DNA of 64,000 nt from Chrysemys picta bellii (GCF_011386835.1 NC_088803.1:12524001-12588000), one strand, 5' to 3'; shown: positions 1 to 64,000, numbered from the stretch's first letter. Notes: generated from the letters alone by a model not told the origin. Numbers and translations are program-made.

Positions 1-84
1 CTAAGAACGTGTAGAGAGGTTTGAACTTCCCTTTCATCCTTGTTTTCCATTCACACACAAAGAATATAGATTTAAAATGTGCAA

Positions 85-225
85 TGGACCAGATTCTCAG
101 CTGGTGAAAATCATCCAGAGCTTCATTGAAATCAAAGGGCCGGTAGCCCAGTTGGCGAAAAGATCCCTAGCTATTCTGAAATCAATGGAACTGTATCAAT
201 TTACAACAGCTCAGGAGCTGGCCCT
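85..225. mobile_element. Palindromic PIF/Harbinger-like MITE relic
   Basis: Inverted ends ggaccagattctcagctg...cagctcaggagctggccc around ttgaaatcaa cores. Similar relics at 21075-21150, 21677-21816 and 46802-47028. Confidence 0.45.
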
Positions 226-687
226 TAGTTTTTAGTGTCTCAATCTGGGTACCTCATCAAACAGCCACGGCATCCTGAGCTGTGGATTCCTCTGATGAGA
301 TCAGAGTTGGGCTCACAGCCCTGGAGACCAGACTTAGTTATTTAACCCCAGAGCAGGGACATCCCTGTCTGTGCCAATGTCTGAAATCTGCACAGGATCA
401 GCTCTAGAACTGGGAGGGACTTCCAACCCATGACCCTATTTAGTTCATCTCCCCTCAGCCAAGCCTGCCGCAGGAGTGGAGCAGGGAGCGCCCATCTGTG
501 GAGTGGATCCCTGTCTGCTTGGAGCTGCCGAGAGACCCAGCAATGCAGGAAATCCAGGAATGGAAAATGGAAACAGTTGCTGGATAATACAGTCATGAGG
601 GCCTGGGAAAGAGAGAGTACTAAGAACCAAAGAATCCTGACTGTGGAACACCAAATGCATGGGGAAATTTCTGCAAAGACCACCCCA

Positions 688-693
688 GTAAGT
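688..693 (+). promoter_or_regulatory. Candidate 5' splice donor of a non-coding OR exon (type A)
   Basis: GTAAGT in cccca|gtaagtttgatatttcaatt, retained at 22279. Context resembles caca|gtaagttttctcattcaattt upstream of type-B genes. Confidence 0.45.
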
Positions 694-1424
694 TTGATAT
701 TTCAATTAAATATTTCAGGGTATTAATATAAGAGTAAATTGAATAATATAAACGTGAATTATAGTTGGAACTCTTTAAGACTTTTATGATCAATTCAGTG
801 AAACATCTAGAGCCAGTCAAGTCTTATTTTCTTTTCAGCAGAAAAAAATGACTTTTCATAGAAATTGTGAAAACTAAAATGTGTTTGGTTTCTGGCATGT
901 GAGAATTAAACAATTTCAGCTAAAAAATGCTGAAAATGGAATGTTTTCAGATGAAATAACAATAGAAATGTTTTCAGTTTTTCAAAGAAAATAATATACC
1001 AAAAAACCCAGTTTGCCTTAGAAATACTTCAAGCCAAAAATATCTGAGCACCGCTAGCTGGAAACTATCATGGGGAACAATAATATTGTCCAATTATGCC
1101 ACAATTTTGAACCCCATGACTCTACTGCAACCATGTTTATTTCTGTTTCAAAGGGATAGTTGCAGGATGATAAAATTGAGTAAGCAATAAAGCTGGTAAC
1201 CCACAGAATGTTTTAAACATACCAGCACCTTTAAATTGATGCACAGAGAGTTGAAGCCCCAGCCAAAGCCTGTCTATTATGACCTTGCCCAAGAACATAG
1301 AGGAGTTCAATGGGACTAGATCCCAGACCTCCTGCTTGAACACCGTCCCACACTGCTGCCAGTTAAACAAAAATGCTGTCAATGGGTGCAAAGAACATAT
1401 GCCTAATAAGTTACAGTCCTAGTA

Positions 1425-1530
1425 GACACAGCAGAGAAAGGGAGGGATGGTAAACAAAGGCATAGGGAGGGGAAGTGACTGGCCTAAGATCACACAGAAG
1501 GTCCGTGTCAGATCCTAGAGCAGAACCCAT
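1425..1530 (-). mobile_element. MIR-like CORE-SINE fragment
   Basis: gaagtgactggcctaagatcacacag resembles the reverse complement of the MIR core. Duplicate copy at about 23085-23185. Confidence 0.6.
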
Positions 1531-1875
1531 CAGTAACTGAGCAATCCTCCGAGTCTGTCATTGCACAGAGATGGAAGTGCAGCTAGGATTTGATGCCATA
1601 AATCAATATGTAACCAGGAATCAGGCCATTTTTTATACAGAGATTGAGGAGGAATCATCACAGTTGAAGTGCCATTTAGGACAATGTGTGATTCACGGTT
1701 GTATTTCCCTGGAAAGTGGGCAATGTTGGCATTTTAGTTTCATACCCAAGTTTGAAGTCTGCTGTTTGTTGCAATAGGGGGACCCTCTCTGCTAGGACAG
1801 TTTATCTTGGCTTGTACTTTATTACATCCTTCATACTGAATTTTATCAAGTTGTTACCCCAGAATTTGACAGTAC

Positions 1876-2593
1876 TGTAGTTCATTATTTTGTTTGTTTA
1901 GTTATTGCTAGTGAAAAACTACATATTATATAGCTAGAATAATTTTAGGCCCTTACAGGAAAGGCTAAATAGTTGTATGTTCTCTGTTTTGCTATTTAAA
2001 TGGGAGGTTGGGGTAGGGGAATTAGGTTTTATAAAAATAGAAGGAATGTTTGGATAACTTTGGTTGTAGGTGCTTTTGATTTGTCAGTTTTATTGTTATA
2101 ATTAAAAATGCTTTACTAATAAAAATAATAAATGGTTATTGGCTGTGGCTAGGAAAATTGCTAGAGGCTATTATAAGTTTGGCGCTTTGTTTAAAATAAA
2201 ATAGAAAAAGTTAAGTTAGAAAGTGTGCTTTGGAGCAGTACCAGGAAGCTTTAGGGCGGGACAAGGATCTAACAGTTAAGTTTTTCAGCAGCTAGAGAGA
2301 AGGCGTTCTCCCTCCCCCCGGAAGTCTCGCTGCTGATCCCACAAAATCATTGCTTAACTTTAAGTAAATATAAATGTTTTAAAATGCTCTAAACCTACCA
2401 CAACAGCATATGTGTGTATGTGTGTGCTTAACATGTAATAGAAAAGTACTTTTAGGTAAAATCACTTTTACTTATGCCAATTATTTGTTAGACAAATGAG
2501 CTGTGCCACACCCCCCATTAATTTATTCCTGAAACCACCTAAAGAACCCAGTTAAGTGACTACTGCTTTGGGTTCTGAATACCCTTGGGAACA
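1876..2593. mobile_element. LTR-like element, strongly C-depleted on + strand
   Basis: TG...CA ends; interrupts sequence homologous to other OR introns. No target-site duplication (TSD) found. Duplicate at 23565-24281. Confidence 0.5.
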
Positions 2594-3208
2594 GATTTGG
2601 TGAGACAGTCACCAGGAGTGGTGGAGAGGAAGGGGAAGATTGGTACAAATGGTTTGCTATGCTGTGCAAGAGAAAAGCATGCGGGCCAGCATAGCAGCTT
2701 GGAATTTCTCCATATTGTGGTTTGGGAGTCAATTTATGGATATATTGAGTTCCTGGGACTCAGGGCACCAGGCTGGCGGCCTGGTCGAGGGATTATGTCA
2801 GAAGGAAATAAATAAATAAGAAATAAAGGAACTAAAAAAGAATAGGGTAAAAAAAACCCTAAATAAAATAAAAAAAAAACAATTTCCCTAATCAGACACC
2901 CGCCAGGCTCAGATCATGGCAATGGAAAAGCAAGTGTGTAATAGTGAAAGAGTAGGAAAGAGGCTGGAGCAGGAAGTGTCTAAATTAAGCCAGCAGACAA
3001 TAAAAAGTGTAGGAACTGTTCAAGTGTCTCTGAAGAATTCTCAGGATCAGTCCCAGGCAGATCTTGGGTTGTAAGAGATAAGTTGTGCTCTCAGAGCCGC
3101 GTTGGGAAATCAGAAGGCAATAATAGCTGTGATTCGAGCACATCTCCCATGATCTAAACAGATGCAGTCCCATTGACTTTAAAAGAGCTAATCTAATTTA
3201 CACCAGTG

Positions 3209-3311
3209 TAGGGTGACCAGATGTCCAGAGTTTAGGGCCTTTTTCTTATATAGGCTGCTATTACCCCCTACCCCTGTCCCAATTTTTCACATTTGCTGTC
3301 TGGTCACCTTA
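3209..3311. mobile_element. hAT-type MITE (103 bp)
   Basis: Terminal inverted repeats (TIRs) tagggtgaccaga / tctggtcacctta; 8-bp TSD caccagtg / cacctgtg. Confidence 0.8.
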
Positions 3312-3480
3312 CACCTGTGTGATCACACACTGGAGAAGTGCTCTGATTGTCAGAGGTGAGGAGCCCTCATGACTTCTAGTTAATGGAAGTGAAGAGTGCT
3401 GCGCTCCTTTGACATCCCTGAAATATTATTAAGATGAGAATCAGACTCATTCGATCTGTTACTCTAATTCTGACCTTTGT

Positions 3481-3500
3481 CCTTGCCCTTCCCTCTACAG
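3481..3500 (+). promoter_or_regulatory. 3' splice acceptor upstream of the OR coding exon
   Basis: Polypyrimidine tract plus CAG, with a ctctaat branch-like site upstream. Equivalent AGs end 27 nt before the ATG at 11862, 19766(-), 25310, 33937, 44659(-) and 50135; 26 nt here; 20 nt at 58550. Confidence 0.75.
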
Positions 3501-3526
3501 CAGAACACAGTATACTGAGAAGGAAA

Positions 3527-4483
3527 ATGAGCAACCAAACTTCAACATTCGATTTTCTGCTCTTGGGATTCTCTGGTGTTCGGGAGCTGCAGCTGTTACA
3601 CTTTCTACTGTTTCTAGTTCTTTATCTGGTAGCCTTGATGGGGAATCTTCTCATCATCACAGTCATAGCCCTTGACCATCATCTTCACACCCCCATGTAC
3701 TTCTTCCTGCTCAACTTATCCTTCATAGACCTCTGCTACATCTCTGTCCCCATTCCTAAATCCATGGTCAATTCACTAACCAACTCCAGGTCAATTTCTT
3801 ATTCTGGGTGCGTCACCCAAGTCTTTCTCTTTCCCTTGTTCGCGGTAGCTGAGCTCAGCTTCCTCACTTTCATGGCATACGATCGATATGTCGCCATCTG
3901 CCAACCTCTTCATTATGAAGCTATAATGAACAGAAGAGCTTGTGTCCGAATGGCAGCCAGTGCATGGCTCTGTAGTATTCTCAACTCTGCATTACACACT
4001 GGGACCACATTTGCATTAACCTTCTGTGGAGGGAACATGGTGGATCAGTTCTTCTGTGAAATCCCTCAACTACTCAAGCTCACCTGCTCTGACACATACC
4101 GCAGAGAATCTGGGGCAATTGTATTTAGTGCTTGTTTATCTTTAAGCTGCTTTGTTTTTATAATTGTGTCGTATGTTCAGATCTTCACCACGGTGCTGAG
4201 AATCCCCTCTGAACAGGGCCGGCATAAAGCCTTCTCCACCTGCCTTCCTCACCTCTTTGTGGTTTCCTTGTTCCTCTGGACTCTTACTGTTGCCTACCTG
4301 AAGCCCACCTCAAGCTCAACATCAAGGTGGGATCTCATGGTGGCAGTTCTCTATTCTGTGGTGCCTCCAATGATGAATCCCATCATCTACAACATGAGGA
4401 CCGAGGATATCCAAGCTGCCCTGAGGAGACTGATAGCAGGGAGATTATTCACCATGAATATAAAGTCCATAGTTCTCCCTTGA
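3527..4483 (+). CDS. Olfactory receptor, class II, OR14-like (type A, copy 1), 318 aa
   Basis: Motifs LHTPMYFFLLNL, MAYDRYVAIC, KAFSTC, PPMMNPIIY. The true start is MSNQ at 3527; the ORF-track extension from 3434 runs through the polypyrimidine tract and the AG at 3499-3500. Confidence 0.95.
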   Translation: MSNQTSTFDFLLLGFSGVRELQLLHFLLFLVLYLVALMGNLLIITVIALDHHLHTPMYFFLLNLSFIDLCYISVPIPKSMVNSLTNSRSISYSGCVTQVFLFPLFAVAELSFLTFMAYDRYVAICQPLHYEAIMNRRACVRMAASAWLCSILNSALHTGTTFALTFCGGNMVDQFFCEIPQLLKLTCSDTYRRESGAIVFSACLSLSCFVFIIVSYVQIFTTVLRIPSEQGRHKAFSTCLPHLFVVSLFLWTLTVAYLKPTSSSTSRWDLMVAVLYSVVPPMMNPIIYNMRTEDIQAALRRLIAGRLFTMNIKSIVLP

Positions 4484-4532
4484 CTGTTATATTATTCTGT
4501 TGATGACCCATCAAGGACACTTAGCTCTCACA

Positions 4533-4677
4533 GTATCAGAGGGGTAGCCGTGTTAGTCTGAGTAGCCGTGTTAGTCTGAAGTCTTGCATCTGAAGAAGTG
4601 AGGTTCTTACCCACGAAAGCTTATGCTCCCAATACTTCAGTTAGTCTCAAAGGTGCCACAGGACCCTCTGTTGCTTT
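4533..4677. mobile_element. Penelope-like pLTR-derived insertion (direct partial repeats plus inverted segment)
   Basis: gtatcagaggggtagccgtgttagtctg end, 18-nt internal tandem repeat, and a 12-bp TSD ttagctctcaca (4521-4532 / 4678-4689). Confidence 0.75.
4586..4626 (+). ncRNA. Minimal type-I hammerhead ribozyme motif
   Basis: Stem I GCAU/AUGC; core CUGAAGA (4590-96) plus an extra A; stem II GUGAG/CCCAC with one mismatch; GAAA (4615-18); palindromic AGCU helix III; cleavage triplet CUU. Confidence 0.65.
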
Positions 4678-4769
4678 TTAGCTCTCACAATGGCCAGTAG
4701 AAGAAATTCATCCCGCCAAGTAAGCCTTCCTGTGGACACCTCAGCAAGAATATGGGCAATGGATGCACC

Positions 4770-5531
4770 TGTGAGTCATCAAAGCATGTAAGGACATGTG
4801 ATATGCTTATGTGACCCTGGACTCCATGTTGAAACAGTAACTTTCTACAAACAGAGGCTGTGAACTTTCTTTGAGATAGTAAAATTTCTTGCGCATGACA
4901 GAGGATATAAAAGACCCCTGAGGCATCTCCATTTTGTCTTCATTTTCTGCTTCATTTCTATGCACTGGATTTTTACCAAGCAAGCTTGGAACAAGGACTG
5001 ATGACCCCCTAATATGTTTGGGTGATTCCAGAGAGACATTTGCAATCTAATAATTTATTCAATCTCTGCTATCATCCTGATCTTTGAACACTGAAAGACC
5101 ACTTGAATGTATATGATCTATTAACCATTAATAATTCTCTTTTTTGTCTTTTATTAATAAACATTTAGATTTTAGTTACTAAAGGATTGGTATCAGCGTG
5201 ATTATTGGCTAAGGTCTAAGTTATATATTTACCTGGCTAAGTGGCTGATCCCTTGGGACTGGAAGGACCCTATATCTGATTAAATTGGTTTTCAGTAACC
5301 ACTCATCCTTTACTTCAGTGTCTGGGTGATGAGCCATGGGCTGGGATAACTAAGAAGACTGCATGTCTGGCTTCTTGTTAACCAGTGTGGTGAGACAGAA
5401 GTTCACGTTTGTTACTGGCTTGGTATAATCTAACGGTAGAATAGCAACCAGTTTGCGGGAGTCTGCCCTATGTCTCAGCAGTTTGTCCTGAATTTGGCTT
5501 TGTCAGCTGTGACCTGCTGAGGAACGGTGAC
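4770..5531 (+). mobile_element. LTR (3' part), Gypsy/ERV-type
   Basis: TATA-like ggatataaaag near 4904, AATAAA near 5156, ends ggtgaca. Duplicate at about 26350-27110. Confidence 0.6.
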
Positions 5532-6170
5532 ATCCCTAAAGACAGTCCGACCTGACTCTGTATAATGAGGACAAATATGGACCCCATTTCAGTTTTTATT
5601 GTGTCAGGGGAGGAGTTACTGTGTAATATTTTCTCTTATGTTATGCTTTGTTCCTGCTGTGGTAAATAAATTATTATACTTTGTGTATAGAAAGCTGTCT
5701 GGTCACTCAATTTAGTATTGGTAACAGCTCCAGGGGGAATAACAGCAGGTAATGAATCCAATTGACCCTGCTGGGAAATCACAGTTGGTGCACAAGTTAC
5801 TATACCCCAGGATCCAGTTTAAGAGTTGGTGAATAACATCGATCCCGCTAAGAGAGGGACAGGCACGAGGCTGTGACCTGATGGGTGCACTCAAAGAAAC
5901 CATAGAAGGGGTCAGAGGTGCAGCTAGCCCTGTAACTACGACAAAGTGCAATTTCACTTTTCACTTCAAAGGGATCCAGATTTAGCCAATGTTTTTTTAT
6001 CCATACAACTATCCAAAGGTTACTAAACGTGCCCTGGACCACAGAATTTGGCTATTATTAATTATTTGATATTAATTATTTATTAATATTATTATTTATT
6101 AATTCAATTTATTGATTACCATGTTTATGCATAGTTTTTTACACAGCCATTCAGGGAAGCATCATATGAT

Positions 6171-6227
<57 letters not shown>
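6171..6227. repeat. (AGAT)n microsatellite
   Basis: Perfect tetranucleotide run; duplicate at 27737-27790. Confidence 0.95.
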
Positions 6228-6230
<3 letters not shown>

Positions 6231-6339
6231 CCTTCAAATTATTGTGCTTCTTTTTCTGTTCTTGACTGTAAAAGATCAGATCATTATTTCCTTCAAACTA
6301 TTTATTATTCAGCATTATTCACTAAAGAATTTCTGCAAA

Positions 6340-6770
6340 TATTTCGTACTGAAACCAACAATATACCAGAGATACATTGATGGTATTTTCATCCTCTGGA
6401 CAGACAATATAAATTTCTTCATAGATTTTCACCACAATTTCAGCAACCACCACCTACCCATCAAGCTTTCTCTAGTATACTCCCATACCAGCATCAACTT
6501 CCTGAACACCACCATCAGCAATGGGATTCTACAGACAACTCAACGCATTTAACTTCACAGATCCACTAAGCACTCCAGCATACCAAGAAGTCTGTTATTT
6601 ACAGCTAGGTACTCAGATGTCACGTTGTTTCTCCTAGGAGAAAGTCTGGGATACACACCTTAACACACTTAATGCCAGCTTCACAAAACATGGACACGCC
6701 AACAGAAAAGTAGATAGCAGCATGGAACAGGCCACCCAAGTATCCTGAGAGAACCTACTTCAATACTGGT
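6340..6770 (+). mobile_element. Penelope-like reverse transcriptase fragment (decayed)
   Basis: KPTIYQRYIDGIFILW...FHHNF..HLPIKLSL..S.TSINFL resembles the PLE RT YIDDIF region. Confidence 0.75.
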
Positions 6771-6775
6771 CACTT

Positions 6776-6900
6776 TTTAAGAACAGGTTAGATGAACACC
6801 TATCAGGGATTATCTAAATAATATGTAGTCCAACCTTAGTGCAGAGGTCTTTGATAGATGACCTGTTGAGGTCCTTTCCAGTCCTAAATGTCTATGATTT
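6776..6900 (+). mobile_element. CR1 3' end
   Basis: gatgacctgttgaggtcctttccagtcctaaatgtctatgatt tail. Duplicate at about 28338-28462. Confidence 0.7.
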
Positions 6901-7409
6901 CTGTAAGGATCAGATTACCATCTCAATTAGACCGATGTCACTGCAGAGGAGCACCTTCACATGGGTGGTGGGTATAAAAGGCCAGGGCCCTTTGGATGCT
7001 GCCGCATTTGGAGCGCTGACCTGCCGCATTTGGAGCGCTACTGCCGAAAGGGCATCTGGGCCATAGACCTGCCTGAGTTCTGCCCCTAGACCCCACTCCT
7101 GCTTGTCCTTTTCCACCATGGCCCACATGCACTGCTCCTTTTCCCACCTCTGCTCTGCCTCTTGCCCCTGAGAACCTCCTCTCCCAAAGGCCACTCAGGG
7201 TGAAGAGGCATGAACAGCGGGCAGGGGCTCACATTGGAGAGGGTGAAGAGATGTGAGCAGCAGGGTGGGGGTGCTTGGGGAGGGTCGAAAAGGCACAAGT
7301 GGCAGGTGGGAGGCCCTTGGGGGAGGACGTGAAGAGGTGGGAGCAGTAGGGGGGCATTGGGGAAGGAGGTAAAGGGGTGCAAGTGGCGGGCAACGGGGCC
7401 TCAGGGTGG

Positions 7410-7955
7410 GGGCAAACAACCACTGTTGCTGTGAGAATAACCACTGCTGGCCAGTTCACACAAAACCTCTAACATGTAAAATCTGAATTATATGAATGCT
7501 CTGGTGAGTCATTCATGAATTACCTTACAAGATGACACCAGAAAACTCCTAGTCCCAGACTTGTTCCCAGAAATGTGTGTCTTGTACTGCCCAGAACCTG
7601 CCTGGACTATGCTGGTTTATAAAAAGTCCAGTATTTCATTAATTGAAAATGATAAACACAAGCAATATTATCTCAGTTGGAGATTCCCAAACACTTCATT
7701 CCAAAGCGGCGTCGGTAGAGTCATGGCAGAACTGCCGCAGATCGTGATCGTGGCGCTTTTTTTTTGGCTGCTTGGGGTGGCAAAACCCCTGGATCCGGCC
7801 CTGCTTATAATTTTACATATAACGTTACCATACATATTTTTGTAGTACAATAATGTTCAGCAGGTTACGAGTTTTCAAATGATACCTCACAAGACATACT
7901 TTGTAGAAAATTTACTTTTGTAAAAAGGGTGAAAATAAGAGTACAATCTGTCACA
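7410..7955 (-). mobile_element. LTR fragment (copy A) with internal replacement
   Basis: Same family as 28950-29984 and 35395-37871; ends ctgtcaca. Confidence 0.6.
7706..7803 (-). mobile_element. hAT-type element end
   Basis: Ends ggatccggccctg (reverse complement CAGGGCCGG TIR). GC-rich and absent from copy B. Confidence 0.6.
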
Positions 7956-8349
7956 GTCGGTATTTCTGAAACAAATTCTTTTTAGAGTTTGCAACATTCC
8001 CACAAACCAGAAATCCCACTTTTTGGCCAGTTCGACTTGCAAGTTTTGTTTGGCCCAATGCTATGCTATATTGCTTAGTAAATATTAACATTTATTCATC
8101 ACCAGTCAGAGCAATCTCCTGGCCACTTAACAGTAACATCTCAAGAAGTGAGGCCTCACCAGAAAACAACAAGGTACAGTTTCTTTCCTCTGATATCTTA
8201 ATTTAGACACCAGGACAACTGGAATCTGCTGAGGCACCCAGATCAAAGTAGTGGTGGCTCATTGACAGTGGAATAGTCTTCTGAAACTGCAGCCCAAGTC
8301 TGTTAACATTCAGGAAGTGAAATGTGGCCTACCGATTCTCTCAAAAAGG

Positions 8350-9486
8350 GGATGGGGGCTAACAGTGAGGTGGGAAAATTTGCAAACAATACAAAACTAC
8401 TCAAGATAGTTAAATCCAAAACAGACTATGAAGAGTGACAAAGGGGTCTCACAAAACCGGGTAACTGGGCAACATGATGGCAGATGAAATTCAATATTGA
8501 TATATTTAAAATAATGATATAATAAAATATAATTGATATAATAAAATAATTTAAAAATAAAATAATACTAAAAACATTGGAAAACATAATCCCAACTGTA
8601 ATGCAACAGGTATATTTAGACCCCCCAACTATAAAATGATAGGGTCTAAAAATAGCTGTTGCCACTCCAGAAAGATCTGAGAGTCATTGTGAATAGGTCT
8701 CTGAAAACATCTTCTCAATGTGCAGCTGCAGTCAAAAAAGCTAAAGGAATGCTGGGAATCATTAAGAAAGGGATAGATAATAAGACAGAAATTATCATAT
8801 TGCCTTTATATAAATCCATTGTATGCACACATCTTGAATACTGGGTGCACATGAGGTCACCCCATCTCAAAAAAGATATCTTAGAATTGGAAAAGGTACA
8901 GAGAAGGGCAACAAAAATGACTAAGAGTATGGAACAGCTTGCATATGAGGAGAAATTAAAACGATTGGCACTTTTCTGTTTGGAAAAGATATGATTAAAA
9001 GGGGATGTAATAGAGGTCTGTAAAATCATGAAAGGTGTGGAGAAGAGAATAAAGAAATATTTTTTACTCCTTCACATAACATAACAGTGGTCACCCAATG
9101 AAATTAAAAAGCAGCATGTTTTAAACAAATAAAAGGAAGTACTTCTTCACACAACACAGAGTCAAACTGTGGAACTCATTGAAAGGGAATGTTGTGAAGG
9201 CCAAGACTATAATGAGATTCATAAAAGAATTAGATAAATTCATGGAAGATAAGCCCATCAATGGCTGTTAGGCAATACAGTTTGGGATGCAACCCCATGG
9301 TCTAGGTGTTAGTAAACTTCTGTTTGCCAGAAGGAGGGAGTGGATAACAGGGGATGGATCACTCAATGATTCCCCTGTTCTGTTCATTCCCTCTGAAGCA
9401 TCTGCCATTGGCCACTGTTGGAAGATTGGGTATTGGTCTAGATTAACCATTGGCCTCAACCAGAATGGCCGTTCTTCTGTTCTTCT
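8350..9486 (+). mobile_element. CR1 LINE, 5'-truncated and decayed
   Basis: ORF2 C-terminal peptide (CAAAVKKA..LGII..G...YKS.V..HLEY.V...SPHLKKDI) and ttcttctg tail. Confidence 0.9.
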
Positions 9487-9549
9487 GTGCTACGCAGGTG
9501 GTTGACTATAGGATCATAACATTCTTTTTGCTTTCAAATCACTGAATCT

Positions 9550-9880
9550 GTGAACTTTTCCCTGTGGGTCTCTGCTGCTGAGCTGTGCAGGGCTCCAGGG
9601 AGTAAAATACACATGGATAAATCACCTTCCCTCAGCATAGGTCCTTGAATGGGAGTGAGGGTCAAAGCCAGCTGTGCACAGCTCATCTGCTGAGAGGAAC
9701 GGGTTGGAACCAAATACAGTTTTAGAGTGAGAGATGAAAGGACTCTTAGAAAGTTGTGCCTTTGCTTGTAGATACTACTAGATAGTCAGACAGACAGATA
9801 GATAATGACTACAGAATCCTGGCATTGGACTGAATGAATCACATATTAAGAAAATATCCTCAAATCCACAGTAAGTTTTC
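9550..9880 (+). promoter_or_regulatory. Conserved OR upstream module with O/E-like site and candidate donor
   Basis: ctccaggga, catggataaatcaccttc, and GTAAGT at 9871. Homologs at 15270-15600, 31365-31660 and inverted at 46560-46690, each about 2 kb upstream of an OR except the 15270 copy. Confidence 0.5.
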
Positions 9881-10379
9881 TCATTCAATTTAATTTCTCT
9901 GAAGGTTAACATCCGGGGTAGATTAAGAACAGTAATAAGAATTACACTCAGATGTCCTTTACATTTTCCTACCAATTTACTCATCTGCGGCTGAGAAGGA
10001 AAAGTTAATGTTGTTTAATAATATATAATTAGAAAACCCATTCATTCTCTGGCATCTCTGTTTATTTCTTTTTCAAAGGAAAGTACAGCAAAGTAACGGA
10101 CATAGCTGATAGGTCACAGAATATGTGTCATACACACTAGCCCCTTTAAACAGGGTTAGAGTTGTACAAGCAGCCAAAGCCTGTCTACTGGGACACAACC
10201 CCTGGCCATAGAGGGGGTCAATAGAACCAGAACACCAACCTCCTGGTTTAACAATGTGTCCAGCGTACAACACTGTTGCCAGCTGACCACAGGTGCTGTA
10301 AATGTGTGCACTGACCATACACATGCTAAGATACAGTCCATCCCCAAAAGAGCTTACAGTCAAGTAGAGAAGGAAGAGA

Positions 10380-10490
10380 AAGGGAAGGTAAACTGAAGCA
10401 CAGAGAGGAGAAGTGACTGGTACCATATCACAGCAGGTCAGTGACAGAGCCAAGAAAAAAAAAACATGTCCTCTGATTGCCACTGAATCA
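10380..10490 (-). mobile_element. MIR-like CORE-SINE fragment
   Basis: aaactgaagcacagagaggagaagtgactggtaccatatcacagc. Paralogous copies at about 16850-16960 and 32450-32560. Confidence 0.6.
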
Positions 10491-10567
10491 CACAGCACAG
10501 ACCTAAAGTCACAGCGGGAAACAATACAACATGCAAGTAACTGAGCACTGCTAATAGCCCATTATAA

Positions 10568-11315
10568 CATAGATATTCAGAGATTCACAGAGTCCATGAC
10601 CAGAAGTGATTAGTGTGATCATCTAGTCTGACCTCCTATATATTGGAGGCCAGCGAACTTCCCCAAAATAATTCCTAGGGCAGACCTGTTAGAGAAAGAC
10701 CCAATCTTGGTTTGAAAAGTCTCAGTGATGGAGAATTCACCACAATACCTGTAAATTGCTCCAATGGTTAATTACTCTCACTATTAAAAATATGATTTAT
10801 TTCCAGTCTGTATTAGTCTAGCTTCAAATACAGCTATTGGATCATGCTAGACCTTTCTCTGCTAGATTGAAGCTCCCATTATTATATATTTGTTCCCCCT
10901 CTAGGTAGTTATAGACTGCCATCAAGTCACCCCTTAATCTTCCCTTTCTTAGTCTAAATAGACTGAGCTCTTTGAAGCTCTCTGTACAAATCATATTTTC
11001 TTATCATTTAATTATTCTTCTGGCTTTTCTCTGAACCGTCTACAATTTACCAGCATTCTTCTTGAATTTTGGGCACCAGAACTGTACACCATATTCCAGC
11101 AATGGACACACCTGTCCCAAATACAGAGCTAAAATAACCTCTCTACTCGTATTCAAGATTCCCCTGTTTATGAACCCCAGATCTCATTAGCTGTTGGTCA
11201 CACTGGGAGTTCATGTTAACTGATTATCCATCATGACCCCCAAATTGTTTTCAGTCACTGCTTCTCAGGATAGTGTCCCCCATCCCATAAGTATGGTCTA
11301 TATTCCTTGTTTGCA
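10568..11315 (-). mobile_element. CR1 LINE fragment
   Basis: Reverse 3' end (gatcatctagtctgacctcc) and gggcaccagaactgtacacc ORF2 remnant. Duplicate at about 32640-33385. Confidence 0.8.
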
Positions 11316-11889
11316 ATATGAAGTGTGGGTGCAGCAGGGAGTGCGTGCCATAAATCAATGTGTATCCAGGTAGCAGACAGCTATGTGGCATTGGGGTAGA
11401 ATCAATACAGAAGATCTACCCCCACAGAATGCTGGGTGAGTCCTTGTCATATTTCCCGGGACAGTGGGAATTAGGTGGTGTTGGTGTTGTAGTATTTTAG
11501 TTTCATGCTCAAGAGCATGTAGCAATAGGGGATCCAACTTGGCCAGAATTGCTGGATTTTGGATGTGCTTTGTTCCATCGTTCATACTGCATTTATCAAG
11601 CCACACCATCAGCCTATTCCTCAGATGGGATAAAGTGATGAAGTTGTGTTGACTTTAAAGCAGCTGATCAAATTTACACAACTGTGATAACATGATTGAG
11701 TGATTGTCAGAGATGAGAAGCACTAACATCACCCAGTCATTGCAAGTGATGAGTGCTGGACACCTTTGACATTCATACAATGAGATATTAGGGGAAGGAG
11801 AATCGGGGCCATTCTCTCTGTCACTCTAATCCGAACTATAACCCTTCTCATTCCCTCAACAGGTATCACACAACATACTGAGGAAGAAA

Positions 11890-12849
11890 ATGTCCAATCA
11901 AACAACTGTGACCGAGTTCCTTCTCCTGGGATTCTCTGACATTCGGGAGCTGCAGATTTTACACTTTGTGGTGTTTCTGGTGATTTACCTAGCAGCCCTG
12001 ATGGGGAATCTTCTCATCATCACAGCCGTAGCCCTCGACCACCATCTTCACACCCCCATGTACTTCTTCCTGGTGAACCTGTCCATCCTAGACCTCAGCT
12101 CCATCTCTGTCACCATCCCCAAATCCATGGCCAATTCCTTGATGAACACGAGGTCAATTTCTTATTCTGGATGCGTCACACAAGTCTTTCTCTTTATCTT
12201 CTTTATTTCAGCAGATTTTGCATTATTGACTGTCATGGCATACGACCGACACATCGCCATCTGCCGACCACTGCACTATGCGACAGTGATGAACAGGAGA
12301 GCGTGTGTCGAAATGGCAGCAGGTGTGTGGATCAGTGGTATTCTTAACTCTGCACTGCACACTGGGAGCACATTCGTGATACCTTTTTGTGGAGGCAACA
12401 TGGTGGATCAGTTCTTCTGTGAAATCCCCCAGCTCCTCAAGCTCGCCTGCTCTGACTCAGACCTCAATGAAACTGTGGCTATTGTCTTCAGTGCATGCTT
12501 AGCCTTAAGCTGCTTTGTTTTCATAATTGTGTCATATGTTCAGATCTTCAAAGCAGTGCTGAAAATCCCCTCTGAGCAGGGCCGGCGTAAAGCCTTCTCC
12601 ACCTGCCTGCCTCACCTTACTGTGGTCTCCTTGTTTATTTGTACTGGGACTGTTGCCTACCTGAAACCGGCCTCCAGCTCAGCGTCAGGTCTGGATCTCA
12701 TGGTGGGTGTTCTCTATTCCGTGGTGCCACCAATGATGAATCCGATCATCTACAGCATGAGAAACAGGGAGGTGAAAGGTTCATTGAGTAAACTGATAGG
12801 TTGGAGGTTATTCCGCAAGAATAAAATGTCCATATGTCTCCACTTATAG
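11890..12849 (+). CDS. Olfactory receptor, OR14-like (type B, copy 1), 319 aa
   Basis: Intact ORF with LHTPMYFF, MAYDRHIAIC, KAFSTCLPH, NPIIYSMRN. Confidence 0.95.
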   Translation: MSNQTTVTEFLLLGFSDIRELQILHFVVFLVIYLAALMGNLLIITAVALDHHLHTPMYFFLVNLSILDLSSISVTIPKSMANSLMNTRSISYSGCVTQVFLFIFFISADFALLTVMAYDRHIAICRPLHYATVMNRRACVEMAAGVWISGILNSALHTGSTFVIPFCGGNMVDQFFCEIPQLLKLACSDSDLNETVAIVFSACLALSCFVFIIVSYVQIFKAVLKIPSEQGRRKAFSTCLPHLTVVSLFICTGTVAYLKPASSSASGLDLMVGVLYSVVPPMMNPIIYSMRNREVKGSLSKLIGWRLFRKNKMSICLHL

Positions 12850-12994
12850 CAATTTCATTCTGAGTTTCCTTATAAATATAATCAGCTGAATCTTTATGCA
12901 GTATTTGGTATTTGCATGTGTAAAAATCCGGACAAACATAACTCAAGAAAAATAAGAGTTACTTTAGCTTTACTCCAATGTAAATTAGATCAGA

Positions 12995-12996
<2 letters not shown>

Positions 12997-13050
<54 letters not shown>
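12997..13050. repeat. (CTAT)n microsatellite 3' of type-B OR
   Basis: Paralogous runs at 35094-35146 and 50718-50764. Confidence 0.95.
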
Positions 13051-13051
<1 letters not shown>

Positions 13052-13295
13052 ATAACCTTGCACATAAAATGAGTAGCCATAGCAAAGTCACTAGTGAGGT
13101 CTCTGGCTCTTATTTTTCAGGATTAAAACTCTGATCGAGGTATCAACGCATTTGTTCTTTGTGTGGCTTTTTGTTTCTTTTTTTTTCAGTTTTTTAATTT
13201 ATATTTGTGGAGTTGTTTGGTGCTTTTATTTGTTTCTTTGTTCCAGGTATGTTTAGAGGTGGGAAGTCCTGGAGAGATGGGGAGGGTTCGGTTAG

Positions 13296-13709
13296 TATGA
13301 CATTATTCAGGTCACCATCTGGACTGCTGAACAGCTGTGTCTCCTCTGTTCTCCAACCTGGGGTGACTCTTACACTACTCTACTATGAAAACAGCAACTC
13401 CTGGCCAGTAAATACATAAGCTCCAGCACGTCACTTGCTCCCATGTAAATAATATCCATTGCTACTACCTAGCCACTCATGAATTACACTGCAGCAGAAC
13501 ACCAGCAGACTCTCAGTACCAGGCATTCCCCCAGAAATGTGCGTCTTGTACTGCCCAACACACTACTGGATGATACAAGTTTGTAATTTCATCAAACAAA
13601 AATGATATACATCCGCCTTGTTGTTCCAAATTGTTTTTCCCATACACTTTAATACAAATATATCAGTTGGATAAACCAGGAGAACAAGTTTATTAACTAC
13701 AGTAAGAAA
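13296..13709 (-). mobile_element. LTR fragment, truncated at the duplication boundary
   Basis: Matches 35395-35819; aacaagtttatt gives AATAAA on the minus strand. Confidence 0.65.
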
Positions 13710-13728
13710 TCCCACAAGCCCTTAGAAA

Positions 13729-15260
13729 ATCATAGAATCATAGAATATCAGGGTTGGAAGGGACCTCAGGAGGTCATCTAGTCCAACCCCCTGCTCAAAG
13801 CAGGACCAATCCCCAACTAATTCATCCCAGCCAGGGCTTTGTCAAGCCTGACCTTAAAAACCTCTAAGGCTACATCTTCACTACGAGGGGGGTTGATTTA
13901 AGATACGCAAATTCAGCTATGCGAGTAGCATAGCTGAATTCGACGTATCGCAGCCGACTTACCCCGCTGTAGGGACGGCGGCAAAATCGACCTCTGCGGC
14001 TTCCCATCAATGGCACTTACTCCCACCTACGCTGGTGGAGTAAGAGCGTCAATTCGGGGATCGATTGGCGCGTCCCATCGGGACGCGATAAATCGATCCC
14101 TGAGTGGTCAATTTCTACCCGCCGATTCAGGCGGGTAGTGTAGACCCAGCCTAAGGAAGGAGATTCCACCACCTCCCTAGGTAACACATTCCTTTACTTC
14201 ACCACTCTCCTAGTGAAAAACTTTTTCCTAATATACAACCTAGACCTCTCCCACTGCAATTTGAGACCATTACTCCTTGTTCTGTCATCTAGTACCATTG
14301 ACACCAGTCTAGATCCAACCTCTTTGGAAGCCCCTTTCAGGTAGTTGAAAGCAGCTATCAAATCCCCCCTCATTCTTCTCTTCCACAGAGTAGATAATCC
14401 CAGTTCCCTCAGCTTCTTCTCATAAATCATGTGCTCCAGCCCCCTAATCATTTTTATTGAACTCCGCTGGACTCTTTCTAATTTTTCCATATCTTTCTTG
14501 TAGTGTGGGGCCCAAAACTGAACACAGTAATCCAGACGAGGCCTCACCAATGCCGAATAGAGGGGAATGATTACGTCCTTCAATCTGCTGGCAATGCTCC
14601 TACTTATACAGCCCTAAATGTCTTCTTGGCAACAAGAGCACACTGTTGACACATATCCAGCTTCTCATCCACTGTAATCCCTAGGTCCTTTTCTGCAGAA
14701 CTGCTGCCTAGCCATTCGGTCCCTGGTCTGTAGCAGTGCATGGGATTCTTCCATCCTAAGTGCAGGACTTTGCACTTGTCCCTTTTGAACCTCAACAGAT
14801 TTCTTTTGGCCCAATCCTCTAATTTGTCTAGGTCCGTCTGTATCCTATCCCTACCCTCCAGCGTATCTACCACTCTTCCCAGTTTAGTGTCATCTTCAAA
14901 CTTTGTGAGGGTGGAATCCACCCCATCCTCCAGATCAGTAATGAAGATATTGAACAAAACTGGTCCCAAGACCGACTCTTGGGGCACTCCCCTTGATACC
15001 GGCTGCCAACTAAACATGGAGCCATTGATCACTACCCATTGAGCCTGATGATCTAGCCAGCTTTCTATCCACCTTATAGTCCATCCATCCAGCCCATACT
15101 TCTTTTATCTGGTGGCAAGAATACTGTGGGAGACCGTATCAAAAGCTTTGCTAAAGTCAAGGAATAACATGTCCACTGCTTTCCCCTCATCCACAGAGCC
15201 AGTTATCTCATCATAGAAGGCAATTAGGTTAGTCAGGCATGACTTGCCCTTGGTGAATCC
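13729..15260 (-). mobile_element. CR1 LINE, 5'-truncated, interrupted by a MITE
   Basis: (catagaat)n tail. ORF2 RT peptides GVPQESVLGPVLFNIFI..FEDDTKLG and [23 protein letters not shown]. Confidence 0.95.
13868..14151. mobile_element. PIF/Harbinger MITE (284 bp)
   Basis: TIRs ggctacatcttcacta / tagtgtagacccagcc, TAA TSD at 13865-67 and 14152-54, several internal hairpins. Confidence 0.85.
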
Positions 15261-15464
15261 GTACACATGGATACACATGGATAAATCCCCTTCCGTCAGC
15301 ATCAGTCCTTAAAAGCCAGTGATGTTCAAAGCCAGCTACACACAGTTCAGCTGCAGAGAGCAATGGGTTTGAATCTAGTTCTGACAGTTCGGTCTTAGAG
15401 TGAAGGATGAAAGGTCTTTTAGAAAGTTGTGCTTTTGGCTTCTAGATACTGTTAGAAGGTCTGA

Positions 15465-15465
15465 C

Positions 15466-15518
<53 letters not shown>
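15465..15518. repeat. (AGAT)n microsatellite
   Basis: Perfect run. Confidence 0.95.
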
Positions 15519-15519
<1 letters not shown>

Positions 15520-16109
15520 AGACCACAGATCCTGGGGCTGGACTGAATGTACCACATATAGGGAAAAAATCCTCAGAGACTGGCACAGTAAGTTTTCTCA
15601 TTCAGTTTAATTTGTTTGGAGATTAACATCCAGGAGAAGTATAAGAACACAAAGAAGAATTACAGTCAGAACTCTTTTACATTTTTCCAATGAATTTACT
15701 CATCTATGGCTGATCAGAAACTAATTTTTAAAATAAAATAAAATAAAAAGCTCCCCCTGCATTACATTAAAATTTTTCACCAACAAACCAAACCCAGTTT
15801 TTTTTTCAGTGTTTGGCAACTGAAAATGTTCAGATTAAAAGTGTAAATTTGAAGAAGAAAACCAAAGAAGGTTGTTTTTTGAGTTTTTAGTTTTCCAATG
15901 AAATGTCTCAAATTTTCGAAGAAAGCTGACACATTCTGAGGAAGAAAATGTTGTTTTCCTAAAATCCCAATTTTCCATTAAAATGTGAACATTTACAATC
16001 AACCTTAAACTTTGAACAAGAGTAGGAAGAGTTAATATTGTTTAAAAATATGTAATTAGAAAACTCATCCAGACTCTGGCATCTTTGTTTATTTCTATTT
16101 CAAAGGAAA

Positions 16110-16543
16110 CAAAAAATGATCAGGGGGCTGGGGCACATGACTTATGAGGAGAGGCTGAGGTAACTGGGCTTGTTTAGTCTGCAGAAGAGAAGAGTGATGG
16201 AGGGATTTGACCTGAAGGGGGGTTCCAAGGAGGATGGAGCTAGGCTGTTTGTAGTGGCGGCAGATGACAGAATAAGGAGCAATGGTCTCAAGTTGAAATG
16301 TGGGAGGTCTAGGTTGGATATTAGGAAACACTACTTCAGTAGGAGGGTGGTGAAGCACTGGAATGGGTTACCAAGGGAGCTGGTGGAATCTCCATCCTTG
16401 GAAGTTTTTAAGGCCCAGCTTGACAAAGCCCTGGCTGGGATGATTTAGTTGGGGATTGGTCCTGCTTTGAGCAGGGGATTGGACTAGATACCTCCTGAGG
16501 TCGCTTCCAACCCTGATAGTCTCTGATTCTTCTATGATTCTAT
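16110..16543 (+). mobile_element. CR1 3' fragment
   Basis: Inserted at caaaggaaa|gtacagc (empty site at 10074-10090) with a gaaa duplication; tctatgattctat tail. Confidence 0.92.
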
Positions 16544-17084
16544 GAAAGTACAGCTAAGTAGCTGACAAAACTGACAGTTCACAGAATATATTTCATACAC
16601 ACTATCCCCTTGAAACACAGGGTCAGAGTTGAACCAAGCAGCCAAAGCCTTTCTATCCTGACACAACCCGTGGCCATAGAGGGGGTCAATTGTACCAGAA
16701 AACCAACCTCCTGATCCAGCACTGTGGCCAGTGTACAACACTGCTGCCAGCTGAGCACAAATGCTGTCAATGGGTGCACTGAACAGACAAAAGGTAAGAC
16801 ACAGTCCATCCCCTAAAGACCTGAGAGTTAAGTAGAGCAGGCAGAGAAAGGGAGGAGAAACCAAGGCACAGAGCAGGGAAGTGAGTGCCCCAATATCACA
16901 CAGCACATCAGTGGCAGTGCCAAGAAAAGAAATCAAGTCCCCTGAATGCCACTGAATCACACAGCGCAGATGTAAAGTCACAGAGGGAAACAATACAACA
17001 CAGAAGTAACTGAGCAATGCTTCAAGCCCATCATTACATAGATATTCAGAGATTCAGATTCCATGGCCAGAAGGGAACATCCCT

Positions 17085-17365
17085 CGAGGGTGCAACAGGT
17101 TCCTCCATTGCTGCCTAAGCCAGTGTCCATTGTTCCTGTGAGGCTGGGCTGGGCCCGTCCCATCAATTACCTGACAAAGTGTGAACTGTCTCTCTGTTCC
17201 TGGAGAGTTTTTGGATAGGCTTGCTTTAAGCCATGATGATACATTTTCAGCCTCATGAAATTATAACCTATAACCTTACTATAACATCACTACAACAACC
17301 ATGCTCAGTGCACTATGAGCCCTCTGTAGACACCCAACATGACAAACTTTGCACTGGACCCCACA
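17085..17365. mobile_element. LTR-like fragment
   Basis: Abruptly replaces the OR-intron homology; resembles LTR-type repeat sequence. Confidence 0.35.
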
Positions 17366-18608
17366 CAATCATTTTATATAGAAGAAAATAGGGATGTAGG
17401 ATGTTCCCCCGAGGTACAGAGCATCATAGTGTCCTAGAGGCCCAGAGCTAGAAACAATAACTAGACACTACCCAGATCCAGTGGCTTAGAAGCATGTGGG
17501 ACCCAATGATTGGATCTACTCATGACAGATCAGTGACTGCATGGTCAGATGCTGGGCCAGGTTGTGACAACTTGTTTGTCTGTGTTATTCTCTTTTGTTT
17601 TGTTTTGTTTTATTAGTAAATCAATTTATTTTTCTTCCTTTTTTGGAGGGAGGGAGGAAGGGAGGATGTTTGGTTTGATGGAGGTGTAAAAGTTTCGTCA
17701 CATATTCAGGGTGTCAATGGTTTTTTTGGGGGAACAGCTTAAGGTTTGTTTCCCACAATGATGAAGAGGTGGAAAAGAATTTCAGGAGCTGTCCGGATAG
17801 CTGAATTCTGGTTTCAATGATTATTTTAATGCTGCTGGGATTGAATGGTATTAGTCATGATATATTAGGGAACCTAGACATTTGACAAGCGTCTTTTAAT
17901 TGTTTTAAACCTAAATAAATAAATCCATGTTCTGCCTAAACTCAGTAGGGTGGAAATGCTTTTTTGAAGAGAAAGAATTCCATTGTTTCTTATGGACAGA
18001 TTCAGTCTGCAGAATGAGGCCAAATTTGGATCCCATTGAAGTCAATGAGATTTATCCATTCACTTCAAAGGGATCAGGATTTTGACAATGCTTAAGACAC
18101 CAAAGAATATAAATACGGCTGAAGGCAGCCTGGAGAAATTGCAACAACAGAAATGTAAGGCTGAGATTCCTATCTCCTCTAGACCCATGCCAGTGAAGAG
18201 CAACTCAATTGATATAATTGATTTAATACTGACAAAATCTTGGCCCAGAGATTTGGGACTAAATTCAGTAGTAACATAAGCACTGGTGTATATTACTTTT
18301 TGGGTAATTTTATTCTAATCTTGGTATAAGTAGAAAAGTGCCATTACATGCACTGACCTGGTATTCCATGTACTGTCCAATGTAAATCTAGTCACATCAA
18401 ACCTAAAGAAGGATTTCTGAATTTGCTGGCTCCTAATGTCAATAGTAATAATAATTACTTGAATACTATCTTTGTGCATGGCTGTGTGCAGTACGTATAC
18501 AGCAAATAAAAGTAGAGTGTATGAATGAATAGGAATATAAATATGACCATTCCTTGTTCTATCACATACTCTCAATGTGGCAGACATATTTCTGTTTGAT
18601 TGTGAATT

Positions 18609-18611
<3 letters not shown>

Positions 18612-18648
<37 letters not shown>
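18612..18648. repeat. (GA)n microsatellite
   Basis: Perfect run. Confidence 0.95.
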
Positions 18649-18654
<6 letters not shown>

Positions 18655-18814
18655 TTTTTACATTGATGTAAGCCTATATTAACTCCATTGACTGAAGTGT
18701 GTTTGTCTAGATATTTGCAAGTAAATACCCCAGTGTTCATAAGTAGACTGTGTGCTATATTCTCATGGAGCGAATAATGCCATCAGTTGATCATATTTAT
18801 AAAGAAACACAGAC

Positions 18815-19738
18815 TCAAAGGAGAAAGATGAACATTTAATTTTAGGAGAATGGACTCAATCCCATCATTTTGCACCGGGCAGCTTTGATCTTCTTGCTCC
18901 TCATGCTGTAGATGATTGGATTCATCACCTAAGGCACTGGGGAAAAATATGAGAACTAGACCTGATGTTTAGCTGCAGGTGGGTTTTAGGTAGGCTAAGA
19001 AGCCAATGCTAAGCAACAAGGAGATGACACAGAGGAGAGGAAGGCAGGTGGAGAAGGCTTTACCCCACCTCAGTGGGGATTCTCAGCACTGTTTTGAAGA
19101 TCTGAACATATGACACAATTATTAAAACAAAGCAGTTTAAGATTAAGCACACACTCAAGGCAATAGCTCCAGTTACACTGAGGTAGAAGTAAGAGCAGGT
19201 GAGCTTGAGTAGCTGGGGTATGTCACATAGGAAACGATTTATTACATTGCTTCCACAGAAAGATATTGCAAACGTGTTCCCAATGAGCATTGCAGAATTG
19301 AGAAGATCACTGATCCAGGCCCTGGCTGCCATTTAGATACAAGCTTTCATAGTGCAGCAGTTTCCAGATGGCGACGTATCGATCATATGCCATGATGGTC
19401 AGTAAGGCAACATCCGTTGAATTGAAGAAGATGAAGAGAAAGACTTAGGTGATGCATCCAGAATATGAAACCGACCTGGTGTTCAATTAGGAATTGGCCA
19501 TGGATTTGGGGATGATGACAGAGATGGAGCCGAGGTCTAGGATGGACAGATTCTTCAGGAAGAAGTACATGGGGGTGTGAAGATGGTTGTCGAGGACTAC
19601 AACCATGATGATGAGAAGAGTCCCCAGCAGGGCTTCCAGGTAAATCACCAGAAAGACCACAAAGTGCAAAAGCTGCAGCTCCCGAACATCAGAGAACCCC
19701 AGGAGAATGAACTCGGCCACGGTCGTTAGATTGGACAT
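18815..19738 (-). pseudogene. OR14-like pseudogene
   Basis: Starts MSNLTTVAEFILLGFS at 19738. Several in-frame TAA codons (after KSMANS and after GCIT), a deletion with frameshift after HYE, further indels in TM6, and a NPIIYSMR remnant near 18910. Confidence 0.93.
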
Positions 19739-20147
19739 TTTCCTTATCGGTACATTGTGTCCTCCCTGTGGAGGGAAGGAGATAGTCACTGGTCAGGATC
19801 AGTGTGACAATGGGAATGACCCTGATTCTCATCTTAATAACATCTCCTGATGTGCATGTCCAAGGTGCACAGTGCTCGTCTTTTCCACGGACTGGGAATC
19901 GTGAGTGCTCCTTGCCTCTGACAATCATACACATCAGGGTCATTATCACACTCATGTAAATTGGAATCGCTCTCTTAAAGTCAATGCAGCAGCATCATTT
20001 TACACCTTCTGGCCCAAGAGGCAGCTTGATAAAGATGCAGTGTGAAGGATGGACAAAGTACCACACAAATCTACCAGGTCCATACAGGAGGCATTGCCCT
20101 GTTGCTACAAAGAGTAGGGTCACAGCTTGTCATGAAACTATTGCATG

Positions 20148-20431
20148 TTTACACTATGAGCTAGTGTGTGATTTCCCCACTTGTACACAGATACTCAAGC
20201 TAGCTCTCGCCGAGCTAGCATGAATATAAATAGCAGGGTAGGCACTGGAGCATGAGTACCAGCAGCAGAGGGATGGCTGAGCTGAGTATAGACCTGCTTA
20301 AAACTAGTCCCTATGTAATCAGCATATCTGCTACCACATCTATACTGCTGTCTATATTCAATAAGAGCTAGCACATGTGTGTGTAAATGAGCAGGGGAAT
20401 CACACCTCTGGCTTGAACTTTAGATGTAGCC
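20148..20431. mobile_element. Degraded Harbinger-type MITE
   Basis: Ends tagatgtagcc followed by TAA; internal gctagc hairpins. Confidence 0.5.
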
Positions 20432-21400
20432 TAAAGTACTAAAATGCCAGCACAGCCTGACTTCCACTTCCCGGGGAAATCTGACGGACTCCCCCAGCAT
20501 CCTAAGTGGCACTGGGTCTGTAATGATTCCACCTCAACACCAGGTAGAAAGCCTGCCACCTGGTTACACATTGAGTGATGGCCCCAAATCCCAGCCACAC
20601 GTCCATAGCTGAATCTGCTCTCCGGGGCTGTGAGCCCAGCTCTGATCTCACCTCTGGAGTACACCACTCTGACAACCTGCCCTAGTTAACCCTATCCCCG
20701 AAGAGGGGGAACACGGCCTGCCGTGGACCTCACACGATGACAACATCCCTGCAAGGATATAAAAAAGCCAGGGCTGCGGCTCAAAGGGTGTCCCTAGGTA
20801 TTTACAGGGTGTCCCTAGGTATTTGTAGCACAGACATGTGACCTACAATAGCTCAGAGCCCAGTAGCACCAGAACATCAGCTGGCCGGAAATAGACGGGT
20901 TCTTCATTAACCCCATGTAATTACCTCTAGGGGAAGCAAAGTTTTTTGGGGGGGAGAGGGAGGGGTGGCAGACATGTTGGGATGCATCCACCAGAGGAGC
21001 CGACAACTGAGGCTGCCCTGGGTGTTCAAAGTTGGTCATTAGGAGGTACCCAGGGGCAAACACTAAAAACTAAGGGCCAGACCATGAGCTGGTGTAAACT
21101 GACACAATTCTGTTGACTTCAGAGTAGGTAGGGATATTTTTGCCCACTAAGTATCTGGCCCTTTGATTTCAGTGGCACTATGGCTGATTTATGCCAGCTG
21201 GGGATCTGGTCTCTTACACAGTTTCAAATCCACTTTCTTTGCCTGTGAATTGAAATGGAAGAGGAGACAAAAGTTCCTAAACAGTCAGCACTTTCTCAGC
21301 TCTTTGTCCCATGGGATTCATTACAAGAGTGCAACTTATAATGGTTACGGAGCGAATCATTCCAACTAGGAACAGAACTTTGGATTTTCAACTTCAATTG

Positions 21401-21402
21401 GA

Positions 21403-21468
<66 letters not shown>
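21401..21468. repeat. (GAAA)n microsatellite
   Basis: Perfect run. Confidence 0.95.
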
Positions 21469-21469
<1 letters not shown>

Positions 21470-23564
21470 GAAAATGTCAGGCCATTCTTCCTAATAGAAG
21501 CTGATGATCTGAACACTGAACTCCAATCTCTGTCCGTAGAGGGAAAGAATCGCTCCTTAACCATTAAAAGTTCCACTCTTGTAATTAAGAACTAAGAACG
21601 TGCAGAGAGGTTTGAACTTCTGTTTCATCCTTGTTTTCAATTCACACACAAAGAATATGGATTTAAAATGTGCAATGGGCCAGATTCTCAGCTGGTGAAA
21701 ATCATCCAGAGCTTCATTGAAATCAAAGGGCCGGTACCCCAGTTGGCGAAAATATCCCTAACTATTCTGAAATCAATGGAACTGTATCAATTTACAACAG
21801 CTCAGGAGCTGGCCCTTAGTTTTTAGTGTCTGACTCTGGGTACCTCATCAAACAGCCACGTCACCCTGATCTCTGGATTCCTCTGATGAGATCAGAGTTG
21901 GGCTCACAGCCCTGGAGACCAGACTTAGTTATTTAACTCCAGAGCAGGAACATCCTTTTCTGTGCCAGTGTCTGAAATCTGCACAGGATCATTTCTAGAA
22001 TTGGGAGGGGCTTTCAGCCCATGACCCTATTTAGTTCATCTCCTCTCAGCCAAGCCTGCCGCAGGAGTGGAGCAGGGAGCGCCCATCTGTGGAGTGGATC
22101 CCTGTCTACTTGGAGCTGCCGAGAGACCCAGCAATGCAGGAAATCCACCAATGGAAAATGGAAACAGCTGCTGGATAATACAGTGATGAGGGTCTGGGAG
22201 AGAGAGAGCACTAAGAACCAAAGAATCCTGACTGTGGAGCACCAAATGCATGGGGAAATTTCTGCAAAGACCACCCCAGTAAGTTTGATATTTCAATTAA
22301 ATATTTTAGGGTATTAATATAAGAGTAAATTGAATAATATAAATGTGAATTATAGTTGGAACTCTTTAAGACTTTTATGATCAATTCAGTGAAACATCTA
22401 GAGCCAGTCAAGTCTTATTTTCTTTTCAGCAGAAAAAAATGACTTTTCATAGAAATTGTGAAAACTAAAATGTGTTTGGTTTCTGGCATGTGAGAACTAA
22501 ACAATTTCAGCTAAAAATGCTGAAAATAGAATGTTTTCAGCTGAAATAACAATACAAATATTTTCAGTTTTTCAAAGAACATAATATACCAAAAACCCAA
22601 TTTGCCTTTGAAATAATTCAAGCCAAAAATATCTGAGCACCGCTAGCTGGAAACTATCATGGGGAACAATAATATTGTCCAATCATGCCACAATTTTAAA
22701 CTCCGTGACTGAACTGCAACCATGTTTATTTCTGTTTCAAAGGGATAGTTGCAGGATGATAAAATTAAGTAAGCAATGAAGCTGGTAATCCACAGAATGT
22801 TTTAAACATATCAGCACCTTTAAATTGATGCACAGAGAGTTGAAGCCCCAGCCAAAGCTCGTCTATTATGACCCTGCCCAAGAACATAGAGGAGTTCAAT
22901 GGGACTAGATCCCAGACCTCCTGCTTGAACACCGTCCCACACTGCTGCCAGTTAAACAAAAATACTGTCAGTAGGTTCAAAGAACATCTGTCAATAGGTT
23001 CAAAGAACGCAAAAATACTGTCAATAGGTTCAAAGAACGCCTAGTAAGTCACAGTCCTAGTAGACACAGCAGAGAAAGGGAGGGAGGGGAAACAAAGGGA
23101 CAGGGAGGGGAAGTGACTGGCCTAAGGTCACACAGAAGGTCCGTGGCAGATCCTAGAGCAGAACCCAGGTCTGCTTTCAACGACTGACCCGCACAGCACA
23201 GACATAAAGGAGCAGGTGAAAGATACAACACAGCAGTAACTGAGCAATCCTCCGAGTCTGTCATTGCACAGAGATGGAAGTGCAGCTGGGATTTGTTGCC
23301 ATAAATCAATTTGTAACCAGGAATCAGGCCATTTTTATACAGAGATTGAGGTGCCATTTAGGACAATGGGTGATTCACGGTTGTATTTACCTGGAAAGTG
23401 GGAATCAGGTGATGTTGGCATTTTAGTTTCATGCCCAAGTTTGAAGCCTGCTGTTTGTTGCAATAGAGGGACCCTCTCTGCTGGGACAGTTTATCTTGGC
23501 TTGCACTTTATTACATCCTTCATACTGAATTTTATCAAGTTGTTACCCCAGAATTTGACAGTAC

Positions 23565-24281
23565 TGTGATTCGTTATTTTGTGTGTTTAGTTATTGCTAG
23601 TGAAAAACTACATATTATATAGCTAGAATAATTTTAGGCCCTTACAGGCAAAGCTAAATAGTTGTATGTTCGCTGTTTTGCTATTAAAATGGGACGTTCG
23701 GGTAGGGGAGTTAGGTTTTATAAAAATAGAAGGAATGTTTGGATAACTTTGGTTGTAGGTGCTTTTGATTTGTCAGTTTTATTGTTATAATTAAAAATGC
23801 TTTACTAATAAAAATAATGAATGGTTATTGGCTGTGGCTAGGAAAATTGCTAGAGGCTATTATAAGTTTGGTGCTTTGTTTAAAAAAAATTGAAAAAGTT
23901 AAGTTAAAAAGTGTGCTGTGGAGCAGTCCCAGGAAGCTTTATGGGGGAGCAAGGATCTAACAGTTAAGTTTTTCAGGAGCTAGAGAGAAGGCGTTCTCCC
24001 TCCCCCTGGAAGTCTTGCTGCTAATCCCACAAAATCATTGCTTAACTTTAAGTAAATATAAATGTTTTTAAATGCTCTAAACCTACCGCAACAGCATATG
24101 TGTGTATGTGTGTGCTTAACATGTAATAGAAAAGTACTTTTAGGTAAAATCACTTTTGCTTATGTCAATTATTTATTAGACAAACGAGCTGTGCCCCGCC
24201 CCCCATTAATTTATTCTTAAGACCACCTAAAAAACCCAGTTAAGTGACTACTGCTTTGGGTTCTGAAAACCCTGGGGAACA
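23565..24281. mobile_element. C-depleted LTR-like element, copy B
   Basis: Duplicate of 1876-2593. Confidence 0.5.
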
Positions 24282-25019
24282 GATTTGGTGAGACAGTCAA
24301 ATGGTTTACTATGCTGTGCAAGAGAGGAGCATGCAGGTGAGGGTAGCAGCTTGGAATTTCCCCATATTGTTGTCTGGGAGTCAATTTATGGATATATTTT
24401 GTTCCTGGGACTCAAGGCACCAGGCTGGCGGCCTGGTCGAGGGATTATGTCAGAAGGAAAGGGAATATCTGGAAATGATTTTGGGAAACAGCTTGAATAA
24501 TTCCATATAGAAACATGGTCATGGTGTCTGGAAGCCTTGGGGCTTTATCAGTCCTGGAGCATTCTTGCAGCTCTCTAAGCAGATATTAGCAATACTAGTA
24601 AATAAAAAAATAAATCGGTTAAAGACAAAAATAAAGGAACTAAAAAAGAATAGGGTAAAAAAAATGATACTAAATAAAAAAATAAAAAAACAGTTTCCCT
24701 AATCAGACAATTGCCAGGCTCAGATCATGGCAATGCAAAAGCAAGTGTGTAATAGTGAAAGAGTAAGAAAGAGGCTGGAGCAGGAAGTGTCTGAATTAAG
24801 CCAGCAGACAGTAAACAGAGTAGGAACTGTTCAAGTGTCTCTGAAGAATTCTCAGGATCAGTCCCAGGCAGATCTTCGGTTGTAAGAGATAAGTTGTGCT
24901 CTCAGAGCCACGTTGGGAAATCAGAAGGGAATGGTAGCTGTGATTCGAGCACATCTCCCATGGTCTAAACAGATGCAGTCCCATTGACTTTAAGAGAGCT
25001 AATCTAATTTACACCAGTG

Positions 25020-25122
25020 TAGGGTGACCAGATGTCCAGAGTTTAGGGTCTTTTTCTTATATAGGCTCCTATTATCCCCCACCCCTGTCCCAATTTTTCA
25101 CATTTGCTGTCTGGTCACCTTA
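25020..25122. mobile_element. hAT-type MITE, copy B
   Basis: Same TIRs and TSD as 3209-3311. Confidence 0.8.
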
Positions 25123-25337
25123 CACCTGTGTGATCACACACTGGAGAAGTGCTCCAATTGTCGGAGGTGAGGAGCCCTCATGACTTCTATCAAAGGAAGT
25201 GAAGAGTGTTGTGCTCCTTTGATATTCATGAGATATTATTAAGATGAGAATCAGAGTCATTTGATCTGTTACTCTAATTCTGACCATTGTCCTTGCTCTT
25301 CCCTCTACAGGCAGGACAAAGTGTACTGAGAAGAAAA

Positions 25338-26294
25338 ATGAGCAACCAAACGTCAATGACCGAGTTTCTTCTCTTGGGATTCTCTGGTGTTCGGGAGCTG
25401 CAGCTGTTACACTTTCTAGTGTTTCTAGTTCTTTATCTGGCAGCCTTGATGGGGAATCTTCTCATCATCACAGTCATAGCCCTTGACCATCATCTTCACA
25501 CCCCCATGTACTTCTTCCTTCTCAACTTATCCTTCATAGACCTCTGCTACATCTCTGTCCCCATTCCTAAATCCATGGTCAATTCACTAACCAACTCCAG
25601 GTCAATTTCTTATTCTGGGTGCCTCACCCAAGTCTTTCTCTTTCCCTTGTTCGCTGTAGCTGAGCTCAGCTTCCTCACTGTCATGGCATACGATCGATAT
25701 GTCGCCATCTGCCAACCTCTTCATTATGAGGCTATAATGAACAGAAGAGCTTGTGTCCGAACAGCAGCCAGTGCATGGTTCAGTAGTATTCTCAGCTCTG
25801 CACTACACACTGGGACCACATTTGCATTAACCTTCTGTGGAGGGAACATGGTGGATCAGTTCTTCTGTGAAATCCCCCAGCTACTCAAGCTCACCTGCTC
25901 TGACACATACCGCAGAGAATCTGGGGCAATTGTATTTAGTGCTTGTTTATCTTTAAGCTGCTTTGTTTTTATAATTGTGTCGTATGTTCAGATCTTCACC
26001 ACAGTGCTGAGAATCCCCTCTGAGCAGGGCCGGCATAAAGCCTTCTCTACCTGCCTTCCTCACCTCTTCGTGGTTTCCTTGTTCCTCTGGACTCTTACTG
26101 TTGCCTATCTGAAGCCCACCTCAAGCTCAACATCAGGGTGGGATCTCGTGGTGGGTGTTCTCTATTCCGTGGTGCCTCCAATGATGAATCCCATCATCTA
26201 CAGCATGAGGAACAAGGAGATCCAAGCTGCCCTGAGGAGACTGATAGCAAGGAGATTATTCACCATGAATGTAAAGTCCATAGTTCTCCCTTGA
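25338..26294 (+). CDS. Olfactory receptor, OR14-like (type A, copy 2), 318 aa
   Basis: Intact ORF, about 94% aa identical to 3527-4483 by manual comparison. The ORF-track start at 25287 is a TTG inside the intron. Confidence 0.95.
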   Translation: MSNQTSMTEFLLLGFSGVRELQLLHFLVFLVLYLAALMGNLLIITVIALDHHLHTPMYFFLLNLSFIDLCYISVPIPKSMVNSLTNSRSISYSGCLTQVFLFPLFAVAELSFLTVMAYDRYVAICQPLHYEAIMNRRACVRTAASAWFSSILSSALHTGTTFALTFCGGNMVDQFFCEIPQLLKLTCSDTYRRESGAIVFSACLSLSCFVFIIVSYVQIFTTVLRIPSEQGRHKAFSTCLPHLFVVSLFLWTLTVAYLKPTSSSTSGWDLVVGVLYSVVPPMMNPIIYSMRNKEIQAALRRLIARRLFTMNVKSIVLP

Positions 26295-27735
26295 CTGTGA
26301 TATTATTCTGTTGATGACACCTCAACAAGAATATGGGCAATGGATGCACCTGTGAGTCATCAAAACATGTAAGGACATGTGATATGCTCATGTGACCCTG
26401 GATTCCATCTTGAAACTGTAACTTTCTACAAACAGAGGCTGTGAACTTTCTTTGAGATAGTAAAATTTCTTGCACATGACAGAAGATATAAAAGACCCCT
26501 GAGGCATCTTAATTTTGTCTTCATTTTCTGCTTCATTTCTGTGGAATGGATTTTTAACAAGCAAGCTTGGAACAAGGACTGATGACCCCCTAATATGTTT
26601 GGGTGTTCCAGAGAGACATTTGCAATCTAATAAATTATTTAATCACTGCTATGATCCTGATCTTTGAACACTGAAAGACCACTTGAATGTATATGATCTA
26701 TTAACCATTAATAATTCTCTTTTTCGTCTTTTATTAATAAACATTTAGATTTTAGTTACTAAAGGATTGGTATCAGCGTGATTATTGGCTAAGGTCTAAG
26801 TTATATATTGACCTGGCTAAGTGGCTGATCCCTTGGGACTGGAAGGACCCTATATCTGATGAAATTAATTTTCAGTAATGACTCATCCTATACACCAGTG
26901 TCTGGGTGGTGAGCCATGAGCTGGGATCACTAAGAAGACTGCATTTCTGGCTTCTCGTTAACCAGTGAGGTGAGACAGAAGTTCACATTTGTTACTGGAT
27001 TGGTATAATCTAATGGTAGAATAGCCACCAGTTTGCAGGAGTCTGCCCTATGTCTCAGAAGTTTGTCCTGAATTTGGCTTTGTCAGCTGTGACCCGCTGA
27101 GGAACGGTGACATCCCTAAAGACAGTCCTACCTGACTCTGTATAATGAGGACAAGTATGGATCCCATTTCAATTTTTGTTGTGGCAGGGGAGGAGTTTCT
27201 ATGTAATATTTTCTCTTATGCTATGCTTTGTTCCTGCTGTTGTAAATAAATTATTATACTCTGTTTAGAGAAAGCTGTCTGGGTCACTCATCTTAGTATT
27301 GGTCACAGCTCCAGGGGGAATAACAGCAGGCACTGAATCCAATTAACCCTGCTGGGAAATCACAGCTGGTGCACAAGTTACTATACCCCAGGATCCAGTT
27401 TAAGAGTTGGTGAATAACACATTTCCTCCTAACAGAGAAGTCACAAGGCTGTGACCTAATGGGTGCACTCAAAGAAACCAGAGAAGGGGTCAAAGGTGCA
27501 GCTACCCTGTAACTATGACAAAGTGGGATTTCACTTTTCACTTCAAAGGGATCCAGATTTGGCCAATGGTCTTTCATCCATTCAACTATCCAAAGGTTAC
27601 TAAATGTGCCCTGGACCACAGAATTTGGCTATCATTAATTATTTATTATTAATTATTTATTATTTTGATTATTTATTAATTTAATTTATTTGATTACCAT
27701 GTTTGCACATACTTTTTTGCACAGCCATTCAGGGA

Positions 27736-27792
<57 letters not shown>

Positions 27793-27899
27793 CCTTGCAA
27801 ATTATTGTGTTTCTTTTTCTGTTCTTGACTGTAAAAATCCAGATCATTATTTCCTTCAAACCATTTATTATTCAGCATTATTCACTAAAGAATTCCTGC

Positions 27900-28340
27900 A
27901 AATATTCTGTACTGAAACCAACAATATACCTGAAATACATTGATGGTATTTTCATCCTCTGGACAGACAATATAAATTTCTTCATAGATTTCCACCACAA
28001 CTTCAGCAACCACCACCTATCCATCAAACTTTCTCTAGAATACTCTCATACCAGCATCAACTTCCTGGACACCACCATCAGCAATGGGATCCTTCAGACA
28101 ACTCTACACATTTAACTTCACAGATCCACTAAGCACTCCAGCACACCAAGAAGTCAGTTGTCTACAGCCAGGTACCCAGATTCCACGAATTTTTTTCCTA
28201 GGAGAAAGTCTGTGACACACACCATAATACACTTAATGCCAGCTTCACGAAACATGGACACTTCAGCAAAGAAGTAGATAGCAGCATGGAACAGGTCACC
28301 CAAGTACCCTAAGAGAACCTACTTCAATACTGGTCACTTT
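27900..28340 (+). mobile_element. Penelope-like RT fragment, copy B
   Basis: KYIDGIFILW...INFLDTT peptide. Confidence 0.75.
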
Positions 28341-28949
28341 TTAAGAACAGGTTAGATGAACACCTATCAGGGATTGTCTAAATAATATGTAGTCCTACCT
28401 TAGTGCAGAGGTCTTTGATAGATGACCTGTTGAGGTCCTTTGCAGTCCTAAATTTCTATGATTTCTGTAAGGATCAGATTACCATCTCAATTAGACCGAT
28501 GTCAATGCAGAGGAGCACCTCCACATGGGTGGTGGGTATAAAAGGCCAGGGCCCTTTGGATGCTGCCGCATTTGGAGCGCTACTGCGGAAAGGGCATCTG
28601 GGCCATAGACCTGCCTGAGCTCTGCCCCTAGACCCCGCTCCTGCTTGTCCTTTTCCACCATGGCCCACCTGCACTGATCCTTTTCCCACCTCTGCTCTGC
28701 CTCTTGCCCCTAAGAACCTCCTCTCCCACTGGCCACTCAGGGTGAAGAGGCATGAACAGCGGGCAGGGGCTCACAGTGGAGAGGGTGAAGAGATGTGAGC
28801 AGCAGGGTTGGGGGGCTTGGGGAGGGTCGAAAAGGCACAAATGGCAGGTGGGAGTCCCTTGAGGGAGGAGGTGAAGAGGTGGGAGCAGTCGGGGGGCATT
28901 GGGGAAGGGGGTAAAAGGGTGCAAGTGGCGGGCAACGGGGCCTCAGGGT

Positions 28950-29984
28950 GGGGGCAAACAACCACTGTTGCTGTGAGAATAACCACTGCTGGGCAGTTCA
29001 CACAAAGCCTCTAACATGTAAAATCTGAATTATATGAATGCTGTGGCCAGTCACTCATGAATTACCTTACAGGATGACACCAGAAAACTCCCAGTCCCAG
29101 ACTTGTTCCCAGAAATGTGTGTCTTGTACTACCCAGAACCCGCCTGGACTATGCGGGTTCATAAAAAGTCCATTATTTCATCAATGTTAAATCATGAACA
29201 CAAGCTATGTTATCTCAGTTGGAGATTCCCAAACACTTCATTCCAAACACATGGGATTAGATACAACAATTAAACAAGTTTATTAATTACATAAAGATGG
29301 ATTTTAAGTAATTACAAGTAATGAGGCAAAAAAGTCAGAATTGGTTACAAAGAAAATAAAATGCAAATGAATACCTAATTTAGCAAGGTAAATGAATTCA
29401 AAACAAAGGTTTTTCTCAACCAATGCTCTTTGCAGCCTTTTAGTGGCTGGAAGTCTCCAAGCCAGGACTCCTCCCCCAGTTCAGTTTTTTTTTTTCAGGT
29501 GTTTTTGATGCCATGAGCAGAGAGAAAGGAAGGACAGAGAGGGGATCTGTGTTGTTTGTTATCTATGCTTAGACTATTCCCTGCAGTTTGAGGATTATCT
29601 CCAGCTGGGTTCAGGCAACAGCCAGTCTGTTTACACAGGACCCCAGCTGTTTCCATTGTCAATATGTAAATTTCTGACTTATACCGATCTTTCTGGCAAA
29701 GTACTGCTGCTTACCTAGGTGACAGCCAACTGGATATTGTGACACATGGCTGAGATGTTGGTTAGCCCTTTGTTTCTGGGGAAATGATCTGAAACTGTTT
29801 ATCTAAACTTGGAACATATCATACAGTAGAATCTTATAATTTTACATATAATGTTAACATACATATTTTAGTAGTACAATAATGTTCAACAGGTTATGAG
29901 TTTTCAAATGATAACTCACAAGGCATACTTTGTAGAAAATTTATTTTTGTAAAAAGGTTGAAAATAAGAGTACAATCTGTCACA
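28950..29984 (-). mobile_element. LTR fragment, copy B (uninterrupted)
   Basis: aacaagtttatt polyA signal on the minus strand; ends ctgtcaca. Confidence 0.6.
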
Positions 29985-30249
29985 GTCGGTAATCCAGTCA
30001 GAGCAACCTCCTGGCCACTTAACAGTAACATCTCAAGAAGTGAGGCCTCACCAGAAAACAACAAGGTACAGTGTCTTTCCTCTGATATCTTAATTTAGAC
30101 ACCCGGACAACTGGAATCTGCTGAGGCACCCAGAGCAAAGTAGTGGTGGCTCATTGATAGTGGAATAGTCTTATGAAGCTGCAGCCCAAGTTTGTTAACA
30201 TTCAGGAAGTGAACTGTGGCCTACCTGTTCTCTCAAAAAGGTGGGGGGG

Positions 30250-31297
30250 GGGCTAACAGTGAGGTGGGAAAATTTGCAGATGATACAAAACTACTCAAGT
30301 TAGTTAAATCCAAAGCAGACTATGAAGAGTGACAAAGGGTTCTCACAAAACTGGGTGACTGGGCAACATGATGGCAGATGAAATTCAATATTGATATATT
30401 TAAAGTAATGCATATTGGAAAACATAAGCCCAACTGTACATATAAAATGATGGGGTCTAAAAATAGCTGTTGCCACTCAAGAAAGATCTTAGAGTCATTG
30501 TGAATAGTTCTCTGAAAACATCTTCTCAATGTGCAGCTGCAGTCAAAAAAGCTAAAGGAATGTTGGGAATCATTAAGAAAGGGATAGATAATAAGACAGA
30601 AAATATCATATTGCCTCTATATAAATCCATTGTACGCACACATCTTGAATTCTGGGTGCACATGAGGTCACCCCATCTCAAAAAAGATATCTTAGAAATG
30701 GAAAAGGTACAGAGAAGGGCAACAAAAATGACTAAGAGTATGGAACAGCTTGCATATGAGGAGAAATTAAAACGATTGGCACTTTTCTGTTTGGAAAAGA
30801 TATGATTAAAAGGGGATGTAATAGAGGTCTGTAAAATCATGAAAGGTGTGGAGAAGAGAATAAAGAAATAGTATTTACTCCTTCACATAACATAACATTG
30901 GTCACCCAATGAAATTAATAGGCAGCAGGTTTTAAACAAATAAAAGGAAGTACTTCTTCACACAACAGAGAGTCAAACTGTGGAACTCATTGCCAGGGAA
31001 TGTTGTGAAGGCCAAGACTATAATGGAATTCATAAAATAATTAGATAAATGCATGGAAGATAGGTCCATCAATGACTGTTAACAAGACGATTTGGGATGC
31101 AACCCCATGTTCTAGGTGTCAGTAAACTTCTGTTTGCCAGAAGGAGGGAGTGGATGACAGGGGATGGATCACTCAATGATTCCCCTGCTCTGTTCATTCC
31201 CTCTGAAGCATCTGGCATTTGCCATGGTTGGAAGATTGGGTACTGGTCTAGATTGACCATTGGCATCAACCAGAATGGCCATTCTTCTGTTCTTCTG
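30250..31297 (+). mobile_element. CR1 LINE, copy B
   Basis: Duplicate of 8350-9486. Confidence 0.9.
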
Positions 31298-33964
31298 TCC
31301 TACACAGGGGATTGACTACAGGATCATAACATCCCTTTTTTGCTTTCAAATCTATGAATCTGTAAACTTTTCCCTGTGGGTCTCTGCTGCTGAGCTGTGC
31401 AGGGCTCGAGGGAGTAAAATACACATGGATAAATCACCTTCCCTCAGCATAGGTCCTTGAATGAGAGTGAGGGTCAAAGCCAGCTGTGCAGAGCTCATCT
31501 GCTGAGAGCAACGGGTTGGAATCAAATACAGTTTTAGAGTGAGGGATGAAAGGACTCTTAGAAAGTTGTGCCTCTGCTTGTAGATACTACTTGACAGTCA
31601 GACAGCGCTGGACTGTGTGAATCACATATTAGGAAAATATCCTCAAATCCACAGTAAGTTTTCTCATTCAATTTAATTTGCCTGAAGGTTAACATCCGGG
31701 GTAGATTAAGAACAGTAATAAGAATTACAATCAGATGTCCTTTACATTTTCCTACCAATTTACTCATCTGCGGCTGGTCAGAAAATAATTAAAAGAATAA
31801 AATAAAAAATTCCCCCTACAAACAATTAAAGCTTTTCATCAACAAGCCAAAACCCATTTTCCTTCAGTGTTTGGCATCTGAAAACTTTCATCTTAAAAAT
31901 GAAAATTTCAAGAAGAAAACCTAACAAGGTTGTTTTTTGAGATTTCAGTTTTCCAACAAAAGGTCACAAACTTTTGAGGAAAGCTGATGCATTCTGAAGG
32001 GAAAATATGGGGTTTTGATAAAATCCCATATTTTCCATTAAGTATGAAAATTTCGAAGAAACCTTAAACTTTAAACAAGAGAAGGAAAAGTTAATGTTGT
32101 TTAATAATATATAATTAGAAACCCCTTTCATTCTCTGGCATCTCTGTTTATTTCTTTTTCAAAGGAAAGTACAGCAAGGTTACTGACATAGCTGATAGGT
32201 GTCATACACACTAGCCCCTTTACACAGGGTTAGAGTTGTACAAGCAGCCAAAGCCTGTCTACCTGGACACAACCCCTGGCCATAGAGGGGGTCAATAGAA
32301 CCAGAACACCAACCTCCTGGTTTAGCAATGTGTCCAGCGTACAACACTGTTGCCAGCTGACCACAGGTGCTGTAAATGGGTGCACTAACCATACACATGC
32401 TAAGATACAGTCCATCCCCAAAAGAGCTTACAGTCAAGTAGAGACGGCAGAGAAAGGGAGGGGAAACTGATGCACAGAGAGGGGAAGTGACTGGTACCGT
32501 ATCACAACAGGTCAGTGCCAGAGCCAAGAAAAAAACATGTCCTCTGACTGCCACTGAATCACACAGCACAGACCTAAAGTCACAGTGGGAAACAATACAA
32601 CATGCAAGTAACTGACCACTGCTACTAGTCCATCATTAAATAGATATTCAGAGATTCACAGAGTCAATGGCCAGAAGGAATTAGTGTGACCATCTAATCT
32701 GTCTTCCTGTATATTGTAGGCCAGCAAACTTCCCCCAAAATAATTCCTAGAGCAGATCTGTTAGAGAAAGACTCAATCTTGGTTTGAAAAGTCTCAGTGA
32801 TGGAGAATTCACCACAATCCCTGTAAATTGTTCCATTGGTTAATCACTCTCACTGTTAAAAAATTATGTTTTATTTCTAGTCTGAATTTGTCTAGCTTCA
32901 AATACAGCTATTGGATCATATTAGACCTTTCTCTGGTAGATTTAAGAGCCCATTATTAAATATTTGTTCCCCCTCTAGATAGTTATAGGCTGCCCTCGAG
33001 TCACCCCTTAATCTTCCCTTTCTTAGGTTACATAGACTAAGCTCATTGAGGGTCTCCCTACAAATCATGTTTTCTAATCATTTAATCTTTCTTGTGGCTT
33101 TTCTCTGAACCATCTACAATTTATCAATATCTTTCCTGAATTTTGGAAACTAGAACTGGACACCATATTCCATCAATGGTCACACCAGTCCCAAATGGTA
33201 ACCTCTCCACTCATATTCAAGATTCCCCTGTTTATGCACCCCAGATCTCATTAGCTACTGGTCACACTGGGAGTTCATGTTTAGCTGATTATCCATCACG
33301 ACCCCAAAATTGTTTTCTGTCACTGCTTCCCAGGATAATGTCCCCCATCCTATAAATATGGTCTATATTCCTTGTTTGCAATATGAAGTGCGGGTGCAGC
33401 TGGGATTGGGTGCCATAAATCAGTGTGTACCCAGGTAGTAGACAGCTGTTTGGTGTTGGGGTAAAATCAATACGGAAGGTCTACCCCCACAGAATGCTGG
33501 GTGAGTCCTTGTCATATTTCCCGGGAAAGTGGGAAACAGGTTGTGTTGGTGTTGTACTATTTTATTGTAATGCTCAATAGGTGAGCCTTAAAATTGTAGT
33601 AGTAGGGGATCCAACTTGGCTGGTATTTAGATTTTGGATATAGTTTGTTCCATCCTTCATACTGCATTTATCAAGCCACCTCATGGGCCTATTCCTCAGA
33701 TTGGGTAAAGTGATGAAGCTCTGTTGACTTTAAAGGAGCCAATCCAATTTACACAACTGTGATAACACTATTGAATGATTGTCAGAGGTGAGGAGCACTA
33801 ACATCACCAAGTCATTGTAAGTGATGAGTGCTGGGCACCTTTGACATTCATACAATCAGATATTAGGGGAAGGGGAATCAGGGCCATTCTCTCTGTCACT
33901 CTAATTCTGACCATAACCTTTCTCATTCCCTCCACAGGCATCACACAACATACTGAGGAAGAAA

Positions 33965-34921
33965 ATGTCCAATCAAACCACTGTGACCGAGTTCCTTCTC
34001 CTGGGATTCTCTGACATTCGGGAGCTGCAGATTTTACACTTTGTGGTGTTCCTGATGATTTACCTGGTGGCCCTGATGGGGAATCTTCTCATCATCACAG
34101 CCATAGCCCTCGACCACCATCTTCACACCCCCATGTACTTCTTCCTTGTGAACCTGTCCATCCTAGACCTCGGCTCCATCTCTGTCACCATCCCCAAATC
34201 CATGGCCAATTCCCTCATGAACACCAGGTCGATTTCTTATTCTGGATGCTTCACACAAGTCTTTCTCTTTATCATCTTTATTTCAGCGGATTATGCATTA
34301 TTGACTGTCATGGCATACGACCGACACATCGCCATCTGCCGACCACTGCACTATGAGACAGTGATGAACAGGAGAGCATGTGTCCAAATGGCAGCAGGTG
34401 TGTGGATCAGTGGTATTCTTTACTCTGCCCTGCACACTGGGAGCACATTAGTGATATCTTTCTGTGGAGGCAACGTGATGGATCAGTTCTTCTGTGAAAT
34501 CCCCCAGCTCCTCAAGCTCGCCTGCTTTGACTCAGACTTCAATGAAACTGTGGCTATTGTCTTCAGTGCATGCTTAGCCTTAAGCTGCTTTGTTTTCATA
34601 ATTGTGTCATATGTTCAGATCTTCAAAGCAGTGCTGAAAATCCCCTCTGAGCAGGGCCGGCGTAAAGCCTTCTCCACCTGCCTTCCTCACCTTACTGTGG
34701 TCTCCTTGTTTATTTGTACTGGGACTGTTGCCTACCTGAAACCGGCCTCCAGCTCAGCGTCAGGTCTGGATCTCATGGTGGGTGTTCTCTATTCCGTGGT
34801 GCCTCCAATGATGAATCCGATCATCTACAGCATGAGAAACAGGGAGGTGAAAGGTTCATTGAGTAAACTGATAGGTTGGAGGTTATTCAGCAAGAATAAA
34901 ATGTTCATATTTCTCTACTGA
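33965..34921 (+). CDS. Olfactory receptor, OR14-like (type B, copy 2), 318 aa
   Basis: Intact ORF; duplicate of 11890-12849 with the same OR motifs. Confidence 0.95.
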   Translation: MSNQTTVTEFLLLGFSDIRELQILHFVVFLMIYLVALMGNLLIITAIALDHHLHTPMYFFLVNLSILDLGSISVTIPKSMANSLMNTRSISYSGCFTQVFLFIIFISADYALLTVMAYDRHIAICRPLHYETVMNRRACVQMAAGVWISGILYSALHTGSTLVISFCGGNVMDQFFCEIPQLLKLACFDSDFNETVAIVFSACLALSCFVFIIVSYVQIFKAVLKIPSEQGRRKAFSTCLPHLTVVSLFICTGTVAYLKPASSSASGLDLMVGVLYSVVPPMMNPIIYSMRNREVKGSLSKLIGWRLFSKNKMFIFLY

Positions 34922-35094
34922 TAGCAATTTCATTCTGAGTTTCCTTATAAATATAATCAGCTGACAACATTATTGCCTCCATGTGAACATGCAACATCTT
35001 TATGCAGAATTGGGTATTTGCACCTGTACATATCCAGACAAACATAACTCAAGAATAATAAGACTTACTTTAGGTTTACACCAATGTAAATGAG

Positions 35095-35147
<53 letters not shown>

Positions 35148-36224
35148 AGAACCTTGCACATAAAATGAGTAGCCATAGCAATGTCGCTAGTGGGGTCTCT
35201 GGCTCTTCTATTTTTCAGGATAAAAACTCTGATTGAGATATCAACTCATTTGTTCTTTGTGTATTTTTTTGTTTTTTTGTTTGTCACTTTTTTTAATTTA
35301 TATGTTTGTAGTTGTTGGAGGCTTTTATTTGTTTCTTTGTTCCAGGTATGTTCGGAGGTGGGAAGGACTGGAGAGATTGGGAGGGTTTGGTTAGTGTGAC
35401 ATTACTCAGGGCACCATCTGGACTGCTAAAGAGCTGTGTCTCCTCTGTTCTCCAACCTGGGGTGCCTCTTACACTGCTCTTCTGTGAAAACAGCAACTCC
35501 TGGTCAGTAAATACACAAGCTCCAGCACGTCACTTGCTCCCAGGTATAGAGTATCGATTGCTACTACCTAGCCACTCATGAATTACACTGCAGCAGAACA
35601 CCAGCAGACTCTCAGTCCCAGGCCTTCCCCCAGAAATGTGTGTCTTATACTACCCAACACACTACTGGATGATACAGGTTCATCTATAGTTCGTCATTTC
35701 ATCAAAGGAAAATGATATACATCAGCCTTGTTGTTCCAAATGGTTTTCCCCATACACTTTAACCCAAACGTATCAGTTGGATAAAACCAGAGAACAAGTT
35801 TATTAACTACAGTAAGAAAGGAAAGTTTTTAAGTGGCTACACGTAATGAAACATAAAAGTCAGAATTGGTTACAAAGGAAGGGAAAGACAAAATGTAAAC
35901 TAATGGCTAACTTAACGAGCTAGCAGAATTCAAAGCAAAGGCATTTCTCTTACCACATGCTGCAGTAAATTTCACAGCCTGGGTCCCTTTTCAGTCCAGA
36001 ACTTTCCCCCCTTCTTTCAGTGGCCTTCAGATATTCATTGATGTCATGAGCAGAGAGATGGGAGGAGGTTGGGGGCAAGTGTTTTGCTCCCCATCTTTAT
36101 AATTCAAATTCTTGTGCTAGAAACATCCTTGCTGAGTCATGGTGGACATGAGGCTTGAATGGTCCCTGTGATGAAATGTAAATTTCTTGTTCACACCTTC
36201 CCCCTGCCAAAAAATGGATGTCTA

Positions 36225-36657
36225 AGTACGTAATGACCTATGAAGGAAGGCTGAAAGAATTGGGTTTGTTTAGTTTGGAAAAGAGAAGACTGAGAGGGGA
36301 CATGATAGCAGTTTTCAGGTATTTAAAAGGGTGTCATAAGGAGGAGGGAGAAAACTTGTTCACCTTAGCCTCTAAAGATAGAACCAGAAGCAATGGGTTT
36401 AAACTGCAGCAGGGGAGGTCTAGGTTGGACATTAGGAAAAAGTTCCTAACTGTCAGGGTGGTTAAACACTGGAATAAATTGCCTAGGGAGGTTGTGGAAT
36501 CTCCATCTCTGGAGATATTTAAGAGTAGGTTAGATAAATGTCTATCAGAGATGGTCTAGACAGTATTTGGTGCTGCCATGCGGGCAGGGGACTGGACTCG
36601 ATGACCTCTTGAGGTCCCTTCCAGTCCTAGAATCTATGAATCTATGAATCTATGAAT
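36225..36657 (+). mobile_element. CR1 3' fragment
   Basis: [25 protein letters not shown] peptide; (aatctatg)n tail. Confidence 0.92.
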
Positions 36658-36806
36658 GGTCCATTAACACCAGCCTGGCTAGTCTTGCTGTCTTTCAACA
36701 ATTGGTATGTGGGTGTGCTCCCAAATTGTAATATATTTCCAGCAACATCATACAATGAAATGTTATAAGTTTACATTGTGTAGCTACTCATATTTTAACA
36801 AGATAA

Positions 36807-37797
36807 AAATATTTAGCAGATCATGGTAGAAGGTCATAAAGAGTGGGGTCCTGCAGGGATCAGTTCTGGGTCCAATTCTGTTCAATATCTTCATCAACAA
36901 TTTAGATTATGGCCTAGCAAGTGAATTTATAAAGTTTGCAGATGATACCAAGCTAGGAGGAGTTGCAAGTGGTTTGGAGGATAGGATTAAAATTCAAAAT
37001 GATCTAGACAAACTGGAGAAATGGTCTGAAGTAAATAGGATGAAATTCAATAAGGACAAATGCAAAGTGCTCCATTTAGGAAGGAACAATCAGTGGCACA
37101 CATACAAAATGGGAAATGACTGCCTAGGAAGGAGTACTGCGGAAAGGGATTTGGGGGTTATAGTGGACCACAAGCTAAATATGGGTTAACAGTGTAATGC
37201 TTTTGCAAAAAAAGTGAACATCATTCTGAGATATATTAGCAGGATTGTTGTAACCAAAACCCGAGAAGTAATTCTTCCACTCTATTTCACACTGATTAAG
37301 CCTCAACTAGAGTATTGTGTCCAGTTGTGGGCGCCACATTTCAGGAAGGATGTGGACAAATTGGAGAGAGTCCAGACAAGAGCACAAAAATGATTAAAGG
37401 TCTAGAAAACATGAGCTATGAGGGAAGATGAGGGGAAAATGGGTTTGTTTAGTCTGGAAAAGAGAAGACATGATAACAGTTTTCAAGTATGTAAAAGATT
37501 GTTACAAGGAGGAGGAAGAAAAATTGTTTTTCTTAACCTCTGAGGATAGGACAAGAAGCAATGGGCTTAAATTGCAGCAAGGGAGGTTTAGGTTGGACAT
37601 TAGGAACAACTTCCTAACTCTCAGGGTGGAATAAATTGCTTAGGGAAGTTGGGGCATCTCCATCATTGGAGATTTTTAAGAGCAGATTAGACAAACACCT
37701 GTCAGGGATGGTCTAGATAATACTTAGTCCTGCTATGAGTGCAGAGGACCGGACTAGATGACCTCTCAGGGTCCCTTCCAGTTCTATGATTCTATGA
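36807..37797 (+). mobile_element. CR1 fragment
   Basis: RT-region peptides (IQNDLDKLEKWSEVNRMKFNKDKCKVLHLG); ttctatgattctatg tail. Confidence 0.92.
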
Positions 37798-37871
37798 GCT
37801 TTTAAATGATACCTCACAAGGCATACTTTGTACAAAATATATCATACCCTTATAAAAGGGTGAAAAGGCTG

Positions 37872-38055
37872 TGTGACAAAGTGGGGTTTTCCCCTTCTTA
37901 TGTTGCATGTGAGTCTTACTGTTCTGTACTAATACTGTGTGTACCTCAGTTTCCCTGTGTACTGCACCAATGCCTAGGTGTTTGGAATTGGATGTGTGAC
38001 TTTTGCTGAGGCCCTCGGGGCAGATGAGGCTGCCCAACTGCCTGCACCTAACCTA
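37872..38055 (+). mobile_element. LTR 5' fragment
   Basis: Starts tgtgacaaagtgggg; LTR-like ctcagtttccctgtgtactgcacc. Confidence 0.45.
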
Positions 38056-38899
38056 TGACCAATGCCCTTCATAACCTGAGAACCAGGAGAGAGCATGCTT
38101 TCAGAAGTCTTAAAGAGCAACACTCTGATGCGGAAACTACAGAACCCAAACTACCAAAAAAGAAAATCAACCTTCTGCTGGTGGCATCTGACTCAGATGA
38201 TGAAAATGAACGTGTGTCAGTCTGCACTGTTTTGGATCATTATTGGGCAGTACCCATCATCAGCATGGAAGCATGTCCTCTGGAATGGTGGCTGAAGCAT
38301 GACGGGGCATATGAATGTTTAGAATATCTGGCATGTAGATGCCTTGCAATGTCGGCTACAAAAGTGCCATGCAAACACCTTTTCTCACTTTCAGATGACA
38401 TTGTAAACAAGAAGAGGGCAGCATTATCTACTGCAAATGTGAACAAACTTGTTTGTCTTAGCGATTGGCTGAACGAGAAGTAGGACTGAGTGGACTTGTA
38501 GGCTCAACATTTTTGTACTGTTTTGTTCTTGAATGCAGTTATGTAACAAAAAAGTCGAAATTTGTAAGTTGCACTTTCATGATAAAGAGATTGCACTACA
38601 GTACTTGTATGAGGTGGACTGAAAAACATACTTCTTTTGATTGTCATTTTTACAGTGCAAATATTTGTAATAAAAAATAATAATATAAAGTGAGCCCTGT
38701 GCACTTTGTATTGTGTGTTGTAAGTGAAATCAATATATTTGAGAATGTAGAAAAATATCCAAAAATATTTAATACATTTCAGTTGGTATTTTATTGTTTA
38801 ACAGTGCGATTAAAACTGATTAATCATGATTAATTTTTAATTGTGATTTTTTTTTTTGAGTTAATCACATGAGTTAACTGTGATTAATGAACAGCTCTA
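38056..38899 (+). mobile_element. hAT DNA transposon 3' part (C-terminal dimerisation domain plus right TIR)
   Basis: PLEWWLKH..Y..L..LA..CLAMSATKVPCKHLFS...IVNKKRAALS..NVNKLVCL is hATC-like with a decayed CERxFS. Subterminal gattaa repeats; ends gattaatgaacagctcta. Confidence 0.85.
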
Positions 38900-39167
38900 A
38901 TTGTTACCCATAGTGGGATCACACATGTAGGAGACTACTTAAAATGAAGTCAACAATTCATATGAAATGGGCAATTAACACAACTCTGTAGAGCTGTCAG
39001 CAGGGCCCATAGGGTCCAAAGGAGCTACAGCCAATTTACACCTGCTCTGCAACCAATGTGAATTAAATATGTTTTAAATGCCATGTAGCATTGCATCTGC
39101 AGCCCATTGAGCCTTTTAAATTAGTGCTGTCTGCAGTAAGAGAAAAAAATAATGTAATGGCTGAGCA

Positions 39168-39170
39168 TGA

Positions 39171-39242
<72 letters not shown>
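39168..39242. repeat. (GAAA)n microsatellite
   Basis: Perfect run. Confidence 0.95.
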
Positions 39243-39918
39243 ATTGGTTAAAGGAATCAATTACATATAGCAATGACAAAGTTCTTGGTTCCCGCTTGTA
39301 GCAGTGATGCAATAAACTGCTGGTTTGTTAAGTCTCTGGTTTCTTTCAAATCATTGGAAGGTCCTCAGTCCCTTGGTTAGAATGCTCCCATTAGTATAAG
39401 TTCATAGTCCAGAGGTTAGAGCAGGAAAAAGGCAAAATGGAGATATTTCCAGCACCTTTTACAGCTTCTCTCAAGTGAAGGGAAACCCATTGTTCTCACT
39501 GTGGAAAATTACAGGTGACAAGATGGTGTTTGGAGTCACATGGGCAAGTCACATGTCCACACATGATTTCACTTAGTCATAGCAGAAAAGTCCATTAAGT
39601 GTAGGTAGGCATGTTCCATTGTGAGTTAAGTGTTCTTTAATGGGCCATTCACTTGAAAAGTTCATTCACAATGAGCTCGCTAAACACCTTACGGGTGCTA
39701 CCCAGAAGCAAACATTTGAAATACAGGTATAGAGCTAAAGCTCATAACTTCAGATACAAAAATGAGACATGCATACCAATAGCATAATCATATTCAGCAA
39801 ATCATAATGTTTCTATTTGCACCTTACTTGACACACTTTGTATAAGATTTGTTGCAATTATATAACAGTGGTAGCAACAATGATTTACATGGTCATATTT
39901 TAATCAGATAACATCACA
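39243..39918 (-). mobile_element. LTR fragment
   Basis: Similar composition and terminus (gataacatcaca) to the other LTRs in the window. Confidence 0.55.
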
Positions 39919-40067
39919 GTTCCTTGGAGGGGAGATCCCTTGTTCAAATCCCTTTCACCAGGCAGAGTGAGGTATTGAACTTGAGTCTCCCACCTCCTGG
40001 GTAAATGCTTTAACTACAGAGCTAAGGATTATGAGGGAGGCTGCCTCCCACCATCAGGGACACAGAG

Positions 40068-40777
40068 CTGTGGTTGTCCCCATTGGGCATTAGCAGGGAG
40101 TGAGTAGAAAACAGCTCAACAGCATGGGCCCAATGTATCTTGGATACAAATCTGCTGATTTCATTGGAGAGGTACCAGGAATGGACGTGGTCCTGTGGCG
40201 GGACCTGTAACTGATTGCAGCATTCTGAGAAATTAGAGCAGAAACAAGGGGCTGCAGAATGTGGCACAAATGATACAGTGGACTCTTGCTCCAGGCTGTG
40301 AGTTTTGAGTGGGATATTCAGAGTGGCTTCATGGAATTAGGTGCCCAACTCACATTTACTGGTCAATGGGAATTAAACATCTTACACCCCTTTGAATACA
40401 CCAGCCTTAATGCACAGAGATTTCTGTCTTGTCCCCTTGTATTCTACTTTTCTTTGCATCGCCCTAATCCTGAGTGGCCAGATGATTCACCCAAGTGTCT
40501 GAAGTCTGACATTTTTCAGTAGTACATTTAGAAGCCCGGGAGGCAGCTGAGCAGTTTTCTGCCACTCTGCATTCCCTGGAAATGTGCTTCTACCCTGCCC
40601 TGGAGGGACCCTTTCTAGACATGACAGAGGATTCCCTTCTCCATACTTGGACATCTCAATAGTAACAGAACACAGGGGTGCAAATATAATTCCAGTGATG
40701 TTGATGTTTGTGTGGCAGGGGCACATCTTCTAGGGACTGGACAAGGATCCCCAGTCCATTTCTGAAGGCCACCATGA
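40068..40777 (+). repeat. Unclassified ~710-bp module, copy 1
   Basis: Colinear with 47619-48350; partial copy at 62026-62165. Confidence 0.8.
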
Positions 40778-41626
40778 AGCCATCAAAAAGTTCTAATTTC
40801 TCTCTATTTATAAAGGGGTAAGTAAGTTTGGAAGCCTAGGCCCATATCTGTAGGCCTCTCCTAAGCTAGGAAAAAAAGGTAGGCCATACAGCACATCATT
40901 AAAGTCAAAAGAATTGGGATGTAGCACAAGAAGAGAATCCTACTGTCAATGAGCCACCGGTTGTTTGATCACCTGCCTCAGCAGATTCCGGTTACACTGG
41001 TGTAAATTATTACATGAGAGCAGAGACTCTGTAACATGATGTTATAATAAGGCCTAGATTTGGGAGGTGTTACTCTTGTGTGGACATTGGTATTTACTGA
41101 AATATATATTATAACACAGCAGTATACAAAAGCTGCATCTTGATTTATGTCTCCTAGATGCTTGAGTGAGCTTCTATCCACTTTCATTTGAAGAACTGAA
41201 TGAATACAGCAACCCATATATGTGTGCATAGTAATTTTACTTTTAAAATACTTTTGATTGAGGTGAGGTCATGACCTCTTTGTGGTTACATTCCATGCAT
41301 ATTCCACCAATGCAAACATGAATGTTCAAGGAAGCTGAGAACGTGAAGGAACTGGGATGGGATTCATCAAAAGGCCCAAGGAAGTTGGGTTTTGAACACC
41401 CAATGTAAGTCTACAGGAGTTTCATGTCTAGTTACCCTAGGCCCAGTTGACAGTCTCATTCATATGCCCAAATCCAGAAAAGCACTCATGCATAAATTTA
41501 TCTTTAAGCTTGCAATGGGACTTCCCACACGTTTAAAGTCAACAACTTGCTTTTTCTAGATCAGTGCCTTTAGTTCCGAATATTCAAAGGAGATGAGTTT
41601 TAACTTCATAATCATTGTGTGTTCGG

Positions 41627-42255
41627 ACAAAAAGGTTAACGGCATTTTGGGCTGTATAAGTAGGGGCATTGCCAGCTGATTGAGAGACGTGATCAATCCC
41701 CTCTATTCGACATTAGTGAGGCCTCATCTGGAGTACTGTGTCCAGTTGTGGGCCCCACACTACAAGAAGGATGTTGAAAAATTGGAAAGAGTCCAGCAGA
41801 GGGCAACAAAAATGATTAGGGGCTGGAGCACATGACTTATGAGGAGAGGCTGAGGGAACTCGGATTGTTTAGTCTGCAGAAAAGAAGAATGAGGGGGGAT
41901 TTGGAGAATGAGGAGCTGCTTTCAACTACCTGAAAGGGGGTTCCAAAGGGGATGGATCTAGACTGTTCTCAGAGGTACCAGATGACAGAACAAGGAGTAA
42001 TGGTCTCAAGTTGCAGTGGGGAAGGTTTAGGTTGGATATTAGGAAAAACTTTTTCACTAGGAGAGTGGTGAAGCACTGGAATGGGTTACTTAGGGAGGTG
42101 GTGGAATCTCCTTCCTTAGAGGTTTTTAAGGTCAGGCTTGACCAAGCCCTGGCCGGGATGATTTAGTTGGGGATTGGTCTTGCTTTGAGCAGGGGTTTGG
42201 GCTAGATGACCCCCTGAGGTCCCTTCCAACCCTGAAATTCTATGATTCTATGATT
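41627..42255 (+). mobile_element. CR1 3' fragment
   Basis: aggcctcatctggagtactgtgtccagttgtgggcc; ttctatgattctatgatt tail. Confidence 0.92.
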
Positions 42256-42524
42256 TACACCAACTGACAATCTGCCTTTCCATTTTCAAGAATCTGGATT
42301 ATAATTTGTCAGTGTATCTGGTCAGCGAAGAGAATCAGAGCATATTAAAATGTAACCAGATGAAACAGCTAAAAGTTCAAACACTTAATAGTAATCAAGA
42401 CCTTATTGTAAATAAGAACTGGTGTACGAAATGGTCACAGAAATTCTGTGGTGAATAATGGTGAATAATTAATACTTTTAAGAAAATCATGATCTGGGCA
42501 CTTGATAGTCAGGAAAGAAGCTGA

Positions 42525-42525
<1 letters not shown>

Positions 42526-42588
<63 letters not shown>
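42526..42588. repeat. (CTAT)n microsatellite
   Basis: Perfect run. Confidence 0.95.
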
Positions 42589-42589
<1 letters not shown>

Positions 42590-43618
42590 ACACTCTCCTT
42601 TAATCTCATTTATATTATATGCACAAATATGGTAGTAATAATAACAGTAACAATAAGTAGCCAGCTTCTGTGATCCAGGGCATGTTTTGTCACTTTTGGA
42701 TCCTTGTGGGATAAACCACCCTTGGCCAAATCCAGATCCCTTTAAAGTAAATGGCTAAATCCTAGTTGTTATGGTTACAGGGCTAGTTGCATCTCTGACC
42801 CCTTCGGATTTGTGCTTCATGCCTACACATTTCATAGGGTAGAAACTCATGATTCTTCCACTTTTATACCCAGACCCAGGCTACAGCACCCAGTGCACCA
42901 ACCATGGTCTGATTGGGTTTGGGTCCTGCAGTTCTTCCCACAGAGCTGTGACCAATTGTAAGTTGAGTGACCAGCTGGTCTTTTCCAAAGTATAATTTAC
43001 TTAGCACAGCAGGAACAAAGAAAATTGTGCTCAGACACATCACTACTAACAGACTAAAACACCATCATTTGAACAGAAACTCAGCCATCCCTATACCTAC
43101 AGAAATTCTTTCCCATCTCCTGATCAGCATGGGAATTAAAAGTTGAGCTGTCTTGAACTCCCCTCCACCCCATGAAAGGCATGACACACTGACACCCTCA
43201 ATACAAGGAGAGAACAACAAAGAAAGAGGGGAAAAGACACATGCTTTTAAGCAAACATACCCCACCCTCTTCAATTCACAGAAAACAGACCAACCAGCAA
43301 AACAAATCAAGGAACAGAGGCAATCAAGCAAATAAAACATCTCTTATCCCAAACATAAATTTTACCCCTCCCCTCAAAAAAGAGATGAGCCAGAGAGTAG
43401 ATGAAGTTGACTAATGGCTTTGCCATAGCTACTGATTTAATGTGTATGGTGCTCTGATGATGTAGTGATGGTAGCCATATAAATACTTAAGATGGATTAA
43501 TAGATAGGTTCGGATCTTATTTACACTGTTTAATTCTACAGTAACTCCACTGACTTCAGTGGAATTAGTCTGGACTTTAATCACTACATAAACACATTGC
43601 AGGTGATTTCCCCATGGA

Positions 43619-43671
43619 AAGAATATTTCCATCAGTTGAATGTAGCTATAATGAAACACAGAATAAAATGA
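43619..43671. repeat. 53-bp inverted repeat, left arm (OR 3' UTR)
   Basis: 49/53 identical to the reverse complement of 44689-44741. Confidence 0.92.
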
Positions 43672-43674
43672 CAG

Positions 43675-44631
43675 TCACAGGAGAAAGACAAACATATTAT
43701 TCTTGGTGAATAACTTCCACACAGTCAGCCTCCTCAGGGCAGCTTTGATCTCCTTGTTCCTCATGCTGTAGATGACTGGATTCATCATTGGAGGCACCAC
43801 AGAATACAGAACAGCCACCACTAGATCCAGCCCTGATGCTGAGCTGGAGGTAGGTTTCAGGTGGGCAAAGGTTCCAGTGCAAAAGAACAAGGAGACCACA
43901 GTGAGGTGAGGGAGACAGGTGGAGAAGGCTTTACGCTGGCCCTGCTCAGAGGGGATTCTCAGCACTGTCATGAAAATGTGAACATATGACACAATGATTA
44001 AAGCAAAGCAGCTTAATAGCAAACATGCACTAAAGCCAAGAATGCCAATTTCACTGAGGTATGAGTCAGAGCAGAAGAGCTTGAGTAGCTGGGGGATTTC
44101 ACAGAAGAACTGGTTGATGACATTGGACTGGCAGAAGGGTAACCTGAAGGTGTTTCCAGTGTGCAGGGCAGAGTACAGAATGCCACTTGTCCAGGCACTG
44201 GCTGCCATTTGGACGCAAGCACCCCTGTTCATCACTGTCTCATAGTGCAGTGGTTGGCAGATGGCGACGTATCTGTCGTACGCCATGACAGTGAGTAAAG
44301 CAATATTGGCTGCAGCAAAGAAGACAAAGAGAAAGACTTGAGTGATGCATCCAGCATAGGAAATTGACCTAGTGTTCAATAAGGAGTTGGCTATGGATTT
44401 GGGGACAATGACAGAGATGGATCCGAGGTCTAGGATGGACAGATTAATCAGGAAAAAATACATGGGTGTGTGAAGATGGTGGTCGAGCGCTACAGCTGTG
44501 ATGATGAGAAGATTCCCAATTAAGGCTGCCAGGTAAATTACCAGAAACACCACAACATGTAAAATCTGCAGTTCTCGGACATCAGAGAATCCCAGGAGAA
44601 GGAACTCAGTCACTGTAGTTTGGTTGGACAT
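43675..44631 (-). CDS. Olfactory receptor, OR14-like, 318 aa
   Basis: Intact ORF with MAYDRYVAIC, KAFSTCLPH, NPVIYSMRNKE. Confidence 0.95.
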   Translation of the reverse strand: MSNQTTVTEFLLLGFSDVRELQILHVVVFLVIYLAALIGNLLIITAVALDHHLHTPMYFFLINLSILDLGSISVIVPKSIANSLLNTRSISYAGCITQVFLFVFFAAANIALLTVMAYDRYVAICQPLHYETVMNRGACVQMAASAWTSGILYSALHTGNTFRLPFCQSNVINQFFCEIPQLLKLFCSDSYLSEIGILGFSACLLLSCFALIIVSYVHIFMTVLRIPSEQGQRKAFSTCLPHLTVVSLFFCTGTFAHLKPTSSSASGLDLVVAVLYSVVPPMMNPVIYSMRNKEIKAALRRLTVWKLFTKNNMFVFLL

Positions 44632-44688
44632 TTTCTTCCTCAGTTCATTGTGTCCTGCCTGTGCAAGGAAGAATAAAGTCTATGGTCA

Positions 44689-44741
44689 TCATTTTACTCT
44701 GTGTTTCATTATAGCTATATTCAACTGCTGAAAATATTCTT
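44689..44741. repeat. 53-bp inverted repeat, right arm (OR intron, next to acceptor)
   Basis: 49/53 identical to the reverse complement of 43619-43671. Confidence 0.92.
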
Positions 44742-45284
44742 CAATAATATCTCATGATGTGACTGTCACAGGAGTACTGCACTCATCAGTTCCATGACCA
44801 GGTCTGGTGAATGCTCCTTTCTCCTGACAATCAGACCATGAGTCAAGTGCATTATCGCACCAGTGTAAATTGGCATTGCTCCCAGTGTTGCTGGGTCATT
44901 TTTCACCATCAGAGGATCTGGCCCAAGAGTTGGCTCGATGAAATGTAGTATAAAGGCTGGAACAAATTACAACCTAAACCCAAAACTGCTAACAATGGTC
45001 CCTCTATTCTAAGAAATAGCCAGCTGGCAACTTGGGCATGAAACTGAGGTCCTAGAATATGCCAACATAGCCTGATTCCCACTTGCCGAGGCTACATCCA
45101 GCTTGTCTGTTATGATTCCACCACAACAGCATGTCAATGGCCTGCTGCTCAGTTACAAACTGGTTTACACTGTGCTTCCATCGGCATGGCATGACAATCT
45201 AGCTTGGAGAATTGATCGCTCCTAGGTGGTTGTGTTCACCTCTGTGAATTTAGGTCTGTGATGTGGCTCATTTGCCATCAGTAC

Positions 45285-45365
45285 ACTTAGGTTCTATGCT
45301 TGGCTCTGTCACTGACCTGCTCTCTGACCTTGGGCCAGTCACATTGACCTTTCTGTGCCTTTTTT
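45285..45365 (+). mobile_element. MIR-like CORE-SINE fragment
   Basis: ctctgtcactgacctgctctctgaccttgggccagtcacatt. Confidence 0.6.
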
Positions 45366-45496
45366 TCCCCTTTCAATTTGTATCTGTGTATAATTATTAC
45401 TCCTCCTGGGTGTGGTGGTCTTTCCCATCTAGTGGCACCGAGAGCATTTTAGAGCTTAACAAGTCTGCTCTACAGCCTTAGTTAAGGGGTTTGTGG

Positions 45497-45589
45497 CTTT
45501 TAGCTCATGCAGTAAAAGCTCATGGATTTAGCTCTAGAGATCCTAGGTTCAATCCTTCCCACCAACGCCCAGGGTCTGTCGCTGTTACA
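45497..45589 (+). mobile_element. tRNA-like (Pol III A/B-box) repeat end
   Basis: tagctcatgcagta ... ggttcaatcc; lacks a proper tRNA cloverleaf. Confidence 0.45.
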
Positions 45590-47618
45590 CTTTGAAACAG
45601 AAATGCACAAGGTTGCAATAGAATAAAGTCATTTGAAATTAGGCAGCATTAATGTCCACAGCACTTCTTTAAAGTTTAAGGCTCATTGCAAATTTTCTGT
45701 TGATATTTTTTTGGAAATTTGGCTTTTTTCACCTAAAGATTTTTTTTTCTCAGAATGTGTCTGTTTTACTACTAAAAGTATAATTTTCATCTTAAAATTT
45801 TCAGCTTTCAGCTGAAAAAGTTTGATTGTCCACAACTGGCTAAAAAAAAAATCAGATTTTTTTTTTTTAAGAAAAAATCAGCATTTTCCAGAAGGGGGAC
45901 AAATTCTGACCAGGCATTTTATTAAACTGATGGTAAAAATCTGAAGAGTTCAGAATACAATTCATATTTATGTTCTTAAATTTCCCCTCTATATTAATCC
46001 CCAACAATATTTAATTGAAGTAGCCAACTTACTGTGTTGGAATTTGTAGACTTTTTCCCAAATTGCGACGCATTCTGTCATCCACTGCCTGGATTCTTTG
46101 GTCAATAGCTATCTATCTATCTGTCTATCTATCTACATTTTCTCCACCACTGTGATGTCTTGATGACAAAGGCACAACTGCCTAAGAATCCTTTCAACCC
46201 CTCACTCTTACCTGCTCAACAATTAAAACTTAGATCAACATAGCTATACCACTCAGGGCTATAAAATCACACCCCAGAGAGGTGTACGTATGCTGCTTTC
46301 ACCCCTGGTGTAGATGGAGCAAAATCAATGGAAAAATACATTTTGATGATCTAGCTCCCATAACTCGGGGAGATGATATTCCTACATAACCCCCCTTTCC
46401 ATCACTGCACTGTGTCTACACTACACGGTTCCTCTGGCACATCTACTGTGCTGTAGCTATGCTGTTACAGCCCCCGTACAATAGACATGGCTTTTGAGCC
46501 AGAACTGACTGTTGCTCTCTGCAGATGAGCTGTGTGTAGCTGGCTTTGATCGTCACCGTCATTAGACAACCAAAACTGCAGGAAGGTGATTTATCCATGT
46601 CTAATTTGTAAAAGTTGGAGGGACTCATTCCCTGGAGCCCTGCACAGCTCAGAAGCAGAGGCCCAGAGGCAAAAGTTCATGAATTCATCAATTTTAAATC
46701 CAAAATGTACCATTATTATCCTCTAATTTAACCCCAGCACAGCACAGTCCCTAGAATCTCCCCCAGTTTCCCGATTGCAGCCCAGCTTCTGTGTAATCTA
46801 TGGGCCAGAGTTGCAAAGGGATTTAGGAACCTAAGGAAAGAGCCAAGTGCCTAGTGGGATGTATCAAAACTCCTAAGTGAGCCAAGTGGCTAAATCCCAT
46901 AGACTTTCAATGGGAGCTAGGTGCATAACCTGCTTAGGTGCTTTTGCAAATACCACTGGGAACCTATTAGAATAGTTAGGTGCCTAAACCCCTTTGTAAT
47001 CCTGGCCTTGTGTCTATCTTGTTAAGTTCTAAGGCCTGGGCTTTCTTGAACTTCAGAAACATTAAATCTATGATTTCCAAAGGAGCTTAATGGAGTAAAC
47101 TTCGGGTATATACAACTGATAAGTCACCATCTGCAAACCACTACAGTCTGAGACCATTAGGGACTTCATGCAGGAAAATGTAGGTGCCTACACAGTTAAG
47201 CAACAGCTCAGAAGAGGTTTTCAGGTTGTCAGTTTTGGACTTAGACACCTAAATCCTTTAGTGGATCAACACCTTGGCCACTGTTCAGTGGGGCTTGGTT
47301 TAAACAGGGGACTTAGAGGTGAAAGCAGTTGCTTCATCTTTTGTTTCCCCAGCCTACCTGTTCCCTCCTGCGGTAAAATATTTCTAGCATTCACATGGAA
47401 ATAGGGTGTGAACTGTGTCCTCTTGTCCTTTCAAATGTCCAGTGGGGGCTAAGGCCAGGGACTGTCCTGCTCTCTAAAGATGCCTTGTTGAGACACAGTC
47501 TATTCCCAGGCCCACCCACAGTTGAGCTTCTGCATCATGTGCAAGGAACATATCATAAGCCCAGGGATTTAGGTACTGATAGCAACCAAAGCAATCAGAT
47601 CGAGTGGGGAATTCTGCA

Positions 47619-48350
47619 CTGTGATTATCCCCAGTGGGCATTAGCAGAAGAGTGAGTAGAAAACAAGCCCCTGAGAATGGGCCAAATTTATCCTGGGCAC
47701 AAATCCACTGAGTTCCATGGAGAGGCACCAGGGATGGGCTTGGGCCTGTGGAAAGACCTGTAACTGACTCTGCAGCATCCTGTGCACTTAGAGCAGAAAC
47801 AAGGGGCTGTGGGGACTGCAGAATGTGGAACAAATGATACAGTGAACTCTTGCTTCAGGCTGTGAGCTGTGACTTGGATATTCAGAGTGGCTTCATGGAA
47901 TTAGATGCCCATCTCCCATTCACTGCACAAGGGCAGTTAGACACCTAACTCCCTTACACCCCTTTGAATATACCAGCATTATTGCACAGAGATTTCTGTC
48001 TTGTCCTCTTGTGTCCTAGTTTTCTTTGCATCATCCTAATCCTAAGTGGCCAGATGATTCGCCCAAGGTTCTGAAGTCGGATATTTTTCAGTAGTACCTA
48101 TAGAAGTGAAGGTGGCAGCTGGGCAATCTTCTTCCACTCACCACTCCCTGTAAATGTGCTTCTACGCTGCCCTGGAGGGAACCTTGCTATATATGAAGGA
48201 AGATTCCTTCCTCTGTACTCCTGGACACCTCTGTAGTGATGGAACCTAAGGGTGGAAATATAGTTCCAGTCATGTTGATGTTTGTATGGTGGGGACACGT
48301 CTTCTAGGAACTGCACAAAGATCCCAGTCCATTTCTGAAGGCCACCATGA
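47619..48350 (+). repeat. Unclassified ~730-bp module, copy 2
   Basis: Colinear with 40068-40777. Confidence 0.8.
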
Positions 48351-48699
48351 CCCACAGTCCTGGGATCTGTTTTTGGCTCATTTTAAAGAGACAGGGCCGT
48401 TTGTAGAATCCATTTCTGGATATGGATGCTGATTACAAAGCCCCCAAGTCTGGAGGGGCTCAGAAATGGTGGTTCTGAATCTCTCTCTAGTTTTTTTGGG
48501 ATGATATTGTCAAAGCCTCTTAGGGGATTTCAGAGATCCAGGGCTACATTCACAGAAGGAATTACTATGTGATTTTTAAGGTATCTAGGCACCTAATGGG
48601 ATCTTCAAAACACCCTTTGATGTCAATGGGAATTAGGTGCCTAAAGGCTTTTCAAAATCCTCCTAGACACCTAAATGCCATTAAAAATCTGTCCGTTAG

Positions 48700-49500
48700 A
48701 TGTTCTAACACTGAGCGATGACTTCAGCAGCACCATTGCAGTACACAGGCTAGCAGCATGTGGCCCTGGTCTGCAGCCAGATGCCTGCAAGAGCTATTCC
48801 CTTTTAACCTCCATTGCCCTCAGGAGTGAGATATCTGCTAAAATCCCCAGCACCTGTGGAAAACAGTGCCAGCATTCAGTTCAATTGCCCTATGTGCATA
48901 TACTGAGGCCTGTGAGCTATCCCCCCTTATTGCCCCAACTCCCTCCCTCACCCCAGGGCCATCCTCTCCCTGGCTGAGAATGCTGCCGTGTTCTATGAAT
49001 CCCAAGGAGAATTAAGAATGTAGTGCTTGTAACTTGTGTGGATCCAGTATACAAAGTTTCCATTGATCTCATGATTACATTCACACAAAAGTACCTCTGT
49101 GCTTTGTACCTTTTGCAGATGACAAGTTGGCATTGAGGGCCTCTCCACCCACACCAGTGGAGTGGCTCAGCCAGATAAGGAGGAGAAGGAAGAGGATGCA
49201 AGATAACATGTCACAGGAGACCCTGCAAGCCTCTGCAGCCTTGAATGCTGAGCACAGGGCTTGGAGGATCACAGACAGCATGGTCAGGGATAGAGTGGAG
49301 AGGAGAAAGGTGCTGGAAAAAGGAGAGGGATGTGCAGCAGGAGATGCTAGTGCTTCTCAAGCAGCAAACAGTCATGCTGCAGACTTCTGTTGACCTTAAG
49401 GTTCAATAGTCCTGTGCTCGCCTCCCTCTGCAGCCTATAGAGAACTGAATTCTAGGACCTCCCCACACAGCTCCACATACATTCCATTTGGCATCCGGGG
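48700..49500 (+). mobile_element. PIF/Harbinger relic (likely Myb/SANT-partner ORF, C-terminal exon)
   Basis: Acceptor ccttttgcag near 49119 followed by the peptide PTPVEWLSQIRRRRKRMQDNM..AWR, recognised from recall of reptile Harbinger second proteins. Confidence 0.5.
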
Positions 49501-49508
49501 CTGTTGTA

Positions 49509-49768
49509 CACGTTTCAACAAAGAACTAGACAAATTCATGGGGGATTGGTCCGTCAATGGCTATTAGCCAGGATGGGTAGGAATGATGTCCCTATCCTTT
49601 GTTTGCAAGAAGTTGGGAATGGGCAACAGGGGATGGATCACTTGATGATTACCTGTTCTGTTTATTCCCTCTGGGGCACCTAGCACTGGCCACTGTCGGA
49701 AGACAAGATATTGGGCTAGATGGACTTTTGGTCTGACCCAGTATGGCCGTTCTTATGTTCTTATGTTC
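49509..49768 (+). mobile_element. CR1 3' end
   Basis: tggccactgtcggaagacaagata...gttcttatgttcttatgttc tail. Confidence 0.9.
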
Positions 49769-50162
49769 CTCCAGCTCAACCTCCACCCTGGGGGAGAATA
49801 TAGGAAATCACAGCTGCACATACACTGACCTGTGAGAGACACGGTTGGTGTATGGGTTTGTGAAATGGAAATGACTGTTCTTTCTCCTTCAAATGTTCTT
49901 TTCCCATTATTTATTAATTTTTATTCAGTTATAAATGTGTCTATTTGCATGCGTATGGCATAAAGGCTTTTTTGGAAACATTTTTTCTTTATTAGTTAAC
50001 ATCTCTTAGTCATTATAAGTGACAAGTGCTGGGCACCTATGACAGTCATACAATGAGATATTAGGGAGAGGGGAAACAGGGCCATTCCCTCTGTTGCTTT
50101 AATCCTGACCATAACCCTTTTCATTCCCTCCACAGCCATCACACAATGTACTGAGGAAGAAA

Positions 50163-50466
50163 ATGTCCAACTGAACCACCGTGGCCAGTTCCTTCTCCTG
50201 GGATTCTCTGATGTTCGGGTGCTGCAGATTTTGCACTTTGTGGTGTTCCTGGTGATTTACCTGGCAGCCCTAATGGGGAATCTTCTCATCATCACAGCCG
50301 TAGCCCTGGACCACCGTCTTCACATCCCCATGTACTTCTTCCTGATTAATCTATTCATCCTAGACCTCGGCTCCATCTCTGTCCGTGTCCCCAAATCCAT
50401 GGCCAATTCTCTCAGGAATACCAAGTTAATTTCTTATTCTGGATGCATTGCCCAAGTCTTTTTTTT
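50163..50466 (+). pseudogene. 5'-only OR14-like pseudogene (type-B-like flanks)
   Basis: ATG TCC AAC TGA (stop at codon 4), a 1-nt frameshift, then LHIPMYFF...SGCIAQVF, truncated by a Penelope-like end at 50471. Confidence 0.92.
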
Positions 50467-50470
50467 TTCT

Positions 50471-50601
50471 GGATGCATCTGAAGAAGTTTGGTTTTTACC
50501 CATGAAAGCTTATGCCCAAATAAATCTGTTAGTCTTTAAGGTCCCACCAGACTCCTTGTTGTTTTTGTAGATACAGACTAACATGGCTACCTCCTGATAC
50601 T
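50471..50601. mobile_element. Penelope-like pLTR fragment with hammerhead core
   Basis: gcatCTGAAGAa...catGAAAgcttatgc; ends ggctacctcctgatac; no TSD. Confidence 0.75.
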
Positions 50602-50714
50602 TGATAGTATTCATTGTATAATTTACACTAGTAAAAATCTGGACAAACATACCTCAAGAAAAAATGTAATTACTACAAAGGTACTATACATATATCAATG
50701 TAATTAAGATTGGA

Positions 50715-50764
<50 letters not shown>

Positions 50765-51125
50765 GATGTACTGCTACCCATCTCCATACTATCTGAGAAC
50801 ATTGCACATAAAATCAGTAGCCATAGCAAAGTCCCTAGTCTCTTCTTATTATTCAGGATAAAAATTCTGATTGAGGTATCAAAGCATTTTTTCATTGTGT
50901 TTTTGTTTGTTTGTCAGATTTTTAGTTTATATTTCTGTAGTAGTTTGTTATTTTTATTTGTATCTCTGTTCCAGTTGGGTTTGGAGGTGGGAAGGCCTGG
51001 TGATATAATGAGTGTTTGATTAGACAGGATTTTCTATCTTTGTCCTCTCTTGAGAGTGCCCATATATCATCTCTTTGATGTGGTTTTCTGAGCAAACTGA
51101 AGGTTAGCTCCACAGAGTGATAAAA

Positions 51126-51349
51126 AGTATCAGGGGGTAGCCGTGTTAGTCTGTATCTACAAAACCAACAAGGAGTCTGGTGGGACCTTAAAGATTAACA
51201 GATTTATTTGGGCATAAGCTTTCGTGATGCATCCACTTCTCACTTCTTCGGATGCATCCAAAGAAGTGAGGTTTTTACTCACGAAAGCTTATGCCCAGAT
51301 AAATCTGTTAGTCTTTAAGGTGCCACCAGACTCCTTGTTGGTTTTGTAG
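51126..51349. mobile_element. Penelope-like pLTR insertion, head-to-head inverted
   Basis: 9-bp TSD gtgataaaa (51117-25 / 51350-58); inverted arms 51157-51250 and 51258-51349. Confidence 0.8.
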
Positions 51350-51503
51350 GTGATAAAAGGGCATGCCAAAATTCCTCTTGAAATGATTATACTGTTGGGA
51401 TATTGTTGTATTATTGATGATGTGTTGGGGGACAGAGAGCCTCAGGTAGGTGTCTTTTTATTATTTTAAACTGAATGAATATGTAAAAGCTGTATGCAAT
51501 GCT

Positions 51504-51630
51504 GTTGTAGTTGTCAGACCCAGAATATTAGAGAGACAAGTTGGGTGAGGTAGTATCTTTTATTAGACCAACTTCAATTGATGAGACAGATTAGCTTTCG
51601 AGACACACAGAACTCTTCTTTCACAGACCC
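51504..51630. mobile_element. Second-family Penelope-like end with degenerate hammerhead (minus strand)
   Basis: gagagacaagttgggtgaggtagtatcttttatt...agctttcgag...ctcttctt. Confidence 0.5.
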
Positions 51631-52333
51631 TATGAGCTTAAGGCTAACACCAAACTGGTGTCAGACCCAGACACTGTCTTGGTGTCTTTCCTTTCCCAGT
51701 CAAATAAAGTGTCATCATACTATCCCCTAAGTAAACCTATCAAGCTAAGTATTGAAGCCTGAATTTTTTGCCCCCACTGCTGCCCTTGGAAGGCTGTTTC
51801 AGAACTTCACTCCTCTGATGGTCAGAAATCTTCAACTAATTTCAAGCCTAAACTTGTTGATGACCTGTTTATATACATTTGTTCTTGTGTCAATGATGGC
51901 ACTTAACTTAAATAATTCCTTTCCCTCCCTGGTATTTTTCCTTCTGATGTACGTGACTAGGAACATTAGTTTCCTTTATGGCTTATTATTTTATACTATA
52001 TGACTTCTCATCAGAATGGTTAATTATATTTAGTTCTTGCTTTCACAAGGAATTGGTTTTATTTTTTACATGGTATGTCTATTTCTAATTTAGCAATTTA
52101 AAGTAAACTTGTCTTTGGTGGCCTTTTCTATTAATCCTGATATAAATGTGAAGTTATAAAGAAAGGAGGGAAAATTTTGTGTTACATTTTAGTGTCTTTT
52201 TCACTGTTAATATATAAACAGTAAAAATACTTTCATATATTTTCCATATTTATACTTTCATGGAAAAAGAGCACGTTATGTCCCTAAATTTATTTCATTT
52301 TAATTTTTTCTATATTTATTCCTGTTTTTTTCT

Positions 52334-52381
<48 letters not shown>
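52334..52381. repeat. (GAAA)n microsatellite
   Basis: Perfect run. Confidence 0.95.
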
Positions 52382-52785
52382 AAAGGTGGAAATTGCGATA
52401 AAAGGAAGCATATTTCTTTTCAAATATTTCTAAATAATTTTGTTTGTGAATTTTCAGATTATTGCAATTCATATTTTCTTCCCCTAAAAGTTCTATATTT
52501 TCCATATTTAAGTACAAAAGAGGCTGTTTCACACTGGAAAATATTTAGGTGAAAATGGGCACTTCTTCCTGAACAGATCTACACTCCATATGCAAAAGAA
52601 GTGGACCTTCATATCCAAAAATGAATTATAAGTAGATTTACTCCTGTAAGACCTCCTAGATAAATACTGCATTGAGGGAATAGTTGCATGCTATTACTTA
52701 ATATCATTAAAAAAACGTAAAACCTGTCAACAAATTTCAAATCAATTATTCCTGTATATAATGAATTAAGTCAAGAATTTTATAA

Positions 52786-53947
52786 TAGAATCATAGAATA
52801 TTAGGGTTCGAAGAGACCTCAGGAGGTCATCTAGTCCAATCCCCTGCTCAAAGCAGGACCAACACCAACTAAATCATCCCAGCCAGAGCTTTGTCAAGCC
52901 GGACCTTAAAAACCTCTAAGGATGGAGATTCCACCACCTCCCTAGGTAACCCATCCAGTGCTTCACTATACTTGCTTTTTTCCAATCGTCCAGGACCTTC
53001 CCCAATCACCATGAATTTTCAAAGATAATGGCCAATGGCTCTGCAATCACATAAGCCAACTCCCTCAGCACCCTTGGATGCATTAGATCTGGACCCATGG
53101 ATTTCTGCATGTCCAGATTTTCTAAATAGTCTTTAACCTGTTCTTTCACCACTGAGGGCTGCTCACCTACTCCCTATGCTGTGTTGCCCAGTGCAGCAGT
53201 CTGGGAGCTGCCCTGGTCTGTGAAGACCGAGGCAAAAAAAGCATTGAGTACTTCAGCTTTTTCCACATCATCTGTCACTAGATTGCCTCCCCCATTCAGT
53301 AAGGGTCCCACACTTTCCCTGACCTTCTTCTTGTTGCTAGCATACCCGTAGAAACCCTTCTTGTTACTTTTCACATCCCTTGCTAGCTGCAACTCCAGTT
53401 GTGCCTCGGCCTTCCTGATTACACCCCTGCATGCTCTAGCAATATTTTTATACTCCTCCCTAGTCATCTGTCCAAATTTCCACTTCTTGTAAGCTTCCTT
53501 TTTGACTTTAAGCTCACCGAAGATTTCACTGTTAAACCAAGCAGGTCGCCTGCCATATTTGCTCTTCTTTCTGCAGTTTGGGATGGTTTGTTCCTGCACT
53601 CTCAATAAGGCTTCTTTAAAATACAGCCAGCTCTCCTGGATTCCTTTCGCCCTCATTTTAGCCTCCCGGGGATCCTGCCCATCAGTTCCCTCAGGGAGTC
53701 TAAGTCTGCTTTTCTGAATTCCAGGTTCCATATTTCGCTACTCTCCTTTCTTCCTTTTTTCAGGATCCTGAATTCAACAATCTCATGATCACTGCTGCCT
53801 AGGTTGCCACCCACTTCTACTTTCCCTACCAATTCTTCCCTGTTTGTAAGCAGCAGGTCAAGAGGAGCACGGCCCCTAGTCGGTTCCTCCAGCACTTGTA
53901 CCAGGAAGTTGTCCCCAACACTCTCCAAAAACTTCCTGGATTGTCTA
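52786..53947 (-). mobile_element. CR1 LINE with a large internal deletion
   Basis: The 3' tail (52786-52968) joins directly to endonuclease/linker peptides (DNFLVQVLEEPTRGRAPLDLLLTNREELV; [20 protein letters not shown]). Confidence 0.9.
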
Positions 53948-54098
53948 ATACATATATATATATATTCAGCAGAAGTCAGGGGGCAAAAAGAGAAGGGAAA
54001 AGGAGCTCCACCGGTCTCACAAAGGGCAAGGTGTGAAGGGGAGGGGGCTGCACAGGGGTCACCGAGGGCAATCTGGAAACAGAAATGGCTGTACAGGG

Positions 54099-55213
54099 TG
54101 TCACCTTGTCTGGAATGGCTCACGACCATGAGTGCCTACTTCAGGGCAGACTGCCAAAAACAGGGCAGACACCCCAAACTGGTGATGGGTTCTATAATTA
54201 GATTTGATTAAGCCAGTAACAAATGCGAACTCCTGGATCACTATACAAGTCTTTCCATGGAGTCACAGAGAGTCCCCTTAGACTCTCCAATCTATCTTGC
54301 CACCCAAACTGGAATTCATGATGAAAGGTCACTTACACCAAAACTCACATCATATTCAGGTTGCTTCCAGTATCAAGAGACCAGTCACTTACAGCAGAAC
54401 AACTGGTACCCTAGATCTTTCACCAAAGACAACACCTGTAGCCAGTCCTTCAATAAACTACCTAAAGGTTTATTAACTGGGAAAAAGGAATCAGAGAGTT
54501 ATTTACAGGTTAAAGTAAGTGACCACATACATCCTCATGAGTTACCATCTACATCCTAAGAGTTACAGAGTTATAGTGATAGGTCACTTCAAAGTGTCTT
54601 TCAGGACACACCCAAGAGGCAGCCCTTGGGGATCTCTGGCTTCAGTTCCAATTCTCTGGATCTTCCAAGTTCAAATAGCCCAAAAGACACAGTTTCTTTT
54701 TGTCAGGGATTTTTACTCCCTTCCCCCAGAGTTCAAGATGATGGAATGACTTCATGTGCATGTCTCCTCTTCATGGGGGCGGTGGGAGAACTCAACAAAG
54801 TCTTTTGTCCTCTGACGTTCCACAATGGTTCTTCTGGTATCTATGGGCCTTCTTCTATTGGGAAGGAGATGACACCTCCTCTGGCAAACTAGTATTTCAC
54901 CCTTTCTCATGTTTCTCTCCTGAATGTGGGGGTTTACAGTTTCAGAGCAATCACCTTTATAGTTACAGAGCAAATATGTAAATATTATCTTATAACATGA
55001 GATATAGACATTATCAGTGAGATTAATGCAGGCAGGAACATACAAGCATTTCAGAGAGTCTACACACTAGATGTATTCTTATAAGACTAATATCTACTTT
55101 GAGCAAAACTAGCACACAGGTCACCTGATTTGGTCTCCAGCTATGAGGTTGCCAGTTCTGCGCTAATGTCTGCAGCCTGGGGAAGTGCTGGCATCTGGCC
55201 TGCCAGTGTCACA
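54099..55213 (-). mobile_element. Complete solo LTR (1115 bp)
   Basis: TG...CA termini, 5-bp TSD caggg (54094-98 / 55214-18), AATAAA on the minus strand near 54470. Confidence 0.85.
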
Positions 55214-55413
55214 CAGGGGTCACTGAGGCCACAGGCTGAAGGGGAAGAGGATGCCCAGTGTTTAATATGAGCAGAGTGCTATAAGGACACTTCACTCTCT
55301 TTTTCTTGCCAACTGACAATCCAGTGTCATCATGAATGACTGTGAGTTGCCCCTACGAATTGCAGTATATAGTCCGTGGCCTGAATGATAGTGAGTATTG
55401 CTCTACTACATGT

Positions 55414-55795
55414 ACATCCTGGATAATTCCTACTGCCATATCCCAAAAGTCATCAAACTGGCCTGCACCGACATCTACCTGGTCATCTTTATTCTCCTGG
55501 TCATGTAGTACACCACCATCTTAGTTAAGATAATGACACAGGTCATGGAAGGGAAGCCAAGCATCAGTTTATCTGAGGATCCCACATCCCAGTTCCGTTT
55601 TCACAACTCCTACCCTGCATTTCCCTCTATGCTTGGCCCTTCTGGAAATTACCTCTAGCTAAGTTGGCTTCAGTTATTTATACTGTAATCACCCTAATAC
55701 TGAGCCCCATGATCCACAGACTGAGAAATGCTGAGATGAAATTGAGAATCAGGAAATTGAGGAATAGAATTCTGTTTTCAGGGAAGAAACAATAA
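55414..55795 (+). pseudogene. 3'-half OR4-like pseudogene fragment
   Basis: Aligns by eye to 59090-59512 (ILDN..C..KVIKLACTD...LRNAEMK) with stops and indels. Its 3' flank (55800-56400) resembles 59520-60210. Confidence 0.85.
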
Positions 55796-58570
55796 CATCA
55801 TAATTTAGCTTCAAATTATCTTTTTTTTTCTTTAGTAATTTTTATTCCATATGAAGTTTCCATCGGAGTATTAATACATTTCATTCATAATCCATTTATT
55901 ACATATTAATAAATGTATTGGGGGTGAAACTCTGCTCATAATGTTTACACTTCTGGAAATGATGTATTCTGCACTATGCCTTGATATAGAAATCTCTGCC
56001 ATTTTCTCCATGTATAATCTCCAGGGATTCCATGTATTTTATTCCTTCATGCCTCTAATGCTAATGGATGTGTCCTCCAAACATGGGCTATCATAGATGT
56101 GCCTACTAGCAATCATTTTGTTATCAATGGATTTTTCCCTGAGTCAACATCCAGCTTTGGAGTGTGACTGTGTGTTCCATGGGTGTCCAATCTTTAGTAA
56201 TCTTCCTAAATCTATTTATTTTCCTCCAAAACATTGTCCGATTACTCTCCTATTATCTTAGGCCATTCTCAGCAAATATGGAGAAAGACCACTGTTCCTC
56301 CACACATTCTCTAGCCATTATGACTCCCTTTCTTATGTATTTTCCTGAGCTTATGTGGAGTGAATTACGATTGATGAAGTATTTTGAGCTGCGTTGTTGA
56401 AGTTTCACAACACTGACATTGTCTGCTGACTTCATAATCAGACTGACTTTGCAGATTGACATTCATTCAGATATCCTCCAGAAGTCGTTCTTATTTTCCA
56501 TAGAGCTCTTGGACAAAATATCTTAAAGGGGTTCAGGAGGGATGAGGAAATACAACTGCACCCTTTCAGAGACACTAGACCCAACATGCCACCTAGAACT
56601 GACATGGAATCCAGAAGTACTGGTTACTTTCCTCCAGCTCTGACCCACAGAACAGCTTTTTATCTCAGAGCAAGGAATAGAATCCAGGAGTCTTGGCATT
56701 TGCTCCATTTGGAGGCCAGACAACGATCCAGTTCAGCTCCTGTGCCTCTTTGTGTCAAGCCCAATCAACTTGGTAAATTTCCAAAGCCTGTTCAGTTTGA
56801 GTGGCTAAAAAGAAACATAAACAAAATGAAAAACTCCAGGAACTTATTAATTATTCCCCTTGAGACTGAAATCTCAAACCTCCAAAGCAGCAACTCTGTT
56901 AATCTGGCTCAGTAAAGCTCAGGGGGATTTCAGTGAGTCTTTGATCCTAGCACCAGTCTTGGTGCATGGGTCAGATGGGATATAAGGGGAAGATTTCTGC
57001 GGCTGTCTACTCTTTGGAATCAGGTCCCCTTCCCCACCCAGTCAGGAAAACAATGACCAGCTATGAAATGTGACTTCCCTGGACCATCCTCAATTGTTTG
57101 GAGGCAGCCGACTCTGAGATCATCAGCACACAGGCTGAGGTCATGACTTTTGTTTTCAAAATCTGCAATGTAGAATTAGCAATTGGCATTGTTATTGCAG
57201 AGAGGAAGTGAGTGTTAGGGGCAGTTCAGAGATTGGCTTGGATTTTAGAAGAACCTAACTGAGTTAGGAAGAGAACAGTTCACTGAGCCTTTACCACCAA
57301 ACTTTGTAACACTAGCTCTGTCTGACCAAGCATCTTCTATGGCAGCTGCTTTGTTCTGCTCTGATCTGAAAGGTTTTATCTTGGAAGCAAGGTGGAGCTA
57401 GGAAGCAAAAATTAGAAAAAGCCCAGGGAAATGCTCATAAAATCTGAGCAGGATTCCCTGTGTTTACCTCCCTTATTCCCCTTTGAAAATCCAGACTGAG
57501 AGAGGAAGTTTTTAAAGTTTTTGGTTGACCCCCAAGAAAAAAAAAGAATCAAAATTAAAATTCAATCTGAATATAAAATTTGCAAAAACTAATTGTTTAG
57601 AAATTAATTGAAAATTGGGATTTAAACACTAATGGCATGAAAATTTTCATTTTCTTTCCTTTTTGAATTTAACCATGAAAAATTAGATATATTGACTATT
57701 TCATAGATGTGTTTTATTGGGGAAAAAATTTAAAATCAGTTCTAGATATTTTCAAAAATGTTAATGGGAGCTCAGAATCCATAATCCCACAGCAGTTTTG
57801 AATATTTAAATAGGGATGCATAGACAGAAATCTTTTTGTGTTCACAGCTTTCAAATTCAGTTGTTTAAAATTATGCACCACTATCCATAGGCATCTCAAT
57901 ACAGTGACTGGATTTATTTCAGATGCAGTGAGCACATGCAATTACTTCTAAAGACAATTAGGGTTAATTCCTTCTCTTTTTGTAACCTAGGGCACACACT
58001 GGGCACATGAATCCTCTAAATAAGTGGTTCTCCTGTTTTCCATTCCAACTCTTCTTCAGTCTAAACGAGGAACTACGTGGGACCTCCTTGCCACATATGA
58101 ATATGGGAAGGGCATTCTGGTTGTCATGAACACCTGACAATTTCTTATGACCCCGACACTGAGAACCACTGGACTCTCAGAAGCTCTGCCTAAGAGCACT
58201 CCCTGCAACTCACGTTATTCCCAACCATGACTCTTTAGACCCCGTGGATGTGTGCAACATGAGGACTGCAGGGAAATGAATAGGGAAAGTGGCTAGGCAA
58301 AGGCTTGATTTCGTGGGTAGGCTGCTCCTTTTCAGGCCCAATGATCCCAAAACTCAGGATGACAACTGGTGTAGTTCATAGGGTCTGCTGTAGCAGGGAT
58401 GCCCTGCACTGAGGATGACTGAATTTAGTAAACTAAGATAATTATTAAACAAATGTCTGTTAAAAGGCATTAATATTGATTTAATACTACTAATTCAAGG
58501 AGGGAATAATAATAACTTCTTCATACTAATTATTACAGTTTTCTCTCTAGACATGTTTTGAAGCTAGTAA

Positions 58571-59512
58571 ATGGAACAGCAGAACCTCAGCTCCACAGTG
58601 ACAGAATTTGTCCTCTTGGGCCTCATCCAGAATCCTGACCTGCAACGATGTCTCTTCGTCATCTTCTTCATAGTCTACCTGACAACCTGGTTGGGAAACT
58701 TCACCATCATCACCACTGTGATCACCAGCCACCAGCTCCACACCCCCATGTACTTCTTGCTGGCCAACTTGGCTTTCCTAGATGTCAGTGACTCATCAGT
58801 CAATGCTCCAAAATTGCTGTTGGGTCTCCTCTCCCAGCACAGAATGATCTCGTTCAATGAGTGCATCCTCCAAATGTTCTTATTCCACTTCATTGCCGGT
58901 GCTATGGTTGTTGTCCTTGTGGTGATGGCTGCTGATCGGTACATAGCCATCTATAAACCACTGCGGTACTTGACTAGTATGAACCGTGTTGTGTGCATGA
59001 GGCTGGTGACAGGGGCATGGTTGGGTGGATTGGCTCACTCTGCTGTTCAGATTGGATTGATCCTCCAGTTGCCTTTCTGTGGTCCAAATATCCTGGACAA
59101 TTTCTACTGTGATGTCCAACAAGTCATCAAACTGGCCTGCACGGACACCTACTTGGTTGAGCTTCTGATATTTTCCAATGGTGGGATGCTTGTCATAGTA
59201 ATGTTCATCATCCTGCTCATTTCATACACCATCATCTTTGTCAAGATAAAGAAACATGTTACAGATGGAAAGCGCAAAGCTCTGTCTACCTGTGGATCCC
59301 AGATCACAGTTGTGTGTTTACAATTCACACCCTGCATCTTCATCTATGCTCGGCCCTTCCGGAAATTGCCCATGGACAAGTTGGCTTCAATCATTTACAC
59401 TGTAATCAGCCCAATGCTGAACCCAATCATCTACACCCTGAGAAACGCTGAGATGAAAAAGGCCATTAGGAGACTGATGAGCAGAATTCTGTCCTGGGGG
59501 AAGAAACTATAA
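58571..59512 (+). CDS. Olfactory receptor, OR4-like, 313 aa
   Basis: Intact ORF with TEFVLLGL, LHTPMYFLLANL, MAADRYIAI, FYCDV, KALSTC, PMLNPIIYTLRN. Family assignment is from motif style. Confidence 0.92.
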   Translation: MEQQNLSSTVTEFVLLGLIQNPDLQRCLFVIFFIVYLTTWLGNFTIITTVITSHQLHTPMYFLLANLAFLDVSDSSVNAPKLLLGLLSQHRMISFNECILQMFLFHFIAGAMVVVLVVMAADRYIAIYKPLRYLTSMNRVVCMRLVTGAWLGGLAHSAVQIGLILQLPFCGPNILDNFYCDVQQVIKLACTDTYLVELLIFSNGGMLVIVMFIILLISYTIIFVKIKKHVTDGKRKALSTCGSQITVVCLQFTPCIFIYARPFRKLPMDKLASIIYTVISPMLNPIIYTLRNAEMKKAIRRLMSRILSWGKKL

Positions 59513-59728
59513 AGACAGAATGTATCGTGAATTATCTTTCCCCCCCAATTATGTTATTATTGTCCTAAATGAACTTTCCATCAGAGTTTTTATAATACAT
59601 ATCTTTAATCCCTATTTTTAACATTTAAAAAAATCATGTTGTTCAACCTCTTAGCATGAAGTTTGTAATCATTGTGTTCAAATTCCAAACATGGAAATGA
59701 TTCAATACATACTCTACTTGACCCCAAT

Positions 59729-59827
59729 TCATAGAATAATAGAATCATAGAATATCAGGGTTGGAAGGGACCTCAGGAGATCATCTAGTCCAACCCCCTG
59801 CTCAAAGCAGGACCAATCCCAACTAAA
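59729..59827 (-). mobile_element. CR1 3' end (short)
   Basis: catagaatatcagggttggaagggacctcagg. Confidence 0.9.
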
Positions 59828-60689
59828 TGAATTAATGGATCTTTCCCTTTTTCTCCATTAGAAGGTTTTCCCATACTTTATTTCCCTTTGCCATTAATGT
59901 TGGTGGATCTATCCTTCTCCAAACATGAACTATCAAATATCTTGTTACCAGAAGTAATTGTGTTACCAGTGTGCCCTTCCCTCAGTGAGTAACCAACTTT
60001 GAAAAATAATTCTGGGTTCTATAGGTGGCCTACCTTTAGTATTCGTGAGAAATCTGTTTAATTTGTCAAAAAATATTGTCTAATTTCTGTACTATTATCT
60101 TAATGCAATCCCAGCATATATGCCTGCACACCTTCTCTAGCCATTATGTTTCCCTTTCTTATACATTTTCCTGAGCTTAAGTGGACTGACTTAGCATTGA
60201 TGAAGTATTTTATAATACTTTTCCTGAATAGTTGCAAATATAGATATATTTTTAGCTTCCTCTAGATGCTCTCCAGTCTTCCAAGTGATATCTGCTTTTA
60301 TATACTTTCCCCATTTTTTTCATAAATGTGCTCTTCTCTTCTAGATAAATCAGTAACAATAATACTCAATATAAAAGTTGGGGTCTCACATTTCATAGCT
60401 TCTGTCAGCTGAGCCCCTTGCACACATCAGGGGCTCCTTGCTTTCCTCCTTTCCCCCCACCAGCTCCCTGTGTGCCACCCTCTCATCCCCCTCTGTTTCA
60501 TGGACTAAATAGCTACTTTGCACAAACAGTATGCAATGCATCAATGTTTAATTTATTTTAATTTTGCTAAATTGAAAATAATTTATACCAATATAATTAT
60601 TCATATTGAACAAGAAATAGTTCCCAGCCATTTTATATTCATTCAATGTTAAGTTAAGAAAATTGTAAGTTTTACATAACATGAAAATA

Positions 60690-62015
60690 TATAAACGACC
60701 TTACGGGGTCAAACCAATGGTCCATCTAGTCCAGTATCCTGTCTTCTGACAGTGGCCGATGTCAGGTACTTCAATGGAATGAACAGAACAGGGAAATTAT
60801 TGATTGATCCATCCCCGGCAGTGATCCAGTCCCATCCACTGGCAGTCAGAGGCTTAGGGACACACAGACCATTGAGTTGTACCCCTGACCATCTTAGCTA
60901 ATAGTCATTGATGGATCTATCCTCCATGAACTTATCTGATTCTTTTTTATATTTTAGGACTTCACAACATCCCCTGCAACTAATTCCACAAATTGACTGA
61001 GCATTGTGTGAAGAAGTACTTCCTTTTTCGTTTTAAATGTGCTGTCTATTAATTTCATTGGGAGACCCCTGGTTCTTGTGTTATGTGAAGGGGTAAATAA
61101 CACTTCCTTATTCACTTTCTCCACACCTGTCACAATTTCATAGACCTCTATCATATCCCATTTAGTCATCTATTTTCCGAGATGAAAAGTCCCAGTCTTT
61201 TTAATCTGTCCGCATAAAGAAGTTGTTATATTCCCTTAATCATTTTTGTTGCCCTTCTTTTTACTTTTTCCAATTCTTCTGCATCTTTTTTGAGATGGGG
61301 TGACAGAACTGCCCACAGTTTTCAAGGTGTGGGCATACCATGGATTTATATAGTGTCTATGATATTTTCTGTCTTATTATCTATCCCTTTCCTAATGGTT
61401 CCTAAAATACTCTTTGGATTTTTTGGCTGCATCTGCACATTGAGATGTTTTCAGAGAACTATTCACAATAACTCTAAGTTCTCTTTCTTGAGTGGTAACA
61501 CCTAATTTAAACCCCATCATTTTGTATGTATATTTGGGTTTATGTCCAATGTGCATTACTTGGCATTTATTGACATTTTATTTCATTTGCCACTTTGTTG
61601 CCCAGTCACCCAGTTTTGTGAGATCCCTTTGTAACTTTTCACAATCTGCTTTGAACTTAACTATCTTGAGTAATTTTGTATCATCTTCAAATTTTGCCAC
61701 CTCATTGTTTATCCATTTTTTCCAGATCATTTATGAGTAAGTTGAACAGCACTGGTCTCAATACAGATCGCTGGGGGACACCACTATTTACCTCTTTCCA
61801 TTCTTAGAACTGACCATTTATTCCTACCCTTTGTTTTCAGTCTTTTAATCAATTACTGATTCATGAGAGAACTTTCTCTCTTATGCTCTGACTGCTTATT
61901 TTGAATAGGAGCCTTTGATGAGGGACATTGTCAAAGGTTTTCTGAAAGGCCAGGTACACTGGATAACCGTTGTTCATATGTTTGTTGACCCCCACTCCTC
62001 AAAGAATTCTAGCAG
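60690..62015 (-). mobile_element. CR1 LINE fragment, decayed
   Basis: Reverse 3' UTR (ggtccatctagtccagtatcctg) and ORF2 remnants. Confidence 0.88.
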
Positions 62016-63527
62016 AGGAGAGAGTAGAAACTAGATCAACCGAATGGGCCAAATTTATCCCAGGAAGAAATCCAAAGATTTCCAATGAGAGGCATTAGGA
62101 AAGGGAACAAGGGGATTTGTGGCAGAATCTGGAACTATACAGTGTACTCCTGCACCAGGATGTGAACTATGACTAGGATTTTCAGAACAGCTTAAGGAAA
62201 TTATGTGCCCAACTCAAATCAACTACCCAAGGGGATTTATGTACATAACTCCATTAGATCTCTTTTACTATCCCATCCTTAATACACAAATATTACTGTC
62301 ATTTGCCCTGTTGTTCCTTCCATCACCCAAATCAGCCAGATCATTCAGCATGGGACTAAAGTCTTACATTTTTCATTTGGAATGCATAGAAGCCCAGGTA
62401 GCAGCTGTACAATATTTTCCCACTCACTTGAAATGTGCTCAAACACCAGCACCCTAGTGCAAGCCCAAATCTGTAAACCTTTCTTTGCCATGAAGACATA
62501 ATCTCTGTCTATCTAATCATGGTATTCTGTCTGCATTTGACTACATCTACATGGAATGCCAGGTCAGTGTATGTGATGGCACTTCTCCATTTACACAAAG
62601 GTTATAATGAAATGACCCCTCACAAATATCTTACCCCAGTGATTATGTCACTACTGAGTTTATCCCAGAGCCTTTGGGCAGAAACTCATCAGCATTAAGC
62701 ATGGATGTCAATGGAGCGACTGTGCACAGATCAAGCTGAGCTGGAAGTCAAACACTAACAAAACTTCCACTCATCTTCTCCAGGGTGCCTTTAGCCATAT
62801 TTGGATCCTTGTGTGTATTAACCATTTGCCAAACCTGGATCCCGTCAAAAGGAGAGGTTAAATCCCGGGGACAAAAATAGGATAACATTTTTGACCTCTT
62901 TTTCCCAAATCAGCTTCTCTTTAGGACACATGTCAAAACCCTGCTCCTCCAGAAAGCCTTTCCATCCTAGGAAAAAATGCCATGGTTTTGATGTATGTCT
63001 TTAGGTACAAAATAATAAAAGGATGCATATTCAAGGCTCCAGGCACCCTTATTAACCATCAATAACACAATAAAATCATAGATGCATTAACATAATAATC
63101 TGTGTTTTTGTGGGGAACAAACCTTCTCCCTCAGAAAACCCCATTAAAGAGATGACATATGGGTAGACTAGGAAATAACAAAACATTGACTACTGCATGT
63201 AACTAATCATTCCTATTCCCCAAGTATATCTACCCCCAGAAAACTAAACATCTGGAACAATGAGACAAATCAATCAATCAATTGCTAAAACAAACACAAT
63301 TAGATAAGCCAAACTATAAAATGCCCAAAATCTCCATCCCCAAAAAGAGCTTTTTAACCCCCAAAAGGAGAAGAACCAGATGGTCCATAAAGTCCACTAG
63401 AGACTTGCTCGTGCTATTGATTTTGTCTGGAAAGTGCTCAGGTAGAGTGGTGATGGATTGCAGTATAAAACTCTAAAAAAACACACAGATAGATTTTGAT
63501 TTTATTTACACTTCTGGAATCCTAAAT

Positions 63528-63610
63528 ATAAGAACATAAAAATGGCCATACGGGGTCAGACCAAAGGTCCATCTAGCCCAGTTTCCTGTCTACCTACAGT
63601 GGCCAATGCC
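63528..63610 (-). mobile_element. CR1 3' end
   Basis: aagaacataaaatggccatacggggtcagaccaaaggtcc. Confidence 0.8.
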
Positions 63611-63885
63611 GCGCCGCAGGGGACACGGGGGGCGGGGGAACACGGGGAGACCCGAGCCGCGCCACGCCACGCCACGGGGAGGACGGGGGGACACGGGGAG
63701 ACCCGAGCCGTGCAGCGGGTGGGGCGGGGGGGGGATACGGGGAGACCCGAGCCGCGCCGCGGGGGGGACGGGGGGGGACACGGGGAGACCCGAGCTGCAC
63801 CGCGGGGGGACACGGGGGGGCGGGGCCCTCTTGGCGCGGGGGCCAATTCAGCCGAATCAGCTGAATCGGCCTAAAGCCGGCCCTG
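63608..63885. mobile_element. GC-rich hAT-type element end with internal minisatellite
   Basis: Ends ggcctaaagccggccctg (CAGGGCCGG-type TIR); about 4 copies of gggacacggggagacccgagc. Confidence 0.6.
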
Positions 63886-63913
63886 GTGTTAAGCTTCTGG
63901 AGCCTGAAGGGAG

Positions 63914-64000
63914 TCATAGAATCATAGAATCATAGAATATCAGGGTTGCAAGGGATCTCAGGAGATTATCTAGTCCAACCCGCTGCTCAAAGCAGGACCA
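63914..64000 (-). mobile_element. CR1 3' end, running out of the window
   Basis: (catagaat)n tail plus cagggttgcaagggatctcagg. Confidence 0.9.

What the first reader, a model, noticed from the sequence alone, without database searches (positions are those of the whole stretch)
43619..44741. Intact OR coding exon bracketed by a 53-bp inverted repeat made from its own 3' UTR
Seen: 43619-43671 and 44689-44741 are inverted copies (49/53 identical). On the OR pre-mRNA two of the four mismatches are G-U, giving 51/53 paired. One arm starts 3 nt after the stop codon; the other ends about 29 nt before the acceptor AG; the loop is about 1017 nt. The 3' arm is ancestral, being homologous to the 3' flanks at about 18780-18814 and 12850-12890. 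The intron arm replaces about 40 nt that in paralogs carries the ctctaat branch-like site. Short microhomologies (aaga, tgac) sit at the junctions. No other paralog here has it. Inference: a microhomology-mediated template switch. Possible consequences are an intron/3' UTR duplex hiding the branch point, back-splicing or A-to-I editing, or a substrate for inversion of the whole coding exon.
Basis: partly seen in the sequence, partly recalled or inferred. Interest (0 to 1): 0.75.

Follow-up and report, generated by a model that had tools for sequence, protein, structure and literature searches.

The report
Ancient template-switch scar around turtle smell-receptor gene
A painted-turtle smell-receptor gene really is bracketed by a 53-base inverted copy of the start of its own 3' UTR, but the copy is a very old DNA copying accident, shared by seven other hard-shelled (cryptodire) turtle species, that has since drifted like junk DNA, so it is a neat mutational fossil rather than a working device.

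Summary
Window 43619-43671 and 44689-44741 are inverted copies, 49/53 identical. On the sense RNA 51/53 positions pair (duplex -67.7 kcal/mol). They bracket an intact 318-aa olfactory receptor (OR) gene on the minus strand.

The polarity is also correct. The 3' arm is homologous to paralogue 3' flanks and to the same site in a side-necked turtle. The upstream arm is an inserted reverse-complement copy.

The event is not recent or private. The window is Chrysemys picta bellii. Both arms sit at the same place in Trachemys, Malaclemys, Terrapene, Mauremys, Pangshura, Gopherus (two gene copies) and Macrochelys, and in contigs of four independent sequencing runs. The Emydura orthologue lacks the upstream arm. 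So the copy arose after the side-necked/hidden-necked split and before the pond-turtle/snapping-turtle split.

Since then the arms have evolved at the neutral rate: tree length 0.298 against 0.309 for flanks, and 30 parsimony steps against 31.9 expected. Pairing has decayed as a neutral simulation predicts. The adjacent 57 nt (branch site, pyrimidine tract, AG, leader) evolve at one third of that rate.

Verdict: a single long-range (about 1 kb) template switch or templated repair insertion, now a neutral scar. No sign of inversion was seen, back-splicing lacks a downstream donor, and no RNA data were available. Low to moderate interest.

The parts
43619..43671 (-). 3' arm, the source copy: the first 4-56 nt of the 3' UTR after the stop codon. 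Ancestrally the pairing extended one more base, to 43618.
   Evidence: homologous to paralogue 3' flanks; homologous to the 3' flank of the Emydura orthologue, which has no upstream arm. The nearest ATTAAA signals lie 94, 141 and 234 nt after the stop, so the arm lies inside any 3' UTR.
43675..44631 (-). Intact olfactory receptor coding sequence (318 aa, OR14-like by the names sources give its relatives), forming most of the 1017-nt loop.
   Evidence: ORF. (7tm_4, E = 1.2e-48). (relatives named OR14A16/14I1-like). Orthologues are intact in eight species. CDS tree length is 0.210 against 0.309 for flanks.
44632..44658 (-). Inferred 27-nt 5' leader of the coding exon, between the acceptor and the ATG.
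   Evidence: The acceptor-like cacag|GCAGGAC is conserved in all paralogues and all orthologues. There are 3 parsimony steps in 27 sites against 8.1 expected. No RNA evidence.
44659..44688 (-). Inferred intron end: TGAC branch-like site (A at 44686, 27 nt before the G of the AG), pyrimidine tract, and AG at 44660-44659.
   Evidence: TGACCATAG...CACAG is kept in every orthologue including Emydura. There are 3 steps in 30 sites against 9.0 expected. Together with the leader: 6 steps in 57 sites against 17.1, P = 0.0019.
44689..44741 (-). Upstream arm, the derived copy: a reverse complement of the 3' UTR start inserted into the conserved upstream region. It stands in place of 36 nt relative to paralogues.
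   Evidence: the flanks GAGATATTATT and TGACCATAG are collinear with paralogues and with Emydura, and the segment between them is replaced. It is present at the same site in eight cryptodire species and in a Gopherus duplicate. It is absent from Emydura.

Best explanation
One mutational event in an early hidden-necked (cryptodire) turtle created the repeat. It happened after the split from side-necked turtles and before the split of pond turtles/tortoises from snapping turtles.

The inferred mechanism is as follows. A growing DNA 3' end left its template in the region just upstream of this OR gene's coding exon. It re-primed about 1.07 kb away, on the start of the gene's own 3' UTR. It copied about 50-54 nt in reverse-complement orientation and then returned to, or was joined to, the original site. 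One junction shows 2-4 nt of microhomology (AA to AAAG) and the other 0-1 nt. This is a long-range template switch or templated repair insertion of the FoSTeS/MMBIR or polymerase-theta kind. Replication error and break repair cannot be told apart from sequence.

The copy left the TGAC branch-like site, the pyrimidine tract and the AG intact. The gene stayed functional, and the repeat has since been carried passively. Both arms accumulate substitutions at the neutral rate and pairing erodes as chance predicts. The arms still look 92% complementary only because turtle DNA evolves very slowly (about 0.04 substitutions per site from the crown node to Chrysemys).

Shown: the repeat, its polarity, its phylogenetic distribution, and its neutral rate and neutral loss of pairing. 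Inferred: the enzymology, and that the upstream arm lies in a transcribed intron.
For: - The repeat is real and non-random.
- Polarity comes from paralogues and from the Emydura orthologue. Emydura keeps the 3' source (80% match) but has no upstream arm. It still shows paralogue-like AAAGGGAATCA at that site.
- The upstream arm preserves older states of the 3' flank. At 43642/44718 it keeps the T seen in paralogues and Emydura, while the 3' arm has changed to C.
- The arms are present at the same position in Trachemys, Malaclemys, Terrapene, Mauremys, Pangshura, Gopherus and Macrochelys, and in a Gopherus duplicate.
- They are also present in contigs of four independent runs.
- ML tree length: arms 0.298, flanks 0.309, CDS 0.210.
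- Fitch steps: arms 30 in 106 sites against 31.9 expected (P = 0.41). The adjacent 57 nt show 6 steps against 17.1 expected (P = 0.0019).
- A neutral HKY simulation from the 50/52-paired ancestor gives a Watson-Crick sum of 362.5 +/- 8 against 358 observed. For WC+GU it gives 375 +/- 7 against 379 observed, P = 0.25-0.32.
- The arms are at single-copy depth in four genomes (table 2).
- Published models describe exactly this signature: replacement of a segment by the reverse complement of a nearby one (PMC5453318), and microhomology or imperfect 'microhomeology' at templated insertions that persist as germline variants (PMC8421209).
Against: - The source lies about 1 kb from the insertion. Published short-range scans search only 100-200 bp (PMC5453318), and yeast MMBIR insertions use templates within 100 bp (PMC8421209). 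The event therefore sits between the short-range and long-range classes.
- One junction has almost no microhomology.
- One complete compensatory path exists: A-U to G-U in the geoemydid stem, then G-C in Mauremys. One pair-restoring change exists in Malaclemys.
- Wobble-preserving changes weakly favour the sense strand over the antisense strand (P = 0.05-0.07). A slight RNA-level constraint is therefore not excluded.
- No RNA data exist to show that the upstream arm is transcribed, or that splicing is normal.
Confidence: 0.85

Rival explanations
1. The intron/3' UTR duplex is a functional RNA structure kept by selection. It would modulate splicing of the last intron, recruit ADAR, or tune expression of this receptor.
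For: - The 53-bp helix is predicted in both the minimum-energy and the centroid fold, with duplex energy -67.7 kcal/mol.
- It abuts the TGAC branch-like site by 0-2 nt.
- It is retained in eight species.
- There is one full compensatory change and one restoring change.
- Wobble changes favour the sense strand, P = 0.05-0.07.
Against: - The arms evolve at the flank rate: 0.298 against 0.309, and 30 steps against 31.9 expected.
- About 18 substitutions break pairs, and a 2-nt deletion in Testuguria bulges the helix.
- Total pairing equals the neutral expectation.
- Complementarity is already down to 80-84% in Macrochelys, Gopherus and Mauremys, and below the detection settings in Pangshura.
- Retention alone is expected, given about 0.04-0.08 substitutions per site since the crown node.
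Confidence: 0.07
2. The arms are terminal inverted repeats of a DNA transposon or MITE that captured or flanks the coding exon.
For: The geometry (two inverted ends about 1.1 kb apart) resembles a small DNA element. A multi-copy repeat does lie nearby, at 43504-43607.
Against: - The 3' arm is homologous to ordinary 3' flanks of paralogues and of Emydura.
- There is no target-site duplication: the outer flanks CATGGA and CAATAA differ.
- The arm bins sit at single-copy depth in four genomes.
- Sequence outside and inside the upstream arm is collinear with paralogue upstream regions.
Confidence: 0.02
3. The repeat is a footprint of an inversion of the exon with staggered breaks, or it acts as a recombination substrate that flips the exon.
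For: Inverted duplications are known to flank inversions made by staggered breaks (own knowledge). The arms bracket the whole exon.
Against: - The exon is collinear with both outer flanks in all paralogues and in all nine arm-bearing loci, as well as in the arm-less Emydura locus.
- No strand-changing joints appear in four runs (table 5).
- The longest perfect identity block is 20 bp. This is far below the roughly 200 bp usually needed for efficient homologous recombination in vertebrate cells (own knowledge).
Confidence: 0.02
4. The upstream arm was copied from the 3' flank of a different, closely related paralogue (ectopic conversion or a templated insertion in trans), not from the gene's own 3' UTR.
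For: Templated insertions can use distant or trans templates (PMC5453318, PMC8421209). Turtle genomes hold hundreds of OR14-like genes.
Against: - The arm shares focal-lineage-specific states with the gene's own 3' flank (TAGCTA and ATTCAACTG, where paralogues have TAAATA and AATCA), and matches in-window paralogues at only about 76-78%.
- At the crown node only 2 of 54 positions differed, and one of those is a later change in the 3' arm itself.
Confidence: 0.05

Closest known systems
Template-switch mutations, four-point model (Loytynoja and Goldman 2017, PMC5453318; RNA hairpins created by template switching, PMC8794818)
   Same: A contiguous segment is replaced by the reverse complement of a nearby segment in one event, creating a new inverted repeat or hairpin. 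The ancestral state is recoverable from an outgroup.
   Different: The source is about 1.07 kb away, whereas published scans search 100-200 bp around the cluster. At 50-54 nt the copied tract is well above that scan's 10-bp minimum for the copied fragment (PMC5453318). The loop is a whole coding exon rather than a short spacer.
FoSTeS/MMBIR templated insertions (Osia et al. 2021, PMC8421209)
   Same: An inverted templated insertion at the site of a small deletion. There is microhomology or imperfect 'microhomeology' at the junctions. Such events persist as neutral germline variants.
   Different: In the yeast system that paper builds on, templates lay within 100 bp. Here one junction has 0-1 nt of perfect microhomology. 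There is no associated copy-number change or complex rearrangement.
Polymerase-theta / synthesis-dependent MMEJ templated insertions (PMC2943611, PMC4912351, PMC7165422; found in a literature search, abstracts only)
   Same: A deletion plus a templated insertion that can be in reverse-complement orientation (snap-back synthesis), primed from a few bases of homology.
   Different: By my own knowledge such insertions are usually a few to about 30 nt and templated close to the break. A 50-nt copy from 1 kb away is atypical.
Exon-flanking inverted repeats that drive circular RNA formation, and exon/intron complementary sequences that guide ADAR editing (own knowledge)
   Same: Long-range complementary arms bracket an exon in the primary transcript. 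The 53-bp helix length is adequate for either process.
   Different: The downstream arm lies in the 3' UTR of a terminal exon with no known downstream splice donor, so back-splicing has no substrate. Both arms are non-coding, so editing would not recode. The evolutionary pattern is neutral.

Membership tests
Template-switch mutation (four-point model) | The derived segment equals the reverse complement of a nearby ancestral segment, as one contiguous tract | tested here: met
   53-54 nt contiguous; 49/53 identical now and 52/54 at the crown node.
Template-switch mutation (four-point model) | An ancestral (pre-event) state at the target is shown by an outgroup | tested here: met
   Paralogues and the Emydura orthologue lack the arm and share a different sequence at that site.
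Template-switch mutation (four-point model) | Short range: the source lies within about 100-200 bp of the target, as in published scans | tested here: not met
   There are 1017 nt between the arms.
MMBIR-type templated insertion | Microhomology of 2-12 nt at both junctions | tested here: inconclusive
   Left junction: 2-4 nt (AA to AAAG), depending on the unknown pre-event sequence. Right junction: 0-1 nt perfect, or 4/5 imperfect against an Emydura-like target (criteria).
DNA transposon / MITE with terminal inverted repeats | Target-site duplication and multiple genomic copies | tested here: not met
   No direct repeat flanks the arms. The arms are at single-copy depth in four runs. The 3' arm is homologous to ordinary gene flanks.
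circRNA-promoting flanking inverted repeats | Both arms lie in introns flanking an exon that has a downstream 5' splice site | tested here: not met
   The 3' arm starts 3 nt after the stop codon, inside the terminal exon's 3' UTR. No donor is known downstream. RNA was not available to test this directly.
Structured RNA element under selection | Reduced substitution rate and/or an excess of pair-preserving changes relative to neutral expectation | tested here: not met
   Rate 0.298 against 0.309. Steps 30 against 31.9 expected. Pairing matches the neutral simulation, P = 0.25-0.74. Rfam gave no hit in the window.
Olfactory receptor (7tm_4) | Pfam 7tm_4 match above the curated cut-off and an intact ORF of about 310-320 aa | tested here: met
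   166.7 bits against a cut-off of 27. The ORF is 318 aa.

The most novel reading that the evidence does not exclude
The 53-bp intron/3' UTR helix is weakly maintained on the sense transcript. It would delay removal of the last intron, or attract ADAR, in olfactory neurons, giving this one receptor an unusual post-transcriptional control that has persisted since the early cryptodires. The hints are the single A-U to G-U to G-C compensatory path, the pair-restoring change in Malaclemys, and the sense-over-antisense wobble bias (P about 0.05-0.07).
Probability: 0.07. Interest if true: 0.55.

Novelty: new member of a known kind. Interest (0 to 1): 0.25.

Why it matters
This is a clean template-switch or templated-insertion event, resolved nearly to the base at its junctions. 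Its source is about 1 kb from its target, a distance that genome-wide scans for such mutations do not search (they look within 100-200 bp).

It can be dated on a phylogeny. Both junctions and both arms can be followed through eight species and through a later gene duplication.

It also carries a caution. In slowly evolving genomes such as those of turtles, a 92%-complementary 53-bp helix around an intact gene can be very old and entirely neutral. Striking complementarity and retention across species are not evidence of function there.

It says nothing new about how olfactory receptors are regulated.

Tried and rejected
- **Chance or artefact.** Rejected: E = 4.5e-18, four independent runs and nine assemblies.
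- **Transposon ends.** Rejected: no target-site duplication, single-copy depth, and homology to ordinary flanks.
- **Inversion footprint or flip substrate.** Rejected by collinearity in all loci and by the absence of strand-changing joints.
- **Rfam scan of the whole window.** No family found.
- **RNA evidence.** No run on record as RNA holds the locus. The four listed RNA-guess runs of organism B hold next to none of its words, so expression, splicing, editing and circular forms could not be tested.
- **Early reading, corrected.** I first took the organism-E state at 44728 to be ancestral. The wider phylogeny shows it is a derived, pair-restoring change, as in Malaclemys.
- **Pelodiscus (P0023) and Eretmochelys (P0059) hits.** I fetched them hoping for softshell and sea-turtle orthologues. 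They match only at paralogue level (76-78%, similarity confined to the gene and its near flanks) and are uninformative.
- **First neutral simulation.** A first iqtree call failed on its thread setting and was rerun.
- **Earlier-findings search.** A search for similar repeats around other OR genes of this genome found none.

Full report
**1. The observation**

The arms are 43619-43671 and 44689-44741: 53 nt, 92% complementary, with 1017 nt between them. Within the 64-kb window the pair scores E = 4.5e-18 by blastn.

The loop holds an intact 318-aa ORF on the minus strand, 43675-44631. It matches Pfam 7tm_4 at 1.2e-48. The stop codon is 43675-43677, and 3 nt separate it from the arm. The upstream arm ends 28 nt before an AG at 44660-44659.

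The four mismatches are 43629/44731, 43632/44728, 43642/44718 and 43663/44697. On the sense RNA two of them are G-U, so 51/53 positions pair, with a duplex energy of -67.7 kcal/mol. The minimum-energy and centroid folds of the 1181-nt pre-mRNA both contain the long-range helix.

None of the other six OR genes or pseudogenes in the window has a comparable flank-to-flank inverted match; the best is E = 0.02. Rfam finds nothing in the window.

**2. Polarity**

Aligned in gene orientation, the 3' flank of the focal gene is homologous to the 3' flanks of the paralogues at 11890+, 33965+ and 18764-. The 3' arm is therefore ordinary, ancestral 3' UTR sequence.

Upstream, the focal gene is collinear with its paralogues on both sides of the arm (GAGATATTATT before it; TGACCATAG, the pyrimidine tract and CACAG|GCAGGAC after it). 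Between these, 36 nt of paralogue sequence are replaced by the inverted copy.

The upstream arm shares focal-specific states with the gene's own 3' flank (TAGCTA and ATTCAACTG). It matches the paralogue flanks at only about 76-78%. The source was therefore this gene's own 3' UTR.

**3. Who else has it**

The exact protein is encoded on a 55.6-Mb contig of assembly GCA_011386835.2.

The word-based protein search gave a clear orthologue series above the paralogue background of 82% identity or less:
- Trachemys and Malaclemys (same 90% cluster)
- Macrochelys (same cluster)
- Terrapene, 93%
- Mauremys, 90%
- Gopherus and Pangshura, 88%
- Emydura, 85%

I fetched each locus with 1.5 kb of flanks. 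The flanks align over nearly the whole 3.9 kb, so the loci are orthologous. Emydura aligns collinearly over about 3.7 kb at 72-77%, whereas paralogues lose similarity within a few hundred bases of the gene.

The upstream arm sits at the same position, with the same right junction (and a left junction differing only by a later substitution), in all seven other cryptodires.
- Complementarity is 91-92% over 53-54 nt in the four emydids.
- It is 84% over 43 nt in Mauremys and Gopherus.
- It is 80% over 54 nt in Macrochelys.
- It falls below the detection settings in Pangshura.
- A second Gopherus gene (P0015), closest to the Gopherus orthologue at 92.6%, carries both arms too. The repeat therefore passed through a later gene duplication.

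Emydura, a side-necked turtle, has the 3' source sequence but no upstream arm. At that site it keeps AAAGGGAATCA, which matches the paralogues' pre-event sequence.

Independently, contigs of four public runs from organisms B, D, E and G span each arm with its flanks. Identity is 100% in B and 97.5-99% in the others, and there are no strand-changing joints.

On the published turtle tree, Pleurodira and Cryptodira are sister groups. Durocryptodira is Testudinoidea plus Americhelydia, the latter including the snapping turtles. Crown Testudines was fixed at 220 Ma (bioRxiv 10.1101/2021.10.14.464421). The event therefore falls after the pleurodire/cryptodire split and before the Durocryptodira crown. 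I did not read a date for that crown node. Pelodiscus and Eretmochelys hits proved to be paralogues and do not narrow the bracket.

**4. History of the mismatches**

At the crown node only two positions were unpaired.
- 43642/44718: the 3' arm changed T to C, while the upstream arm, the paralogues and Emydura keep T. The copy is thus a fossil of the older 3' UTR.
- 43632/44728: the change is in the upstream arm, either a copying error or an early substitution.
- 43629: A to G in the 3' arm, on the testudinoid stem.
- 44697: A to G (sense strand) in the upstream arm, on the deirochelyine stem.

Both of the last two give G-U on the sense RNA. The 54th pair (43618/44742) also became G-U in deirochelyines.

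**5. Is anything maintaining it?**

Three tests say no.
1. Maximum-likelihood tree length on the fixed species tree is 0.298 substitutions per site for the arms. It is 0.309 for 1463 flanking non-coding sites and 0.210 for the CDS.
2. Fitch parsimony gives 30 steps in 106 arm sites against 31.9 expected at the flank rate (P = 0.41). In contrast, the 57 nt between the arm and the ATG (TGAC, pyrimidine tract, AG, leader) show 6 steps against 17.1 expected (P = 0.0019). Constraint is detectable right next to the arm but not in it.
3. I evolved the reconstructed ancestor (50 of the 52 gap-free pairs) along the flank-derived branch lengths under HKY. The summed Watson-Crick count is 362.5 +/- 8 against 358 observed. 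Sense-strand WC+GU is 375 +/- 7 against 379 observed (P = 0.25-0.32).

By my reading of the alignment printed:
- about 18 substitutions break pairs;
- about 10 transitions keep a wobble pair;
- one change restores a pair (Malaclemys);
- one full compensatory path exists (A to G in the geoemydid stem, then T to C in Mauremys);
- a 2-nt deletion bulges the helix in Testuguria.

The only oddity is a slight excess of wobble-preserving changes on the sense strand relative to the antisense strand (P = 0.05-0.07). I do not regard this as significant.

The high present-day complementarity follows from the slow turtle rate. The path from the crown node to Chrysemys is about 0.04 substitutions per site, which predicts about 8% arm-to-arm divergence. 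The observed figure is 7.5%.

**6. The gene survived**

The ORF is intact in all eight species and in the Gopherus duplicate. In Macrochelys the alignment shows a 2-column gap in the CDS, and the ORF is 27 nt longer, running into the 3' arm (327 aa). I take this to be a frameshift near the C-terminus.

Under neutrality, an ORF of this length would stay open with probability of about 0.01-0.3 over the relevant divergence in a single lineage (the indel rate was assumed). Retention in nine copies, together with the reduced CDS rate, shows that the insertion is compatible with function.

**7. Branch point and junctions**

That is true relative to paralogues. However, Emydura, which lacks the arm, also lacks that 27-nt stretch and has an intact gene.

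A second conserved motif, (C/A)TGAC, fits the CURAY branch consensus at least as well (own knowledge of the consensus). It lies 27 nt before the AG and is kept in every paralogue and orthologue. So what was replaced is uncertain: 36 nt if the pre-event site was paralogue-like, about 6 nt if it was Emydura-like.

The ancestral left junction reads ATTATT|AAAGAAT. It shares AA to AAAG with the target, depending on the unknown pre-event sequence. At the right junction the copy ends in ATGA and the target resumes with TGACC. TGA is duplicated rather than shared, giving an overlap of 0-1 nt, or a 4/5 imperfect match (AATgA against AATcA) to an Emydura-like target.

**8. Mechanism**

The signature is a small deletion replaced by a contiguous reverse-complement copy of nearby sequence, with short microhomology at one junction. 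This is the signature of template switching (four-point model, PMC5453318) and of MMBIR-type or polymerase-theta-type templated insertions (PMC8421209; PMC2943611, PMC4912351 and PMC7165422 by abstract).

The 1-kb distance exceeds the 100-200 bp searched in published short-range scans and the 100-bp template distance in yeast. It is much shorter than classical FoSTeS jumps.

The event could be a leading-strand end switching to exposed lagging-strand template about 1 kb behind the fork. It could be a displaced nascent strand folding back during break-induced or synthesis-dependent repair. It could be a resected break end. Sequence alone cannot decide between these.

**9. The proposed consequences**

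- Back-splicing needs a 5' splice site downstream of the exon. The 3' arm lies in the terminal exon's 3' UTR, ahead of the ATTAAA signals at +94, +141 and +234, so there is no substrate.
- Inversion is unlikely. The longest perfect block is 20 bp. All nine arm-bearing loci and four runs show the same orientation.
- A-to-I editing or slowed splicing remains physically possible if the upstream arm is transcribed. Both arms are non-coding, the evolutionary record shows no constraint, and no RNA data were available.
- That the upstream region is an intron is itself an inference. It rests on the conserved and constrained acceptor-like sequence.

**10. Verdict**

The age, the microhomology details and the branch-point claim are corrected. 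The functional speculations are not supported.

It is a new, well-dated example of a known kind of mutation. It is notable mainly for its 1-kb reach and for how long it has stayed legible in a slowly evolving genome.

Noticed in passing
L011:1391-1443 and 2461-2511 (Gopherus evgoodei, protein P0015): A second tortoise OR gene, closest to the Gopherus orthologue (92.6% over 3.3 kb), carries both arms at the same positions. The repeat was inherited through a later gene duplication, and both copies kept an open reading frame.
   Followed up: partly
L008:1501-2484 (Macrochelys suwanniensis, P0122): The alignment shows a 2-column gap in the snapping-turtle CDS. Its ORF ends 27 nt later than in the other species, so it reads into the 3' arm (327 aa instead of 318). 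I take this to be a frameshift near the C-terminus.
   Followed up: partly
window 44873-44932 (L001:1200-1259): A 60-nt block about 240-300 nt upstream of the ATG evolves at 0.39 of the flank rate across eight turtles. It may be a promoter element or part of a 5' exon. It was picked from about 70 sliding windows, so it is not statistically secure.
   Followed up: no
window 33760-33775, 25130-25145 and 3320-3335 (approximate; alignment A1, columns 250-265): Three paralogues have a strong donor-like CAGAG|GTGAGG about 165 nt upstream of the acceptor. The focal gene and all its orthologues have GAGAAAGG or GGGAAAGG there, with no GT. If that motif is a real 5' splice site, the focal lineage must use a different upstream exon.
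   Followed up: no
window 43504-43607: This stretch of the 3' flank is covered at 10-13 times single-copy depth in four genomes, with many contigs branching off at 43540 and 43574. It contains a 25-nt hairpin-like inverted repeat (43529-43553 / 43556-43580) that the repeat finder also reports in Terrapene, Malaclemys, Trachemys and Macrochelys. It is probably a fragment of a dispersed repeat.
   Followed up: no
window 50501-50602 / 51125-51226 and 51157-51227 / 51279-51349: Nested inverted repeats of 102 nt (95%) and 71 nt (96%) lie just beside an OR fragment at 50106-50467. They could be a transposon or another fold-back event.
   Followed up: no
window 21043-21846; 13734-14342 with 16210-16530; 12995-13052 with 15452-15518: Three features: an 800-nt near-palindrome (nested arms at 78-83%); a pair of long inverted segments (up to 190 nt, 81-93%) about 2-2.7 kb apart; and oppositely oriented (GATA)n tracts downstream of the OR at 11890-12849. 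Together they suggest inverted duplication or inverted transposon copies in that interval.
   Followed up: no
window 18764-20064 (minus) and 50106-50467 (plus): Two further OR14-like copies give no ORF of 200 aa or more: a full-length pseudogene at 73% identity to the focal locus, and a 360-nt 5' fragment at 83%.
   Followed up: no
window 43581: The first ATTAAA after the stop codon (94 nt downstream) is changed (sense A to G at its first base) in organisms D, E and G of the sequencing runs. It is therefore unlikely to be the conserved poly(A) signal.
   Followed up: no
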